Shown: one piece after another, positions 1-64,000 of the stretch
How positions within the stretch are numbered: the stretch's first letter is position 1
How the letters are laid out: every line of letters begins with the position of its first letter
Assembly (NCBI GenBank): GCA_963756875.1
Contig: CAVWPA010000003.1
Location: forward strand, 128,001 to 192,000
Reading direction: 5' to 3'
Source of the DNA: an uncultured Verrucomicrobiae bacterium
GTDB taxonomy: Bacteria; Verrucomicrobiota; Verrucomicrobiia; Chthoniobacterales; UBA10450
Length of the DNA stretch: 64,000 nucleotides
Translations under genes and position numbers: made by a program
Notes under the pieces: model-generated
What the model saw: the letters and a program-made list of their open reading frames with translations, nothing else
What the model was told of the DNA's origin: nothing
Databases searched by the model: none

Positions 1-2188
1 GCGGTCTGCCGGCTTTGCGTCGTGCAAATCTACGGGCAAAAGCGGGGCCGCCGCGCCGCGGAGCGTAAACTGTTGCCGGCGTGCCAGCACCAGGTCAGAG
101 ACGGGATGGAAGTTTTCACCATGAACGCTCCCGGCCCCGATGGCGACCGAGTTCGGCAGACGGTGAAAGTCGTGACAGAACTTTTGGCGGCGGATCATCT
201 CAAGCCGGCCCATCCTCCGGAGCTGGAGCAGGAACTCGCGCATTTCAATGAGCTCGGCCAGATGTCGGAACGATGCGGCGCCGATCCGTCGCGCTTCAAG
301 CTGGAGATGCTCTCGAATCCGCCGCCGCCCGCGCGGCCGCGCGCCGGCCGGCGCGAATACGATACTTCTTCTCCCGTCTTCCTGGTCGATCATAGCGCCT
401 GCATTCTGTGCGACCGATGTGTGCGGGCGTGTGACGATGTCAGGGAAAACCACGTCATTGGACGGACCGGAAAAGGAGCAACCGCCGGAATTGGCTTCGA
501 TCTGAATGTTCCGATGGGTCAATCGACCTGCGTGCAATGCGGCGAATGCCTGGTCTCCTGTCCCACCAGCGCCATCACATTCAAGTCCGTCGCTCAGATT
601 GATATCCGCACCAAGGATCGATCCGCCGAAGTGCTGAGGGCAAGAGAGTTGATTTCCGATCCCATTTTCGCGGGAATTTCACCCAAGTTTTTGCTCTGGC
701 AGCGGGGTTTGGTCATCCGCCGGCGGGTCAAAGCCGGCCAGGTCCTGTGCCGGCCAGGGAGATCCCGGCAACACCGCGTTCATCATTCGGCGAGGCAGGT
801 TCAAAGTCACCGTCTATCCGAGGGCGCCGGGATCGGGTCAGGCCATTCCGTGGTTTCATCGCCAAAAGCCGGTCTTCGAACGGCAACTGACTCCCGCAGA
901 CATGATCGTCGGCGAGATGGCCTGTTTGAGCGGATCGCCGCGCGCCGCGAACGTGACAGCGCTGGAAGAAGGCGAAGTCTGGGAGATCCGCCGCAACGTG
1001 CTCGATCGGTTGATGCGACTCCCGAGCCAACGCCGGCGATTCGAAACCGAATACCGGGAACGCTCCCTGGACCTCGCTTTGCAGGACACAGACTTGTTCA
1101 AGGGAATCGAACAGGAGGAGTACGGGCGCATCGTGGACTACCTTCGGCATCGCCTTGCCTTCGTTCGTGTTCATGCAGGCCAAACCCTTTTCGAGCACGG
1201 CGACGTCGCGACCCACTTGTATTTCGTTAGGCTCGGCCATGTCCGCATCAGCGTTTCTCAATACGGCAGGGAAGCCAAGGTGATCTCGTCGGGGCCCGGC
1301 ACAGTCCTGGGCGAGATTGGGCTTCTGGCATTTACTCCCGGGGATAACCAAAAATCCGTAGACGAAATCGATCGGGCCCTGAAAGTGGCGCTCGATCGAG
1401 CAGGCGGCGATTTTAGCCATGCTTTTCCGCCCGGCACGCGAACGGCCACCTGCTCCGCCTTGAACCATCTGGAGTTAGCGCAGCTCAGTCGTACCGATTT
1501 TCTCGAGATGTTATCGAAGTTCGGGGTCCTTCGCCGCAGAATCGTGGAGCAATCTCTCGCTCGTTTGCACAGCTCGAACGTCGGGCATCGGCTCCTTGAT
1601 ACCTACGTCGCGCAAGGCCTCTACGAGGGCCAGAGCGTTCTCGTGCTCGATCTGGATAATTGCACGCGATGCGACGCATGCACCCGGGGCTGCGTCGAGC
1701 AGCATGGGACAGCGACCCACGGCATTCCCATCCCACGCCTGCTCCGCGACGGACGGCGCCTGGATCGTTTCATGATCGCGACCTCCTGCCGGTCCTGCAC
1801 CGATCCACATTGCATGGTCGGATGCCCGGTCGATTCCATTCATCGAGGCAAACATCTTCAGATCGTAATCGAGGACCATTGTATAGGGTGCGGCTTATGC
1901 GCTGAAAACTGCCCTTATGGCAGTATCTTTATGATACCTAACGAGCGAAACCGCGTTGCCATGCCTGACCTCGGGCACGCCGGGCAAACCCACATCGTCG
2001 GCCAGCTTAAGGCCGCCAATTGCGATCTATGCGATGCGAGGGGTGAGCTATCCTCGCCGCGGCCAGCGTGTGTCGCCGCGTGTCCGCACGATGCTGCCTT
2101 CCGTTTGACCGGGCCGGAACTGCTCGAGCGCGTGATGAAAGCGCACGCGCAGGAAACTCAATGGGGAATTCCTCCTGGCGCCGTTTAG
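1..2188 (+). CDS. 5'-truncated, frameshifted fusion: NuoG/FdhF-like N-terminal Fe-S region, two cyclic-nucleotide-binding domains and a C-terminal multi-[4Fe-4S] domain
   Basis: Frame +1 reads AVCRLCVV...LLPAC, CILCDRCVRAC and CVQCGECLVSCP. Skipping one C at about 754 restores VLCR-QGDPGNTAFII (cNMP motif) and joins ORF 902..2188 (GEMACL..PRAA, GEIGLL..RTAT, CTRCDAC, CRSC, CIGCGLC, CDLC). Confidence 0.8.
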
Positions 2189-2230
2189 AAAAAATCGACT
2201 GCAGGTCTCTCTTTCCGAGCGTCGAGCAAA

Positions 2231-2815
2231 TCAGGTCGTCGAAGCGGGTGGTGCAATCGGTTTTGCCGCAGCCGCAGCTTTCTTTGCCGCAGCAGCGGCC
2301 GCCGCTTCGGCAAGTTTCGCATCGACATCCGCCGCCTCAACCGGATGAATCCTGTGATAGTATTCGTTCGATTTCGACAGGTCGCCCTTGAGCATCAGCA
2401 ACGCGTCGAACCGCTCCCGCGTGCTAAGCTCGAATTCCTTGTCCATTTTGATCGCCTCAAACGGACAGACCTCGACACAAATCTGGCAGCTCATGCAGAC
2501 GGAGACGTCAATGTCGAAGACCGCCGGATAAAATTGCGGTTTGCCGATGTAATCGGGCTTTTTGTCCGTGCTCTTGGTGATGTAGATGCACTGCGGCGGA
2601 CATTCTTTCTCGCAAATCTTGCACGCCACGCAGCGCAGTCCCGCGTCGGGATCGTCCCCGTCGTAAATCAGAAACGGAAAATTGCGGTAGTTCTCCGGCA
2701 GCGGGTCGCGCTCCTCCGGATATTGCACCGTGATCAGCCGGTCCTTTTCGAAATAACTTCCGACGAAGTTCCGGGCCGTAACGGCCATCCCTTTAAGTAT
2801 GCCTGTGCCGATCAT
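2231..2815 (-). CDS. nuoI: NADH-quinone oxidoreductase subunit I
   Basis: TVQYPEE, CVACKICEKECP and CMSCQICVEVCP motifs; last gene of the nuo run. Confidence 0.9.
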   Translation of the reverse strand: MIGTGILKGMAVTARNFVGSYFEKDRLITVQYPEERDPLPENYRNFPFLIYDGDDPDAGLRCVACKICEKECPPQCIYITKSTDKKPDYIGKPQFYPAVFDIDVSVCMSCQICVEVCPFEAIKMDKEFELSTRERFDALLMLKGDLSKSNEYYHRIHPVEAADVDAKLAEAAAAAAAKKAAAAAKPIAPPASTT

Positions 2816-2826
2816 GACAGATGAAA

Positions 2827-2913
2827 GATACTAGATTCTGGATGCTTGATACTGGATAACCGCGTCCTCGCCGGCCTGCGACGTCCAGCATCTAGAATTG
2901 AGGATCCAGCATC
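2827..2913. repeat. Heptamer-periodic imperfect palindrome (GATRCTG-type units)
   Basis: gatacta-gattctg-gatgctt-gatactg opposite tccagca-tctagaa-ttgagga-tccagca. Confidence 0.7.
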
Positions 2914-2921
2914 GTTTTTCA

Positions 2922-4082
2922 TCAGCGGTCCACTTCTCCCATCACAATATCGACACTGCCAAGAATTACCATCACGTCGGGCACGGTGTGGCCAAGGCAC
3001 ATGTCTTCCAGAATCGTCAGGTTGATGAAACTGGGCGGGCGCACACGATATCGGTACGGACCCGGTCCACCGTCGCTGATCAAATAGAAACCGAGCTCGC
3101 CTTTGGGTGCCTCGATGCGGCCGTACGCCTCGCCGACCGGCGGCTTGAAAGCGCGGAGCTTCACCTTCGGATTCACGATCGGGCCGGCCGGAATTTGCTC
3201 CAAAGCCTGCTTTAAAATCCCGACGCTCTCGCGCATTTCCAGGCTGCGCATCATCAACCGGTCGTATGTGTCGCCATGCTCGCCCAGGGGAATACGAAAC
3301 TTAAAGCGCGGGTAAAATCCGTAGCCGTCTACTTTGCGCACGTCGTAATTCACGCCGCTTGCGCGCAGCATGGGGCCGGTGATTCCGGCGCTGATGGCCA
3401 GATCGGCGGGAATCTTTCCCACGTTTTGTGTGCGGGCGATGACGATTTCGTTCCCGATGACCAAATCGTCCAGCTCGTCGATAAAGCGGGGAAAGCGATC
3501 GGCAATTTCCTTCGCGCGAGCGAGCCATTCCGGCGTCGTATCCACGCGGCAGCCGCCGAACCGCATGTAGTCGCACATCATGCGCGAACCGGAGAGCGAT
3601 TCGAATAAATCGAGAATCTTTTCGCGCTCCCGAAACGCGTACATCAACGGTGTGCCCCACGCGCCCATGTCGCTGAGTAGAAATCCAAGCAGCGAAGCGT
3701 GGTTCTGGAGTCGAGTCAGTTCCGCGAGAATAATTCTCAGATATTCCGCGCGTTCGGGCACTTCGATCCCGGCAAGCTTCTCCACGCTCAACGCGTAGGC
3801 CCAGTTGTTCGTCATCGAGCAAAAATAATCGAGGCGATCGGTGTACGGCATCGAACCGAGATAGCTCGTGTTCTCGCCGATCTTCTCGTGATTGCGATGC
3901 AGATACCCGAAAACCGGCTTGAGCTTGCGCACGATCTCGCCATCGAGCGCAACGTTCATGCGAAAGACACCGTGAGTCGACGGGTGCTGCGGCCCCATCG
4001 ATACTTCGAGCAGTTCGCCATCCAGCCGGGAGCTCATCCCCGCTGGCGCTTGCTCAAGTTCTTGAAAACCTGTCGCGCTCAT
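2922..4082 (-). CDS. nuoD: NADH-quinone oxidoreductase subunit D
   Basis: [24 protein letters not shown] and C-terminal GEVDR; start placed at ATG 4082. Confidence 0.95.
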
Positions 4083-4103
4083 TTTATTCAAGGAATTCAA
4101 ACC

Positions 4104-4266
4104 AGCCACAGATGAACACAGATTGACACAGATTTGGATTCTTGTTCCTTCTTCATCTGTGTTTGAAACTCGCTCGTCTCCCCGACTCGCTCGCCGCTAC
4201 CCTGCGCGGCTTTACCTTCTATGTCGCTTATGCCATTCGCTCCATTCATCTGTGTGAATCTGTGGC
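4104..4266. repeat. ACACAGAT-periodic palindromic repeat
   Basis: agccacagatgaacacagattgacacagat ... catctgtgtgaatctgtggc; overlaps the nuoC stop codon. Confidence 0.8.
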
Positions 4267-4920
4267 CGTGATATTTTCCGCGCCGTCCAATTGCGGCCGC
4301 GGCGGATAATGCTGTTTCGCTCTCTCCAGCACGTGATCGTGCGGCGTCGGTTCGTATTCGTAATCGTCCGGCTCGCGATAATCTTTCCGCATCGGATAAT
4401 CGACAAACTCGTCCCACATTAAAATGCGGCGCAGGTCAGGATGGCCGTCGAAGCGGATACCGTAGAGATCGAAAATTTCGCGTTCCTGAAATTCGGCGCT
4501 CCGCCAAATTGGCGTGAGCGAAGGCAACCGCGCGCCATCTGCGCGATCCCGCGTCCGCATTCGGATCACGACTGGCCCATGTTTGCGCTCCATCGAATAA
4601 AGGTGATAGACCGCTTCGAGATACCCGGGGATTTTTTCCTCGGTCGTTTGATCGATCTCTTTCTCCACGCCATCGACGGTCTGTTTCACTTTCACCGTTT
4701 TCTTTACCGTGCGATCGAGCCAATCGACACCGGTCGCATTCGAACAGAAATCGAATCGCAATGTTGGATCGTCGCGCAGAAACCGCGCGACTGCCTCCGC
4801 ATGTTCGTGGTCGATCAGGAGCGACGGTTGATTCGCCGGGCCCGGATTCGGCACGGTGTCGATCTTCGCCCCGGGCACAGCGCCTTGCGCGCGTGTCTTA
4901 ATTTGCTCGAGAGTTTCCAT
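4246..4920 (-). CDS. nuoC: NADH-quinone oxidoreductase subunit C
   Basis: EREIFDLYGIRFDGHPDLRRIL..YPMRKDY. Confidence 0.95.
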   Translation of the reverse strand: METLEQIKTRAQGAVPGAKIDTVPNPGPANQPSLLIDHEHAEAVARFLRDDPTLRFDFCSNATGVDWLDRTVKKTVKVKQTVDGVEKEIDQTTEEKIPGYLEAVYHLYSMERKHGPVVIRMRTRDRADGARLPSLTPIWRSAEFQEREIFDLYGIRFDGHPDLRRILMWDEFVDYPMRKDYREPDDYEYEPTPHDHVLERAKQHYPPRPQLDGAENITATDSHR

Positions 4921-4943
4921 TCCTTAAAGGCAAATTCCTTCTC

Positions 4944-5044
4944 AGCCACAGACGGACACAGATTTACACGGATTTTTCTGCCGAGTCCTGCATCCTGAGC
5001 ACCATGTTCTTTTATCTGTGTTTAATCGGTGTTAATCGGTGGCT
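4944..5044. repeat. ACACAGAT-periodic palindromic repeat, second copy
   Basis: agccacagacggacacagatttacacggat ... atctgtgtttaatcggtgttaatcggtggct. Confidence 0.8.
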
Positions 5045-5047
5045 AAA

Positions 5048-5680
5048 TTAGCTTTTCGCATCTCGCTCCACTTTCGCTGGGTGAAAAACGTCCGGGTTCG
5101 TTGATGGTTCCAGATCGTGCTCACCAAAACGCGGCACCGGAAATTCGCTCGGCTGGTTGGGATCGAGAAAATCGGCCTTGTCGGGGCCGGTCAGCTTCTG
5201 ATCGTCGATCTTGTGCTGCAGTTCCATGAACGCGTGCAGCAAAGCTTCCGGGCGGGGCGGGCAACCAGGGATATAAACATCGACCGGAATATAACGGTCG
5301 ATGCCTTTCAAAACGTTGTAGCCCTGTTTGAAGGGACCGCCTGAGATCGCGCACGCGCCCATGGCAATGACATATTTCGGATCGGGCATCTGGTTATAAA
5401 GCCGCACAATCTGCGGCGCCATTTTTTTGGTCACCGTGCCGGCCACGATCATCAGATCGGCCTGGCGCGGCGAGGGCCGGAAAACTTCGCCACCGAACCG
5501 CGCGAGATCGTAACGCGACGCAGCAGCAGCAATCATTTCGATGGCACAACAGGCCAGGCCAAACTGGAGCGGCCAGATGGAATTCCTGCGTCCCCAGTTG
5601 TACAAGTCTTGCATCGAAGTCGCCCAGACGCCCTGCCGTTGCAGCTCGGTACGCAGCTTCTCGTCGATTTCTTCTTTCAT
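5048..5680 (-). CDS. nuoB: NADH-quinone oxidoreductase subunit B
   Basis: [33 protein letters not shown]. Confidence 0.95.
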
Positions 5681-5696
5681 GTTTCTCTTGAAGGCT

Positions 5697-6086
5697 TCAA
5701 TCGCTCAACGGTTCACCCTGCCAATGTAGACAACCTTTTCCCCACGCCCAAACCAGACCCTCGATTAACAGGAACAGGAAAACCAGGATCGCAACGAACG
5801 CGCCCACCGATAAACCAGTGAAAGCGACCGCAAACGGGACCAGAAAAATCGCCTCTACGTCGAAGACCAGGAAGATGATGGCGTAAAGATAATACTGCGA
5901 CTGGAACTGGATCTGTGCCTCGCCTAACGACTCGACGCCGCATTCGTAGGTCGCGTTTTTTTCCGGACCCGGCCTGGGCGGCTGGAAAAATCTTCTCCAC
6001 AGCCATGCCAGCGCGAGAGGGATCAGCGGGAACACCAGGGCAACACCAATAAAAACGACGATGAAAAAATACGGATTCGGATTCAC
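5697..6086 (-). CDS. nuoA: NADH-quinone oxidoreductase subunit A
   Basis: K.ATYECG and [14 protein letters not shown] motifs with three hydrophobic segments; start placed at GTG 6086. Confidence 0.9.
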
Positions 6087-6172
6087 GAAATTCGACCTGT
6101 TCCAATTTACAGCAAAGGGCGGCGCGGCACAGGTTTTTTTAGGCGTAGCGATGAATCTCCAGCCGCCGGCCT

Positions 6173-7351
6173 CTAGCGGTCCTCTCTCGACTGCCGGCTC
6201 GCGACAAGAACGACAGGCAGCGCTGCGAGCTGGCTGATGACGGAAAACAGGACGACGGCCGTGATCGATCGGTCGTAGAGAAAACCCATTAAAGCGCTTC
6301 CGAGGAACCACGCGACGCCAAAGCCGGTGTCAAAAAGCCCGAACCCGGTGCTTCGTTTGCGCGCCGGAATAATTCTCGTCAACGCCGCCTTCAACAATGA
6401 ATCCTGGCCGCCCATGCCGATTCCCCAAAGCACCATCCCAGCCAGCGCAAGGCCGGGTCCTCCGAAAAAAACAAAGGGCGCGAACAAAGCGCCCAGAAAA
6501 AAGACCAGCACCATGATTGGCGCCCCCGCTCTGTCATACGCGCGTCCGAAGATCAGCGAACTAAGCGCTCCCATTGCCATCGCCACGGAGTAAAAGACCG
6601 GGACAGCGCTTTTCGACAGAACGTTCGCCTTTTCGAAATGAAATGCGATCAGGGAAAAATCTGCGAAACCGGCGGCAATGAGCGCGCCCGCCCCCAGATA
6701 AATCCAGTATGCAGTTGGAAACGCTTTTTCTTGAACCTCGGAATCCGACCTGGTCTCCAGTTCATGCGGCCGCGGATGAAAAATCCGCGCCACAACGAGC
6801 GTGGCGAGACAAAGCAGCGCAGACCCCAAAAGAACGGCGAACGCATGCTGGTAGGTGCCGTGCAAAAAGAGAACAAGCGCAACCACGAGCGGACCAATCG
6901 TCGCACCCGCCTGATCGAGCGCTTCGTTCAAGCCGAAGACCCAGCCTGCGCCAATCGATTCGCCCGCATGCGAAAGCATGGAATCGACAGCCGGCTTCCG
7001 GATGGCCCGCCCGGTCCGTTCGGCGACGATCAACACGGCGGCGGCGGGCCAGTTGCCTGCAAGAGCGAGGGCGGGAACGGCCAGCATGTTCACCGCGTAT
7101 CCAATAAAAGTCAGCAGCCAGTATCTGGCCGTGCGATCCGCGAAATAGCCGGACACCGATCGCAAACCGAAGCCGATCAACTCGCCAAACCCGGCGATAA
7201 AGCCGACCGCTGTCGCACTTGCGCCCAGTGCCTCGAGGAATTCACCGGTAATTCCGCGCCCGCCTTCATAGGTGAGATCGGCAAACAGGTTTACGATGCC
7301 GACCAGGAGGACGAATTGAAGCGCCGCTTTTGCTCTGCCGCTTTTCGCCAT
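6173..7351 (-). CDS. MFS transporter
   Basis: 392-aa multi-TM protein with a GYFADR loop motif. Confidence 0.85.
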   Translation of the reverse strand: MAKSGRAKAALQFVLLVGIVNLFADLTYEGGRGITGEFLEALGASATAVGFIAGFGELIGFGLRSVSGYFADRTARYWLLTFIGYAVNMLAVPALALAGNWPAAAVLIVAERTGRAIRKPAVDSMLSHAGESIGAGWVFGLNEALDQAGATIGPLVVALVLFLHGTYQHAFAVLLGSALLCLATLVVARIFHPRPHELETRSDSEVQEKAFPTAYWIYLGAGALIAAGFADFSLIAFHFEKANVLSKSAVPVFYSVAMAMGALSSLIFGRAYDRAGAPIMVLVFFLGALFAPFVFFGGPGLALAGMVLWGIGMGGQDSLLKAALTRIIPARKRSTGFGLFDTGFGVAWFLGSALMGFLYDRSITAVVLFSVISQLAALPVVLVASRQSREDR

Positions 7352-7367
7352 GAAACAGGCGGACCGG

Positions 7368-7850
7368 CTAAGAAGGTGCAGATTTCCGGCTCGCCCGCAA
7401 GATCACCGCGTCGAGCGACAAAGCGCCCGCGCCGACGAGGAGGAGAAAAAGGGAACCGAACCACATTGCAAAATCGGCGCGCCCCTGGTGAATCATGCTC
7501 AGGAACCCGTAACGCGGCAGTTTCTCCAGCGAAAATCCCCAGAACCCGTAGCCAAGGAGGATGGGAATTTTTGTGGAGAGAATCGCCACGCTAATCTCAA
7601 TCCAGAGAACAATCGACGCCAGTCGCGTAAGCAAACCGAAAATAAGAAATACGCCGCAGATTATTTCTACGCCGGCGACGAACGGTCCCATCGCTTCCGG
7701 CCTGGGAATGCCGATCCTGGCAAATCGTCCGGCGCCGAGATCGGCCGGATAGAAGAACTTCAGAATGCCTTCCGCCAGGAACACGCCGCCCACCACGATG
7801 CGAATGAGGAAGGTGGCTGCAGAGGCCTTTGTGGCGAATAACCAGCGCAT
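7368..7850 (-). CDS. DoxX family membrane protein
   Basis: LIRIVVGGVF..GILK, GLLTRLA, GAGALSLD. Confidence 0.85.
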   Translation of the reverse strand: MRWLFATKASAATFLIRIVVGGVFLAEGILKFFYPADLGAGRFARIGIPRPEAMGPFVAGVEIICGVFLIFGLLTRLASIVLWIEISVAILSTKIPILLGYGFWGFSLEKLPRYGFLSMIHQGRADFAMWFGSLFLLLVGAGALSLDAVILRASRKSAPS

Positions 7851-7987
7851 TGTCAGACTGTAGGAGTAAACTGCGCCAGATTGTAAATGCCCAGCTTTTT
7901 TTCAATGCCGGCAACTTTGTCCACCAGCCGGGACAACCCGCCGCACCTTGACGGAACGGCGCGCAGGTTCAGGTTGGTTCTGTCGCA

Positions 7988-9820
7988 ATGAGAACGGTTT
8001 GGCGTGTTTTTGCTTATCTGAAGCGTTATCCATGGCTGGCCATGGGCACGCTGGCCTGCGCCATCACGGGCACGCTCATGGTGATCGTCTTTCCCGCGGT
8101 CACCAAGCGAATCATCGACGACGTCTTGCGCGGGCATCATCCGGAGAAACTGCTGCCACTCATCTTGCTGGCAGCCGCCGCTTTTCTCATCCAGCACGCG
8201 TTCGATGCACTCCGGCTCATCTTGAACAACACGTTTGAACAAAAAGTGATTTTCGACCTGCGAAGCGATCTCTATTCGCACATTCAATTGCTTCCGTTGC
8301 GCTGGTTCGACAATCGCGCCACCGGCGACCTGATGACGCGCGTGATCGAGGATGTGAACTCGGTCGAGCGCGTCCTGATCGACGGCATCGAACAAGGCGC
8401 AGTCGCGGTGTTGCAGATCGTCATCGTCATCTGTGTGATGTTTTATTTCAACGCGAAGCTGGCGCTGCTTGCGCTGGTTCCATTTCCATTTTTGATCGGT
8501 GGCGCGTTGAGTTACACGCTGACAGCCCATCGGCGATATCGATTGCAACGCCGGGCCGCGTCGGACATGAACGCGCTGTTGCACGATAATCTTTCCGGCG
8601 TCCGCCAGATCAAAAGTTTCGTGCGCGAAAAGGAGGAACACACGCGATTCAATCGCGTCAGCGACCGGCTTCGCCGCGCCACACTCGTGGTGATGCGGGT
8701 CTGGGCCATTTACAAACCTTCGATGTCGATGTTCGAAGCAGCCGGCGCTGTGATTGTGCTCGGATTCGGCAGTCACGCGGTGCTGACAGGCACAATGCAG
8801 CTTGGCAATCTGGTCGCCTTCCTGATGCTGACTGCGTTCCTTTACGATCCGGTCAGCCGGTTGCATCAGCTCAATCAACTTGTTCAGGCGGGACGGGCGG
8901 CAGGCGAACGCGTTTTTGAAATTCTCGACGAACCGATCGAGCCCGGTTGGGACGCGGACGCCGGCCAGATGCGCGTCGTTGGGGACATTCGCTACGAGGA
9001 CGTCAGTTTCAGTTACGCGGAAGGGCTTCCTGCCCTGCGGCATATCTCGCTGCACGCCCGGCCAGGCCAAACCATCGCGCTCGTCGGCGCAACCGGCGCA
9101 GGCAAGACCACCCTGGTCAATTTGCTTGCGCGCTTTTACGAATTCACCGAGGGCGAAATTTATGTCGATGAAAAAACGATCCGCCAATTCGGCGTGCGGG
9201 CTCTGCGTGAAAACATCGGTCTCGTGACGCAGGAAAGTTTCCTTTTCAACGGCTCGATCCGGGAAAACCTGTTAATGGGAAAGCCGGGCGCAACCGAGCC
9301 CGAAATATGGCGCGCGGTGGAAGCCGCCAATGCGCGGGAATTCATCGAGAGGTTGCCGGATCGCCTGGAAAGCGTGGTGGGCGAGCGGGGCGTAAAATTA
9401 AGCGTCGGCGAGAAGCAACGGCTCTCGATTGCGCGCGCGCTTTTGAAGGATCCACCAATCTTGATTCTCGACGAAGCGACCGCCAGCGTGGACACCGCAA
9501 CGGAGCGATTGATCCAGGAAGCACTCGATCATCTCATGGCCAATCGGACATCGATCGTGATCGCGCACCGGCTTTCCACAATTGTGCGCGCAGACCAGAT
9601 TCTCGTGCTCGATCGCGGACGCATCGTCGAGCGCGGACGACACGAAGAATTGATCGCGCGCGGCGGAAGATATGCCCGACTGTGCGAACAGAGTCTGCTG
9701 GAGGTCCCAGGCGCGCGCGACCTCGGAACGGCTGAGCGAAGTTCCATAGAGCCGGCCGTCGTTTCCAGCGAGGCCAAAAACGTTTCGGAGGAAGACGACG
9801 AGATTACTCTTCCGACGTAG
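7988..9820 (+). CDS. ABC exporter, fused permease/ATPase (MsbA-like)
   Basis: N-terminal TM domain; GATGAGKTT, LSVGEKQR, ILDEAT, AHRL. Confidence 0.92.
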   Translation: MRTVWRVFAYLKRYPWLAMGTLACAITGTLMVIVFPAVTKRIIDDVLRGHHPEKLLPLILLAAAAFLIQHAFDALRLILNNTFEQKVIFDLRSDLYSHIQLLPLRWFDNRATGDLMTRVIEDVNSVERVLIDGIEQGAVAVLQIVIVICVMFYFNAKLALLALVPFPFLIGGALSYTLTAHRRYRLQRRAASDMNALLHDNLSGVRQIKSFVREKEEHTRFNRVSDRLRRATLVVMRVWAIYKPSMSMFEAAGAVIVLGFGSHAVLTGTMQLGNLVAFLMLTAFLYDPVSRLHQLNQLVQAGRAAGERVFEILDEPIEPGWDADAGQMRVVGDIRYEDVSFSYAEGLPALRHISLHARPGQTIALVGATGAGKTTLVNLLARFYEFTEGEIYVDEKTIRQFGVRALRENIGLVTQESFLFNGSIRENLLMGKPGATEPEIWRAVEAANAREFIERLPDRLESVVGERGVKLSVGEKQRLSIARALLKDPPILILDEATASVDTATERLIQEALDHLMANRTSIVIAHRLSTIVRADQILVLDRGRIVERGRHEELIARGGRYARLCEQSLLEVPGARDLGTAERSSIEPAVVSSEAKNVSEEDDEITLPT

Positions 9821-9863
9821 CTGCCGGCCGGAATCCGGCGACCGCCGAGACGGTGCCGCTACG
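9816..9863. repeat. GTAG-bounded REP-like element between convergent genes
   Basis: cgtagc...gctacg ends contain the TAG stops of both flanking genes. Confidence 0.55.
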
Positions 9864-10428
9864 TGATCTGCTGGTGCTCCTGGAAAAGCTCCTGGTATTT
9901 GCGTTCCAGCTCCGCGTAACGGCGCTCGACTTCCTCCAGCGCGCGACGTTCTTCACGCAAACTTTGCTCCAGGTCGCGAATGCGTTCCGGCATGTCGATT
10001 GAAATGCCGCTTGCTGCGGGCTCGTTGGAAATGTTGGGCTCCGTCTCCTCACTCGAGGCGAAGGGAGTTTGGTCGCCGAGTTGCAGCATGGCCGACATTT
10101 CCAGGACCTGCCGCCGCGTTCCGTCGCAGGAATTGATTACGAATGTTTCTTCATTGATTTCGCCAAGGCGAATAAACTCCTGGATCGCACCAAGCGTGGT
10201 CGGCCCGTAGTAGCGTTCACTGGTAATTTCCACCAGCCAATCCATACCCAGTTCCGGGACCATCGGCGCTTTGATCCAGCTTCTCTGATCGCCCGAAACC
10301 ATGTCGTGCGGGGCTACCTGGGCGGCCGATGCCCACCGCGCAAGCTGTTCAAACGAAAGTGGCCCGAAAATGGTGCCGTCTTCGTGCTTGCGCAGGAACC
10401 AGCTTTGAGTCGTGGCCGATTCTTCCAT
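9859..10428 (-). CDS. Tandem GYF_2 (DUF4339)-like protein with C-terminal coiled coil
   Basis: Two W-x(n)-[FY]GP repeats (WFLR..FGPLSFEQL; WLVE..YGPTTL) and an EER-rich helix. Confidence 0.6.
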   Translation of the reverse strand: MEESATTQSWFLRKHEDGTIFGPLSFEQLARWASAAQVAPHDMVSGDQRSWIKAPMVPELGMDWLVEITSERYYGPTTLGAIQEFIRLGEINEETFVINSCDGTRRQVLEMSAMLQLGDQTPFASSEETEPNISNEPAASGISIDMPERIRDLEQSLREERRALEEVERRYAELERKYQELFQEHQQIT

Positions 10429-10440
10429 TAATCATTCGCC

Positions 10441-10923
10441 TTAAGGGGACGCGGCGGGCGCAGGCGTGGGTGAAGGTGGAATTAAAATGGTTTGGCCGGC
10501 CTGCAACCTCAGCGGGTTGTCGATGTGATTGTATTGCTGCAGCTCGCCCACGCTCACGTTGTGCGCCCTGGCGATGGAAGTCAGTGTCTCGCCGCGCCCG
10601 ACAATGTACGAGTTTTCAGCTCCCGCTTTCGCCGGCTCGACGATCGCGACTGAAGCCCTCTTCGCCGGCGTTGGCGTGGCTTCTCCGATCATCACGCCGG
10701 GACGCATCTTCGCAATCTGCCGCTCGAGCTGGAGGATATGTTGCGAGAGCGCGTCGATCTTTGCATTTTGTTCGTCGATTTTTTTGGCCAGCGCCCGGAG
10801 CTCGCTGGTCTGCGTCGGCTTGGCCGTTGGTTCGACCGGCCTCGGAGCAAAAGTTTGGGCCAAAGCCGCCCGACCGGGAAATGCCACCAGAACCAGCGCG
10901 ACCAGGGCAGCGGCGGATTTCAT
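10441..10923 (-). CDS. Secreted LysM peptidoglycan-binding protein
   Basis: Signal peptide MKSAAALV.., coiled coil, YIVGRGETLTSIARAHNVSVGELQQYN. Confidence 0.85.
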   Translation of the reverse strand: MKSAAALVALVLVAFPGRAALAQTFAPRPVEPTAKPTQTSELRALAKKIDEQNAKIDALSQHILQLERQIAKMRPGVMIGEATPTPAKRASVAIVEPAKAGAENSYIVGRGETLTSIARAHNVSVGELQQYNHIDNPLRLQAGQTILIPPSPTPAPAASP

Positions 10924-10985
10924 TCCCCTGATTTTGGCATCACCGGCTTTTTCTGGCAAGCCGGTCGCGCTCTTATATGCGGCTA

Positions 10986-11262
10986 GGAGGCTGTTGAAAT
11001 GCTGGAATGGGTCGCGCGTAGAGGCAGAAGGGGCGGATGGCAAGAAGCGAGTGAGGCGCATCCCCTTTAGCGGGCTGCAACGAGCGAGTGACGCGGCCAG
11101 CCGCCCCTTCTGCCTCGCGCCCGGTGGGTTGCGTCGTTTTTGGCGTTGGCCAACGTTGCTCGCTTGGCCGAGATCGCTGCGGATATCGGCGCTGCGCTCG
11201 CGCCTTGGCCAACGCCAAAAATCAACAGCAACTCGGCCCACTCCAGTATTTCAACAGTCTCC
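10986..11262. mobile_element. Non-autonomous MITE, 277 bp
   Basis: 29-bp terminal inverted repeats (10986-11014 and 11234-11262, 25/29 match, GGAGRCTGTTGAAAT...), TA on both flanks, two long internal inverted repeats, no transposase. Confidence 0.8.
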
Positions 11263-11300
11263 TATCTTGCCTTTGGTCCATTTCGCCTTAGTTTTTTAAC

Positions 11301-11477
11301 ATGCCGGAGCGCACTCAAAAACCAATCGATCCTGCTCCGTGGGGCCCGAAAGAAGGCGAGGGCGGCGGCCCGCGGTCGCCGGATATTTCCAGGCCCGACA
11401 CAAAGGATCTCCTAAAAAAGATGCGCAAGGTCGATCCCAATCAATCCAAGCGCTATCGTCAGCGCACGGGTCAATAA
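11301..11477 (+). CDS. ubact: UBact, prokaryotic ubiquitin-like (Pup-analogous) protein, 58 aa
   Basis: Manual translation MPERTQKPIDPAPWGPKEGEGGGPRSPDISRPDTKDLLKKMRKVDPNQSKRYRQRTGQ*; C-terminal R[TS]G[EQ] signature; directly upstream of proteasome beta and alpha. Confidence 0.92.
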   Translation: MPERTQKPIDPAPWGPKEGEGGGPRSPDISRPDTKDLLKKMRKVDPNQSKRYRQRTGQ

Positions 11478-11491
11478 ATGGAGTCTCTTCG

Positions 11492-12292
11492 GTGACGTTT
11501 GACCAGAATTTCTCTGGCGCGACGGAGGATTTTCCCGCGCTTCTGCGCCGGAAAGGCCTGCTGCAACAGGTGCCCCAACTGAATCAGACTGCCGTCGACC
11601 CGGCATTTGTGCAGACGGAATCCACTACGATTCTGGCCTTCAAATTCGCAGGCGGCGTTTTAGTGGCCGGCGACCGGCGCGCCACCTCTGGCAACACCGT
11701 GGTTTACGATCGGGCGGACAAAGTGCTCGAAATCGACCGGCACTCCATCATGGCGATCGCCGGTGTGCCGGCCACCGCATGGGAAATGGCGCGCGTGCTC
11801 GAGCACTCGTTTCAATATTTTCGCCGCACCCAGTTGCAGGAGATGAGCGTGGATGGAAAAGTCCGCGCCCTTTCCAAACTGCTGCGCGATAACTTCGGGC
11901 TCGTAATGAGAGGTGTCGGCGTAGTAGTGCCTATTTTTGCGACGTACGATTCGAATTCCTCGTCCGGAGCACGGCTTTACTTTTACGATGCGATGGGTGC
12001 GCAATTCGAAGTGACAGACTACGCTGCGACCGGCTCTGGGTCGCCGGCCGTGCGCGGTATCCTGTATTACGAAAATCACTGGGGCGGCAAGCCGTTACAG
12101 GAACTGAACGAAGAGGACGCTATCACGCTGGCCTTGCGCGCGCTGGACACCGCTGCGGAAGCAGACACCTCTACCGGCGGCGTCGATCGCGGTGGCAGGA
12201 TTTTTCCGATCATCAAGATCGTGTCGCGTGAAGGAATTACCACGCTCGCGGACGAAAAAATCGCCGCCGTTTTTCAGAAAACTGTCGCATGA
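11492..12292 (+). CDS. prcB: 20S proteasome beta subunit
   Basis: GTG start after a GGAG; mature TTILAFKFAGGVLVAGDRRAT...DK places Thr1, Asp17 and Lys33 correctly; TGSGS motif. Confidence 0.92.
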   Translation: MTFDQNFSGATEDFPALLRRKGLLQQVPQLNQTAVDPAFVQTESTTILAFKFAGGVLVAGDRRATSGNTVVYDRADKVLEIDRHSIMAIAGVPATAWEMARVLEHSFQYFRRTQLQEMSVDGKVRALSKLLRDNFGLVMRGVGVVVPIFATYDSNSSSGARLYFYDAMGAQFEVTDYAATGSGSPAVRGILYYENHWGGKPLQELNEEDAITLALRALDTAAEADTSTGGVDRGGRIFPIIKIVSREGITTLADEKIAAVFQKTVA

Positions 12293-13068
12293 TCGAGGAA
12301 CCTTATCGGTGGGTCGAGGCGATCGCCAACCGGCGCGAGTACATCGAAACTCAACTGGCAACGGGGCGGCCAATCGCGGCGATCGGCTACCGCGACGGCA
12401 TTTTGTTCTTAACGCTCGGTCGAACGCGGCAAAAGATTTTCGAGATTTACGATCGCGTCGCGATGGGGGCAATCGGGCATCCGGGCGATATCGAGCGGCT
12501 GCGCATGGCGGCGATCGAACTGGCAAGCACGGAAGGGTTCACCCGCTCGGCGGCAGACGTTTCGTTGCGGCGTCTGGCGTACTACTCGCTTAGTCCCTTG
12601 ATGAAAAGCGCGTTCGAGCAGGTTTACGGAGCGCCATATCTGGCCCGGCTCCTTTTTGCCGAGGTTGGTTCGAAACCGGAGGAAGATTTATTTTTGCGGG
12701 TCGATTACGACGGTGCCATTGCCACGAACGGTGCCTCTGTTTCACAACGACAGCGTGATTTTGGTGTTCTGGGCGCAAACCGTCGGTCGGCGGAGCTGAT
12801 GGAATCGTTTTTGCAAAAGGAAAACGCCGCGGGCGCGAGTCTGGAAGAGGCGATCCAAGTAGCGATGAACGCGTGGACTGTAGGCCAGATGGCGACCGGC
12901 GAAGATGCGATAAAGGAATTGCCGAAGTCCGACGCAATTGCCACGTATCGACAAAATCAACTCGGCGAAGCCGGCGTGGAAGCTGCCATTTTGGAACGTG
13001 ACAACAAAACGGCGATTCGTTATCGCATCTTGTCCGACGAAGAAGTTCACTCTTTAATCAAGGCCTAG
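12289..13068 (+). CDS. prcA: 20S proteasome alpha subunit
   Basis: ATGA overlap with beta; KIFEIYDRVAMGAIG and downstream motifs resemble bacterial PrcA. Confidence 0.88.
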   Translation: MIEEPYRWVEAIANRREYIETQLATGRPIAAIGYRDGILFLTLGRTRQKIFEIYDRVAMGAIGHPGDIERLRMAAIELASTEGFTRSAADVSLRRLAYYSLSPLMKSAFEQVYGAPYLARLLFAEVGSKPEEDLFLRVDYDGAIATNGASVSQRQRDFGVLGANRRSAELMESFLQKENAAGASLEEAIQVAMNAWTVGQMATGEDAIKELPKSDAIATYRQNQLGEAGVEAAILERDNKTAIRYRILSDEEVHSLIKA

Positions 13069-13073
13069 ACGCT

Positions 13074-13868
13074 ATGTCTCGACTGCGACTACCGGTTCCG
13101 GCGGGTACGCAAGATTTTGTCGCCTGGTTTGGCTTGCTGCTCATGGTCGTATCGTTTGCCTGGTTGCAGTGGGTTACGCGGCCGCCATCCTCTTCGGCGC
13201 GCTCAACGGCCTCGCCCGGCCCATTCTCGCTTGTGGTAATCGATCCCGGGCATGGAGGGCAGGATTCCGGTGCGATGTGTGGCGGAGTGCTTGAGAAGGA
13301 TCTGACGCTCGATGTCGCACAGCGGATCGACCGGCTGTTGCAGGCACAAGGGATCGCCACGCTCATGACGCGGACCGGCGACAGCTATCTTTCGCTGGCC
13401 GATCGCGCCGCGATCACCAATCGGGCGCGCGACTGCATTTTCGTGAGTATTCACTTCAACGAAGGGAGCAAACCGGTTTCCAGCGGGGTGGAAACATATT
13501 ACGCCGAGCACCAGATGCCCGCCAAGGAGCCGCTCGTTTCCTGGCTCCCCTTTCTGCAGCGCACAGCTTTGGAGACACCGAATTTCCAGAGCCAAAGCCT
13601 CGCCGGTTTCATTCAGCAAGCGCTGGTGACCGGCACCCAGGAGACAGACCGTGGAACAAAGGCCAGCCAGTTTTTTGTGATCGCGAACGTGCGACACCCC
13701 GCGGTTCTGGTGGAGGGAGGCTTCCTGAGCAACAAGGAAGAAATCGGCAAGTTGCAGAACCCGGATTACCGCGAGCAAATGGCCGCTGCCATCACGCAAG
13801 GAATCGCCCGCTATCGCGACGTATTGAAGCAACGCCAGGGAATACTGGCCGCCACCGGCGGCCGCTGA
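13074..13868 (+). CDS. N-acetylmuramoyl-L-alanine amidase (Amidase_3)
   Basis: VVIDPGHGG, EKDLTL, SIHFN, VLVEGGFLSN; N-terminal TM anchor. Confidence 0.92.
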   Translation: MSRLRLPVPAGTQDFVAWFGLLLMVVSFAWLQWVTRPPSSSARSTASPGPFSLVVIDPGHGGQDSGAMCGGVLEKDLTLDVAQRIDRLLQAQGIATLMTRTGDSYLSLADRAAITNRARDCIFVSIHFNEGSKPVSSGVETYYAEHQMPAKEPLVSWLPFLQRTALETPNFQSQSLAGFIQQALVTGTQETDRGTKASQFFVIANVRHPAVLVEGGFLSNKEEIGKLQNPDYREQMAAAITQGIARYRDVLKQRQGILAATGGR

Positions 13869-13905
13869 ATAGCCGGGGAATAGCCGCGTCAAAGCAACCA
13901 TCGAC

Positions 13906-14634
13906 ATGAAAACCATCATTCCGGCCCTCATTCTTCTGGCCTCGGTCTCGCTTCTCCGCGCCGACCAAACCATCCAGAACGTGCAACAGGCGCTCAAGGA
14001 TCAGGGCTTCTATTACGGCACACTTACGGGCGAAAAAAATGCGGACACGATTGCGGCAATCCGGCGTTATCAAATTCGCAACGGCTTGCAGGTGACCGGC
14101 GAACTCGACGACGAGACACTCCGCGCACTTGGAGTTGGAAAATCCTCGCACTCCGTCGCAAAGACAAGGCCTTCAGCCACGCCGGAAACCGCCGACTCCC
14201 GAACCACGTCGCGCGAAGAAGCTATTCCCGCCAGCCCGACGCCGGCGGAGCTCGCCTCGACACGGCCGCCGGATCGAGAAGTCGTGTATCCTAGCAGGGC
14301 CACAGCCGCGACACTGGAAGGGGGCGATCTTTTCGCCAGAACGCCATATGAGACGGCGTCTCCCGAGGTCCAGCGCAACGTGGTTCTTTCCGCTCAACGC
14401 AGCCTCGCACAACGCGGTCTTTACCGCGACGAACTCGATGGCATTTATGGCCCGAGCATGGCGTTTTCCTTGCGCGCTTATCAGGCGCGCGCCAAACTGC
14501 CTGTCACGGGGCGGCTCGACCTGGAAACGTTGGCCGCGCTTCGACTTTTGCCGGGCGCAAACACGCCGGTTTACGTTCCCCACCGGCGATTCCTTCGGGA
14601 GCGACCGGTCCGCGGCGAATGGATTCGGGAATAA
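13906..14634 (+). CDS. Secreted protein with two peptidoglycan-binding (PG_binding_1) domains
   Basis: VQQALKDQGFY..AIRRYQ..GLQVTGELD and AQRSLAQRGLY..DGIYG..LPVTGRLD. Confidence 0.85.
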   Translation: MKTIIPALILLASVSLLRADQTIQNVQQALKDQGFYYGTLTGEKNADTIAAIRRYQIRNGLQVTGELDDETLRALGVGKSSHSVAKTRPSATPETADSRTTSREEAIPASPTPAELASTRPPDREVVYPSRATAATLEGGDLFARTPYETASPEVQRNVVLSAQRSLAQRGLYRDELDGIYGPSMAFSLRAYQARAKLPVTGRLDLETLAALRLLPGANTPVYVPHRRFLRERPVRGEWIRE

Positions 14635-14662
14635 ATTCCGGTCGGCGCCCTGAGCGCTGTAC

Positions 14663-15535
14663 CTAATGTGCCGACGCGGCAGCCGGGTTGTGTTGCGATC
14701 TCTCGGGCTCGAGCCGGGCAGACTGCAACTCGCCGAAGACGGTGCCGATAAAAATCTGCGCCTCGGCGCGAAGCGGCAGCCGATTTGCGTCGTCGGAAAT
14801 CCAAATGGTGGCGCGGCGGAATTTGCGATGCGGCTCCAATTCGAAATGCTTGCCAATCTTGTGAAGCCGTAAATCGAGTTTGATCGCATTGTATGTCCCT
14901 GGGCGGACGGAAATCTTTTCCCGCCCGGTCACCGTCAACGTTGCCAGGTAGGCGGAAGTCGCGGGATAAATAACGACCCGATAAACGCTGCCGTTAGTGA
15001 GAGGCTGACTCCGCAGATAGAGAAGCGCCGAATGCATATCGAACAAATTCGTGAAATCGAAGTTGCGTGTCTTGCTTTTGGAAGCATTAGGCCATTCGAC
15101 ACGTTTGCTTTCGACGCCGCCGTTATTGAAAAAAAGGCCGGTGAAAAGCTTTTTCGACCGGTAGCTTTCCGTTTGGTTCGATTCGATGGGGCGCAACGTG
15201 TCTGCATTGACGATCGAGCGGTAATTCACATCGAACTTCCACAGCAGGCGCGCCAATCCGACCGTGCGACCTGTTCCTTCGAGTTGAAAGCGGTCGCTGG
15301 GAGTCTTCGAAAAATGCACTTCAGCCGTGGCAGCAGTCAGCCCGGCCCAACCAAACCGATAAGTGGCACGAACCGACCGGGGCGTGGGAAAATTGCCCGG
15401 AGGCTCTTTACTGACTGTGGATTGCCAGCCGGTAGCATCGCAAATCCCGGGAATAAGACAGGCAACAGTCGCAATGGAAAGAACAGAACACGAAGGCCGC
15501 GGAAGAATGCAGGGCAAAAAGCTTGAAAAGTTCAC
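14663..15535 (-). CDS. DUF3108-like secreted protein
   Basis: Signal peptide; GREKISVRPGTYNA, IWISDDANRLPLR. Confidence 0.7.
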   Translation of the reverse strand: MNFSSFLPCILPRPSCSVLSIATVACLIPGICDATGWQSTVSKEPPGNFPTPRSVRATYRFGWAGLTAATAEVHFSKTPSDRFQLEGTGRTVGLARLLWKFDVNYRSIVNADTLRPIESNQTESYRSKKLFTGLFFNNGGVESKRVEWPNASKSKTRNFDFTNLFDMHSALLYLRSQPLTNGSVYRVVIYPATSAYLATLTVTGREKISVRPGTYNAIKLDLRLHKIGKHFELEPHRKFRRATIWISDDANRLPLRAEAQIFIGTVFGELQSARLEPERSQHNPAAASAH

Positions 15536-15550
15536 TTCTCCACGGGGTAC

Positions 15551-15590
15551 GAAAAAAACACACGCGAGTTTCTGCCCGCGTGTGTTTTTC
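15551..15590 (-). terminator. Rho-independent terminator after skp
   Basis: Minus strand ACACACGCG-GGCAGAAACT-CGCGTGTGT followed by a T run. Confidence 0.75.
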
Positions 15591-15609
15591 CGATTAGCGA
15601 AAGTAAATG

Positions 15610-16218
15610 CTACGGTTTTTTGGCGGGCGGACTCTTGGTGGCTGGTGCGGCCCGGCCCGGCTTGTTCAGGACGGCGATCACGTCATTGGTAAAATCGACG
15701 TCGTTCCTGGAGTACATCAGCAACGGGACGCCGTTGAGGCTCATACCGGATTTATCAAAAACAAAGTCGAGGTTATTGGCTTTGACCTTCTCCATCACGA
15801 CATCGGTAATTTCCTTAACGATGCCTTCCCGCATGCGCAGGGCCTGCTCCTGAAGCTGGCGCTCGCGGGTCTGGCGAAATTCAGTGATCTCCCGCTCCAT
15901 GTTTTTGATATTGGCGATTTTGTCGTCGCGCTCTTTTGCCGTTTGCGCCTTTTTATCCGCGCTTAATGCGGGCGAATCGAGTTGCTTGTTCAGGCCGTTG
16001 ACCTCGTCGAGCACCTTCTTATATGCGTTGGCACGGTCGTCGTATTCTTTTTTGGCCTGATTTTTGGCTTCGTTAATTTTCGCCTCCGCGTCCTTGGTTT
16101 TGTTGAATTCCTTGAAGGCGCGATTCATATCAACGGTGCCGATTTTGATGCTTTGCCCACGCGCTGCGATGGGCAACACAAGCGCCGAGACAAGAGTGAG
16201 AAGGAGGAGTTTTTTCAT
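15610..16218 (-). CDS. skp: Skp/OmpH periplasmic chaperone
   Basis: KIGTVDM, long coiled coil, LDFVFDKS..DFTNDVI; follows bamA. Confidence 0.9.
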   Translation of the reverse strand: MKKLLLLTLVSALVLPIAARGQSIKIGTVDMNRAFKEFNKTKDAEAKINEAKNQAKKEYDDRANAYKKVLDEVNGLNKQLDSPALSADKKAQTAKERDDKIANIKNMEREITEFRQTRERQLQEQALRMREGIVKEITDVVMEKVKANNLDFVFDKSGMSLNGVPLLMYSRNDVDFTNDVIAVLNKPGRAAPATKSPPAKKP

Positions 16219-16274
16219 AGACAGGGATAAACAGTTCGTCGGAAATCGGTTAGACTGCAAGCATCAATATTCGT

Positions 16275-18743
16275 TCAAAATTGGTAGCCAACACTGAAGT
16301 TGATGTTTCCCTTTTTGCTGTTTCCAGCGCTCTGGGCAGGGATGCCGTAGTCGATCCGGAGCGGGCCGATGGGCAGATCCAGCCGGATCCCAATGCCAAA
16401 GTCGGACGCGAGGTCATAATAAGTTGAGCGAGGTCCCGTGGCGCCAGCTAGAATTCTCCTGGGATTACGCGGGATTGTCTGATCCTTCGGGGAGAAATCC
16501 CAGGCATCGGTGTTAACAAATCCGACGTCGTAAAAGAGTGCGCCCCGTGTTTTTATCACCAGCGGAAACGTCAACTCCACGGTGGCCCGAGCCAGCGACT
16601 GGCCGCCGATTGGCTGGTTATTGTTGTCCCTCGGGCTGACATCGCGAAATTGAAACCCGCGCAGATTTCCGGAGCCGCCAAGATAAAGACGGTCGTAAAT
16701 CGGAACGTTGGGGATCACTTCTGGAACCGTGTTGATGCCGGGGGGGGCGACAGCGCCGATCGAATTCACATAAATCGTTTTACTCTCCGGCTGGTTCCAA
16801 ACATCCACTGTCGCTGCTTCGCCATTGATCAACAGGATCAGGTCCCCGGGGAAATGGAAGTATTGTGACGCCTCCAGGTCCCAGCCATAGATCTGTTCGT
16901 TCCCGCCGAGGAAACCGCCCGACACATACGGAGCGAGAGAAATACGCTGCCCGTGCCGCGTCAAAAAGGGACTGTCGCGCCGATCGAAAACGAGACTGGT
17001 GCTGACCTGGCTCTTTACCTGCGAGCCCGCCTCGTTCTGGATCTCCGCAGAGACACCTGTCGCCACGTTGTAGATCTCGATATCCTGTAACCCGTAGCCC
17101 AAGGTACCGTACGTGTAGGGAAAGAGCGGTTTGCGCAACTCAACCGAGAAGCCGTAGTTGCGCTGGTCATATACCGAGCTCAGATAATTCGCTTCACTGT
17201 AGAAGGCTTGCCCACCCAGCGAAAGACGCTGATCCAGAAACCAGGGCTCCGTCAATGCCAGGAGAAAATCTTTCCGCTGCGTGCCAACCTGCGCGCGCGC
17301 CCGAAACTTCTCGCCGCCTCCGGTAAACGCCGGCCAGTTCGTCAAATCGAAGTTGCCCTGTGTTAGCTCAACAAACCCAACCAGACTGTCGACCGTGCTA
17401 AACCCGGCACCGAAGTTAAGCGACCCGGTCCGCTTCTCTTCCACTTGAATTACCAGGTCCTTGCGAGCCTCAACCCCGGTATCTTCAGGATAGGTGTCGA
17501 CCTTCGAAAAATAACCAAGGTTCTCGAGGCGCTTCTTACTGATATCCACCCGCACTGTGTTGAACACTTCGCCCGGGGCGATGAGAACTTCGCGCCGAAT
17601 CACCTTATCCTTGGTCCGCGAGTTGCCGACGATGCTTATCCGTTGAACAAACGAGCGCTGGCCCTCTTCGATCTTGTAATGAATGTCGATCCTGCCGGGG
17701 CCGGCCGGAGACCCTTCCGGTTGAATCACCGTATCGACGTAGCCACCCGTGCCGTAAGCGTCCGCGATGGCCTTGGCGTCGTCGTGCAATTGTTTCGGCG
17801 AATAAACCGCGCCCGCCTTCATCTTAATCACGCCCTCAAGTTTCTTCAGATCGGCCGCCTTGTAACCGGAGAATGAAATCTTGTTGGCGTGATATTTAAT
17901 CCCTTCGTTGAGCGCGATTGTGATCACCATTTTCCTGCGTACACGCTCTTTGCGCACGTCTTTTACCTCGACGTCGATGTAACCGTGGTTCTGATAGAAC
18001 TCCTTAACCTTCTCCAGGTCCTCCTGCAGCTGCGCTTCATCCAGACGGCCCGACTTGTCGAAAAATGCAAAGAGTGTCTTGCCCTTTGTCTTCATTTGAT
18101 GGCGCAGCACCTTGTCGCTGAAGTGCTCGTTACCTTCGAATTCGACCCGCGCGACCGCCCCTTTTACTCCCTCGGTCACCGTGTAAACCACACGCGCCGT
18201 CCCCCGCTTTTCGTCGATCGGCTCCACTCGATACTGCACGGCGACGTCGGTAAACCCATGGATCTGATACGTCTCGATAATCTTCTGGCGTCCTTTTTCG
18301 AGTTCCTCCTCCCTTACCGGCGCATTCAGTCTCAAGCCAGAGTCTTTCCGGATTTTCTTCGCCTTAATTCGCTTGGCCCCTTCGATGACGATCTCGCGCA
18401 CGATGGCGCGCGGCTGCACCGCGACGACCACTTTTACTCCGTCACTCCGGGGCTTGGCGTAGATTCGCACGTTCTGGACCGAGCCGGTCTTGTACAGGCT
18501 GCGAATGTCGTCCTCCACCACCTGATCAGAATAGGGCTGGCCGACCGCGGTCCTCATGTGCGCCAGAATGCGTTCCTGAGAAATCGTCGCGGGTCCCATG
18601 TATTGCACCTCAATCGACCGGACAATCGGCGCTCCCTGGCCAGCTCCCTGCCCGTCCGCCGGGCCCGCGCCGAGCAACACCAAAAGCAGTGTCATCGAAC
18701 CCAGAGACGCGCGGGCCCAAATTAAAACGCGAGATTGTCTCAT
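16275..18743 (-). CDS. bamA: Outer membrane protein assembly factor BamA
   Basis: POTRA repeats, LRGF motif, C-terminal GYQF. Confidence 0.95.
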   Translation of the reverse strand: MRQSRVLIWARASLGSMTLLLVLLGAGPADGQGAGQGAPIVRSIEVQYMGPATISQERILAHMRTAVGQPYSDQVVEDDIRSLYKTGSVQNVRIYAKPRSDGVKVVVAVQPRAIVREIVIEGAKRIKAKKIRKDSGLRLNAPVREEELEKGRQKIIETYQIHGFTDVAVQYRVEPIDEKRGTARVVYTVTEGVKGAVARVEFEGNEHFSDKVLRHQMKTKGKTLFAFFDKSGRLDEAQLQEDLEKVKEFYQNHGYIDVEVKDVRKERVRRKMVITIALNEGIKYHANKISFSGYKAADLKKLEGVIKMKAGAVYSPKQLHDDAKAIADAYGTGGYVDTVIQPEGSPAGPGRIDIHYKIEEGQRSFVQRISIVGNSRTKDKVIRREVLIAPGEVFNTVRVDISKKRLENLGYFSKVDTYPEDTGVEARKDLVIQVEEKRTGSLNFGAGFSTVDSLVGFVELTQGNFDLTNWPAFTGGGEKFRARAQVGTQRKDFLLALTEPWFLDQRLSLGGQAFYSEANYLSSVYDQRNYGFSVELRKPLFPYTYGTLGYGLQDIEIYNVATGVSAEIQNEAGSQVKSQVSTSLVFDRRDSPFLTRHGQRISLAPYVSGGFLGGNEQIYGWDLEASQYFHFPGDLILLINGEAATVDVWNQPESKTIYVNSIGAVAPPGINTVPEVIPNVPIYDRLYLGGSGNLRGFQFRDVSPRDNNNQPIGGQSLARATVELTFPLVIKTRGALFYDVGFVNTDAWDFSPKDQTIPRNPRRILAGATGPRSTYYDLASDFGIGIRLDLPIGPLRIDYGIPAQSAGNSKKGNINFSVGYQF

Positions 18744-18888
18744 AACTTAAAGCTTAAAGATGCCGAGTCCCGCGACAAAACCCTGACGCGGGACAGAGCG
18801 GCTATTAGAGGAAGAAGGAGGGTCTGGTCAAGGCATCATTTTCGAGGAGGGGGGCGGCGTTGGCCCATTAGACAACGCCGCCTGCTTT

Positions 18889-19980
<1,092 letters not shown>

Positions 19981-19996
19981 TTCAGACGCATTTTAT

Positions 19997-22333
19997 ATGA
20001 CTCGCCGGCCCAATGCACGCAGATCGTTTGAGCTAAATTCCCGGGTGGAAAATCGCCGTTCAGCCCTCATTTCGCTGGCCGCCCTGATTGTACTGACGCT
20101 GGCGATGTTTGGCGACGTCCTGTTCGCCGGCGGCACGCGCGTGCTCGGACATCAGGGCGCCGATTTGTTTCTGCAATACTATTCCTGGCGCGACTTCGGA
20201 TTCCACCAGCTGGCAAAAGGAAATCTCGCGCTTTGGAATCCGCACATCTTCAGCGGCGCCCCATATTTCGGCGAAATGCAGGCGGCCTTGCTTTATCCGC
20301 CGAACTGGCTGTTCCTGCTCCTGCCGCTGCCCGCCGCAATCAACTGGACGATCGCGCTCAACATCTTCGCGATTGGCGCGTTCATGTTCTTCTGGATGCG
20401 GACTCGCGGCCTGCACCCGGCGGCCGCTTTTTTTGCCGGCGCGGTGATTATGTTCTCCGGCCCGCATTTTCTGCACGTCTTTGCAGGGCATCTGCCTCAA
20501 CTCGCCGCGATGACCTGGGCGCCCCTTATTTTTTGCGCCATCGACGGTCTCTTTAGGACCCCGCAGAAGATAAGCTGGTGCCTGCTCGGAATTTTTGCAG
20601 TCGCCATGCAGATTCTGGCAGGCTTCCCGCAGTACGTTTTTTACACCGGAATTGTCGCCGGGCTTTATTCCTCGTTGCGCTTGATTGGCCAATGGAATTG
20701 GCCGCTGGCGGCGAAACTGTTGAGTATCTACCTGGGCGCCGCTGTGCTGACCGCCGTGCAGTTGCTGCCGGCGGTCGATGCAACCCGCGAGACGGCGCGC
20801 GGCGTTGCGTTGCCATTTAATTTCGCATCGATGTTCTCCCTCCCGCCGGAGAATTTCCTCACCCTGCTCGCGCCGACTTTCTTTGGCGATATCGCCAGCT
20901 ATTGGGGACGTTGTTACTTATGGGAGACGTCGCTCTTCCTGAGCGTCACCGGCTTTGCGCTGGCGGTGTATGCGGCGATCTACGTCGAGCGCAAAACAAA
21001 ATGGGTTCTGCTGACCGTCATCTTCGCAGCGCTGCTTTTGGCGCTCGGCGTCCACACGCCCCTGTTCCAATTGCTTTACGATTGGACTCCCGGGTTCGAC
21101 CGGTTCCGAAGCACGGCGAAGTTTATTTTCCCAGCCTGCTTATTTCTGCTTCTCCTCGCCGCGACGGGGCTTGATCGCCTGCTCAGGCAAAAAAGGATCG
21201 AGTCGAAATTCGTCATCGGTATGTTCGCCGCAGCTACGGCCTTGGGAATCGCCGGCTTATGGGCGGCAGAGACGAACTCCTGGCAATCGATTATGAACAA
21301 AATGCAGGCGGCCGGGGAGACCTACCTGTTGCCGCAACTCTACGCGACCGCATCGTTTGTCAGTCAGTCGCAGCACACCGGCGCGATGTCGCTGTTTTTA
21401 TCGGCGGCGATCTGCACCCTCTTTGGAATTCTGTTGGCGCTGGGAAACCGTGATGGGCGCATGCTTTATGGTCTGGTCGCGCTCGGCATTCTGGAGGCGT
21501 TCTGGTTCGCCCACGCGGCGCGCCCTACTTTTGACAGCAGTAGCATTGTAAACTCGGAAGAAAAATCCATCCTGGACGAGCACCCGGGCGATTACCGCAT
21601 CATCAATCTGTTCAACCCCAACAGCGCAATGTCGATCGGCGCTTTTGATATTTGGGGTTACGATCCGGACGTCGTTCGACGTTACGCCGAATTTATCACG
21701 TGGACACAGGGCGGCGATCCAAACGATGCGACGTTGTACGTCAAGTTCACGCGGTTCGATCCGCTCTACGCGATGCTGCGCCTGCGTTACGTGTTTGCCT
21801 GGCACGCAAATAAACTGGAGAAGGCCGAAGCGCCTATTCCGCCAATGCCGCATTTGCAGCTCATTTCCAACTATCAGGTGTTGCAGGATCGAGACGCAAT
21901 TTTCAGCGCGTTGCATTCGGAGAGTTTCGATCCAACGCGCGAAGTGATCCTGGAACGCGAGCCGGAACCGAAGCCATCTCCTGACGGAAACGCGGGCACT
22001 GCGCGAATCGTAAAGAGTTCAACCGACGCGCTTACGATTGAAGCCAATGTCAATCGGCCTGCGATTTTGTTGATCACTGATCTCTACACGCCGAATTGGC
22101 GTGTTGTTTCGCTTCCCGGAAGTGCCCAATCGAAATATCAGCTGCTCCCTGCGAATTATATTTTGCGCGCCGTGCCGCTCGCAGCCGGTTACCACCGTTT
22201 GCGCATCGAGTATGCGCCGCTCGGGTTTGCCATTGGCAAATGGGTCTCGCTCGTGGCCGCCATTCTTTTCCTCGGCGCATGCACGCGTGTGTTGAAGGAG
22301 GCAAAATCGCCGTGCAAACAAGATAAATTGTAG
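19997..22333 (+). CDS. YfhO-family multi-TM membrane protein (GT-C-like)
   Basis: LWNPHIFSGAP, many TM segments, C-terminal ANYILRAVPL.AG.H. Confidence 0.75.
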   Translation: MTRRPNARRSFELNSRVENRRSALISLAALIVLTLAMFGDVLFAGGTRVLGHQGADLFLQYYSWRDFGFHQLAKGNLALWNPHIFSGAPYFGEMQAALLYPPNWLFLLLPLPAAINWTIALNIFAIGAFMFFWMRTRGLHPAAAFFAGAVIMFSGPHFLHVFAGHLPQLAAMTWAPLIFCAIDGLFRTPQKISWCLLGIFAVAMQILAGFPQYVFYTGIVAGLYSSLRLIGQWNWPLAAKLLSIYLGAAVLTAVQLLPAVDATRETARGVALPFNFASMFSLPPENFLTLLAPTFFGDIASYWGRCYLWETSLFLSVTGFALAVYAAIYVERKTKWVLLTVIFAALLLALGVHTPLFQLLYDWTPGFDRFRSTAKFIFPACLFLLLLAATGLDRLLRQKRIESKFVIGMFAAATALGIAGLWAAETNSWQSIMNKMQAAGETYLLPQLYATASFVSQSQHTGAMSLFLSAAICTLFGILLALGNRDGRMLYGLVALGILEAFWFAHAARPTFDSSSIVNSEEKSILDEHPGDYRIINLFNPNSAMSIGAFDIWGYDPDVVRRYAEFITWTQGGDPNDATLYVKFTRFDPLYAMLRLRYVFAWHANKLEKAEAPIPPMPHLQLISNYQVLQDRDAIFSALHSESFDPTREVILEREPEPKPSPDGNAGTARIVKSSTDALTIEANVNRPAILLITDLYTPNWRVVSLPGSAQSKYQLLPANYILRAVPLAAGYHRLRIEYAPLGFAIGKWVSLVAAILFLGACTRVLKEAKSPCKQDKL

Positions 22334-22388
22334 GGCAACCGCGCCGGTTGCCGTTTTTTAACTGGCAGGCGGAGCGCCTGCCCTGCAA
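22328..22388. repeat. GTAG-type REP doublet
   Basis: ttgtagggcaaccgcgccggttgcc...ggcaggcggagcgcctgccctgcaa; related copy at 48246-48303. Confidence 0.7.
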
Positions 22389-22396
22389 CTTTTGCC

Positions 22397-23368
22397 ATGC
22401 CGCATTCCGTCGCAATCGTCGGCGCGGGCGTCTCGGGGCTGACCTGTGCCGTTCGTTTCGCCGAGGATGGATTTCACACCGAAATCTTTGCGGACGAGAT
22501 CGGTCAGCGCACCACTTCCGCAGCGGCAGCGGCCATCTGGTTTCCATACGATGCAAAACCGGTCGACAAGGTAATCCACTGGGCGCTCGAAACCTACAAA
22601 GTACTCGCCGGTCTCGCCCACGATTCGGCCACCGGCGTGTCGATGATTGAACTTCGCCAATTCTCTCGCACCGGCAAAATCCAGATTCCAGACTGGGCAC
22701 ATTCGTTAGGTGCGTCTCTCATTTCGGCCCCCTCTCGCGTCGTGTCGACGGAAGCGGAGAGATCTCTTTCTGTTTTTCGGTCCGGCTACAGCATCAATGT
22801 CCCGCTCACGGACACCACAATCTACCTCGATTATCTTGCACAGCGATTCATCAAAGCCGGCGGCCAAATCAACGCAAATGTCCGACTGAAGAAGCTTGAA
22901 GAGATCGATCCGAAATTCAGCCTCATAATCAATTGCGCCGGATTCGGCGCGCATACGCTCGCGCCCGATGCCGACCTTGAGCCGCATCGCGGTCAGGTCG
23001 TGATCGTGCCCCTGATCGACAATCTAAAGTACGCCGTTGTTTGCGACGATGCTCCTCTGACATACGCCATACCGCGCAGAAACGATTGCGTCTTCGGCGG
23101 CACGAACGAAATCAGTGATCGCCGCAACCCCGATTCAGAAACCAGCTCGCGCATTCTCGCCGAATGCGGCCGTATTCTAAATGTAAGTGCGCCGAAAATC
23201 CTCGCCGAACGCGTCGGTCTTCGCCCCTTTCGAAAATCGGGCGTCCGACTTGAACGCGACCGGCTACACGACGCTCGGGCCGTCGTTCACAACTACGGCC
23301 ACGGCGGCTCGGGGTTCACTCTTTCATGGGGCTGCGCTCGACAGGTCCTCGACCTGGCCGGCCGGTGA
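22397..23368 (+). CDS. D-amino-acid oxidase family flavoprotein
   Basis: GAGVSG, RGQ, VGLRP, HNYGHGGSGFTLSWG. Confidence 0.88.
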   Translation: MPHSVAIVGAGVSGLTCAVRFAEDGFHTEIFADEIGQRTTSAAAAAIWFPYDAKPVDKVIHWALETYKVLAGLAHDSATGVSMIELRQFSRTGKIQIPDWAHSLGASLISAPSRVVSTEAERSLSVFRSGYSINVPLTDTTIYLDYLAQRFIKAGGQINANVRLKKLEEIDPKFSLIINCAGFGAHTLAPDADLEPHRGQVVIVPLIDNLKYAVVCDDAPLTYAIPRRNDCVFGGTNEISDRRNPDSETSSRILAECGRILNVSAPKILAERVGLRPFRKSGVRLERDRLHDARAVVHNYGHGGSGFTLSWGCARQVLDLAGR

Positions 23369-23600
23369 TCTCCGTTCTCTCTCCTCTGTCACCGAATGTT
23401 GGGCATTGAAGAAAGTCCCCATAATGCTTGTCGGCGCAGACAGGGCATACACCGTGGCTGAACTGCGCCCGGGAATGTTCGCGGACATAAGCCTCCATCT
23501 GTCGCCAGTTACCGCTCTCATCGCGAATCGCCTTGCAGAAGCCGCAGATGGGAAGAATTCCTTCGAGTTGCTGCCCGCGGTGACGAAGTTGGGCGGAAGC
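23316..23600 (-). pseudogene. Start-less remnant of a Cys-rich C-terminal domain of signalling proteins
   Basis: Reads LEGILPICGFCKAIRDESGNWRQMEAYVREHSRAQFSHGVCPVC; in-frame TAA just upstream and no start codon before the first CxxC. Confidence 0.65.
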
Positions 23601-23755
23601 TTAGCTATTCCGTATGCTTTCGCGAGAAGGCGTTTTGGACGGGGGGCTGGAAGTCGGGAGTCCGTGGCCAGAAGACCCCCATGCGAGGCATCTACGAAAA
23701 TTCGAGGCCAGATTAGACCGCCTGCCAGTCGGGCGGACCGCCTAAGCAACAAGGA

Positions 23756-24154
23756 TCAGGTGATGGCGACAGCCTGAAAGGAGCTGACGACGTCGTCCGG
23801 GCCTTTCGCGGTGAAGAAGCTTTCGTAATAGCCGGGGCCGAGGTCCCAGTGCGGGCCCTTGTAATATTCGTCGCGATAAAAGCGCCAGACGCCACTTACC
23901 ACAATGAGGCAACTGATCCGATCGTCCCAAAAATCGCCGACGTAAAGAAAACTCAGATTCGTACGAGCGTAGGCGCCTTTGAAACCGGTGTGATCGTAAA
24001 CCACCAGCTCTGGCAGGCGAATAATCTCCTTGGACGGCTCCACAGCAACCTTGCCGACGCCGCTGGCGTGATAACTGAGCGGGCCAAGCTTCCATTTCGT
24101 GTCGATGATACAGCCGTTGTCCGGCGACAATTCAGTTTTCGGTATTTGTCTCAT
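23756..24154 (-). CDS. Beta/gamma-crystallin domain protein
   Basis: VYDHTGFKG..DDRISCLIVVSGVWRFYRDEYYKG..LGPG.Y..DDVVSSF Greek-key motifs. Confidence 0.75.
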   Translation of the reverse strand: MRQIPKTELSPDNGCIIDTKWKLGPLSYHASGVGKVAVEPSKEIIRLPELVVYDHTGFKGAYARTNLSFLYVGDFWDDRISCLIVVSGVWRFYRDEYYKGPHWDLGPGYYESFFTAKGPDDVVSSFQAVAIT

Positions 24155-24331
24155 AAGCGGCGAATGTTTGTTCCCGATTTTGGACGACCCAAAGGCCGAT
24201 GTCGAGCCGATTAGTGGAGGCAAAATGGTGTGGACACAAGATCCCAAATCCCAAGCACCAACTCCGAAAGCTTTCGCGAGCGGGCCTCCAGGGAGGCTCC
24301 AATCGCCAAATCTCAAACTCGTACCAGATTT

Positions 24332-24424
24332 CAACCGCGAATTACGCGGATTCAAACGAATGCCGAGCAGAACGTTCTCTTTTCTCTGCTCTGAAATCCG
24401 CGGCATCCGCGTAATCCGCGGTTA
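24332..24424. repeat. CGCGGAT-periodic palindrome
   Basis: aaccgcgaattacgcggatt ... aatccgcggcatccgcgtaatccgcggtt; related copy at 29432-29512. Confidence 0.75.
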
Positions 24425-24432
24425 ATGATAAT

Positions 24433-25521
24433 TTATATCAAATGCTCGCGATTGTCCGAGCGGAGCCGGATGGTTTTGTTCTGCAAATTGTGCATGGCGC
24501 GGATAAACCGCACGGTCTTGCTTTTCGCGCGCATCAAAATGGAATGGGTGATCGCTATCGTGCCCAGTGATTTCACGCCGCGCAGCAGGGCGCTGTCGCT
24601 GATCCCGGTGGCGCAAAAAATAATGTTTTTCCCGCGAGCGAGATCGTCGGCCGAATAGACGCGGCCGAGGTCCTTCTCGTATCCGGCGTCGATCAATTTT
24701 TTCCGCTCTTTGTCGTCGCGCGGCCACATTTTGCATTGCATGCGGCCGCCAAGACATTTGATCCCGGCTGCGGCGAGCACCGCTTCAGGCGAACCGCCAA
24801 TGCCCATGTAAAGATCGATGTCGGTCTCAGGCAGAGAGGGCGCCATGGCCGCCGCGATGTCGCCGTCGCCGATCATGCGCAGCGACGCGCCGGCGGCGCG
24901 AATTTGTTCGACGATTTCCTTGTGCCGCGACCGGTCGAGCATCATCACCACCACGTCCTGGACCCGCTTGTCCAAGGCGCGCGCGACAATGGCCAGCGTC
25001 TCGGCGATTGGCGCGTCGATATCGAGCGTATCACCACGTTTCTGCATGTACTGGATCACGCGCGGCCCATAAGCCAGCTTCGACATGTAAAACGAGGGCA
25101 CATCGAGGAGCGCGACTTTCACCCCTTCTTCGGGACTGGCCGCAGCGATACAACTGATCGAATTCGGCGCGCCCTTGGAAATATTGGTCGTTCCATCAAT
25201 CGGATCGATCGCGATATCGAACGGCGGCGAACCGGGAATCCAGGTGCCGAGTTGTTCGCCTTTGAAAATGCCGGGCGCTTCATCCTTGATTCCTTCGCCG
25301 ATGACGACCTCGCCGCAGATATTCGTGAGATCGAACATGCCGCGCATCGCGTCGCAGGCCGCGGCGTCGGCGGCTTCCTTGTCGCCGCGCCCAAGCCAGC
25401 GAAGAGAATTCAGGGCAGCCGCTTCGGTGGCACGCACGAAATCGAACTCGATGATCCGTTCGATGTCGGGATAATTTTGCTTGGGTAAACGGTGCGCCAC
25501 GGAACGATAAGATTCACGCAC
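24433..25521 (-). CDS. glpX: Class II fructose-1,6-bisphosphatase
   Basis: VRATEAAA, VVIGEG..DEAP, DPIDGT, DGDIA, GIGGSPEAVL. Confidence 0.93.
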   Translation of the reverse strand: MRESYRSVAHRLPKQNYPDIERIIEFDFVRATEAAALNSLRWLGRGDKEAADAAACDAMRGMFDLTNICGEVVIGEGIKDEAPGIFKGEQLGTWIPGSPPFDIAIDPIDGTTNISKGAPNSISCIAAASPEEGVKVALLDVPSFYMSKLAYGPRVIQYMQKRGDTLDIDAPIAETLAIVARALDKRVQDVVVMMLDRSRHKEIVEQIRAAGASLRMIGDGDIAAAMAPSLPETDIDLYMGIGGSPEAVLAAAGIKCLGGRMQCKMWPRDDKERKKLIDAGYEKDLGRVYSADDLARGKNIIFCATGISDSALLRGVKSLGTIAITHSILMRAKSKTVRFIRAMHNLQNKTIRLRSDNREHLI

Positions 25522-25842
25522 TTCCCACGGAATGACAACCGCCTACCGCGCAAAAGGTCCGAGGCACGCGGCTGGAGGAAAACGCCGAACGTCCAACGCC
25601 CAACATCCAACCTCGAAGTCAGAGAGGATTTCAGAGAAGGTAACCAAGGGAACAAAGGGGGCGGGACGCTAGCCAAGAGCGAAGAGGCTACAGGATCCAT
25701 TCGATTTCCCGTCAATTCGCGTGTTTCGCGGGAGTTTTTCAACTCTGAATCGGCAAAGTTCGTGACCCGCGAGAGCCTTCGGGGTCACCAGCACGCGAGG
25801 GCGGCCGCACGGGGCGGGCAGGCAGTGCGCTCCCCGGAATCG

Positions 25843-25870
25843 CGGACGCCGCAGCGCGGCGTCCCTGCCA
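25843..25870. repeat. 28-nt REP-like hairpin identical to a copy inside miaB
   Basis: cggacgccgcagcgcggcgtccctgcca also at 45542-45569. Confidence 0.85.
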
Positions 25871-25924
25871 GTTACAGCGTTCCTGACCTTGCTTTGTTAA
25901 GCCAGAAGTTTTAAAAAATAAGGG

Positions 25925-27448
25925 ATGCGGGCTGTACGAGGGAAAATCTGGATCGCCGTTTTGTCGTTGCTCTTCTGCTTTTCGATTCCGGCACAATTGC
26001 GCGCGCAAGCGGTGCCGGGGCTGGCCGCCGTCCGCGTGGCAACAGGTTTGAGCTCGCCGCTTTTCGTGACCACGCCGCCCGGCGATTTCAATCGCCTTTT
26101 CATTGTCCAGCAGACCGGGCAGATCCGGATTCTAAATCTGGCGACCGGCACACTGAACGCGACGGCGTTTCTCGACATTCATACGTCGCTGGTCAGCGGA
26201 GGCGAACGAGGGTTGCTCGGTCTGGCGTTCGATCCGGACTACGCGACCAACGGCAAGTTCTATGTCGACTTTACCGCGTCCGGCGGCGTATACGGCCAGG
26301 GCGTGACGCACATTGCGCAGTTCACCGTCTCCGCCAATCCCAGTGTCGCCGATCCAACCAGCGTGATAACGCTGCTGACGTTCGATCAACCGCAGGCGAA
26401 CCACAATGGCGGCTGGATCGGATTCAGCCCGCGCCCCGGTGACGATCACAATCTTTACATCGCAACCGGCGACGGCGGCAACGGGAACGACCAGGACGGC
26501 GGCGTGGGGCACCACGAACCGGGCGGCAACGCACAATGGAATGAGACGCTACTCGGCAAAATGCTGCGTATTCATGTCGATCCAACCACCGGAACATTCA
26601 CGATCCCGGGCGACAATCCGTTCGCGGGCTCCGCGCCGCCCGTAAAAAGAGAGATCTGGCTGGTCGGATTGCGCAATCCGTTTCGCGACAGCTTCGATCG
26701 ACTGAACGGACGCATGTTCATCGGCGACGTTGGACAGGACTCCCGCGAGGAAGTTGATGTGCAGCAGCCGGACAACCCCGGCGGCGGCGAAAATTACGAA
26801 TGGAGGCTCCGCGAGGGATTCATCGCGACGCCGACCGGCAATCCCGTCGTCGGCGGCAACCGGCCGGCCGGCGGCATCGACCCGATTTTTGATTACCCGC
26901 ATCCTGCTCCTCCCAGCGGTCTGGCAGGGCAAACGGTGATCGGCGGTTACGTCTACCGGGGCAAACAAATTCCCGCGTTGATCGGCACTTATGTTTTTGC
27001 GGATTATCTCGGACCGGAAGGCGCTGGAAACATCGGGAAAATTTACAGCCTGAATTTCGACGGGACGACTGCGTCGAATCCGCAGAACATCACCACGGAA
27101 TTATTTCCGACGAGCACGGGCAATTTTAGTTTGGAGAATCCCACTTCGTTAGGCGAAGACGCCAATGGAGAACTTTACATTTGCGATATCAGCGCCGGCA
27201 GCGTTTACGAAATCGTGCCGGTGACGCCGAACGTGACGATCGACAGCATCGAAAGAGATTCGCAGAGCGGGCATATTGTTTTAACCGGCACCGGCGTGCC
27301 GTTCAAAATGCACACCGTCAAGGCGACGGCTGATCTCACGCAAACATTTATGACCATCGGCACCACCACCGCGAACGGTGACGGCACATTTCAATACGAC
27401 GATGCCACAAACCTGACCACGCGTTTTTATCAGGTTGCTTATCCCTAG
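25925..27448 (+). CDS. Secreted PQQ-dependent sugar (glucose/sorbosone) dehydrogenase family protein
   Basis: ERGLLGLAFDP, NHNGG, LYIATGDGG, GLRNP, GDVGQ. Confidence 0.85.
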   Translation: MRAVRGKIWIAVLSLLFCFSIPAQLRAQAVPGLAAVRVATGLSSPLFVTTPPGDFNRLFIVQQTGQIRILNLATGTLNATAFLDIHTSLVSGGERGLLGLAFDPDYATNGKFYVDFTASGGVYGQGVTHIAQFTVSANPSVADPTSVITLLTFDQPQANHNGGWIGFSPRPGDDHNLYIATGDGGNGNDQDGGVGHHEPGGNAQWNETLLGKMLRIHVDPTTGTFTIPGDNPFAGSAPPVKREIWLVGLRNPFRDSFDRLNGRMFIGDVGQDSREEVDVQQPDNPGGGENYEWRLREGFIATPTGNPVVGGNRPAGGIDPIFDYPHPAPPSGLAGQTVIGGYVYRGKQIPALIGTYVFADYLGPEGAGNIGKIYSLNFDGTTASNPQNITTELFPTSTGNFSLENPTSLGEDANGELYICDISAGSVYEIVPVTPNVTIDSIERDSQSGHIVLTGTGVPFKMHTVKATADLTQTFMTIGTTTANGDGTFQYDDATNLTTRFYQVAYP

Positions 27449-27503
27449 GGCGCGGTCGAACGGAATCAGAATGGCAGGGACAGCGCGTCGCGGGGCGCGG
27501 CGT

Positions 27504-28820
27504 CTAACCCTCGGGCGGTTCGGGCGCAGTGAAGCCGGAGGAGGGAATATCTTCTGTCGAAGCGAACTCAGGAACCTCAGGAACTTCGGGCCCTCCGGGC
27601 GACGCAGCGGTCGCGGCCATTTCCGGCTGCTTGATGCGGGTGGACATCACCATGGCAATAAAGAGCATGAGCCCGGCGAGATAGTAAGGCGCTCCCGGAA
27701 TATGAACCGGATGTTTCGGGTCGATGAACCAGCTGAAGACCCGTGAGAACAAAATGGGACCGATAATAAAGGTAATGGAACGCAAACTGCCGAGCGCGCC
27801 CTGCAGCTCGCCCTGTTCGCGTTCGCTGACCCGGTGGGTCATCATTCCCTGAGCTGCCGGCATGGAAACATTCCACAGTGAAATGATCGGAATCGACCCA
27901 AGCAAAACGGCGCCGCTCCGGGCCAGGCCGGCAACGAACATCCCGACTGCGCCAAAAAACTGGCCGATATAAAGGGTACGTCGTTCGCCGAACCGCCGGA
28001 CCATTCGTCCGGTTAACCCGCCGGAAACGATGGCGGTACACACGCCGACGACCATCAGCGAGACGCCGATCTTCAGCTGACTCCATGTGTAACGATAGAT
28101 GGCGTAGAGCGCCCAAACGGTGAACACGTTGTGCGCCACCCAGGCGAGAAACTGAATTGTTGCCAGCTTCCAAAGTTCGGAGTGCGAGCGCAGTAACACC
28201 AGGGAGCCGACAGGATTGGCGCGGCGCAATTTAAACGCCTTACGATGCTCGCGACTGAGCGATTCGGGAACAAAGAAGTAGCCCCAGAGCCAGTTGGTCA
28301 GACTCAATCCGGCGGCGACCCAGAATGCCAGACGGGGATTGGAGTTACTGAGCAAACCGCCGAGGGCCGGTCCCAGGGTAAAACCAATTCCAAAGGCGAC
28401 ACCGATCATTCCAAATGCACCGGAACGCTTTTCCTTTGGAACAACGTCCGCGATGTAAGCCATCGCCGTGGGGATGCTGGAGGTAGTGATCCCGGAAATG
28501 ATTCGGCCAAGAAAAAGCCAGCCGATCGTGGGCGCGAGCGCCATGACCACGTAGTCGAGACCAAGCCCGAGGTTGGAAAGCAAAATCACCGGGCGGCGGC
28601 CGAACCGGTCCGACAACACGCCGAGCACGGGGGAAAAGACGAATTGCATCAACGCGAAGACCAGCGCGAACCAGCCGTTCCAGTCGGCCGCGTCGGTCAT
28701 CTTGCCTCCGAGAAAGTCGAGAATGAGTTTCGGCAATACCGGGATGATTAGTCCCATCGCCAAAATATCGAGCGTGACCGTAACCAGAATGAAAAGGACG
28801 GCTGCTTTACGATTTTTCAT
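27504..28820 (-). CDS. TetA/TCR-family MFS efflux transporter
   Basis: GLIIPVLP, GVLSDRFGRRPV, AYIADV, EQGELQG. Confidence 0.88.
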   Translation of the reverse strand: MKNRKAAVLFILVTVTLDILAMGLIIPVLPKLILDFLGGKMTDAADWNGWFALVFALMQFVFSPVLGVLSDRFGRRPVILLSNLGLGLDYVVMALAPTIGWLFLGRIISGITTSSIPTAMAYIADVVPKEKRSGAFGMIGVAFGIGFTLGPALGGLLSNSNPRLAFWVAAGLSLTNWLWGYFFVPESLSREHRKAFKLRRANPVGSLVLLRSHSELWKLATIQFLAWVAHNVFTVWALYAIYRYTWSQLKIGVSLMVVGVCTAIVSGGLTGRMVRRFGERRTLYIGQFFGAVGMFVAGLARSGAVLLGSIPIISLWNVSMPAAQGMMTHRVSEREQGELQGALGSLRSITFIIGPILFSRVFSWFIDPKHPVHIPGAPYYLAGLMLFIAMVMSTRIKQPEMAATAASPGGPEVPEVPEFASTEDIPSSGFTAPEPPEG

Positions 28821-28914
28821 TGCAAGACCGACCACTTTAGAGGCGAGCGTGCCGACCGCAAAATCGAAATAATGCAGACCACGCGCCTGCCCTTGCGGTA
28901 ATCTGTGGGCAAAT

Positions 28915-29427
28915 ATGCTTCCCCTCTCCTACCGTTCGCCAAAGACCGAAGTGCGCGAGAGCAAAATCCACGGGCGCGGATTGTTCGCCACGGCCGATAT
29001 CGCCAAAGACGAAATCGTGGCGGTAAAAGGCGGCCACATCATCGATCGCGAAACGCTTCAGGGCGACGTGGCGCGGAAGCTCGGCCCGGTTGAAATTCAA
29101 ATCGACGACGATTTGTTCGTCGCGCCGGTCACGGCCGGGGAACGCGAGCTCTCGATGCTCTATTCGAACCATTCGTGCGATGCGAACATCGGCATGCGCG
29201 GCGAGATCACGTTTGTCGCAATGCGCGACATTCGCGAGGGCGAAGAACTCACTCACGATTGGTGCACGACCGATGACGACAATTACTCAATGGAGTGCAA
29301 GTGCGGCTCGGCCAGCTGCCGGAAAATCCTTACCGGCAAAGATTGGCAGCGGTCTGAGTTGCAGAAGCGCTACGCGGGATATTTCTCAGCGTATCTGGCG
29401 CGAAAAATCGCCCAGCTTCGGAATTAA
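28915..29427 (+). CDS. SET-domain protein with post-SET motif
   Basis: IHGRGLFA, NHSCDAN, GEELTHD, CKCGSASC. Confidence 0.9.
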   Translation: MLPLSYRSPKTEVRESKIHGRGLFATADIAKDEIVAVKGGHIIDRETLQGDVARKLGPVEIQIDDDLFVAPVTAGERELSMLYSNHSCDANIGMRGEITFVAMRDIREGEELTHDWCTTDDDNYSMECKCGSASCRKILTGKDWQRSELQKRYAGYFSAYLARKIAQLRN

Positions 29428-29431
29428 ATTC

Positions 29432-29512
29432 AACCGCGGATTACGCGGATTTAGACGGATCGGCAAAGCGGAATCGAATTTGTCCTGTGTTCCATCCGCG
29501 CAATCCGCGGTT
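29432..29512. repeat. CGCGGAT-periodic palindrome, second copy
   Basis: aaccgcggattacgcggatt ... atccgcgcaatccgcggtt. Confidence 0.75.
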
Positions 29513-29850
29513 CAAAGCGCGTCCAGTAATCCGATGTTCTCTTTGGGTGGCGAGCCCGGAACGATGCGCCAGAACCCGCTCTCGTCCTGGATCACGTGAC
29601 TTCCTCCGGAACCGCCATTTGGATACCGGCTCGCACGCTGCGCTGTTAGTGCCCGTTCGGCTGCCGCCCGGTCCGAATAAATTTTCTGCAAGATCCTGTC
29701 GACCCTCTGATCGACTGGAGTTTCCAGGAGGCCTCTTTGCTCCGCAGTCAAAGCGATCTCGTCCCGATGGGATCCGCTCTTTTGGACCGACTCTGGCGGG
29801 ACCGCCGAGCCCAGCTTCGCAGCCTTACGACGCTTGCGGAACAAGTTCAT
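29512..29850 (-). CDS. Hypothetical protein, 112 aa
   Basis: ATG at 29850 fills the gap between the SET and aldo/keto reductase genes; no recognised motif. Confidence 0.45.
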   Translation of the reverse strand: MNLFRKRRKAAKLGSAVPPESVQKSGSHRDEIALTAEQRGLLETPVDQRVDRILQKIYSDRAAAERALTAQRASRYPNGGSGGSHVIQDESGFWRIVPGSPPKENIGLLDAL

Positions 29851-29982
29851 GATTAAGGAGATAAATGATTGAAAGCTTGGCTCGTGCCAGAGACCCATGG
29901 CGCCGGCAGGCGCCTGGCTCACCGTGCGCGAATTGAATTTTGACTCATCGGCGCAATCGGCGCACGATAACCGGATCACACA

Positions 29983-31023
29983 ATGAAATTTCGCACTTAC
30001 AAAAACACGGATCTGAAGGTGAGCGAGGTGGGGTTCGGCCTTTGGACAATTTCGACGGGCTGGTGGGGAAAGTTCACCGAAGGCGAAGCCATTGCGCTCA
30101 TGCACAAGGCATTCGATCTCGGCATCACGTTGTTCGATGCGGCCGACACTTACGGAAATGGCTTGAGCGAAGAGCTGCTCGCAAAGGCCTTTCCCGAACG
30201 GCGCGACGAAATCACCATCGCCACGAAAGTCGGCTACGATTTTGTGCACCACGGGGAAGCACGCGGGCGGGGACAACGCGAAATTCCGCAGGATTTTTCG
30301 CCGGAAGCAATCGAACGCGCAACCGACGCGGCGTTGAAGCGACTAAAAACCGATCGGATCGACCTGCTGCAACTGCACAACATCCGGATGGAACAGATCG
30401 AGGACGACGCGCTTTGGAAGACGCTCGAGAAATTGAAGTCCACCGGCAAAGTCCGTTACTACGGCATTGCGCTCGGTCCGGCGATCGGCTGGTTGTACGA
30501 GGGTGTTCAGTGTGTTCGCGAGCGCGAGGTTACCAGCGTGCAGCATATCTATAACATGCTCGAACAGTATCCGGGCAATGCCATCCAGGCTGCGGCGACC
30601 GATGCTGGCAAGGACACCATGTTTCTGATTCGCGTAACGCATTCGTCCGGGATGCTGGAGGGCAGATACACTCCCGAGACGGTTTTTCCGCCCACTGATC
30701 ATCGCAGCCATCGGCCGCGCAGCTGGCTGCTCAACGGAGTCAAAAAGGTCGAGCAACTGCGTTTTCTGGAGAATTCCGAGCGCACCCTCGGGCAAGCGGC
30801 GTTGCAATGGCTCCTGGCTGACGATCGCGTAGCTTCCACGTTGCCGAATATCTACAACGAGGAACAAGTAATCGAATTTGCGAAAGCGCCCGAATGTCCG
30901 CCGCTCACTCCTGAAGACCTCGGCAGGGCCAACGATCTCTACGCCGACAATTTTGGTCTCGAACGAGAAGAGCCGAAGTTCAAAGGCACGATGGAGCTGC
31001 CGAAAGAAACCGCAGCGGCGTAA
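29983..31023 (+). CDS. Aldo/keto reductase
   Basis: VSEVGFG, FDAADTYG, IATKVG, LKRLKTDRIDLLQLH. Confidence 0.92.
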   Translation: MKFRTYKNTDLKVSEVGFGLWTISTGWWGKFTEGEAIALMHKAFDLGITLFDAADTYGNGLSEELLAKAFPERRDEITIATKVGYDFVHHGEARGRGQREIPQDFSPEAIERATDAALKRLKTDRIDLLQLHNIRMEQIEDDALWKTLEKLKSTGKVRYYGIALGPAIGWLYEGVQCVREREVTSVQHIYNMLEQYPGNAIQAAATDAGKDTMFLIRVTHSSGMLEGRYTPETVFPPTDHRSHRPRSWLLNGVKKVEQLRFLENSERTLGQAALQWLLADDRVASTLPNIYNEEQVIEFAKAPECPPLTPEDLGRANDLYADNFGLEREEPKFKGTMELPKETAAA

Positions 31024-31024
31024 T

Positions 31025-33028
31025 TCAGTCTGACTGATCGTCCTGCACCGGCTCAGCGCGGCGCACTTGCGGCCCAGGCTGCCGGCCGCGCTGGCCGTTG
31101 GTCAGTTGACCCTTGTAAATGTCCTTGAAGATATCGGCGATCATCGGCGCGGCCGCGGTTCCACCGTGGACTTTGCTGCCGACATCGCCCTCATAAAGCG
31201 CGGCAAACGCATATTGCGGATGGTCGGCCGGCAGAAATCCGGCAAACCATGCGGCGGTTCGCTCTTTGTTTTTCGGGCCCCACTGTGCGGTGCCGGTTTT
31301 GCCGGCAACTTCGACATTGTCGAGACTGGCCTGGTGGCCGGTGCCGTTTGCGCCATTCACGGCGTCGATCATTCCGGTATGTATCCGGTCGATCGTTTCC
31401 GGCGAAATATCGACGGTCCGTTTTGCGCGCACCCGGTAGGCACTGACCACCTGGTTGTCGACGGTCTGGACTTGTTGCACCAGTCGCGTTTGAAAAAACG
31501 TCCCTCCATTCGCGACGATCGCCATGGCTTGCGCCATCTGCAGCGGCGTGACCTCCGTGTCGCCCTGGCCGATTGACAGATTCGCGATATCACCGTTGAG
31601 CAGTTTGCGCCCGTGCGTCGCTTTCATGTACTGATCGTCCGGCACCCGTCCGTCCGATTCGCCGCGCAAAGGAATGCCGCACTTCGCCCCAAATCCCAGC
31701 TGCAACGCCCAGTCGATGATCGGCTGTGCGCCGGTCTTGATTCCAACCTGATAAAACCAGGTGTCGCACGATTGGGTCAGCGCCTGCACAAAATTCAGGG
31801 GACCCTGGTCGCCCTTTTTCCAATTGTGAAAGGTGAGATTGCCGATGTCTATTGCCGGCACGCATTCGTACTCGTCTTCCGGCGTTACCGCACCACTCTC
31901 CATGGCCGCGATGCCGACCACGATTTTGAATGTCGATCCGGGCGGATAAGAAGATCGGAACGCGCGCGGCAGAAGCGGAATATTCGGATCGTTCTGCAAA
32001 GCCTTGAATTTTTCGGTCGAGATCGACGGAATGAAAACATTCGGATCGTACGCAGGCCACGAGGCCATCGCCAGAATGTCGCCGTTATTTGGATCGATAA
32101 CGACGATCGCGCCGCGTTTCGCTTTGGCCTCCAGCGCTTTCTCGGCCAGTTCCTGAATGTGCAGATCGAGCGTGGTAACGATGTTATCACCGGGGATCGG
32201 CGGGGTAATTAATTTGTCGGAGGTTTTCCGGCCATCTTTGTCAAAGGTCAGTTTGTATTCGCCATGCTTGCCTGTGAGCAATTCGTTAAACGTTTGCTCG
32301 AGACCTTCCCGGCCTTCCGTTTCCGGCCAAAGCGTTTCGTGATTGTCGATGATGCCGTCAAGGTTGCGGCCGGTTTTTCCGGTGTAACCAATAATCTGCC
32401 CGGCTACTTTGCCGTTGGGATAAACACGAATGTAGACGGGCCGCACTACCATTCCGTCTTTCGCGTGATCTTTGACTTCCTTGTATTCTTTCTCGCTGAG
32501 GTTCTGTGCGATCTCGAGCGGCAGGATCCCGCGGTTCTGGTAATGCCGCAGAATGGCCGCATCGGAAATCTTTATGGAGCGGCCGAGTAATTTCGACGCG
32601 CGCTCGATCTTCTCCCTGGCAAATTTAATCGCGTGCGCGTCGGAGAAATCGAGCGGCGTAGGAAAATTAATAGCCAGATTGTAGCTCAGCTTGTTTTGCG
32701 CGAGCGGGACGCCGTTGCGATCGGTGATCTGGCCGCGCGGCGCGGGAATATCGAGAATATAAGTGCGCGCGAGCTTCTGCGTCTCAAAGGTCGGAACGAT
32801 TGTCTCTTCTTCCGTGAACGGGCTCGAAGCCGGAGAGGGCGTCGGGGTAAGCTCCGGCACTGGCGTCGGCGTTCCGATCGTGGCCGGTGCCGGCGATTGA
32901 GCGAGCAGCACCGCCGGAACCCAAAATGCCGACAATAAACAGGCAGGGACGGCTTTCCGAGCTCTCCCGTGAACTCGACGGATCCCGCGTTTACGGGAAA
33001 GAAACGTCCCTGCCTTGCCGATGTACAT
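31025..33028 (-). CDS. mrdA: Class B penicillin-binding protein (PBP2/MrdA-like); start uncertain
   Basis: APRGQITDRNG, STFK, SCD, KTGT motifs. Confidence 0.85.
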   Translation of the reverse strand: MYIGKAGTFLSRKRGIRRVHGRARKAVPACLLSAFWVPAVLLAQSPAPATIGTPTPVPELTPTPSPASSPFTEEETIVPTFETQKLARTYILDIPAPRGQITDRNGVPLAQNKLSYNLAINFPTPLDFSDAHAIKFAREKIERASKLLGRSIKISDAAILRHYQNRGILPLEIAQNLSEKEYKEVKDHAKDGMVVRPVYIRVYPNGKVAGQIIGYTGKTGRNLDGIIDNHETLWPETEGREGLEQTFNELLTGKHGEYKLTFDKDGRKTSDKLITPPIPGDNIVTTLDLHIQELAEKALEAKAKRGAIVVIDPNNGDILAMASWPAYDPNVFIPSISTEKFKALQNDPNIPLLPRAFRSSYPPGSTFKIVVGIAAMESGAVTPEDEYECVPAIDIGNLTFHNWKKGDQGPLNFVQALTQSCDTWFYQVGIKTGAQPIIDWALQLGFGAKCGIPLRGESDGRVPDDQYMKATHGRKLLNGDIANLSIGQGDTEVTPLQMAQAMAIVANGGTFFQTRLVQQVQTVDNQVVSAYRVRAKRTVDISPETIDRIHTGMIDAVNGANGTGHQASLDNVEVAGKTGTAQWGPKNKERTAAWFAGFLPADHPQYAFAALYEGDVGSKVHGGTAAAPMIADIFKDIYKGQLTNGQRGRQPGPQVRRAEPVQDDQSD

Positions 33029-33047
33029 CTGCGGAATCTGCGGATAA

Positions 33048-34652
33048 CTAAGGCCGCTGCAAGAAGCGATGCACTTCTTCCGCCAGTTTGCGTCCAATCC
33101 CTTCCGTCGCAGCGATCTCGTCTACACTCGCCTTGCGCAGCCGATTCACGGAACCAAACCTGCGCAGTAGCAGACTCTTGCGGTTCTGACTCACGCCCGG
33201 ACAATCGTCGAGAATGCTTTCTTCGACACGTTTCTTAAGAAGTAATTGATGATAAGCGTTGGCGAAGCGATGGGCCTCATCGCGAATCCGCTGGAGTAAA
33301 TGAAGCGCACCGGAATCGGGCGGCAACTGCAACGGCAACGCGCGACCAGGCCGGTAGATCTCTTCATGCTCTTTCGCCAATCCGATGATTGGCAAATCGT
33401 GCAGGCCGAGTCGCTGCAACTCGCGGCAAGCCGAAGAAAGCTGACCCTTTCCACCGTCGACAATGATGAGGTCGGGAAGACGGACGTACGACTGCGGATT
33501 GCGGATTGCGGATCGCGGATTGTTCTCTTTTTCCAGTCGACGCGCCGTTTCGAGCGCGTTCTCCTGAGAATGCTCGGCTGCAAGATCAACATCTTCTCGA
33601 TCCGCACTCCGCACTCCGCACTCCCCAATTGTCAGCAACACCCGTGAATATCTTCGCCGCACAACTTCCGCCATGCTCGCAAAATCGTCCTGACCTGCAA
33701 CCGTACGGATCCGGTACCGCCGGTAACAATCTCTGTCCGGAATACCATCGCGAAAACAAACCATGGAGGCGACCACGTGCGTCGTGGAGATGTTCGAAAT
33801 ATCGAAACATTCCATCACTCGCGGCGGCTGTGGCAGCTGCAACGCATCCGCCAGCGCTTGCACATCGGCCATCGGATCGACCGCGCTCGGTAAACTGCTT
33901 CGCGTGAAGCGCCGCATTGGTTTCGTCGTCCGGCGCACGTCCTCGATCATGTCGCGCAGCTCGGCCGCTTTTTCGAAGTCCATTTTCTCGGCCGCTTTAT
34001 CCATTTGCTCTTTCAGCGCATCGATCATTTCCCGAGAGTGACCTTCAAGAAATTCACACGCTTGCCCGGCCCGCTGGCGATATTGCGCAGCCGTAATCTC
34101 GCTCAGGCGCATCGGCACCTGATACGTGGCTGATTTTAACTCCCGCTCGGTAGGCGCGCCGCGGCCGAATGTCAGCACGCCGAATTTTTTGCGCATGAGA
34201 TTGAGCGTTTGCCGAAGCGCACCGGCGTCCGCGTACGGCCCAAAATAACGGGCGTTGTCGTTTTTCTTAAAACGAGCGAGACGAAAACGCGGCCACTCCT
34301 CCGACATATCGACCTTGACCAGGAGGAACCGTTTATCATCGCGAAAGGAGATGTTGTAACGCGGCCGATATTCCTTGATCAATTTGCCTTCGAGCAAAAT
34401 CGATTCGGCCTCGCTGCGCACGACATGGGTCTCGAAATCCCACGTCGCAACGAGCATGGCGCGCGTTTTTAAATCGGCCTGCGCGATTTTCGACGGAAGA
34501 AAATAAGAACTGACCCGCTTCCGCAGATCGCGCGCTTTGCCGACATAAATCACCCGGTTGAACCGGTCGCGCATCAGGTACACACCCGGTTTGTGCGGCA
34601 CCTCTTGTACCTTCTTTTGCAGGTCCGGCTTCTCTTTTCTCGGCACACTCAT
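33048..34652 (-). CDS. uvrC: Excinuclease ABC subunit C
   Basis: PGVY..IYVGKA GIY-YIG domain, FDISN, DGGKGQL, RDEAHRFA, HhH. Confidence 0.95.
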   Translation of the reverse strand: MSVPRKEKPDLQKKVQEVPHKPGVYLMRDRFNRVIYVGKARDLRKRVSSYFLPSKIAQADLKTRAMLVATWDFETHVVRSEAESILLEGKLIKEYRPRYNISFRDDKRFLLVKVDMSEEWPRFRLARFKKNDNARYFGPYADAGALRQTLNLMRKKFGVLTFGRGAPTERELKSATYQVPMRLSEITAAQYRQRAGQACEFLEGHSREMIDALKEQMDKAAEKMDFEKAAELRDMIEDVRRTTKPMRRFTRSSLPSAVDPMADVQALADALQLPQPPRVMECFDISNISTTHVVASMVCFRDGIPDRDCYRRYRIRTVAGQDDFASMAEVVRRRYSRVLLTIGECGVRSADREDVDLAAEHSQENALETARRLEKENNPRSAIRNPQSYVRLPDLIIVDGGKGQLSSACRELQRLGLHDLPIIGLAKEHEEIYRPGRALPLQLPPDSGALHLLQRIRDEAHRFANAYHQLLLKKRVEESILDDCPGVSQNRKSLLLRRFGSVNRLRKASVDEIAATEGIGRKLAEEVHRFLQRP

Positions 34653-34864
34653 CTGGTTCCGTTCTTAATCTTGCTCGTAATCGTAATCGAAATGCACGCG
34701 ACTGAAAAATGCCTTCGCGAAATCGGAACGTAGACCTTTGGTCTGTGCGCTCAGCGAAGATGTTCCCTGCTGACAAGGCAAGCCAGCGGGTTGCAAACTC
34801 GCTGGGCGCACAGATCGCAAGAACTGATGGGGCGAGACTCCGTCGAGCCGACGAATGCGCTCGC

Positions 34865-35938
34865 TCACGCGACACGGCGTCGCGGCAGCGCGGATTGCAC
34901 CATCATCAGCTCGCTTACATGCTCGGGCGTGAGCAAACCGACCAACTTTTTCATGTTGTCCAGGACCGGCACGGCCGGGCAATTGCACTCCTGCATGATG
35001 CGGAACGCTTCTTCAAACCGCGTCCCGGTCGTCACCGTCGGAATATCGCGCCGCATCACGTCGCCGACGCGAACACTTGGATCGCCTTTCCGCAACGCGC
35101 CGATGAGATCGTGGCGAGTGAGCACGCCGGCAACGTCTCCTTTGTCATCCACTACGGGGAAATCGTGCTGTGAGGTAGCAAGCAGAACGTCCACAGCTTC
35201 CTGCAGTGTTGCGTTCACGGGAAGCGTGTGGAATTCGCGCACCATTGCGCTCGAGACCGGGAACCGGCGCGACATATCCCTCATTTGAGCGAGCGTCGCC
35301 TCCTGAGATGCACCGATATAAACGAAAAACGCGATGAAAATGAGGAACGGATTCCAAAGAAGCCCGATGAAGCCGAACAGGAACGCAAAAGCCTGCCCGA
35401 CGCTCGCCGCGACCTGCGTGGCGCGAGCATAACGCATTCGTGTCGCCAGAAGCGCGCGCAAGACGCGACCGCCGTCCATTGGAAAGGCCGGCAGCAGATT
35501 AAAAAGAAGCAGGATCACGTTCATGGTGAAGAGCACATCGAGGATGCCGGCTTGCATTGTGGTCGGATACGCCCACCGACCGCCTGCGATGAACGCAACG
35601 AGCGCAATGAGTGCGGTTACCGCCGGTCCCGCAGCGGCGATAATCAGTTCCTGCACCGGCTCTTCCGGAATTCGTTCCAAACGCGCCACGCCGCCTATTG
35701 GCAGCAACGTGATGTCCGGCGTGTTGATGCCAAAGGCTTTTCCCGCAAAGGCGTGTCCAAACTCATGCAACACGACACACGCGAACAGGAGGAGGATGAA
35801 CAACACTCCGCCGACCGCAGCCGGAGATCCCCCATGGGCATAGTAAACAAAGGCAACCCAGCCGACGAGAAGCAGAAACGTAAGATGCATCCGCAACTGG
35901 ATCCCTGCGATGCGGAAAATGGGGACCGACCAGCTCAT
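34865..35938 (-). CDS. Site-2 protease (M50) with CBS pair
   Basis: HEFGH, AAAGP, FNLLPAFPMDGGR, two CBS domains; start at MSWSVPIF. Confidence 0.92.
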   Translation of the reverse strand: MSWSVPIFRIAGIQLRMHLTFLLLVGWVAFVYYAHGGSPAAVGGVLFILLLFACVVLHEFGHAFAGKAFGINTPDITLLPIGGVARLERIPEEPVQELIIAAAGPAVTALIALVAFIAGGRWAYPTTMQAGILDVLFTMNVILLLFNLLPAFPMDGGRVLRALLATRMRYARATQVAASVGQAFAFLFGFIGLLWNPFLIFIAFFVYIGASQEATLAQMRDMSRRFPVSSAMVREFHTLPVNATLQEAVDVLLATSQHDFPVVDDKGDVAGVLTRHDLIGALRKGDPSVRVGDVMRRDIPTVTTGTRFEEAFRIMQECNCPAVPVLDNMKKLVGLLTPEHVSELMMVQSALPRRRVA

Positions 35939-36005
35939 ATAGATAAAGCAATCTCTCCTGCTTTTGAATCGCGCGCCAGTGCTACCAGCGCCTCCATGAA
36001 TAATA

Positions 36006-36034
36006 AGAGATTTCTCGACTTCGCTCGGAACGAC
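36006..36034. repeat. GTC-RTT-CCGAGCG-type REP-like hairpin
   Basis: Reverse complement gtcgttccgagcgaagtcgagaaatctct; related to 22739-22767, 48189-48217 and 59516-59542. Confidence 0.7.
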
Positions 36035-36052
36035 AACCCAGAGTGAAGCAAA

Positions 36053-37129
36053 ATGGAAGTCTTCGATGTGGCGATCGTGGGCGGCGGACCGGCCGGATCG
36101 ACCTGCGCGGCGCTCTGTTCTGCGGCGGGATTGCGAACGCTTATCCTGGAGCGCGAGAAATTTCCGCGCGAAAAAGTCTGTGGCGATTGCCTGAACCCGG
36201 CCTGCTGGCCGGTGTTGCGCCGGCTTGGAATCGACGAAGGGGTCCGAAATTTGCCGCATGGAAAGCTCGAAGCTGTCGAGTTCATCACGATTGGAGGCCG
36301 AAAAACGCGCGTCGCGCTGCCACGCGGCGACCAGGCTGAAATCGCCGTCAAACGGAGCCTGCTCGACAATCTCCTGCTGGTTCGCGCACGAGAACTCGGC
36401 GCTGAGGTTCACGAGGAATCGACTGTCACGGCGCTGACAGGAACGACTTCGCGAAACTGGAAGATTGATGTCGTCACTCAGCAATTCGGTGCCCGTTTCC
36501 TCATTGCTGCGGACGGCCGAAATTCGACCGTTGCTCGACTTTGCAATCTGCTGCCGCGTCCACAACGCGAACGAGTGGCACTCCAGGCGCACGTTCCGTT
36601 GCCGCGAGACTTTGGGAATCGCGTCGTCTTACAACTCCTTCCCGAGGGCTATTCAGGTCAGGCGCCGGTCAATAAAAACGAACTCAATCTTTGTTTGGTC
36701 GGAAAGCCTCCGACTATTTCTTCATTGCGAAAATGGGCGGAGCGCAATTTCGACATCGCACCTGGTCAACCGTGGCGCACCATTACGCCGCTCACGCGAT
36801 CGCCAGTACACGGCGCGCACAGGAACCTTCTTTTTATTGGAGATGCCGCGCGTGTGGTCGAGCCGTTCACGGGGGAAGGAATTTATTATGCTCTGCGCTC
36901 GGCTGAGCTTGCGGCGGAAGCAGCGGTAAAAATCGTTCGCGGAGAAAATTTCGAAGCCGCCCTGGGGCAGTTCGCGCGCGCTTACACGGCGATGTACCGC
37001 GGAAGATTATGGATCAATCGCCTGGCGCGCGCGGCGGTTGTGTCGCCAACCCTTGGATCCGCCTTTCTCCAGATGGCACGGGTTCAACCTGCGATCTTGC
37101 GATTACTGACCCGGCAAATCACGGGTTAG
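36053..37129 (+). CDS. FAD-dependent oxidoreductase, geranylgeranyl reductase/FixC family
   Basis: [32 protein letters not shown]. Confidence 0.85.
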
Positions 37130-38009
37130 CGTTCGCCAATTGCCGGCATGCCTTGACCGTGTTCGACATCAACATCGCGATGGTCATCGGTCCAACGCCG
37201 CCCGGCACCGGCGTGATCGCCGCGGCCTTCTTCGAGACTTCGTCAAAGGCGACGTCGCCGACGAGCCGGTAGCCGCGCTCTCTGGTTGCATCTTCCACGC
37301 GATTGATCCCGACATCCACAACGACCGCGCCGTCGCGAACGTGGACGGCCTTCACAAATTCGGCGCGTCCAATCGCCGCAACCAAAATATCGGCGGAACG
37401 CGTGATCTCCTCGAGATTCTTGCTGCGTGAATGCGCCACCGTGACCGTCGCATCGCCCCCCTTCGCTTTTTGCATGAACAAAAGCGCGAGCGGTTTTCCG
37501 ACAATCATGCTTCGCCCCAAGATCACGATATGCGCGCCGGCGATGTCGATCTTGCTCTCAATCAATAACCGCTGCACGCCAAGTGGAGTGCACGGCACGA
37601 AGCCGGTTGGATCGCCCATGGCGAGCTTTGCGACGTTCAAGGGATGAAATCCGTCGACGTCTTTGCGAGGATCGAGCGCGCGCACAATGGCCGCTTCATC
37701 GATATGCGCTGGCGGCGGCGACTGGACCAGGATGCCGTGGATCTTGGGATCGCGATTGAGTTCTTCAACGCGCGCAAGCAACTCCTGCTGCCCGGTCGCA
37801 GCCGGCAGCTCCAGCTTCAGAGAATACAAGCCCAGTTCACGGCTTATTTTGTCTTTCGATCGAACGTACGCGCGCGACGCCGGATTATCGCCAACGAGGA
37901 CGACGGCAAGTCCGGGTGTTTCTCCCCGCGATTTTAACTCTGCGATTTCGCTACGAAGATCGACATAAACCTTCTCAGCAATCGCACGGCCGTCGATCAG
38001 GTTTGGCAT
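37119..38009 (-). CDS. folD: Methylene-THF dehydrogenase/cyclohydrolase
   Basis: [25 protein letters not shown]. Confidence 0.96.
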
Positions 38010-38027
38010 GGCGTGAGTTTAAATGGC

Positions 38028-38672
38028 TCAGCGCCGTTCAACCAGTGACATCATGGCGTTTTGTAAACGCAGACGCTCGGCCTCGAATTCTTCGGGTGTG
38101 CTGGCCGGTCGCACCTGGTGTGGCGGCCCGATGATGAAGCGCACTTTCGAAAATGGACGGGGCAGGATAAATCGGTCCCAGCTCTTCACCCGCCAGCAGG
38201 ATGAAAATTCCAGATTCACCGGTACGACGGCGGCGCCCGATTTCTGCGCAAGAAAAATAATGCCGGGGCCAAGCTCATAGGCCGGACCGCGCGGACCGTC
38301 CGGTGTGATCAAAATATCGCGGCCTGACGCCAGAACATTGGTGAGTTCGAGGAGGGCGCTTGCGCCCATTCGCGAACTGGAGCCGCGCACCACATTGAAA
38401 CCGAAGCGCTGCGTTGCATCCGCGATCAAATCGCCGTCGCGGCTTGCGCTAATGAGACCGGCGCCCGGCCGCTGTGGGAGAAATTTTTTCAGGGCGTAGG
38501 AGATCAGCAAAAGCCGGTTGTGCCAAAGCGCGGCGATATAATTCTCCCGGACCGGCTTGCCAAGCACGTCCGCGCGATCGTCGATTTCGTAGCGGAGCGT
38601 GCGCACCCAGACCTGGAGCAGACGGAATCCGAATGCGACCAACCATCGCGCGCGCCAGCCTTCGATTTTCAA
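38028..38672 (-). CDS. DUF374 / lysophospholipid acyltransferase family protein
   Basis: WH, S.SRDGD, VRGSSSR, TPDGPRGP, SWDRF..P.PFS. Confidence 0.85.
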   Translation of the reverse strand: MKIEGWRARWLVAFGFRLLQVWVRTLRYEIDDRADVLGKPVRENYIAALWHNRLLLISYALKKFLPQRPGAGLISASRDGDLIADATQRFGFNVVRGSSSRMGASALLELTNVLASGRDILITPDGPRGPAYELGPGIIFLAQKSGAAVVPVNLEFSSCWRVKSWDRFILPRPFSKVRFIIGPPHQVRPASTPEEFEAERLRLQNAMMSLVERR

Positions 38673-39268
38673 CTTCTCGGGGACTTGGCGGTTTTCCCTT
38701 GCTCACCCCTGCGAGCCTTGCCCTCCGCAGACCAGCGATACGCACGCGGATTGGGCAGGCCAAGTTGATCTAGAATCCGCCAGACGACCGTATCGACGAC
38801 GGCCTCAACGGATTTTGGGCGGCTGTAAAACGACGGGATCGCCGGCAGAACAACCGCGCCCGCCTCAAGAAGCGTCACCACGTTGCGCGCATGAATCAGA
38901 TTCCACGGTGTCTCGCGCGGCACCAAAATCAGCTTGCGGCGTTCCTTGAGGAAAACATCCGCCGCGCGCAAAAGCGCAGTGTCGCTCGAGCCGGAAGCGA
39001 TTCGACCGATCGTCGCCATCGAACACGGAACGACGACCATTGCGTCAAAGCGGGCCGAGCCGCTCACGAACGGGACGTTCAGATCGTTCTCTGCGTGTTG
39101 TGTAATCGATTTCGGGATTTTGAGCGCATCCAGCTCCTCTTTCGCAACCTGTCTCGCATGGCCGCTCATTACGAGATGGACTTCATGCGCGGCGCAATCG
39201 ATCTGCTCGAGTAATCGTTGCAAATAAATCGTGCCGCTGGCGCCGGTGGCCGCGATGACAAGCTTCAT
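38669..39268 (-). CDS. ubiX: Flavin prenyltransferase
   Basis: TGASG, PCSM, RAADV.LKERR, RETP, P.FY. Confidence 0.93.
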   Translation of the reverse strand: MKLVIAATGASGTIYLQRLLEQIDCAAHEVHLVMSGHARQVAKEELDALKIPKSITQHAENDLNVPFVSGSARFDAMVVVPCSMATIGRIASGSSDTALLRAADVFLKERRKLILVPRETPWNLIHARNVVTLLEAGAVVLPAIPSFYSRPKSVEAVVDTVVWRILDQLGLPNPRAYRWSAEGKARRGEQGKTAKSPRS

Positions 39269-39307
39269 CTGGGCTAAAGAACTACAACCCTTCGCACGGC
39301 TCGACAA

Positions 39308-40807
39308 TCAGAGATAACCGCCGGTTGCCAGTTTTCGCGTCAGATCGGCCTGTCGCGCCTGCAATTCAGCATAGAGGTCCCGGGCTTCCTTCTTTGGTTC
39401 AGCGCGAGTTTTCTTATCGATCTTGACGGCGTCGCGCACGAGCTCATCGAGCGCGATTGGTTTTCCTTTCACATGACAATAAGTCCACGCCGCCTGCATT
39501 GCCGCGCCGAGCGCAGCGCCTTCAGGAACCTTTAGCGCCACAACAGGACAACCGAAAGCATCGGCCACAATCTGCCGCCAGACGGCGCTCTTGCTTCCGC
39601 CACCCGTCAACCGCAGCTCTTTGGGCACGATCCCAAGATCAACGATCCGTTTCAGTCCGCGTGAGAGACCCATCGTAATGCCTTCAACAATGGCGCGGGC
39701 GATCTCCGGCGCGTTCATGTTTTCCAAATTCAAACCGTGCAACACGCCGGTGCCGCGGGGCAAATTCGGCAGGCGTTCGCCCTGCAGATAAGGCAGAAAA
39801 AGCAGACCGCGCGCGCCCGGTGGAACAGTGGCAACACTTTTTTCCAACTTCGCAGCGTCCCATTGAAACAATTCCATGATCTGCTGAACCGCGATCGCGA
39901 CATTCATCGTGCAGGCGAGCGAGAGCCAGTGGTCGGTGCTGTCGCAGAAAGCCGCCAGCTCTCCTTTCGGATCGATAACCGGCTTTTCAGCGAATGCGTA
40001 AACAGTTCCGGAAGTGCCAAGGCTGACCGTAACCGTGTTTGGTTTGATATTTCCGGTGCCAATCGCGCCGAGCATGTTGTCGCCGCCGCCCGCGCTCACC
40101 AGTACGTCTCCACGCAATCCCCATTCCTTGGCATGAACGGATCGAAGCAAGCCAGCGGGTCCGGCAGAAGAGCGCAGCGGTGGAAATTTCGAGTCGAGAT
40201 CTTTGTCGATGAATTCGAAAAGCGGCCGGTACCAGGTCCGAGTCCGCACATCCATCAGGCCGGTGCCGGAAGCGTCGCTGTATTCCATCTGGCGCTCGCC
40301 CGTCAGCCAGAAATTGATGTAATCGTGTGGCAGTAACACCGTCCGGATGCGCCGGAAATTTTGCGGCTCGTTCTCTTTGAGCCATAAAAGCTTCGGCGCG
40401 GTGTAACCGGGAAACATCGCATTGCCGGTGCGCTCGATCAGTTCATCAACACTGCCGAACGCCTTGTTGAGCTTTTCCGATTGTGCGGCTGCCGAGGTGT
40501 CGCACCAAAGTTTGGCGGGGCGGATCGGCTGGTTCCTCGCATCGAGGGTAACCAGACCATGCTGTTGCGCGGAGACACCGATAGCAACGATGTGGGCGAT
40601 GCGCTTACCGATTCTGGACAGGCATTCGCGAATCGTCGCACCCGTTGCATCGATCCAGGTCTGCGGCGATTGTTCGACCTGGCCGCGCGGCAAGCCCGAA
40701 ATGGTCTCATAAGTTTGCTGCGCCAGCGCGACAACCTTGCCCGATTCCATATCGAGAACGAGGGCTCTCGTGCTCTTGGTGCCGCTATCGATTCCGAGAC
40801 AAAGCAT
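39308..40807 (-). CDS. xylB: Xylulokinase (FGGY family)
   Basis: GIDSGT, QQHG, DASGTG, GGGDN, SLGTSGT. Confidence 0.85.
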   Translation of the reverse strand: MLCLGIDSGTKSTRALVLDMESGKVVALAQQTYETISGLPRGQVEQSPQTWIDATGATIRECLSRIGKRIAHIVAIGVSAQQHGLVTLDARNQPIRPAKLWCDTSAAAQSEKLNKAFGSVDELIERTGNAMFPGYTAPKLLWLKENEPQNFRRIRTVLLPHDYINFWLTGERQMEYSDASGTGLMDVRTRTWYRPLFEFIDKDLDSKFPPLRSSAGPAGLLRSVHAKEWGLRGDVLVSAGGGDNMLGAIGTGNIKPNTVTVSLGTSGTVYAFAEKPVIDPKGELAAFCDSTDHWLSLACTMNVAIAVQQIMELFQWDAAKLEKSVATVPPGARGLLFLPYLQGERLPNLPRGTGVLHGLNLENMNAPEIARAIVEGITMGLSRGLKRIVDLGIVPKELRLTGGGSKSAVWRQIVADAFGCPVVALKVPEGAALGAAMQAAWTYCHVKGKPIALDELVRDAVKIDKKTRAEPKKEARDLYAELQARQADLTRKLATGGYL

Positions 40808-40864
40808 AATTATTTCGCGCGCGGAGTTTGAATTTGATCGCGGGCGGGGGCAATAAGATATGCC

Positions 40865-41248
40865 ATGATCAAAAAACTTTTACACACGCGCTACCGGGTA
40901 AAGGATCTGGAAAAGACAGTCGCGTTCTACAGAGATGTCCTTGGTTTAAGGGAAGTTCGCCGGCACACGTCGGGACGGGGATCGCAGCTGGTTTTTTTGA
41001 AAGCTCCGGAGAGCCAGGAGGAAATAGAACTTTGTAAATACGATCCGAGCGGGCCGGTCGTGGTGGGGCCCGATCTGACGCATCTTGCTTTCGAGGTGGA
41101 CGATCTGGACCGGTTCGCGCGTGAAGCGGCGGCGAAAGGCCATCCGCTCTCGGATGGACCGCATGAGTCAGCAGGAGGCAGCAGGATCGCTTTCATCGAC
41201 GCTCCTGAAGGTTACGAGGTCGAGTTGATCCAGCCCGCGAAATCGTAA
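40865..41248 (+). CDS. VOC/glyoxalase I family protein
   Basis: LHTRYRV.DLE, HLAFEV, D.P.GYEVELI. Confidence 0.85.
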   Translation: MIKKLLHTRYRVKDLEKTVAFYRDVLGLREVRRHTSGRGSQLVFLKAPESQEEIELCKYDPSGPVVVGPDLTHLAFEVDDLDRFAREAAAKGHPLSDGPHESAGGSRIAFIDAPEGYEVELIQPAKS

Positions 41249-41314
41249 CGGCCGCGTCTGTATGATGATGATCCACTTGCGCGCTGCAGGTCTTTGTCGC
41301 TAATTGGCCGGCCC

Positions 41315-42289
41315 ATGAAGCGCAGTTCTGCTCTGGTTGTTGTTGTTGTCTGTGCATTAACTCTGGCGTTCTGCTGCGCCGCCACGGCGCAGATCTATGA
41401 TCAAGACGCAAACGGCGTCCGGCCAACCGGTGTACCTAATCGGCCCGTCTTGACGCAATCGCCTTCGGTTTTGATCCCCGCTCGATCAAAGGTCAAGACG
41501 ACCAGAAGAAAAACCTCGACGCCCGCGCCCGCGGAAATTCCCGACAGAGCGCCATCAACCAACGCGAGATCGGTCATCGTCGTGGATGCCAAGAGCGGCG
41601 AAGTCTTATATCAAAAGAATGCGGACGAGCCCCGCGCGCCCGCCAGCACGGAAAAACTACTGACCGCGCTGATCGTTGCCGAGCACGGCTACCTGAACGA
41701 ACCGGTGCGCGTCGAACATGTCGACACGCTGGCGGAGCCGGTGAAGTTGAATATCAGGCCGGGCGAAGTTTATCGGCGCATCGATCTGCTGCGCGCGCTG
41801 CTGGTAAAAAGTCCAAATGATGTGGCGCGTTGTCTGGCGCGCGATAACGCGGGCAGCATCGAGGTTTTTGCGGAATTCATGAACCAGCGGGCCCGGGAAC
41901 TCGGCGCGACCCATTCCCATTTTGTGAATCCAAACGGCCTGCCTATCCCGGGCCAATATTCAACCGCGCGCGATCTGTCGACCATTGCCCGAGCCGCGTA
42001 CGCGAATCCGACCATTCGCTCAATTGTTTGCCTTCCGGAGATCGTCTTTCGTTATGCCAATGGGCGTACCCGAACTCTTGAAAACACGAACAAAGTTCTC
42101 AGGCGGCTCCCGTATTGCAATGGAATGAAAACCGGTTACACCGAAGCCGCGGGACATTGCCTGATCGCAAGCGGCTCGCGTCCGGGCCGCGACATCATTG
42201 TGGTCGTTTTGGGAGACAGCAAAGCGCATGTTTGGCGAGATGCTTCGGCGTTGCTTTCCTGGGCCCTCTGGAGCGCATCAGCCGGATGA
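41315..42289 (+). CDS. D-Ala-D-Ala carboxypeptidase (peptidase S11)
   Basis: ASTEK, SPN, KTG motifs; signal peptide. Confidence 0.9.
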   Translation: MKRSSALVVVVVCALTLAFCCAATAQIYDQDANGVRPTGVPNRPVLTQSPSVLIPARSKVKTTRRKTSTPAPAEIPDRAPSTNARSVIVVDAKSGEVLYQKNADEPRAPASTEKLLTALIVAEHGYLNEPVRVEHVDTLAEPVKLNIRPGEVYRRIDLLRALLVKSPNDVARCLARDNAGSIEVFAEFMNQRARELGATHSHFVNPNGLPIPGQYSTARDLSTIARAAYANPTIRSIVCLPEIVFRYANGRTRTLENTNKVLRRLPYCNGMKTGYTEAAGHCLIASGSRPGRDIIVVVLGDSKAHVWRDASALLSWALWSASAG

Positions 42290-43434
42290 GCGACTTATTC
42301 GCGGAGCAACTTCAGGCGCTCCGCGCGCGCGCGCTGGATCGGCACCTCCGCGAGATCGGCAGTGCACAAGGGCCAATTGTCGATCTTCCCGGCAAGCGCC
42401 TGGTCAATTTCTCTTCAAATGACTATCTGGGTCTCGCCAATGATCCCAAGTTGCGCGAGGCAGCCATCGCTGCGGTAAATGAATTCGGGGTGGGCGCGGG
42501 CGCTTCACGGTTGATCAGCGGAACGCAATCGCCACATCTGCGCCTGGAAAAAGCGCTGGCCGAATGGAAGGGAACCCAGGCCGCGCTCTGTTTCAGCAGC
42601 GGCTACGCCGCGGCAGTAGGCGCCTTGCCGGCGCTGGTGGCGAAGAGCGACGTCGTGCTGCTCGACAAATTATGTCACGCTTCTCTTATCGACGGCGCGA
42701 AGCTGAGCGGTGCAGTCCTGCGCGTCTTTCCGCACAATCACCTCGGGAAGCTTGAGAGCCATTTGGAATGGGCGCGCCACGAACATCCGGCCTCACGAAT
42801 TATCGTCGTCACCGAGTCGGTGTTTTCCATGGATGGGGACCGCGCGCCACTGCGGGATTTGATCGACTTAAAAAAGCGTTTTGGGGCGCTTTTGTTTCTC
42901 GATGAAGCCCACGCCGTCGGCGTAATCGGACCCAACGGACGTGGGCTTGCCGCGGAAGAAAATTTGACCGGCGAGGTCGACATCCAGATGGGCACACTCA
43001 GTAAGGCGCTGGGCGTCAGCGGCGGTTACATTTGCGGCCCAAGCAGTCTGATTGAATGGCTGATCAATCGCGCGCGCTCATTCATTTTCTCGACCGCACC
43101 GCCGCCCGCGCTCGCCGCAGCCGCGCTTGCAGCGCTCGATTTCGTCTCATCATCAGAGGGAGAAGAACGGCGCCGGGTTCTCTGGCGCAACATCGACTTG
43201 TTGGGCGATGCGCTCTCAACGAAGCCGGCCAGCGCCATCCTGCCGTGGATCGTAGGCGAAGAACAGGCCGCGCTCGACTTATCGAGAAATCTTCAAACGA
43301 AGGGATTTTTGGTCCCTGCGATTCGTTATCCGACCGTGGCCAAGGGCATGGCGCGTTTGCGCATTACGGTAACCGCAGCGCACGAAGAGGAACAGATTCG
43401 TTCGCTCGCTAAAGCAGTGAAACAACAGAGGTAG
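42286..43434 (+). CDS. bioF: 8-amino-7-oxononanoate synthase
   Basis: [32 protein letters not shown]. Confidence 0.92.
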
Positions 43435-43550
43435 AGACACCGCGCTGGGGCGTCCAGCCGGGTCCGAGCTCGCCACGGGACGAGTCCGTCCGGCTGGCGG
43501 ACCGGACTGGCACTTCAGCGCGCCGACCCTGCCAACAACCTGCTTCTAAC

Positions 43551-43817
43551 TCAGGGAGTCCGCGACGAGGCCCAGTAGCGAAGCAACGGTGTGGGCATGA
43601 GCGTCGGGTTGTGATTCACGTCGGTAGGCGCATCGGCCGGAACGTCCTCTGGGCCTTCCGCGGGTGGCGCCGGCTCCTCAGCCGCTGGCGCGGCGTTGGC
43701 GTACTTGGCCGTTAATCTTTGCTCCAACGTCTGATGTTGGGACGTGGTCATCGTGGTGGTCGAACAAGCTGAGAGCAGAGCAAGGCTGAGCAGGCAGATG
43801 GCAATTTTGATTTTCAT
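43551..43817 (-). CDS. Small lipoprotein, 88 aa
   Basis: MKIKIAICLLSLALLSAC lipobox. Confidence 0.65.
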   Translation of the reverse strand: MKIKIAICLLSLALLSACSTTTMTTSQHQTLEQRLTAKYANAAPAAEEPAPPAEGPEDVPADAPTDVNHNPTLMPTPLLRYWASSRTP

Positions 43818-44083
43818 TCGTTGAACTCCGTTATGCGGGTAAAGGGTCCGGTTTTCTTCCGGTCTCTTATAATTACTATAATCCCCCTTCGAAAGGCAAG
43901 TACTTTTTTTGGCCTGCTGGACCACCCGCACTCGCTGGTAATCAACCCTGGCAAAGCCCAGGGCTGGAACCGAAGAGCTGACCCTCACCTCCATCCTCTG
44001 TCTCAGGGAGAGGATGATCCGGCAGCCGCCGGACCAGGTGAGGCCAGGTTCAGACCACTCTCTCGAGGCAAAAATTAGCAACG

Positions 44084-44953
44084 CTAATTAAATCGCGCTA
44101 AAATCGGCCCCAGTCGCTCCCTCGTGTCAGCCGGCCAGAGCTTCTGCTCGGTCACCAAAGCCGCGTCCAATGCGGAGTGCTCGGGCCAGTTCGGCTCCTT
44201 CGGCAAACGGGGAATTATGTCCAGAATCACTTTTTTCGCGTTCTCGGCGTTGGCCATCAAATGACCGATTACCGCCTGGGCGGAGACCGGTTCCTCCTCC
44301 ACTTTCCAACAATCGTAATCGGTGATCATCGCCATGCTGGCCAGCGCGATCTCCGCTTCCCGCGCCAGCTTCGCCTCCGGGAGGTTCGTCATCCCGACCA
44401 CGTCGAAGCCGTTGCGGCGATTGAAATCCGATTCAGCCCGGCTCGAAAAGGCCGGTCCATCGATGTTTACATAAGTCCCGCCGTTGTGAACGGGGAGGCC
44501 GAGCGAACCCGCTGACTTCGCCAGGAGATTTCGCAGGTTCGTGCTAATCGGTTCCGCAAATGAAATATGGGCCACGATCCCGTCTCCAAAAAAAGTGTGA
44601 CCGGCGCACAAGCTGGTTCGATCGTAAAATTGCGACGGCAACAAAATGTCCCGTGGCGCGTATTTTTCCTGCAAACTGCCCACCGCAGTCACGCAAATGA
44701 TCCAACGCACGTTCAGCGAACGCAGCGCATAGATATTGGCCCGGTGATTCAGCTCGTGAGGTAAAATGCGGTGGCCGCGGCCGTGTCTCGGCAAAAAATA
44801 CACCTGCCGTCCGCCAAGCGTCCCGCCGATTAATGCGTCGGATGGAGAGCCGAATGGAGTATCGACGCGATGCTCGGTTGGGTCGCGCAGTTGTTCCACC
44901 TGGTACAACCCGCTCCCGCCGATGATACCGATCGCCGGAATTTTATTCTTCAT
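44084..44953 (-). CDS. mtnP: S-methyl-5'-thioadenosine phosphorylase
   Basis: IGIIGGSG, TPFG.PS, RHG.GH, VGMT, TDYDCW. Confidence 0.93.
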   Translation of the reverse strand: MKNKIPAIGIIGGSGLYQVEQLRDPTEHRVDTPFGSPSDALIGGTLGGRQVYFLPRHGRGHRILPHELNHRANIYALRSLNVRWIICVTAVGSLQEKYAPRDILLPSQFYDRTSLCAGHTFFGDGIVAHISFAEPISTNLRNLLAKSAGSLGLPVHNGGTYVNIDGPAFSSRAESDFNRRNGFDVVGMTNLPEAKLAREAEIALASMAMITDYDCWKVEEEPVSAQAVIGHLMANAENAKKVILDIIPRLPKEPNWPEHSALDAALVTEQKLWPADTRERLGPILARFN

Positions 44954-45164
44954 TTCCAAAACCTTCGGAATTAAATCCGAAATATCGTTAAGTTGAAAAG
45001 AGGATAATCTGCTTTGGCAAAATCCCCGGCAGTGTTGACCTACGCAACCGGAAACCGCTGTTGATTGGGGATTGCGCGCGTAAAACGAGAGACAACCGGA
45101 ACGCAACGAATTTTCGGTCTGTCCCTATTGTATTGGACATCACTCGTGTATTATTTCGCCGCCC

Positions 45165-46601
45165 ATGCCGACGTTCTATATAAAGACCTACGGCTGCCAG
45201 ATGAACGAGCGCGACTCGGAACAGGTCGCGCATTCGCTCGCCCTGCGCGGCTACGAGCGCGTGGAAAGCGAGGCCGAAGCCGATGTCGTGTTGCTCAATA
45301 CTTGCAGCGTCCGCGACATGGCGGACCAGAAGGCGCTCGGCAAAATGGGCATGCTTGGCCGCATTGCAAGGGAACGGCCTCACATGGTGTTCGGTTTCCT
45401 CGGTTGCATGGCCCAGACCCGCGGCAAGGCGTTGCTGGAAGGCTTGCCACACGTCGATCTTGTCGTCGGTACCCAAAAATTTCATCACGTTGCCGACTAC
45501 GTGGAACAAATTATCGCGCGAAAGAATGGAGAGGCGCTGAACGGACGCCGCAGCGCGGCGTCCCTGCCAATGGACGATCCGCGCTTCTCGATCGTCGATG
45601 TTTCGGAAGAAGGCGGCTCGCAATCGACAATCCTCGAACAAGAACTTGCGCCCCGGCAGGCAACGGCATTCGTGTCGATCATGCAGGGATGCAACATGCA
45701 TTGCACGTTTTGCATCGTTCCCCAAACGCGTGGCGCAGAGCGCAGCCGGTCAATCGCAGAAATTGTGCGCGAAGTGCGTGACCTGGTTTCGCGCGGCGTA
45801 AAGGAAGTCACACTTCTGGGCCAGATCGTGAACCTGTACGGCCGCCATGAGTTTGCTGTAACCGGAGTCGGCGATCCCAGCCGCAAAAAGAGTCCCTTTG
45901 TGCAACTCCTCGAAGCCGTCCATGAAATAGACGGCCTCGAGCGGCTTCGTTTCACTTCGCCACATCCAATTGGCTTTCGCAGCGATTTGATCGATGCCTT
46001 CGCGCGATTGCCAAAGCTGGCGGAACACGTTCACCTGCCGCTGCAATCCGGTTCGAACAAAATTTTGAGGGCGATGCACCGCGCTTACACCGTAGAAAAA
46101 TATGTCGATCTGGTGCGAAGAATCCGCCAGGCCCGGGACGGAATCGCGATGACGACCGATATCATTGTGGGGTTTCCGGGCGAAACGAAAGCCGATTACC
46201 GGCAGACCCGCGACCTGGTCGAGCAGGTCCGGTTCGATAATGCATTTGTGTTCCGCTATTCACCCCGACGCGACACGCCGGCTGCGACGATGTCCGGTCA
46301 AATTCCCGAGCGAGTGAAAGAACAGCGTAATCGCGATTTGCTTGAAGTCGTGGATGACGCGGCCCGGCGAAAGAATGAGGAACTGGTCAATCGAGAGGTC
46401 GAGATTCTTTGCGAAGGCCCCAGCAAAACAAATCCGGCGCGCCTGATGGGCCGCACACGCACAAACAAAATCGTCATCTTCGAAGGCGGCGATGAACACG
46501 TTGGGCAACTCGTCGACGTCCGGATTCAACGAGCAACCGGCTTCAGCCTTTACGGGACGCCAGTTGCGCAACCGCAAACGCCCGCGACAATCGCCGCATG
46601 A
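45165..46601 (+). CDS. miaB: tRNA-i6A37 methylthiotransferase
   Basis: TYGCQMN..DSE, NTCSVR, GCNMHCTFC, TRAM domain. Confidence 0.96.
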   Translation: MPTFYIKTYGCQMNERDSEQVAHSLALRGYERVESEAEADVVLLNTCSVRDMADQKALGKMGMLGRIARERPHMVFGFLGCMAQTRGKALLEGLPHVDLVVGTQKFHHVADYVEQIIARKNGEALNGRRSAASLPMDDPRFSIVDVSEEGGSQSTILEQELAPRQATAFVSIMQGCNMHCTFCIVPQTRGAERSRSIAEIVREVRDLVSRGVKEVTLLGQIVNLYGRHEFAVTGVGDPSRKKSPFVQLLEAVHEIDGLERLRFTSPHPIGFRSDLIDAFARLPKLAEHVHLPLQSGSNKILRAMHRAYTVEKYVDLVRRIRQARDGIAMTTDIIVGFPGETKADYRQTRDLVEQVRFDNAFVFRYSPRRDTPAATMSGQIPERVKEQRNRDLLEVVDDAARRKNEELVNREVEILCEGPSKTNPARLMGRTRTNKIVIFEGGDEHVGQLVDVRIQRATGFSLYGTPVAQPQTPATIAA

Positions 46602-47149
46602 TCTACCATTTGTCTTTGCAGGCGGCCGGAATTATCGCGGGGGCATTTCTCGTGTTGGCCGGGCTGCCGGGGTTGTTCCGACCGGAAATGGTCCAGGGCC
46701 TGGCAAAACGTCTGCCGCGCTCTCGACTCGCCGGCGTTACTTTGCTGACCATCGATCTGGTCTGGGGCTTTTGGTTGCTCTCCACAATGGAGATGGGAGA
46801 ATTCGCGAGCTTTCGCCGGCCGCTGCTTATCGCGCTGCCGGTCGGTTATTTCCTCGTCATTCGTTTCGTAGACGAGTTCATCGCCGTGCGGGCGCTTGGG
46901 ATCCTTTGCTTGCTCGCCGCCGAGCCGCTGCTCGATGCCGCTTTTTTTCGCTACGAACCGAGCCGCCTGTTTGTCACGGCTTTCGCCTACTTGCTCGTCA
47001 TTGCCGGACTTTTCTGGGTGACAATGCCGTATTTGCTGCGCGACCAGATCGGGTGGAGCGCCCGGAGCAACACCCGCTGGCGAATCGTGCATGGCGCGGC
47101 GGTTGGTTACGGCGTCGTCATTCTCGCGCTCGCGTTCACGCTATATTGA
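46598..47149 (+). CDS. Hypothetical membrane protein
   Basis: About 6 hydrophobic segments; ATGA overlap with miaB. Confidence 0.7.
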   Translation: MIYHLSLQAAGIIAGAFLVLAGLPGLFRPEMVQGLAKRLPRSRLAGVTLLTIDLVWGFWLLSTMEMGEFASFRRPLLIALPVGYFLVIRFVDEFIAVRALGILCLLAAEPLLDAAFFRYEPSRLFVTAFAYLLVIAGLFWVTMPYLLRDQIGWSARSNTRWRIVHGAAVGYGVVILALAFTLY

Positions 47150-47220
47150 CCCCGCAGCGGCCGCCCTCCCGGCGGCGCATACCGCTTTGCCGCTGAGGAC
47201 AGCGGCCCCTGCAGAAAGAG

Positions 47221-48216
47221 ATGAATCGGATTCTTGTCATTCGCGGCGGTGCCATCGGCGATTTTATTCTCACGCTGCCGGCGCTCAAGGCGCTGCGCGA
47301 CGCTCACCCGGACGCACACATCGAAGTCCTTGGCTACAAGCACGTGGCCGTGATTGCCGAGAACCGATTTTATGCGCAGGCGATCCGCTCCATCGAGTAC
47401 GGGCCGCTTTCCGGCTTTTTCGCAAACAATTCAGATCTGTCGCCAGAACTCGCCGACTATTTCTCCAGCTTCGATCTGGTCATCAGTTATCTTTACGATC
47501 CGGACAAAATTTTTGAGAACAACCTTCGACGATGCGGCGTCCAAAAAATCTTGTGCGGACCCGGGAGAATCGGCAACAACGTGCACGCAGCTGAGCAGCT
47601 TGCCGCGCCGATAAAGCAGTTGGGAATAGAAGTTGCCGATTTGTCGGCGAATTTTGTAGCGTCCGAGCAGGATCGACAGTTCGCGCACGACTTCGTTCGC
47701 AACTTACCGCATCCGATTCTCGCGATCCATCCGGGAAGCGGCAGCGACCAAAAAAATTGGCCGATCGAAAATTGGGTCCAGCTTGGGAATGACTGGCTCG
47801 GCAGGACGGGATCTTCCTTGATCGTTGTTGCGGGTGAAGCTGACGATGCGTCACGCGCACGCCTTGAACGTGAATGGGCGCACCATCAGAACGTGCGTTT
47901 CGCCAGAAACCTGCCGCTGCCTGCGCTTGCCGCCGTTCTGGAACATTCAGTTTTTATCGGACACGACGGCGGCATCTCGCATCTCGCCGCAGCCGGAGGT
48001 GCCGATTGCATTTTGCTGTTCGGTCCGACCGATCCGGAAATTTGGGCGCCGCGAAATAAAAATGTTCGGGTGATACGCAGCAACGGCGGCAAGATCGACG
48101 ATCTGCAGGTTCGAGATGTTAAAGAAGCGCTGGAAATGCTGTTGATGAAGCGCAACCAAAGCGTTTCCAGCGTGACGCGGGATGCGACGAGAGGTTCCTC
48201 GCTCCGCTCGGAATGA
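47221..48216 (+). CDS. Glycosyltransferase family 9 (LPS heptosyltransferase-like)
   Basis: RGGAIGD, HPGSG..K.WP, DGG.SHLAAA, LFGPT. Confidence 0.9.
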   Translation: MNRILVIRGGAIGDFILTLPALKALRDAHPDAHIEVLGYKHVAVIAENRFYAQAIRSIEYGPLSGFFANNSDLSPELADYFSSFDLVISYLYDPDKIFENNLRRCGVQKILCGPGRIGNNVHAAEQLAAPIKQLGIEVADLSANFVASEQDRQFAHDFVRNLPHPILAIHPGSGSDQKNWPIENWVQLGNDWLGRTGSSLIVVAGEADDASRARLEREWAHHQNVRFARNLPLPALAAVLEHSVFIGHDGGISHLAAAGGADCILLFGPTDPEIWAPRNKNVRVIRSNGGKIDDLQVRDVKEALEMLLMKRNQSVSSVTRDATRGSSLRSE

Positions 48217-48311
48217 CACGCGCGCTCCCGTGACGCGACCAAATCGCAGGGCAACCGCACCCTTTACCGATGAAAGGTCGGCAGGCGGAGCGCCCGCCCC
48301 ATAATTGATTT

Positions 48312-49409
48312 TTACGCGCTGATGCGCATGGGCATGAGCACGTACAGAAATGGTGTCTGTATTTTCAGAACGCCCGGGCTCATCTCGTCAATAAGATCCA
48401 GAAAGACTTCGTCCTCGGCGAGGTTCCGCAACGGCGCCATCAAAAACTCGGGATTGAAGGCGATCGAAAATTCGCGGCCTTTGTACTGAACGGGCAATGA
48501 TTCCTTCGCTTCGCCGACTTCCGGCGTGTTGGCAGTGATGTCGATGTTGTTCTTGGTGAAATTGAGCTTGATCGAGTTGGACTTGTCGCTGGCCAGCAAC
48601 GAAACGCGACGGAGGGAATTCAGGAATGTTTCCCGCTCCAGCGTAACGCGTTCCTTCGTTTCCGCCGGGATCACCTGTTTGTAATTTGGATAATTACCTT
48701 CGATCAATTTCGAAACGAGCAGCGTTTTGTTCAGATCGAAGGCGATTTGCCCGGAGCCGACGCTTACTTTCACGTCGCCATCGTCCGTGAGGAGCCGTTG
48801 CAGTTCGGTTACCGCCTTGGTCGGGACGATAATGTCGGTTTCGTGGCTGCGCGGAAACTCCAGCTCGATGTCCACCATGGCCAGTCTCCGGCCATCGGTC
48901 GCCACCAATATGAGCTTGTTGTCCTTAAAACTGAATAGAACGCCGTTGAGAACGTAGCGCGTTTCATCCGTCGAGATGGCGTAGGCGGTTTTGCGCAGGC
49001 CATCGCGCAAATCCTTCTGGCGCATCGTGACAATCTTGGCGTTTTCGAATTTCGGAAGGGGCGGAAATTCTTCCTCCGGCAAACCAAGAATCTTGAAGAA
49101 ACTCTGCCCGCTGCGGATGGAAGCGGTATTCTTCCCATCCACATCGACCTGGATTTCGCTGGAGGGCAGCTCGCGTACGATATTGAAAAGACGCCGGGCC
49201 GGCAGGGTAGTCGCACCTTCTTTTTCCACCTGAGCTTCGAAACTTCCGCGCACGCCGACGTCGAGGTCGGTGGTGGTGAGATGCACTTCGCCGCCGTTTG
49301 CCTGGAGCAGCACGTTCGAAAGGATGGGCAACGTCGTTCGTGTACTGACTACATTTTGAACCTGTTGCAGGCCTTCGAGCAGTTTTTCTTTCGTAGCGAT
49401 AAATTTCAT
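48312..49409 (-). CDS. dnaN: DNA polymerase III beta clamp
   Basis: TLPILSN, ATDGRRL, YVLMPMR. Confidence 0.97.
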   Translation of the reverse strand: MKFIATKEKLLEGLQQVQNVVSTRTTLPILSNVLLQANGGEVHLTTTDLDVGVRGSFEAQVEKEGATTLPARRLFNIVRELPSSEIQVDVDGKNTASIRSGQSFFKILGLPEEEFPPLPKFENAKIVTMRQKDLRDGLRKTAYAISTDETRYVLNGVLFSFKDNKLILVATDGRRLAMVDIELEFPRSHETDIIVPTKAVTELQRLLTDDGDVKVSVGSGQIAFDLNKTLLVSKLIEGNYPNYKQVIPAETKERVTLERETFLNSLRRVSLLASDKSNSIKLNFTKNNIDITANTPEVGEAKESLPVQYKGREFSIAFNPEFLMAPLRNLAEDEVFLDLIDEMSPGVLKIQTPFLYVLMPMRISA

Positions 49410-49497
49410 AACGAGAGAAGCGCCTAAGATGTAAAGCCTCCGATTTTATTCGGCAACCGTAAAGTCACATCGGGCAGCTGGGATGGCAGTTGCACTC

Positions 49498-50853
49498 TCA
49501 GCGTTGTAGCGAGCTGTCGATAAAGGAAACGGTCTGGCGAACGTTGTCTTCATCCTTCATCCTCCTCTTCACCAGCTTGCAGGCGTGCAAGACCGTGCCG
49601 TGATCGCGTCCGCCAAACGCATCGCCAATTTCGTTGAGCGACATTTTGGTCAGCTCGCGCGCAAGGTACATCGCCACCTGGCGCGGGAAAGCGATATTGG
49701 CCGGGCGACGTTTGCTTGTCATGTCGGCCAGGCGCACGTCGAAATGCTCCGCCACGCGCCGTTGGATTTGCTCGATGGTAACGGAGTGTCGCGCCTCCTC
49801 CTGCAGAATGTCCTTTAAAAGACGCTCGATGACGTCACGCGTGAGCTCCTTGCCGCTGATTGAAGCGAAAGAGGCCACGCGCAGCAGCGCCCCCTCCAGG
49901 CGACGCACGTTGGTGCGAATGCGGTTCGCCAGAAATTCAAAAACTTCGTCCGGCAATTTCACCTGCATCGTGCGCGCTTTCTTCCGAAGAATCGCAAGGC
50001 GCGTCTCAACGTCCGGCGGCTGAAGCTCGGCCGTCAGTCCCCATTCAAAGCGGGAGACCAGCCGTTGCTCGAGATTGGCAATTTCGGACGCCGGACGATC
50101 GCTCGAGAGCACAATCTGTTTATGTCCGTCGAAGAGGGTGTTGAACGTGTGAAAAAATTCCTCCTGCGAACGTTCCTTGCCGCTTAGGAACTGGATGTCG
50201 TCGATGAGCAAAAGATCGGCCTGTCGGTAGCGTTTGCGAAACTTGACCAGATTACTGTGCTGGATGGCGTCGATGAATTCGTTAATGAAAAGCTCGCTCG
50301 AGAGATAAATGACCTTCGTATTTTTCTTTTTCGCCAGGACATACTGTCCGATTGCCTGCATCAGGTGCGTCTTGCCCAGGCCGACGCCGCCATAAACAAA
50401 AAGCGGGTTGTAGGTTCGCGCAGGTGCTTGCGCCACGGCCAGGCTCGCCGCATGCGCGATCTCGTTGTTCGGGCCAACGACGAAAGATTCGAATGTATTG
50501 CGCGGATTCAGCCCAGGAGCGGCACCAGAGGATTTGTTCGCGCGAACCGGGTCCGGTGTTTTCAGGGCGCTCGTTTTCTCAGGAATGAGCTCGCCCATCG
50601 GCTCGGACGGCGAAACGAATTTTACCTCGCGCGGTCCGCCAAAAACGTCGGCGATGGCTGTCTGTAATGCGGCCATATGGTTACTCTCAATCCAGTATTG
50701 GTAGATGTTGTTAGGGACACGAAAGGTAAAGGCGTCCTCAGATGCGTCGACTAATTCGAGGGCGGAAAACCAGCGCTTAAATGTGTCGCTGCTGACCTGC
50801 GGCTGTAATGCCGAGGACAGTTTCTGCCAAAGCTCCGCACACTTTTCGTCCAT
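49498..50853 (-). CDS. dnaA: Chromosomal replication initiator
   Basis: YNPLF.YGGVGLGKTHL, DDIQF, GGRDHGTV; start placed at MDEKC. Confidence 0.97.
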   Translation of the reverse strand: MDEKCAELWQKLSSALQPQVSSDTFKRWFSALELVDASEDAFTFRVPNNIYQYWIESNHMAALQTAIADVFGGPREVKFVSPSEPMGELIPEKTSALKTPDPVRANKSSGAAPGLNPRNTFESFVVGPNNEIAHAASLAVAQAPARTYNPLFVYGGVGLGKTHLMQAIGQYVLAKKKNTKVIYLSSELFINEFIDAIQHSNLVKFRKRYRQADLLLIDDIQFLSGKERSQEEFFHTFNTLFDGHKQIVLSSDRPASEIANLEQRLVSRFEWGLTAELQPPDVETRLAILRKKARTMQVKLPDEVFEFLANRIRTNVRRLEGALLRVASFASISGKELTRDVIERLLKDILQEEARHSVTIEQIQRRVAEHFDVRLADMTSKRRPANIAFPRQVAMYLARELTKMSLNEIGDAFGGRDHGTVLHACKLVKRRMKDEDNVRQTVSFIDSSLQR

Positions 50854-51380
50854 ACTTGTTAACAGCGTTACACAATTGCCACAAAGGCGCGCAACGAGGG
50901 GAAATGGCTCGTGAATGCCGCGTTGCACCATGGCTGGCAAGTGCGATAGGTAGCTGGGAAATGGCTCAAAAAATTGCGCAAATCACGGAAATACGAGGGG
51001 AAATCCGCCTTTGCGCATCGCAGACATTGCGCGCTCGCGGCAAGATCAAGATATTGTCCAGAGAGGCGCGTCAGTAGGGTCAAGGCATCGGTCATTCTCA
51101 CGAATCAATTTTTCTCAGAAATGTTCACATCTTATTCACATCCCGTCCGTTTTCTCCCTGCCAGCGGCTCGAGATTAGAAACCGCGTGCGGAATCGACAA
51201 GACAAAATCTGAATTTTATTTTCGCGCGCTGATAAAAAAATCTTGACTGAAAAAGCAATTGGATATCGCCCCAAGCACGCGGCAGTAAAACGGTGAACGC
51301 GTACACGCAGACGAGTCGAAAGACTCCGGTAAGTTGACCAGGTTTGGGCATGCGCACATTTTTTTCTGCCAATAAATCGC
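50854..51380. promoter_or_regulatory. dnaA upstream region, candidate oriC
   Basis: AT-richer non-coding gap; TTATTCACA at 51132-51140 next to degenerate ATGTTCACA at 51121-51129. Confidence 0.45.
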
Positions 51381-51387
51381 CGTGACC

Positions 51388-51903
51388 ATGCGGATTTTGT
51401 TTCCCTTATTTCTGTTTGCTCTGACCGTTTCCGCCGCGCAGGCTGCCGAAGAATTGCTGCCACCTTTCGGTTTTCGTTGGAACGATCCAATGTCGCGAGT
51501 GGAAGCGGTGCTCAAGGGAGCCAAGGCCCATGTCGTTTCGCGCCAGAAAAAAGAGAACCGCGAAATCTGGACAGTCGAAGGCTTGGTCCATCCCGGTTTG
51601 AAGCGCACGCTTTTCACGTTCAAGGGGGGCGCGCTCTTCGGCGTAGAGTTGCAGTACGAATATCCAAACTGGACAATCGAAAGGTACAACGAGCGGATGG
51701 GAGAAATTCGCCGATACTTCGACGCCAAATACGGCATTGGGAAACTCGTCTCCCGCACGCGCGACACAGACACCGACGTCATTCAGACGCTGGTCGGTTA
51801 CCAGTGGATGATCGGCGCAACGATGCTGGAGCTGTTTTATTTCTCAGCGCAGCACGATTCGCTCATTTATCGGACGATTTCTGTCGATTACAAAGCATTG
51901 TAG
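51388..51903 (+). CDS. Hypothetical secreted protein
   Basis: Signal peptide MRILFPLFLFALTVSAAQA; about 171 aa. Confidence 0.7.
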   Translation: MRILFPLFLFALTVSAAQAAEELLPPFGFRWNDPMSRVEAVLKGAKAHVVSRQKKENREIWTVEGLVHPGLKRTLFTFKGGALFGVELQYEYPNWTIERYNERMGEIRRYFDAKYGIGKLVSRTRDTDTDVIQTLVGYQWMIGATMLELFYFSAQHDSLIYRTISVDYKAL

Positions 51904-52238
51904 CGCTGCTACTCTCCCGTAGCCGCTTCGCTCTGCGAAGCCCGACACCGGGCGCGTCGGCTGCCCACGCGTCGCGCCGCCCGGAGGTCGGCGTCCCGCT
52001 GGCCGACACTCTGGCCGGCCAACGAATCCTCGTTTCCTTCCGCGACCAGCCAATTGTAGGGCGTTGATTCGCTTTTTCCCAAAAAGCTCGCCCTGTCGGG
52101 CCTTCCCGTCTATGTCGCTCGCGTCCCTGCGGCTCCATTCTGCGAGACGCCATCTGCGCTAAACCGGCGACTGACACAGTCGCCCTACAAAGTCTGCATT
52201 GAACGTCTTCCAAGTAAGCGATCAGGCGGAGGCGACCT

Positions 52239-52835
52239 CTACAGTGTCGTCTCGCCAACGAGCGATTCCCGATGTTTGACCCCGCGCTGCGTTTCCTTTT
52301 GCAACCGTTTCAACCGGCTCGAAAGCGCCGCTTTCGCCGCCGAGCTCATCCGATCAATAAAAAGAATCCCATTGAGATGATCGATTTCATGCTGAACGGC
52401 GCGCCCCAGCAGACCGCTCGCCTCCACATCGATCGTGTTGCCCTGCAGATCCTGCGATCGCAAAGCGACCAACTCGGCCCGCTCGATCTCGCCGGTGATT
52501 TCCGGAAAGCTCAGGCAACCTTCCGTTCCCACCTCGGTTGTGCTGCCCAACTTGATCTCGGGATTAATCAGAATGAGAGGCATCGCACTCTTCGGATCGA
52601 TTTCCTGGCCGTTCAGTTTCATCGTGCTTGGCTGATTCTCCGCCTGCGACACGTCGATCACGGTCAATTGAAGCGCTTCGCCGATCTGCTGCGCTGCGAG
52701 TCCAACCCCATGCGCTGCATGCATCGTTTCAATCATGCTCTCAGCCAGTGCTCGAATGCGGTCGCCAATTTTGTCCACGCGTTTGCCTTTCGCGCGCAGA
52801 ATCGGATCGCCATATTGCCGGATTGATAATTTCAC
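52239..52835 (-). CDS. def: Peptide deformylase
   Basis: GVGLAA.Q, EGCLS, QHEIDHL.G. Confidence 0.96.
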   Translation of the reverse strand: MKLSIRQYGDPILRAKGKRVDKIGDRIRALAESMIETMHAAHGVGLAAQQIGEALQLTVIDVSQAENQPSTMKLNGQEIDPKSAMPLILINPEIKLGSTTEVGTEGCLSFPEITGEIERAELVALRSQDLQGNTIDVEASGLLGRAVQHEIDHLNGILFIDRMSSAAKAALSSRLKRLQKETQRGVKHRESLVGETTL

Positions 52836-53239
52836 TTTTCCTCGCGCGTGAAGGCCGGCAGATTTTTAACGCCGGCCAGTTTCAACGCGTCCATCACTTT
52901 GATGATTATACCGAAGGAGGCCTTCTTGTCGGCCTGCAGGGCAATCGACGATCTTTTGGTCGGGGGAAGATTGCGCACAGCCTTTTCAAGGTCATTCACG
53001 TCGATTGGCTGAGAGTCGAGTTCGATGTTGTCACTTTTGTCCACCGTAACAATGGAATGTTCGACTTCCGACGGTTTCTTGGTCGCTGTTTTCGCTTCCG
53101 GAAGATTAATTTGTACTTCCGGCTGGTCGCGCTTGAACGTGGTCGAGACGACGAAAAAGATGAGCAATATCGTCAAGATATCGACCAGCGACACGATGAT
53201 AATCGAAGGAGCGCGCTTTTTTTTAACCGCGAATTTCAT
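52832..53239 (-). CDS. exbD: Biopolymer transport protein ExbD/TolR
   Basis: SLVDI..ILLIFF, INLP, LQADK. Confidence 0.88.
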   Translation of the reverse strand: MKFAVKKKRAPSIIIVSLVDILTILLIFFVVSTTFKRDQPEVQINLPEAKTATKKPSEVEHSIVTVDKSDNIELDSQPIDVNDLEKAVRNLPPTKRSSIALQADKKASFGIIIKVMDALKLAGVKNLPAFTREEK

Positions 53240-53261
53240 GGCCCGGAGTTGAAAACGTGCC

Positions 53262-53948
53262 TCAGGCGGCCGGCGCGCGCGCCGGCGTCACCTGCCTCGA
53301 AATCGGCACTTCGCCGGCAAAGCGGCCATAGTAGCATTTCGATAAAAGATCGGTAACGAGCGATTCCATTTCGACGGAGAGGACCTCGACTTTTTTGGAA
53401 AAGTAAACGAAAGCGATCAAACTCGGCACCGCAATTCCCAATCCGAACACGGTGCAATTCAACGCTTCCGAAATTCCGAGGGCAATCCGCTTCGCGTCGG
53501 CGGCTCCCGAACTCAACCCGAGGCTGGCAAACACGTGCACGAGACCGGAAACAGTGCCGATCAAGCCAATTAATGGAGCAATGCCGATAATGACTTCCAG
53601 AACGACCAGGCCGCGCTCCAAGCGCACCATCTCGTGACGCGCACGCGTTTGCACCACATCCACATTTTCCGAGCGGGGCCAGCGCAAATGCGCCAGCGCC
53701 ACGCGCACGATCCTGGACAGGGAGGATGGATCATGATGAACCATGCGGGCGAGCCGTTCGGGACTCGTACCCGGGGCCAGCCGTTCCATCTCGCTCTCGA
53801 TCGTTAAAGGCAGCACGTTTTTTTCCCGCAACGCGAGGGTGCGCAGAATGATTGTGGTGAGCGAGACAATCGAGCATGCAAGCAGCGGCCACATGAAGAC
53901 CCCGCCCTTCGCAAAGAATCCCGTGATGGTTTGAAAGACGTCCGTCAT
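53262..53948 (-). CDS. exbB: MotA/TolQ/ExbB proton channel
   Basis: GG.FMWPL, APLIGLIGTV.G, GISEAL..T.FGL. Confidence 0.88.
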   Translation of the reverse strand: MTDVFQTITGFFAKGGVFMWPLLACSIVSLTTIILRTLALREKNVLPLTIESEMERLAPGTSPERLARMVHHDPSSLSRIVRVALAHLRWPRSENVDVVQTRARHEMVRLERGLVVLEVIIGIAPLIGLIGTVSGLVHVFASLGLSSGAADAKRIALGISEALNCTVFGLGIAVPSLIAFVYFSKKVEVLSVEMESLVTDLLSKCYYGRFAGEVPISRQVTPARAPAA

Positions 53949-53959
53949 ATCAGCGGTTA

Positions 53960-54940
53960 TCAGTTGGCGAAGATGGTGAATGGAATATCCACTTCCAAGC
54001 CTTGGGAAGGCAAGGTGGCAGCGAGGTCCTCGGACATAGGGGGCAACTTTGCCTCCTGAACTGATTGGATACAAACGTTCGCAAACGCTTCATTCGAAGT
54101 ATTCCCGATGACCCTGAGATCCTTCACGTTCCCGCTGCGATCGACCCGAAAGACCAGTCGCGCGGTTCCGATGCTGATCAGGTCCCTGGACCGTTCGACG
54201 TGGGAGTACCACCGCGAGCCGATTGCATCAAAGAGCCATTTTTGATAACGGCCGAGCGGCGTCCCGATCGCATTCACCCTGGCGATCCCACGGGTCGTGA
54301 TCGAACCGGATAAACGGGTTTGTTCTTTCATTGCGCGGTAGGCCGATTTTGCTCGTTGCGGTGTGGCCGCAGCAGTGGGCTGAACCGTCGGTGTTGGCTT
54401 TGACGTTAACATCGCAAACTCGTCTTCTTTAGTAACGGGTGTGGGCTGCGGCGTCGGTGCGACAGAAGGCTCTGGCGTGGACTTCGGTGCAACGCTCGGT
54501 TGCGGCTGCGCGGCCTGGCTCGCCAACGAGTATTGATGATTTTCCAGATCCACCGAGGGCCGATCCTTACCCTGCTGCGAGGGCAACGGCATGCTTCCCG
54601 TCGCCGGAAGCTGGCTCGCGCCGATCGAATTGGCGTTCGATTCAAAGGTCCTGTCCTTCGGTGCTTGGGCGGATTGTTTCGATTCGTCCGTCTCCATGAA
54701 CATCGAATTCTTGGGAACGACCGACGCCGGCGTGGCCAGATCGACAAACGTCAGTTGCATCGGCTTGTCTTCGACGGAAATCGGAGACGAAAAAAGGCCG
54801 CTCGATATGGCGAGCGAGTAGGCGATCACCAGGTGAATGAGCAGCGCGGCCAGGAACGCCCAGAAAACCTTGCGGGCCTCTTGCTTCCTGTCCGCCGCAT
54901 CGTCCGCCGAATGACCGAGTATGAATTCCGACGTCGTCAT
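53960..54940 (-). CDS. TonB/TolA-like energy transducer
   Basis: Single TM with His (ALLIHL), Pro-rich linker, TonB_C-like C-terminus; upstream of exbBD. Confidence 0.75.
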   Translation of the reverse strand: MTTSEFILGHSADDAADRKQEARKVFWAFLAALLIHLVIAYSLAISSGLFSSPISVEDKPMQLTFVDLATPASVVPKNSMFMETDESKQSAQAPKDRTFESNANSIGASQLPATGSMPLPSQQGKDRPSVDLENHQYSLASQAAQPQPSVAPKSTPEPSVAPTPQPTPVTKEDEFAMLTSKPTPTVQPTAAATPQRAKSAYRAMKEQTRLSGSITTRGIARVNAIGTPLGRYQKWLFDAIGSRWYSHVERSRDLISIGTARLVFRVDRSGNVKDLRVIGNTSNEAFANVCIQSVQEAKLPPMSEDLAATLPSQGLEVDIPFTIFAN

Positions 54941-55944
54941 GAACTCAGAGGGCCAACATTATCGCAGGCGCGAGGCGCTGACAAATTGCGCTCTGCCGGC
55001 CGGACACGCGCCGCCGGGACCACGTCCGAAGTCTTTGGGCGCCGGCCGGATTTCCGCGATGCTGTTCGTGCGTAGTGAAACAAGTATTGCTGCGCATAAC
55101 CCCCGTGCTCGCCGAAGTGTCTTTGTGTGAACACCTTCAGCCGCGCCGCGTTCAATCTTCGGGCGCGTGGAAAGTATTTTTCACGCAGGACGCGCTCGAT
55201 CCAGACGTCGATCGGGAAGGCGCGCAGGCGTTCATAGGCAAAAAGCATCACACAATCAGCAACCTTCGCGCCTGCGCCAGGGCACTCGCAAAGGCGCGCC
55301 CGCAGGTCGCCATCGGGAAGCCCGGCCAGTTCGTCGAGGTCGATCTCGCCTGAGCTGACAAGACGCGCGGTGGCGAGCAGATTCTTGGCACGATAACCTA
55401 GCGCGCATTCGCGCAGTTCCGCTTCGGAGGCCTGTCCGATCCGTTTCGCGGTTGGAAAAACGTAGAGATCTGCATCGCCCAATTTCTTGCGGATACCGAA
55501 TTTTCGCCGCAACGCATGCGAGATCTGTCGGATATGGGCAACCTGTTTCATCGAAGAGCAAATAAATGTGGCGAGACATTCCCAGCGCGGCTGCCGGATA
55601 ATTCGAACCCCGCGACAAAAGTCTCGCGCGGCGTTCATCACCGGATCGTCGGGAAACGAAGCGCAAATTTGAGCGAGCGGATGGTCCAGCGCGAAATAAT
55701 TCGCGATTGTGGCATGGGCATCCTGCCCATATCCACTGGCCTCCGGCTCGTAAGAACCTACGGCTCGGAGAGAAGCCGATGCCATTTTCGCCAGCAGTAA
55801 ATCGCCGCGCTGCTCCACGTAAACCGGCCGGTCACCGATCGTCCCCAAGAATCGATCGCCGGCTTTCTCCCAATGAAAGACCTGGCCGGAATCGAGCGTC
55901 TTGGCCAGATCGAAATCGGGTGCCGGGATTCTTGTGAATGTCAT
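54937..55944 (-). CDS. 8-oxoguanine DNA glycosylase (OGG1-like)
   Basis: TLDSGQ.F.W, LGYRA, HhH G.G.KVADC, FPIDVW, GYAQQYLF. Confidence 0.88.
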   Translation of the reverse strand: MTFTRIPAPDFDLAKTLDSGQVFHWEKAGDRFLGTIGDRPVYVEQRGDLLLAKMASASLRAVGSYEPEASGYGQDAHATIANYFALDHPLAQICASFPDDPVMNAARDFCRGVRIIRQPRWECLATFICSSMKQVAHIRQISHALRRKFGIRKKLGDADLYVFPTAKRIGQASEAELRECALGYRAKNLLATARLVSSGEIDLDELAGLPDGDLRARLCECPGAGAKVADCVMLFAYERLRAFPIDVWIERVLREKYFPRARRLNAARLKVFTQRHFGEHGGYAQQYLFHYARTASRKSGRRPKTSDVVPAARVRPAERNLSAPRACDNVGPLSS

Positions 55945-55969
55945 TGGATCGCGAACCGCACACAATAAG

Positions 55970-56097
55970 CTCCAAATTCCAAGCTCCAACATCCAGAGAA
56001 ACCTCAAACTCCAATAGCCAAACGATGTGCGTTGGATTTTTTTGGACCTTGATGATTGAAGCTTCCCTGGAGCTTGAATGTTGGAATTTGGAATTTC
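55970..56097. repeat. Heptamer-periodic palindrome (TCCAAAT / ATTTGGA units)
   Basis: tccaaattccaagctccaacatcca ... ggagcttgaatgttggaatttggaattt; related array near 24241-24262. Confidence 0.75.
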
Positions 56098-56131
56098 CTA
56101 TCGCTCCATCTGTGGCTAAGTAGGTGCCGGC

Positions 56132-57733
56132 ATGGACGCCAAACTGGCAATCGATAGCGGAGTTCTTCTTCTCTACTTCTTTGTCATCATCGGGATTGGC
56201 CTTTTCATGGGGCGAAAGGAGGAGAGTCTCGCCGACTTCGCCCTTGGCGCCCGTCAAATCCCGTGGTGGGCCGTGCTCGCCTCGATCATCGCCGCGGAAA
56301 CCAGCGCAGGAACATTCTTCGGCACGCCGGGCGAAGGTTTTGCTCTTCGCAATTACACGTACATCCAGCTTGCATTTGGCACGATCCTCGCGCGCATCCT
56401 GGTCAGCTACATTTTCATCAAGCCGTACTACGATTACAAAGTTTACTCGATATACGAATACCTCACCGCGCGTTTCGGCGTCGGAACCAAGAACGCAGCC
56501 TCTTCTGTTTTCATGATTACGCGGTTGCTCGCGTCGGGAGCGCGTTTGTACGTGGCAGCCATCGCGCTAGCCCTTGCCTATGAAATGATCCGCGGCGTGC
56601 GGCCCGGTCAAACGGAGACTCTTCTTATTTATATCGGTTCCACAGTGGCCATCGTCATTCTGACCGCGATTTACACAACGCTGGGCGGAATCAAGGCGGT
56701 CATCTGGACGGACCTGATCCAGGCTTCGATCATGATGGGCAGCGCTCTCATTGCGCTCGGCCTGCTTTATTCGGCCATTCCCGGCGGGTTCCATAAGATC
56801 GCCGCGCTGCATGGTGGATTTCATTTGTCGGACTTCATCACGACCGGACTCAACCCGGCGAAACATGGCTGGGACAAGATCAAAGGGATGTTTGCGATGG
56901 AATACACCATTTTCGCGGGACTGATCGGATCGACCTTCATCACCATGGCCACGCACGGCACCGACCAGGACATGGTGCAACGGATGCTGACCGCGCCGGA
57001 CATTCGCCGGAGCCGCCGTTCGCTCATCCTTTCCGGTCTCGCCGACATCCCGATCGCGCTCACCTTCCTCAGCATCGGGTTGTTGCTCTGGGTTTATTAC
57101 CAGGTTCACCCAGACCCGACATTGTCGAAAACACCTAACGAGACGTTCTGCCATTACATTCTTTACGAAATGCCGGTCGGGCTGCGCGGCCTCCTGATCG
57201 CGGGAATTTTCGCTACCACCATGGGATCGCTCAGCACGGCGCTCAACGCACTGGCCACAAGTTTCACCCGCGACTGGTACCAGATTTATATCAATCGCCA
57301 GCCAACCGAAAAACAAAGCCTGCGGGCCGTGCGTTGGGCCACGGTCTGGTTCGCGTTTCTCATGATCGTTGTTGCATCGGGCACCTCATATTTGGTCATC
57401 GTTCATCCGAATGTGCGCATTATTCCCATCGTGCTCGGCATTTTCGGCTACACCTACGGCTCGCTGCTGGGCGTGTTTCTCTGCGGCATGTTTACCAAAC
57501 GACGCGGGAGCAATCGCGGCAACGTCATCGCCATGGTCGCCGGTTTCATCGTGGTCGCGATCTTGAGCGGCCTGCCCAATAACATTGCCGGAATGTTCGA
57601 CGCCGTCGCTTACAAGCAGCCAGCCTGGCTTCCGCTCATGGAATTTCCGTGGTGGATCTGCTTCGGAACCATCGTCACTTTTTGTGTGGCGATTTTGTTT
57701 CCGACCGGCCGCGAGCATCACCCGCCAGCTTGA
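56132..57733 (+). CDS. Sodium:solute symporter
   Basis: PWWA..SI.AAETS, GGIKAVIWTD.IQ, GTDQDMVQR. Confidence 0.9.
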   Translation: MDAKLAIDSGVLLLYFFVIIGIGLFMGRKEESLADFALGARQIPWWAVLASIIAAETSAGTFFGTPGEGFALRNYTYIQLAFGTILARILVSYIFIKPYYDYKVYSIYEYLTARFGVGTKNAASSVFMITRLLASGARLYVAAIALALAYEMIRGVRPGQTETLLIYIGSTVAIVILTAIYTTLGGIKAVIWTDLIQASIMMGSALIALGLLYSAIPGGFHKIAALHGGFHLSDFITTGLNPAKHGWDKIKGMFAMEYTIFAGLIGSTFITMATHGTDQDMVQRMLTAPDIRRSRRSLILSGLADIPIALTFLSIGLLLWVYYQVHPDPTLSKTPNETFCHYILYEMPVGLRGLLIAGIFATTMGSLSTALNALATSFTRDWYQIYINRQPTEKQSLRAVRWATVWFAFLMIVVASGTSYLVIVHPNVRIIPIVLGIFGYTYGSLLGVFLCGMFTKRRGSNRGNVIAMVAGFIVVAILSGLPNNIAGMFDAVAYKQPAWLPLMEFPWWICFGTIVTFCVAILFPTGREHHPPA

Positions 57734-59495
57734 TTCCTAGTTCGCGCAATTGGCGGGGATCGACGTCGGCCGGTGATTGCGTCATCAAATCCATGCCGCG
57801 GTTATTTTTCGGGAACGCCATCACCTCGCGGATCGATTGCTCGCCGCAAATGAGCATCACCAGGCGATCGAGACCGAGTGCAATGCCGCCATGTGGCGGC
57901 GCGCCGAGCCGAAGCGCGCGCAATAAATGGCCGAATAACGATTCTTGGGCCTGCGGGCCGACGCCGAGCACTTCGAACATTTTCGCCTGCAACTGTGGCT
58001 CGTGAATTCGAATACTGCCGCCGCCGATCTCCACGCCGTTCAACACGACGTCGTATGCCTCCGCGCGAACTTCGGAAAGCTTTTTCGCCTCGAGCAACGG
58101 AATGTCTTCCCCTTTCGGTCGCGTAAACGGATGGTGCATCGCGTTCCATTTGTTTTCCTCCGCGCTCCATTGCAGCAGCGGAAAATCGGTTACCCAAAGA
58201 AAATCCCAGTCCGAGCCGGACGGGCGGTTAGCAGAAGTGCCAAGCAAATCCTGGATTTCGGCGATGCGCAGGCGAATTCGACCGAGGACTTCGCACGCGA
58301 TCTCCCACTTGTCGGCCCCGAAGAAAACGCAATCGCCCTCCTCGATTTTCAGTTTCGATTGTAGCGCGGTTTTCTCGGCGTCGGAGAAAAATTTCACGAT
58401 CGGCGATTTCCATTCGCCGCCCTCGATCTTTATGAATGCAAGTCCCTTGGCGCCAAAGGTCTTCGCGATTTCAGTCAGCTCGTCGGCCTGTCCAATGGTG
58501 ATACCCGCAAAGCCTTTCGCATTGATCGCCTTCACCACGCCGCCGGCGTCGATCGCGCCGCGGAAAACCTTGAAGCTGCTGGATCGAAAATCGTCGCTCA
58601 GGTCGGCCAGTTCGATTCCGAATCGGCGGTCCGGCTTATCGCTGCCGAATCGGCCGACCGCTTCGCGATACGTTAGCCGGTCGAACGGCGTTTTGACATC
58701 GATGTTCAGCGCAGCCTTGAAAATCGCCGCCAACATCCCTTCGGTAAGCGCAAAGATGTCGTCCGGAGTTACGAATGAGGCTTCGATATCGATCTGGCTG
58801 AATTCCGGCTGCCGATCGGCGCGCAGATCCTCGTCGCGGAAACACTTCGCGATCTGAAAGTATTTTTCGACGCCACCGACCATCAGCAACTGTTTGTATT
58901 GCTGTGGCGCCTGTGGCAGGGCGTAAAATTTTCCGGGAGCCAACCGGCTCGGCACCAGAAAATCGCGGGCGCCTTCCGGCGTGCTCTTCGAGAGGATCGG
59001 CGTCTCGATTTCCACGTAGCCCTGGTCGTCGAGATAATCGCGCGCTGCTTTCGCGACCCGATGCCGCGAGCGGAGATTTTGCGCCAGCCGGGGCCGGCGC
59101 AAATCGAAATAGCGATAGGTCAACCGCAGATCTTCGTTGTGAATCTCCGCGTCGATCGGAAACGGCAGATCATCGGCCCGATTTAGAATGCGCAGCTCCT
59201 TTGGAATGACTTCGACATCGCCGGTGGCAAGCTTCGGGTTCTCCGTTCCCGGCAACCGCGCGGCGACGCGTCCCGTAACCTGAATGACATCTTCGCTTCG
59301 GAGCGTGTGCGCTTGTTTGGCGACCTTAGCGTCTTCTTCCGGACGAAAAACGACCTGCGTAAGGCCTTCACGGTCGCGCAGATCGATAAAGATGACGCCG
59401 CCGTGGTCGCGCGAGACGTGCACCCAGCCGGCAAGCGTCACCTGCTTGCCGATGTCGCCTTTACGAAGTGAATTGCAATTATGCGTGCGATACAT
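57675..59495 (-). CDS. aspS: Aspartate--tRNA ligase
   Basis: MYRTH, RDHGG..FIDLRD, FRDEDLRADRQPEF, PPHGG.A.GLDR. Confidence 0.97.
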   Translation of the reverse strand: MYRTHNCNSLRKGDIGKQVTLAGWVHVSRDHGGVIFIDLRDREGLTQVVFRPEEDAKVAKQAHTLRSEDVIQVTGRVAARLPGTENPKLATGDVEVIPKELRILNRADDLPFPIDAEIHNEDLRLTYRYFDLRRPRLAQNLRSRHRVAKAARDYLDDQGYVEIETPILSKSTPEGARDFLVPSRLAPGKFYALPQAPQQYKQLLMVGGVEKYFQIAKCFRDEDLRADRQPEFSQIDIEASFVTPDDIFALTEGMLAAIFKAALNIDVKTPFDRLTYREAVGRFGSDKPDRRFGIELADLSDDFRSSSFKVFRGAIDAGGVVKAINAKGFAGITIGQADELTEIAKTFGAKGLAFIKIEGGEWKSPIVKFFSDAEKTALQSKLKIEEGDCVFFGADKWEIACEVLGRIRLRIAEIQDLLGTSANRPSGSDWDFLWVTDFPLLQWSAEENKWNAMHHPFTRPKGEDIPLLEAKKLSEVRAEAYDVVLNGVEIGGGSIRIHEPQLQAKMFEVLGVGPQAQESLFGHLLRALRLGAPPHGGIALGLDRLVMLICGEQSIREVMAFPKNNRGMDLMTQSPADVDPRQLRELGIKLAGDARGRSETKSPHKK

Positions 59496-59566
59496 GACCG
59501 GCCCAAAAGTAGCGTGTCATTCTGAGCGAAGCGAAGAATCTCGCAAGCGATTAGGTAGAGACGGAT

Positions 59567-59699
59567 CTGGGGAGCACAGGCTACCAGTCCGCCACCGGAC
59601 GGACTCGCCGTGGTGAGCCTGTTCTTTTCGGCAGCTTGCCGAAAAAGATGTCGTCGGCAAGCTGCCGACGACTGCAGGCAGGCTGCCTGCGCTCCCCAG
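59567..59699. repeat. Long palindromic repeat with a nested 30-bp insert
   Basis: Arms ctggggagc..tcggcagcttgccga and tcggcaagctgccga..gctccccag; insert at 59588-59617. Confidence 0.8.
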
Positions 59700-59712
59700 A
59701 AACGATGCAATC

Positions 59713-60954
59713 CTACCGCAGCGCCGATTCAACGCTGCGGACCAGATCATCTTTGCTCACCAATTTCTGCTCGCCGGAGCGAAGATCTTTGACTGCGACC
59801 TGCGGCCATTCGTCGCCATAAAGAAGCGCAAGCGATGCGCCCAAATCTTCGGCACTTTGAAATTGTTTGCCTACTTTTGCAGGCGCGAACGGATAATCGA
59901 CGCGCAAACCCCGGTCGCGCAGTTGTTGAATCGACGCCAGCGCATCGGCGCGGCGTTCTTCCTTCGCGATCACGATGTAGACGTCGATCTTGCGCCCGGC
60001 CGCGACCGCTTTTTGCATTGCTTGATGGGCAGGCGCCGTCTCCTTGATCAACTCGCCGAGAACGACGTCGCCCATGGCAAACCCGAGAGCCGGCATCGAA
60101 ACCGCCGCATCGCTCAACTGCGCGACCAGGTTGTCGTAACGTCCGCCGCCGGCGAGAGCCCGCAGCTTGCCGGCGCGATCGAACACTTCGAAGACCATGC
60201 CCGTGTAATAAGCGAGGCCACGCACGATCCGCACATCGACATCGACGAATTGAGCCAGCCCGCGCGTCCGCAAGCCGTCGACCAGCCGATCGAGCTTTTC
60301 GTTGCTGCCGCCGGCGCTAAAAATCTCAAACACCGAGTCAGCGAGTTTTCCGAGCTTCGCCGCTGTCTTGTCGCGCGTTTCACGCTCCGATTTATCGATT
60401 ACGTGCAGCAATTCTTCCCAGCGCTCAGGGGGAACGCTCTTCGCGCGCAGAAAATCGGTCCAAAACGCGCGATCGCTCACCCGCACAACAAAATCCTTCT
60501 CCGTCAGTCCGAATGCACGCAGGACGTCAATGCAAAGCGCGACCAGATCGATATCGGCATTCGGCGAGTCTTCGCCGATGATGTCGCAGTTTAGCTGAAA
60601 ATGTTCGCGCAGCCGGCCGCGCTGTTGTTTTTCATAGCGGAAGAATTGACCGATCGAGAACCACTTGAGCGGTTTCTTAAATTCTCGTTCGTGGGCGGCG
60701 ACCACCCGGGCCAGCGTTGGGGTTAGTTCTGGCCGCAGCGCGACTTCGCGCTCGCCTTTGTCGGCGAAATTGAAAAGTTGATCGACAATTTCGGCACCGC
60801 TTTTCTTTCGGTAAAGATCGGTCGGCTCGAGGACCGGGCCCTCCCATTCGACGAAGCCGTAGCGTCGCGCCACCTCGCGCCACCTCCCAAAAATGTAGTT
60901 CCGCGCCGCACAATCGCTCGGCAAAAAATCGCGAAAACCAGGCAGAGCCTGCAT
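59713..60954 (-). CDS. hisS: Histidine--tRNA ligase
   Basis: LRPELT, FRYE..Q.GR.REH.Q, RGLAYYTG, GGGRYD. Confidence 0.96.
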   Translation of the reverse strand: MQALPGFRDFLPSDCAARNYIFGRWREVARRYGFVEWEGPVLEPTDLYRKKSGAEIVDQLFNFADKGEREVALRPELTPTLARVVAAHEREFKKPLKWFSIGQFFRYEKQQRGRLREHFQLNCDIIGEDSPNADIDLVALCIDVLRAFGLTEKDFVVRVSDRAFWTDFLRAKSVPPERWEELLHVIDKSERETRDKTAAKLGKLADSVFEIFSAGGSNEKLDRLVDGLRTRGLAQFVDVDVRIVRGLAYYTGMVFEVFDRAGKLRALAGGGRYDNLVAQLSDAAVSMPALGFAMGDVVLGELIKETAPAHQAMQKAVAAGRKIDVYIVIAKEERRADALASIQQLRDRGLRVDYPFAPAKVGKQFQSAEDLGASLALLYGDEWPQVAVKDLRSGEQKLVSKDDLVRSVESALR

Positions 60955-61105
60955 TAAATTCCTCCCTTCGGCAGGCCCCAGTTGGCGATACAACCGTTCA
61001 CCGCGCGATTTGCGAAATCTATTTGGAATCGAACAAAATTCGGTCCAGGGAGGTCAAATATCTTCATAACGAGCAACATCCGCTAAGCAAAGCAGAGAGG
61101 GAATT

Positions 61106-61486
61106 ATGAAACAAACCAGATTAGTTAAAATATTGGCCGCGGTTTTTGCGATGACGCTGGGCACGGCAGTCGCGCAACAGACCAGGACCTTCGATTCGAG
61201 TACAGTCAGCGACACAGGGACAATCACAGCTTACGCGCCTGGTTCGGATTACATCGCCTTCCTGTCCGACATGGATACGGCGCCGGAGCGGTATTACCTC
61301 ACGAAGAACACGACCATTCTTGATCCGGGAGGTCGCGTTGTCACCTGGTCGGCGATTCGGCCCGATATGCCGGCGATCGTCTATCATGAAAAGCAAGGCG
61401 ATCGCGTGATCGTGCGCAAAATCCTGCTGCGCAGACCGGGAACAGCCTACGAGAGGACAACGACGACTACGACAAAGCAGCCTTAG
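61106..61486 (+). CDS. Hypothetical secreted protein
   Basis: Signal peptide, AGAGAGG-like RBS, poly-Thr C-terminus. Confidence 0.7.
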   Translation: MKQTRLVKILAAVFAMTLGTAVAQQTRTFDSSTVSDTGTITAYAPGSDYIAFLSDMDTAPERYYLTKNTTILDPGGRVVTWSAIRPDMPAIVYHEKQGDRVIVRKILLRRPGTAYERTTTTTTKQP

Positions 61487-61520
61487 GGCTGAACGAGTCA
61501 GACCTGTTGGTCTTAAAGAA

Positions 61521-62493
61521 TCAATCGCCGTAGCCGTGCGGAAATTTTTGGTGCCATTTCCATGCGCTCTGGATAATACCATCCAGCGACTGGAACTGCG
61601 GCTGCCAGCCGAGTTCGCGTTTGATTTTATCCGAGGCCGCAACCAAACGCGCCGGATCGCCGGGCCGGCGCGGTTTTTCCACAACTTCGATCTTGCGGCC
61701 GGTGATTTTGCGACAGGCCTCGATCACCTCGCGCACACTCGCACCCCCGCCGGTGCCAAGATTGTAGAACTCACTCCTGGATGAGTCCAGCCCGAGGATA
61801 TGCGCGCGGGCAAGGTCGACAATATGAATGTAGTCGCGGATGCATGTGCCATCCGGCGTCTCGTAATCGGTGCCAAAGATTTCCACATGCGGCTTTTGTC
61901 CAAGCGCGACCTTCATCACGTTTGGGATGAGATGCGTTTCGATTCGATGGTCTTCTCCAAACTTTTTCGACGCCCCGGCGGCGTTGAAATAGCGCAGCGA
62001 AACGAAGGTTAGCCCGTGAATTTGATCGTACCACCGCAATATTTTTTCAAAAGCGAGCTTGGATTCACCGTAAGGATTGATCGGCCGTTGCGGCAGCGTC
62101 TCATCGATCGGTAAACGCTCAGGTGGTCCGAAAGTGGCGCAGGTCGATGAGAAAATGAGGCGGCGCACTCCGGTCGTCACCATGGCATCGAGCAGGTTCA
62201 ATCCATTGCTGATGTTGTTGCGGAAATATTTCGACGGATTCTGCATCGACTCGCCAACCAGCGCGCTGGCTGCGAAATGCATCACCGCATCGGGACGGGC
62301 GTCCGGAACATGTCTTCCCTATTTTTTCCCGGTCCGCCAGGTCGCCTTCGATGAATTGCGCGCGCGGGTCGATCGCGCCGCGATGGCCTTCAGTCAGATT
62401 ATCGAAGACCGCAACCTGATGCCCTTCATCGAGCAGCAGTTCGGCACAAACGCTCCCGATATAGCCGGCCCCGCCGACAACAAGAATTTTCAT
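61521..62493 (-). pseudogene. galE: UDP-glucose 4-epimerase, frameshifted (pseudogene or sequence error)
   Basis: GGAGYIGS N-terminus in one frame; [20 protein letters not shown] and RDYIH in another; one extra base near 62305. Confidence 0.88.
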
Positions 62494-62524
62494 CAGCGGG
62501 AACGTGGCCGCGCCGCGCCGTTAA

Positions 62525-63079
62525 TCAATTCAAAGTGCGCGAGGAAGCGGTGCGGTTCGAAGCCTCGATGGTGCCCAAAGGCTGACCAGCGGGGACTTTT
62601 TTCTGGAGGCTGGCAATCATTTGCCGCACTTGTCGATGTTTCTTCCGGGGCTGCAACACCTGCAGGCTGCGCTGACTGGAACCCCATTCCAGGATATCAA
62701 TATCGACGTTGCGCACGCCCCAGCGCCGCATCTCGAGACGAGTCGACTTGTACAGGTCGATCGTGCTGGTCCCGACCAGCGCGGTCCCATAATCGTCGAT
62801 CACGTATTCTTCTTTCGTATTTACGATTCGGAACCGTGTGCCGAGCGGAAAGCGCGACCAATCCGATGCAGCGCTCTTAATATGATGGCTCGACAAACGC
62901 ATTCCTATCGCGTTGTGCGGGCCGCCCCTTTCCGTTTTCGTGTATGCGGTTGTTCGCACCGTCATATGCCGCGACTGAATATTTGCAGCCGATTGCACAC
63001 GCACCGCGCTTTGTTCTGCACAACTGACGAGGACGCAAGCAACGGCTACACCGATTGCTAGGTTAAGGCATTTCATCAT
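62525..63079 (-). CDS. 3D-domain lipoprotein (lytic transglycosylase-like)
   Basis: LVSC lipobox, RTTAY, AASDW..FPLGT, DDYG, IDLY. Confidence 0.8.
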   Translation of the reverse strand: MMKCLNLAIGVAVACVLVSCAEQSAVRVQSAANIQSRHMTVRTTAYTKTERGGPHNAIGMRLSSHHIKSAASDWSRFPLGTRFRIVNTKEEYVIDDYGTALVGTSTIDLYKSTRLEMRRWGVRNVDIDILEWGSSQRSLQVLQPRKKHRQVRQMIASLQKKVPAGQPLGTIEASNRTASSRTLN

Positions 63080-63172
63080 TTACAACACCGCGGCCTCAGA
63101 TAGCACCGATGCGCCGTCTGGCAAGCGGTTTTTGCCTAACAACAGCAAGGACCGGACGGCGACTTCCCTCTT

Positions 63173-63622
63173 TCACGCAGCCTGCAATTCCGTTGTGCAA
63201 TGCGGGCAACGCTTGGCCTTGATCGGAATCGTCATTGCGCAGGCCGGGCAATCTTTCGAAACGGGAGCGGCGGTCGGCGACGGTCTTTTCATCTTGTTCA
63301 TCCCTTTCACGACCAGAAAAATACAGAACGCCACGATAACAAAATTAATCACCAGCGTAACAAAGTTTCCGTAGTTCCAGGTTACCGCGCCCGCCTTTGC
63401 AGCCTCGGCCGCCGTGTGGAAGACGCCGCCACCGGGAGCATCCTTAAGAACCAAAAACTTATTCGAGAAATCGAGGCCGCCTGTGATTAATCCGATCGGT
63501 GGCATCAGGATGTCTTTTACCAGCGAATTAACGATTCCTCCGAACGCCGCGCCGATAATCACGCCGACTGCGAGATCGATCGCGTTTCCCTTGACGGCAA
63601 ACTCTTTGAATTCTTTCCACAT
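63173..63622 (-). CDS. mscL: Large-conductance mechanosensitive channel
   Basis: [29 protein letters not shown]. Confidence 0.95.
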
Positions 63623-63678
63623 GGGGCGGTTGTGATGTGTACCGGGAATGTTGGCAAGCCTTTTTAGCCGCCCAGGAA

Positions 63679-64000
63679 CTACTTCGTCACAAAGTTGACG
63701 ACTTTGCCTGGCACGACGAGGACCTTCAAATAGCCGTCCGTCAGTCGCTCGTGAACTTTAGGCAGCTTCTCCGCTGCGCTCACCATTTCGTCCTTCGTAG
63801 CCGAGGTGGAAATTTTTAAGACTCCCTGAAACTTTCCGTTCACTTGCACGGGAAGTTCGATTTCGTCCTCAACCAGAAACTTCGGGTCGTACGCGGGCCA
63901 CGGTTGGTCCGTGATATCGCCTTTCGAGCGGAGCCTTTCCCAAAGTTCGGAAGTGAGATGCGGCGCGAATGGATTGAGCAAAACGAGGAACATTCGCATT
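63679..64000 (-). CDS. leuS: Leucine--tRNA ligase, 3' end (runs off the window)
   Basis: [26 protein letters not shown]. Confidence 0.9.

Follow-up and report, generated by a model that had tools for sequence, protein, structure and literature searches.

The 64-kb stretch of DNA analysed here (the window) carries the tag gene and the two core protease genes of a UBact (Pup-like) tag-plus-protease module. With good confidence we read this module as one with genes scattered across the chromosome, the gene for the PafA-type ligase most likely being unassembled. In the clade to which the genome belongs, the Chthoniobacterales near Ca. Udaeobacter, a split layout of these genes is the rule.

The tag gene ubact (11301..11477, + strand) has 58 codons, starting with MPERTQKP and ending with RYRQRTGQ before a TAA stop codon. 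UBact proteins are small proteins with the final residues Arg-[Thr/Ser]-Gly-[Glu/Gln], and the encoded 58-aa ubiquitin-like tag closes with such a motif, Arg-Thr-Gly-Gln (RTGQ). The original prediction had named the tag UBact from its letters and proposed a comparison with UBact and Pup models. This comparison bears the name out, as the protein reaches 82.1 bits on the Pfam profile PF20513 (cut-off 27.8) and 82.7 bits on the NCBIfam profile NF033388 (cut-off 35). Searched against Pfam with E-values up to 1, the 58-aa tag has UBact as its sole family and no Pup match. In a genome-wide search the ubact gene was the single UBact match.

Fourteen nt behind ubact follows prcB (11492..12292, + strand), which opens with GTG at 11492 and encodes the 20S proteasome beta subunit of 266 aa. 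Its TGA stop codon (12290-12292) shares a 4-nt ATGA overlap with the ATG at 12289 of prcA (12289..13068, + strand), the gene of the alpha subunit of 259 aa. This arrangement of a short ORF, a 14-nt gap and two overlapping proteasome genes had been predicted at exactly these positions, and the three genes form a tight operon. A promoter and terminator scan of the region 10900-14900 gave counts no higher than in shuffled sequence.

In the whole assembly only prcB and prcA match the proteasome profile PF00227, PrcB with 105.9 bits and PrcA with 24.6 bits (cut-off 22.4). On TIGR03690 PrcB scores 167.6 bits, which is below the equivalog cut-off of 191.9, and on TIGR03691 PrcA scores 89.9 bits, which is below the cut-off of 139. 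The best solved relatives of PrcA are the PrcA chains of M. tuberculosis and Rhodococcus (E 3e-15). In an alignment to the mature beta chains 1q5q_H (Rhodococcus) and 2fhg_H (M. tuberculosis) Thr45 of PrcB falls on residue 1, with GDRR and DKV likewise retained. Therefore PrcB appears to carry a propeptide of 44 residues and to have kept its nucleophile intact.

The neighbourhood of this operon was compared with the 80 best related prcB loci, at all of which PrcA was found. Only 5 nt past prcA begins a gene for an N-acetylmuramoyl-L-alanine amidase (13074..13868, + strand; PF01520 Amidase_3, 172.9 bits), a homologue of which is present at 77 of the 80 loci. This gene is possibly co-transcribed with prcBA but is not known to belong to the system, and as the compared loci stem from closely related genomes, its linkage may reflect no more than inherited synteny. 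The second conserved downstream neighbour encodes a protein with a peptidoglycan-binding domain (13906..14634, + strand; PF01471 PG_binding_1, 96.9 bits, two repeats) and occurs at 65 of the 80 loci. Upstream of ubact a divergent gene for a LysM-domain protein (10441..11241, - strand; PF01476 LysM, 52.8 bits) is found at 75 of them, and its true start is probably internal to the ORF 10441..11241. About 2.5 kb downstream of prcA and on the opposite strand lie the genes of the periplasmic chaperone Skp/OmpH (15610..16260, - strand; PF03938 OmpH, 72.5 bits) and of BamA (16275..18743, - strand; PF01103 Omp85, 198 bits, four POTRA repeats), a context that speaks of an outer membrane. The diderm host that had been predicted from these two genes is thereby confirmed. 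The same holds for the predicted lack of dop, pafA and arc in the 64 kb: in total 64 ORFs of at least 90 aa were picked in the window and all were scanned, and none of them encodes a Pup ligase or a proteasomal ATPase.

Outside the window, the Pup_ligase profile PF03136 has one match in the genome. It lies on the same contig as ubact, 1.24 Mb away, and is a gene of the Dop type (C3:1383957-1385333; 552 bits). The encoded enzyme scores 494 bits on the Dop model TIGR03688 (cut-off 492.3) and 389 bits on the PafA model (cut-off 551.3). Compared with Dop from Acidothermus (4b0r) it gives 404 bits over the full length, including the Dop-loop region, whereas the alignment with PafA from C. glutamicum (4b0t) starts at residue 78 and gives 256 bits. 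With this gene the terminal Gln of UBact has its expected deamidase.

A gene for an Mpa/ARC-type ATPase of 561 aa is situated 121 nt upstream of the dop-type gene. The protein has the domains Prot_ATP_ID_OB_N and Prot_ATP_ID_OB_C, one AAA module and a putative coiled-coil region, and matches Mpa of M. tuberculosis (7px9) with 355 bits. On TIGR03689 it reaches 463 bits, below the equivalog cut-off of 504.75. The NCBIfam equivalog cut-offs missed by Mpa, PrcB and PrcA belong to models made largely of actinobacterial sequences, and missing them counts against our best explanation. The C-terminal tail of this ATPase, Ser-Gly-Val-Ile, is conserved in the relatives. In actinobacterial Mpa, on the other hand, Tyr is the penultimate residue of the tail. 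Because of this difference docking of the ATPase to the 20S core is only putative, which is a second point against the best explanation. No match to Bpa (PF10759) was found in this genome, and the control genomes likewise had none. Dop, Mpa and PrcB are 85%, 88% and 86% identical, respectively, to their counterparts in the relative G017. Thus the identity of Dop is in line with that of the other two proteins and there is no sign of accelerated change or of a changed function.

The original prediction had offered two ways out for a tag without enzymes nearby, a system split across the genome or the use of other partners. The first was right, since mpa and the dop-type gene lie 1.24 Mb off, and the second finds no support. 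With both an Mpa/ARC ATPase and a Dop-type deamidase on the same contig the orphan aspect disappears. The genome-wide search for Pup_ligase and ARC/Mpa homologues suggested there was successful for the Dop type and Mpa, and returned no PafA type.

The split is also seen in the related genomes. In the flanks of the 80 best related UBact-prcBA loci no match to Mpa, Dop or PafA was found; sequence of at least 5 kb was available to either side in 48 of them. Where relatives have long contigs, distances of 0.5-2 Mb separate the three loci of the system, as in G012 (1.95, 1.48 and 0.32 Mb), G017 (3.51, 1.40 and 0.85 Mb) and G030 (1.33, 3.30 and 0.84 Mb). G029 alone has a PafA-class gene within 6 kb of the tag. 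In nine out of 12 relatives examined the genes mpa and dop are direct or near neighbours; in G001 a distance of 3.5 kb separates them, and G020 and G031 have them on separate contigs. For pafA a third separate locus was found in 22 of the 24 relatives from the family of this genome. A literature search found no paper on a dispersed UBact gene order.

The main evidence that these distant loci form one pathway is the co-occurrence of UBact, PrcB and Pup_ligase family by family. In total 40 relatives were searched, and the tallies include three unpublished genomes (G002, G007, G014). Taking these relatives and this genome together, all three components were found in six families (f1, f5, f6, f7, f8 and f15), and all three are absent from the remaining ten families (11 genomes, 91-100% complete). 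Within the family of this genome Pup_ligase was found in 24 of 24 relatives, UBact in 22 and PrcB in 23.

A PafA-type gene, or a remnant of one, could be identified in this assembly neither with the Pfam model nor with the PafA protein of a relative at E-values up to 10. The latter query had Dop as its sole match in this genome. In 22 of the 24 family relatives there are two Pup_ligase places, one with 540-562 bits and the other with 388-433 bits, or fragments of them. Three proteins of the lower class were scanned, and all of them match the PafA model best and over the full length, with 322-332 bits that remain below its cut-off. Only the Dop class was found in this genome and in G001 (96% complete), and only the PafA class in G013.

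The assembly comprises 2,686,387 bases in 3 contigs and is 87.59% complete. It has no match to 16S rRNA, for which 14 of 14 control genomes gave a match, and tRNA-Asn and tRNA-Ile are absent among its 39 tRNAs. Because the assembly lacks these essential genes, the absence of PafA cannot be read as a loss. An incomplete assembly, together with the two paralogues in 22 of 24 relatives, makes an assembly gap the probable cause, and the gene of the PafA-type ligase most likely belongs to sequence that the assembly does not contain. None of the contig ends (3 kb each) matches any other part of the assembly, so that no contig joins can be inferred. Three DNA sequencing runs carry shares of 0.32, 0.19 and 0.05 of the sampled words and a fourth run (X4) next to none, and among the runs listed as carriers there is no RNA run.

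The alternative is that the ligase was truly lost here, and perhaps in G001. In this case the Dop-type enzyme would also ligate, or UBact would act unconjugated, in a non-covalent role such as that of a free Mpa adaptor. We regard such a loss as unlikely, although several observations fit it. Neither this genome nor the 96%-complete G001 has a PafA-type match, and the Dop-only state of G001 counts against our best explanation. Furthermore, what is accessible of Hecht et al. 2020 (PMC7947786) reports that Dop becomes a ligase through a few substitutions combined with removal of its loop, and that just one homologue exists in some Planctomycetes. Here, however, the Dop loop region is kept and the enzyme shares 85% identity with Dop from a PafA-carrying relative. 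At a completeness of 68-100%, chance alone predicts one to two of 25 genomes without any given gene, and G013 is without the Dop type in like manner. In addition, the PrcB of this genome is 86% identical to that of G017 and 81% identical to that of G001. As judged by PrcB, this genome and G001 are therefore not mutual closest kin, and two separate losses would be needed. The essential genes demonstrably missing from the assembly (16S rRNA, tRNA-Asn and tRNA-Ile) weigh against a loss as well.

The surroundings of pafA in the relatives bear on the same question. For this comparison ORFs were taken from the surroundings of pafA in 10 relatives and from about 180 kb on either side of and including pafA in G017, the closest relative, and were mapped to this genome. 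Of the genes that usually flank pafA (two HtrA-like PDZ proteases, a DUF5069 gene and two unnamed ones) only distant paralogues were found here, and the whole pafA neighbourhood of the relatives is missing, as would be expected after a loss. Those orthologues of pafA-flanking genes that do exist here are located mid-contig, away from the contig ends. Therefore no assembly gap can be pointed to, which again argues against the gap. The small size of the genome (2.69 Mb) would also suit a loss, as would the fact that in G017 (4.3 Mb) pafA lies within a region of about 180 kb having almost no orthologues in this genome. Five relatives have the genes that adjoin the one conserved flank of this genome at other places. 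With a gene order shuffled within the family and an accessory region in G017, synteny cannot separate a deletion from an assembly gap. If true, the loss of the ligase in a streamlined soil verrucomicrobium that retains UBact-Gln, Dop, Mpa and the 20S core would represent a natural one-enzyme version of pupylation.

Returning to the dispersed module with an unassembled PafA-type gene, its working can be proposed by analogy. Dop would convert the C-terminal Gln of UBact to Glu, the side chain of which a PafA-type ligase would then join to lysines of substrate proteins. Mpa would bind the tag, unfold the substrate and feed it to the PrcAB core, and Dop would in addition remove the tag and recycle it. 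All these steps are modelled on the actinobacterial Pup system; what was observed is that the parts are present and intact and that they co-occur. The literature search found no demonstrated conjugation, deamidation or degradation for any UBact system and no bench test of the pathway; this too counts against the best explanation.

One could also suppose that the 20S proteasome mostly dispenses with tagging and acts on unfolded or damaged proteins delivered by Mpa or by another activator, and that the distant mpa-dop pair and UBact are only loosely coupled to it. The separate transcription of ubact-prcBA and the enzyme genes would agree with this, and so would the Mpa tail, which is unlike the actinobacterial docking motif, and the fixed neighbours of the operon, which are cell-wall genes and not tagging genes. 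Nevertheless we consider it very unlikely, since ubact stands at the head of the protease operon, with prcB following after 14 nt, in 78 of the 80 best related loci, and tag, protease and Pup-ligase family co-occur strictly across 16 families. Moreover, an activator of the Bpa type was unmatched, in a search that had no positive control.

One might take the 58-codon ORF for a chance open frame or leader peptide instead of a tag, given its shortness and the 25 nt before its ATG, which contain no visible Shine-Dalgarno-like purine run, but with HMM E-values of 2e-23, with both protein ends kept in 26 genomes and with 515 of 708 nucleotide differences on third codon positions this idea is refuted for practical purposes. 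The 26 genomes are this one and 25 relatives, two unpublished ubact-carrying genomes being excluded. In this set UBact begins with MPER (or its variants MAER and MPDR) and ends with RYRQRTG[QE]. The differences were counted over the last 42 codons against the 25 relatives and amount to 116, 77 and 515 for codon positions 1, 2 and 3. Such a third-position bias is typical of genes that are translated and kept by purifying selection. The last residue is Gln in 21 of the 26 genomes and Glu in five (G008, G015, G016, G024, G031), and all five of the latter have a Dop-class match.

Lehmann, Udasin, Livneh and Ciechanover reportedly described in 2017 the UBact-proteasome gene cluster of Gram-negative phyla, which is said to be one cluster in the order mpa-dop-ubact-prcB-prcA-pafA. 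The system described here shares with it the tag family (PF20513, NF033388) with a C-terminal Arg-Thr-Gly-Gln/Glu, the position of the tag gene directly before prcB-prcA, the diderm host, the Mpa-type ATPase and the Dop-type enzyme. In contrast to that single cluster, the genes here form two groups, mpa-dop and ubact-prcB-prcA, with 1.24 Mb between them; pafA occupies a third locus in the relatives, and searches of this assembly did not return it. With the actinobacterial Pup system (in M. tuberculosis Pup, Dop, PafA, Mpa/ARC and PrcBA) the enzyme families are common. The Pup tag ends with Gly-Gln just like this UBact, which implies deamidation before ligation. The two systems differ in that the tag here matches the UBact model only (Pfam, E up to 1), in the Mpa tail (Ser-Gly-Val-Ile here, Tyr-containing in Actinobacteria), in the dispersed genes and in the diderm host.

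According to the portion of Iyer et al. 2008 (PMC2588565) that was available, Pup is invariably found next to a gene of the PafA family, and Pup-like conjugation genes occur in Verrucomicrobia. This rule fails in the clade studied here, the nearest gene of the Pup-ligase family in this genome being 1.24 Mb away. A tag beside a PafA-family gene is, though, a feature of gene order and not of function. Sporadic Dop and PafA homologues in Verrucomicrobia are also mentioned in the text at hand of Hecht et al. 2020 (PMC7947786). Going by the nearest related loci, this genome belongs to the same soil lineage as Candidatus Udaeobacter copiosus, for which a proteasome is reported and amino-acid recycling is proposed (Brewer et al. 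2016, bioRxiv 10.1101/053942). UBact, gene order and enzymes go unmentioned in the accessible part of that account.

The system is therefore of a known kind, as the UBact family is catalogued in Pfam and NCBIfam and a proteasome is in print for Ca. Udaeobacter, at least in the excerpt available of that report. The dispersed layout is a gene-order difference inside this known system. The most abundant bacteria in soil include Chthoniobacterales of the Ca. Udaeobacter type. Because the genes lie at three or four distant loci, the pathway is in this clade not recognisable from one neighbourhood, and an orphan-looking operon of tag and proteasome should consequently not be read as a new system.

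The Mpa-type proteasomal ATPase of the genome studied here (L003:8145-9830, corresponding to G000:C3:1382144-1383829) ends in Ser-Gly-Val-Ile. When its orthologues (L135-L145) are compared, this tail is unchanged in six related genomes (G017, G012, G006, G008, G030 and G021), and near-alike tails are found in three others: Arg-Ile-Ile in G028, Ala-Val-Ile in G029 and Glu-Val-Ile in G038. In actinobacterial Mpa the penultimate residue of the tail is a tyrosine, which is required for docking to the 20S core, whereas valine or isoleucine occupies the same position in G000 and these relatives. As the only PF00227 matches in the G000 assembly are prcB and prcA, it has no HslV-type match. With regard to RNA genes, the assembly contains a tRNA-Sec (anticodon TCA), but tRNA-Asn, tRNA-Ile and 16S rRNA are all missing from it.

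The proteasome operon is flanked by cell-wall genes (window 13074-14634 and 10441-11241) in 65 to 77 of the 80 related loci, namely an Amidase_3 gene 5 nt past prcA, a gene for a PG_binding_1 protein and a divergent one for a LysM protein. Because the relatives compared are close kin, these flanks may reflect nothing beyond inherited synteny. Elsewhere in the window, dnaN and dnaA (48312-50940, minus strand) are followed at 50.9-52.6 kb by approximately 1.7 kb of short ORFs only, without Pfam match, and this region is probably the site of the replication origin, at a distance of about 40 kb from the UBact operon. The window also encodes a beta/gamma-crystallin-domain protein (23756-24406, minus strand, 37.5 bits) and a SET-domain protein of 170 aa (28915-29427, plus strand, 44.9 bits); both domains are uncommon among bacteria.

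The surroundings of pafA, the ligase gene, recur among the relatives, in G008 (L010:1505-4659 and 10363-14823) and also in L004, L007, L009, L012 and L013. Two of the recurring neighbours are HtrA-like proteins, one combining Trypsin_2 with PDZ and the other carrying PDZ alone; the rest are a DUF5069 protein and a pair of proteins without Pfam match. All five are absent from the G000 assembly. Thus in the relatives protein-quality-control genes cluster around the ligase gene.

Directly after dop, the deamidase gene of G000, lies a small ORF (L003:11538-12014, minus strand) with a weak match to IS200-like transposases (Y1_Tnp, 22.4 bits, slightly below the cut-off). An ORF of G012, located between mpa and dop (L137:4861-5376), shows 36% identity to it. 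Mobile elements may have contributed to the scattering of the UBact-proteasome cluster.
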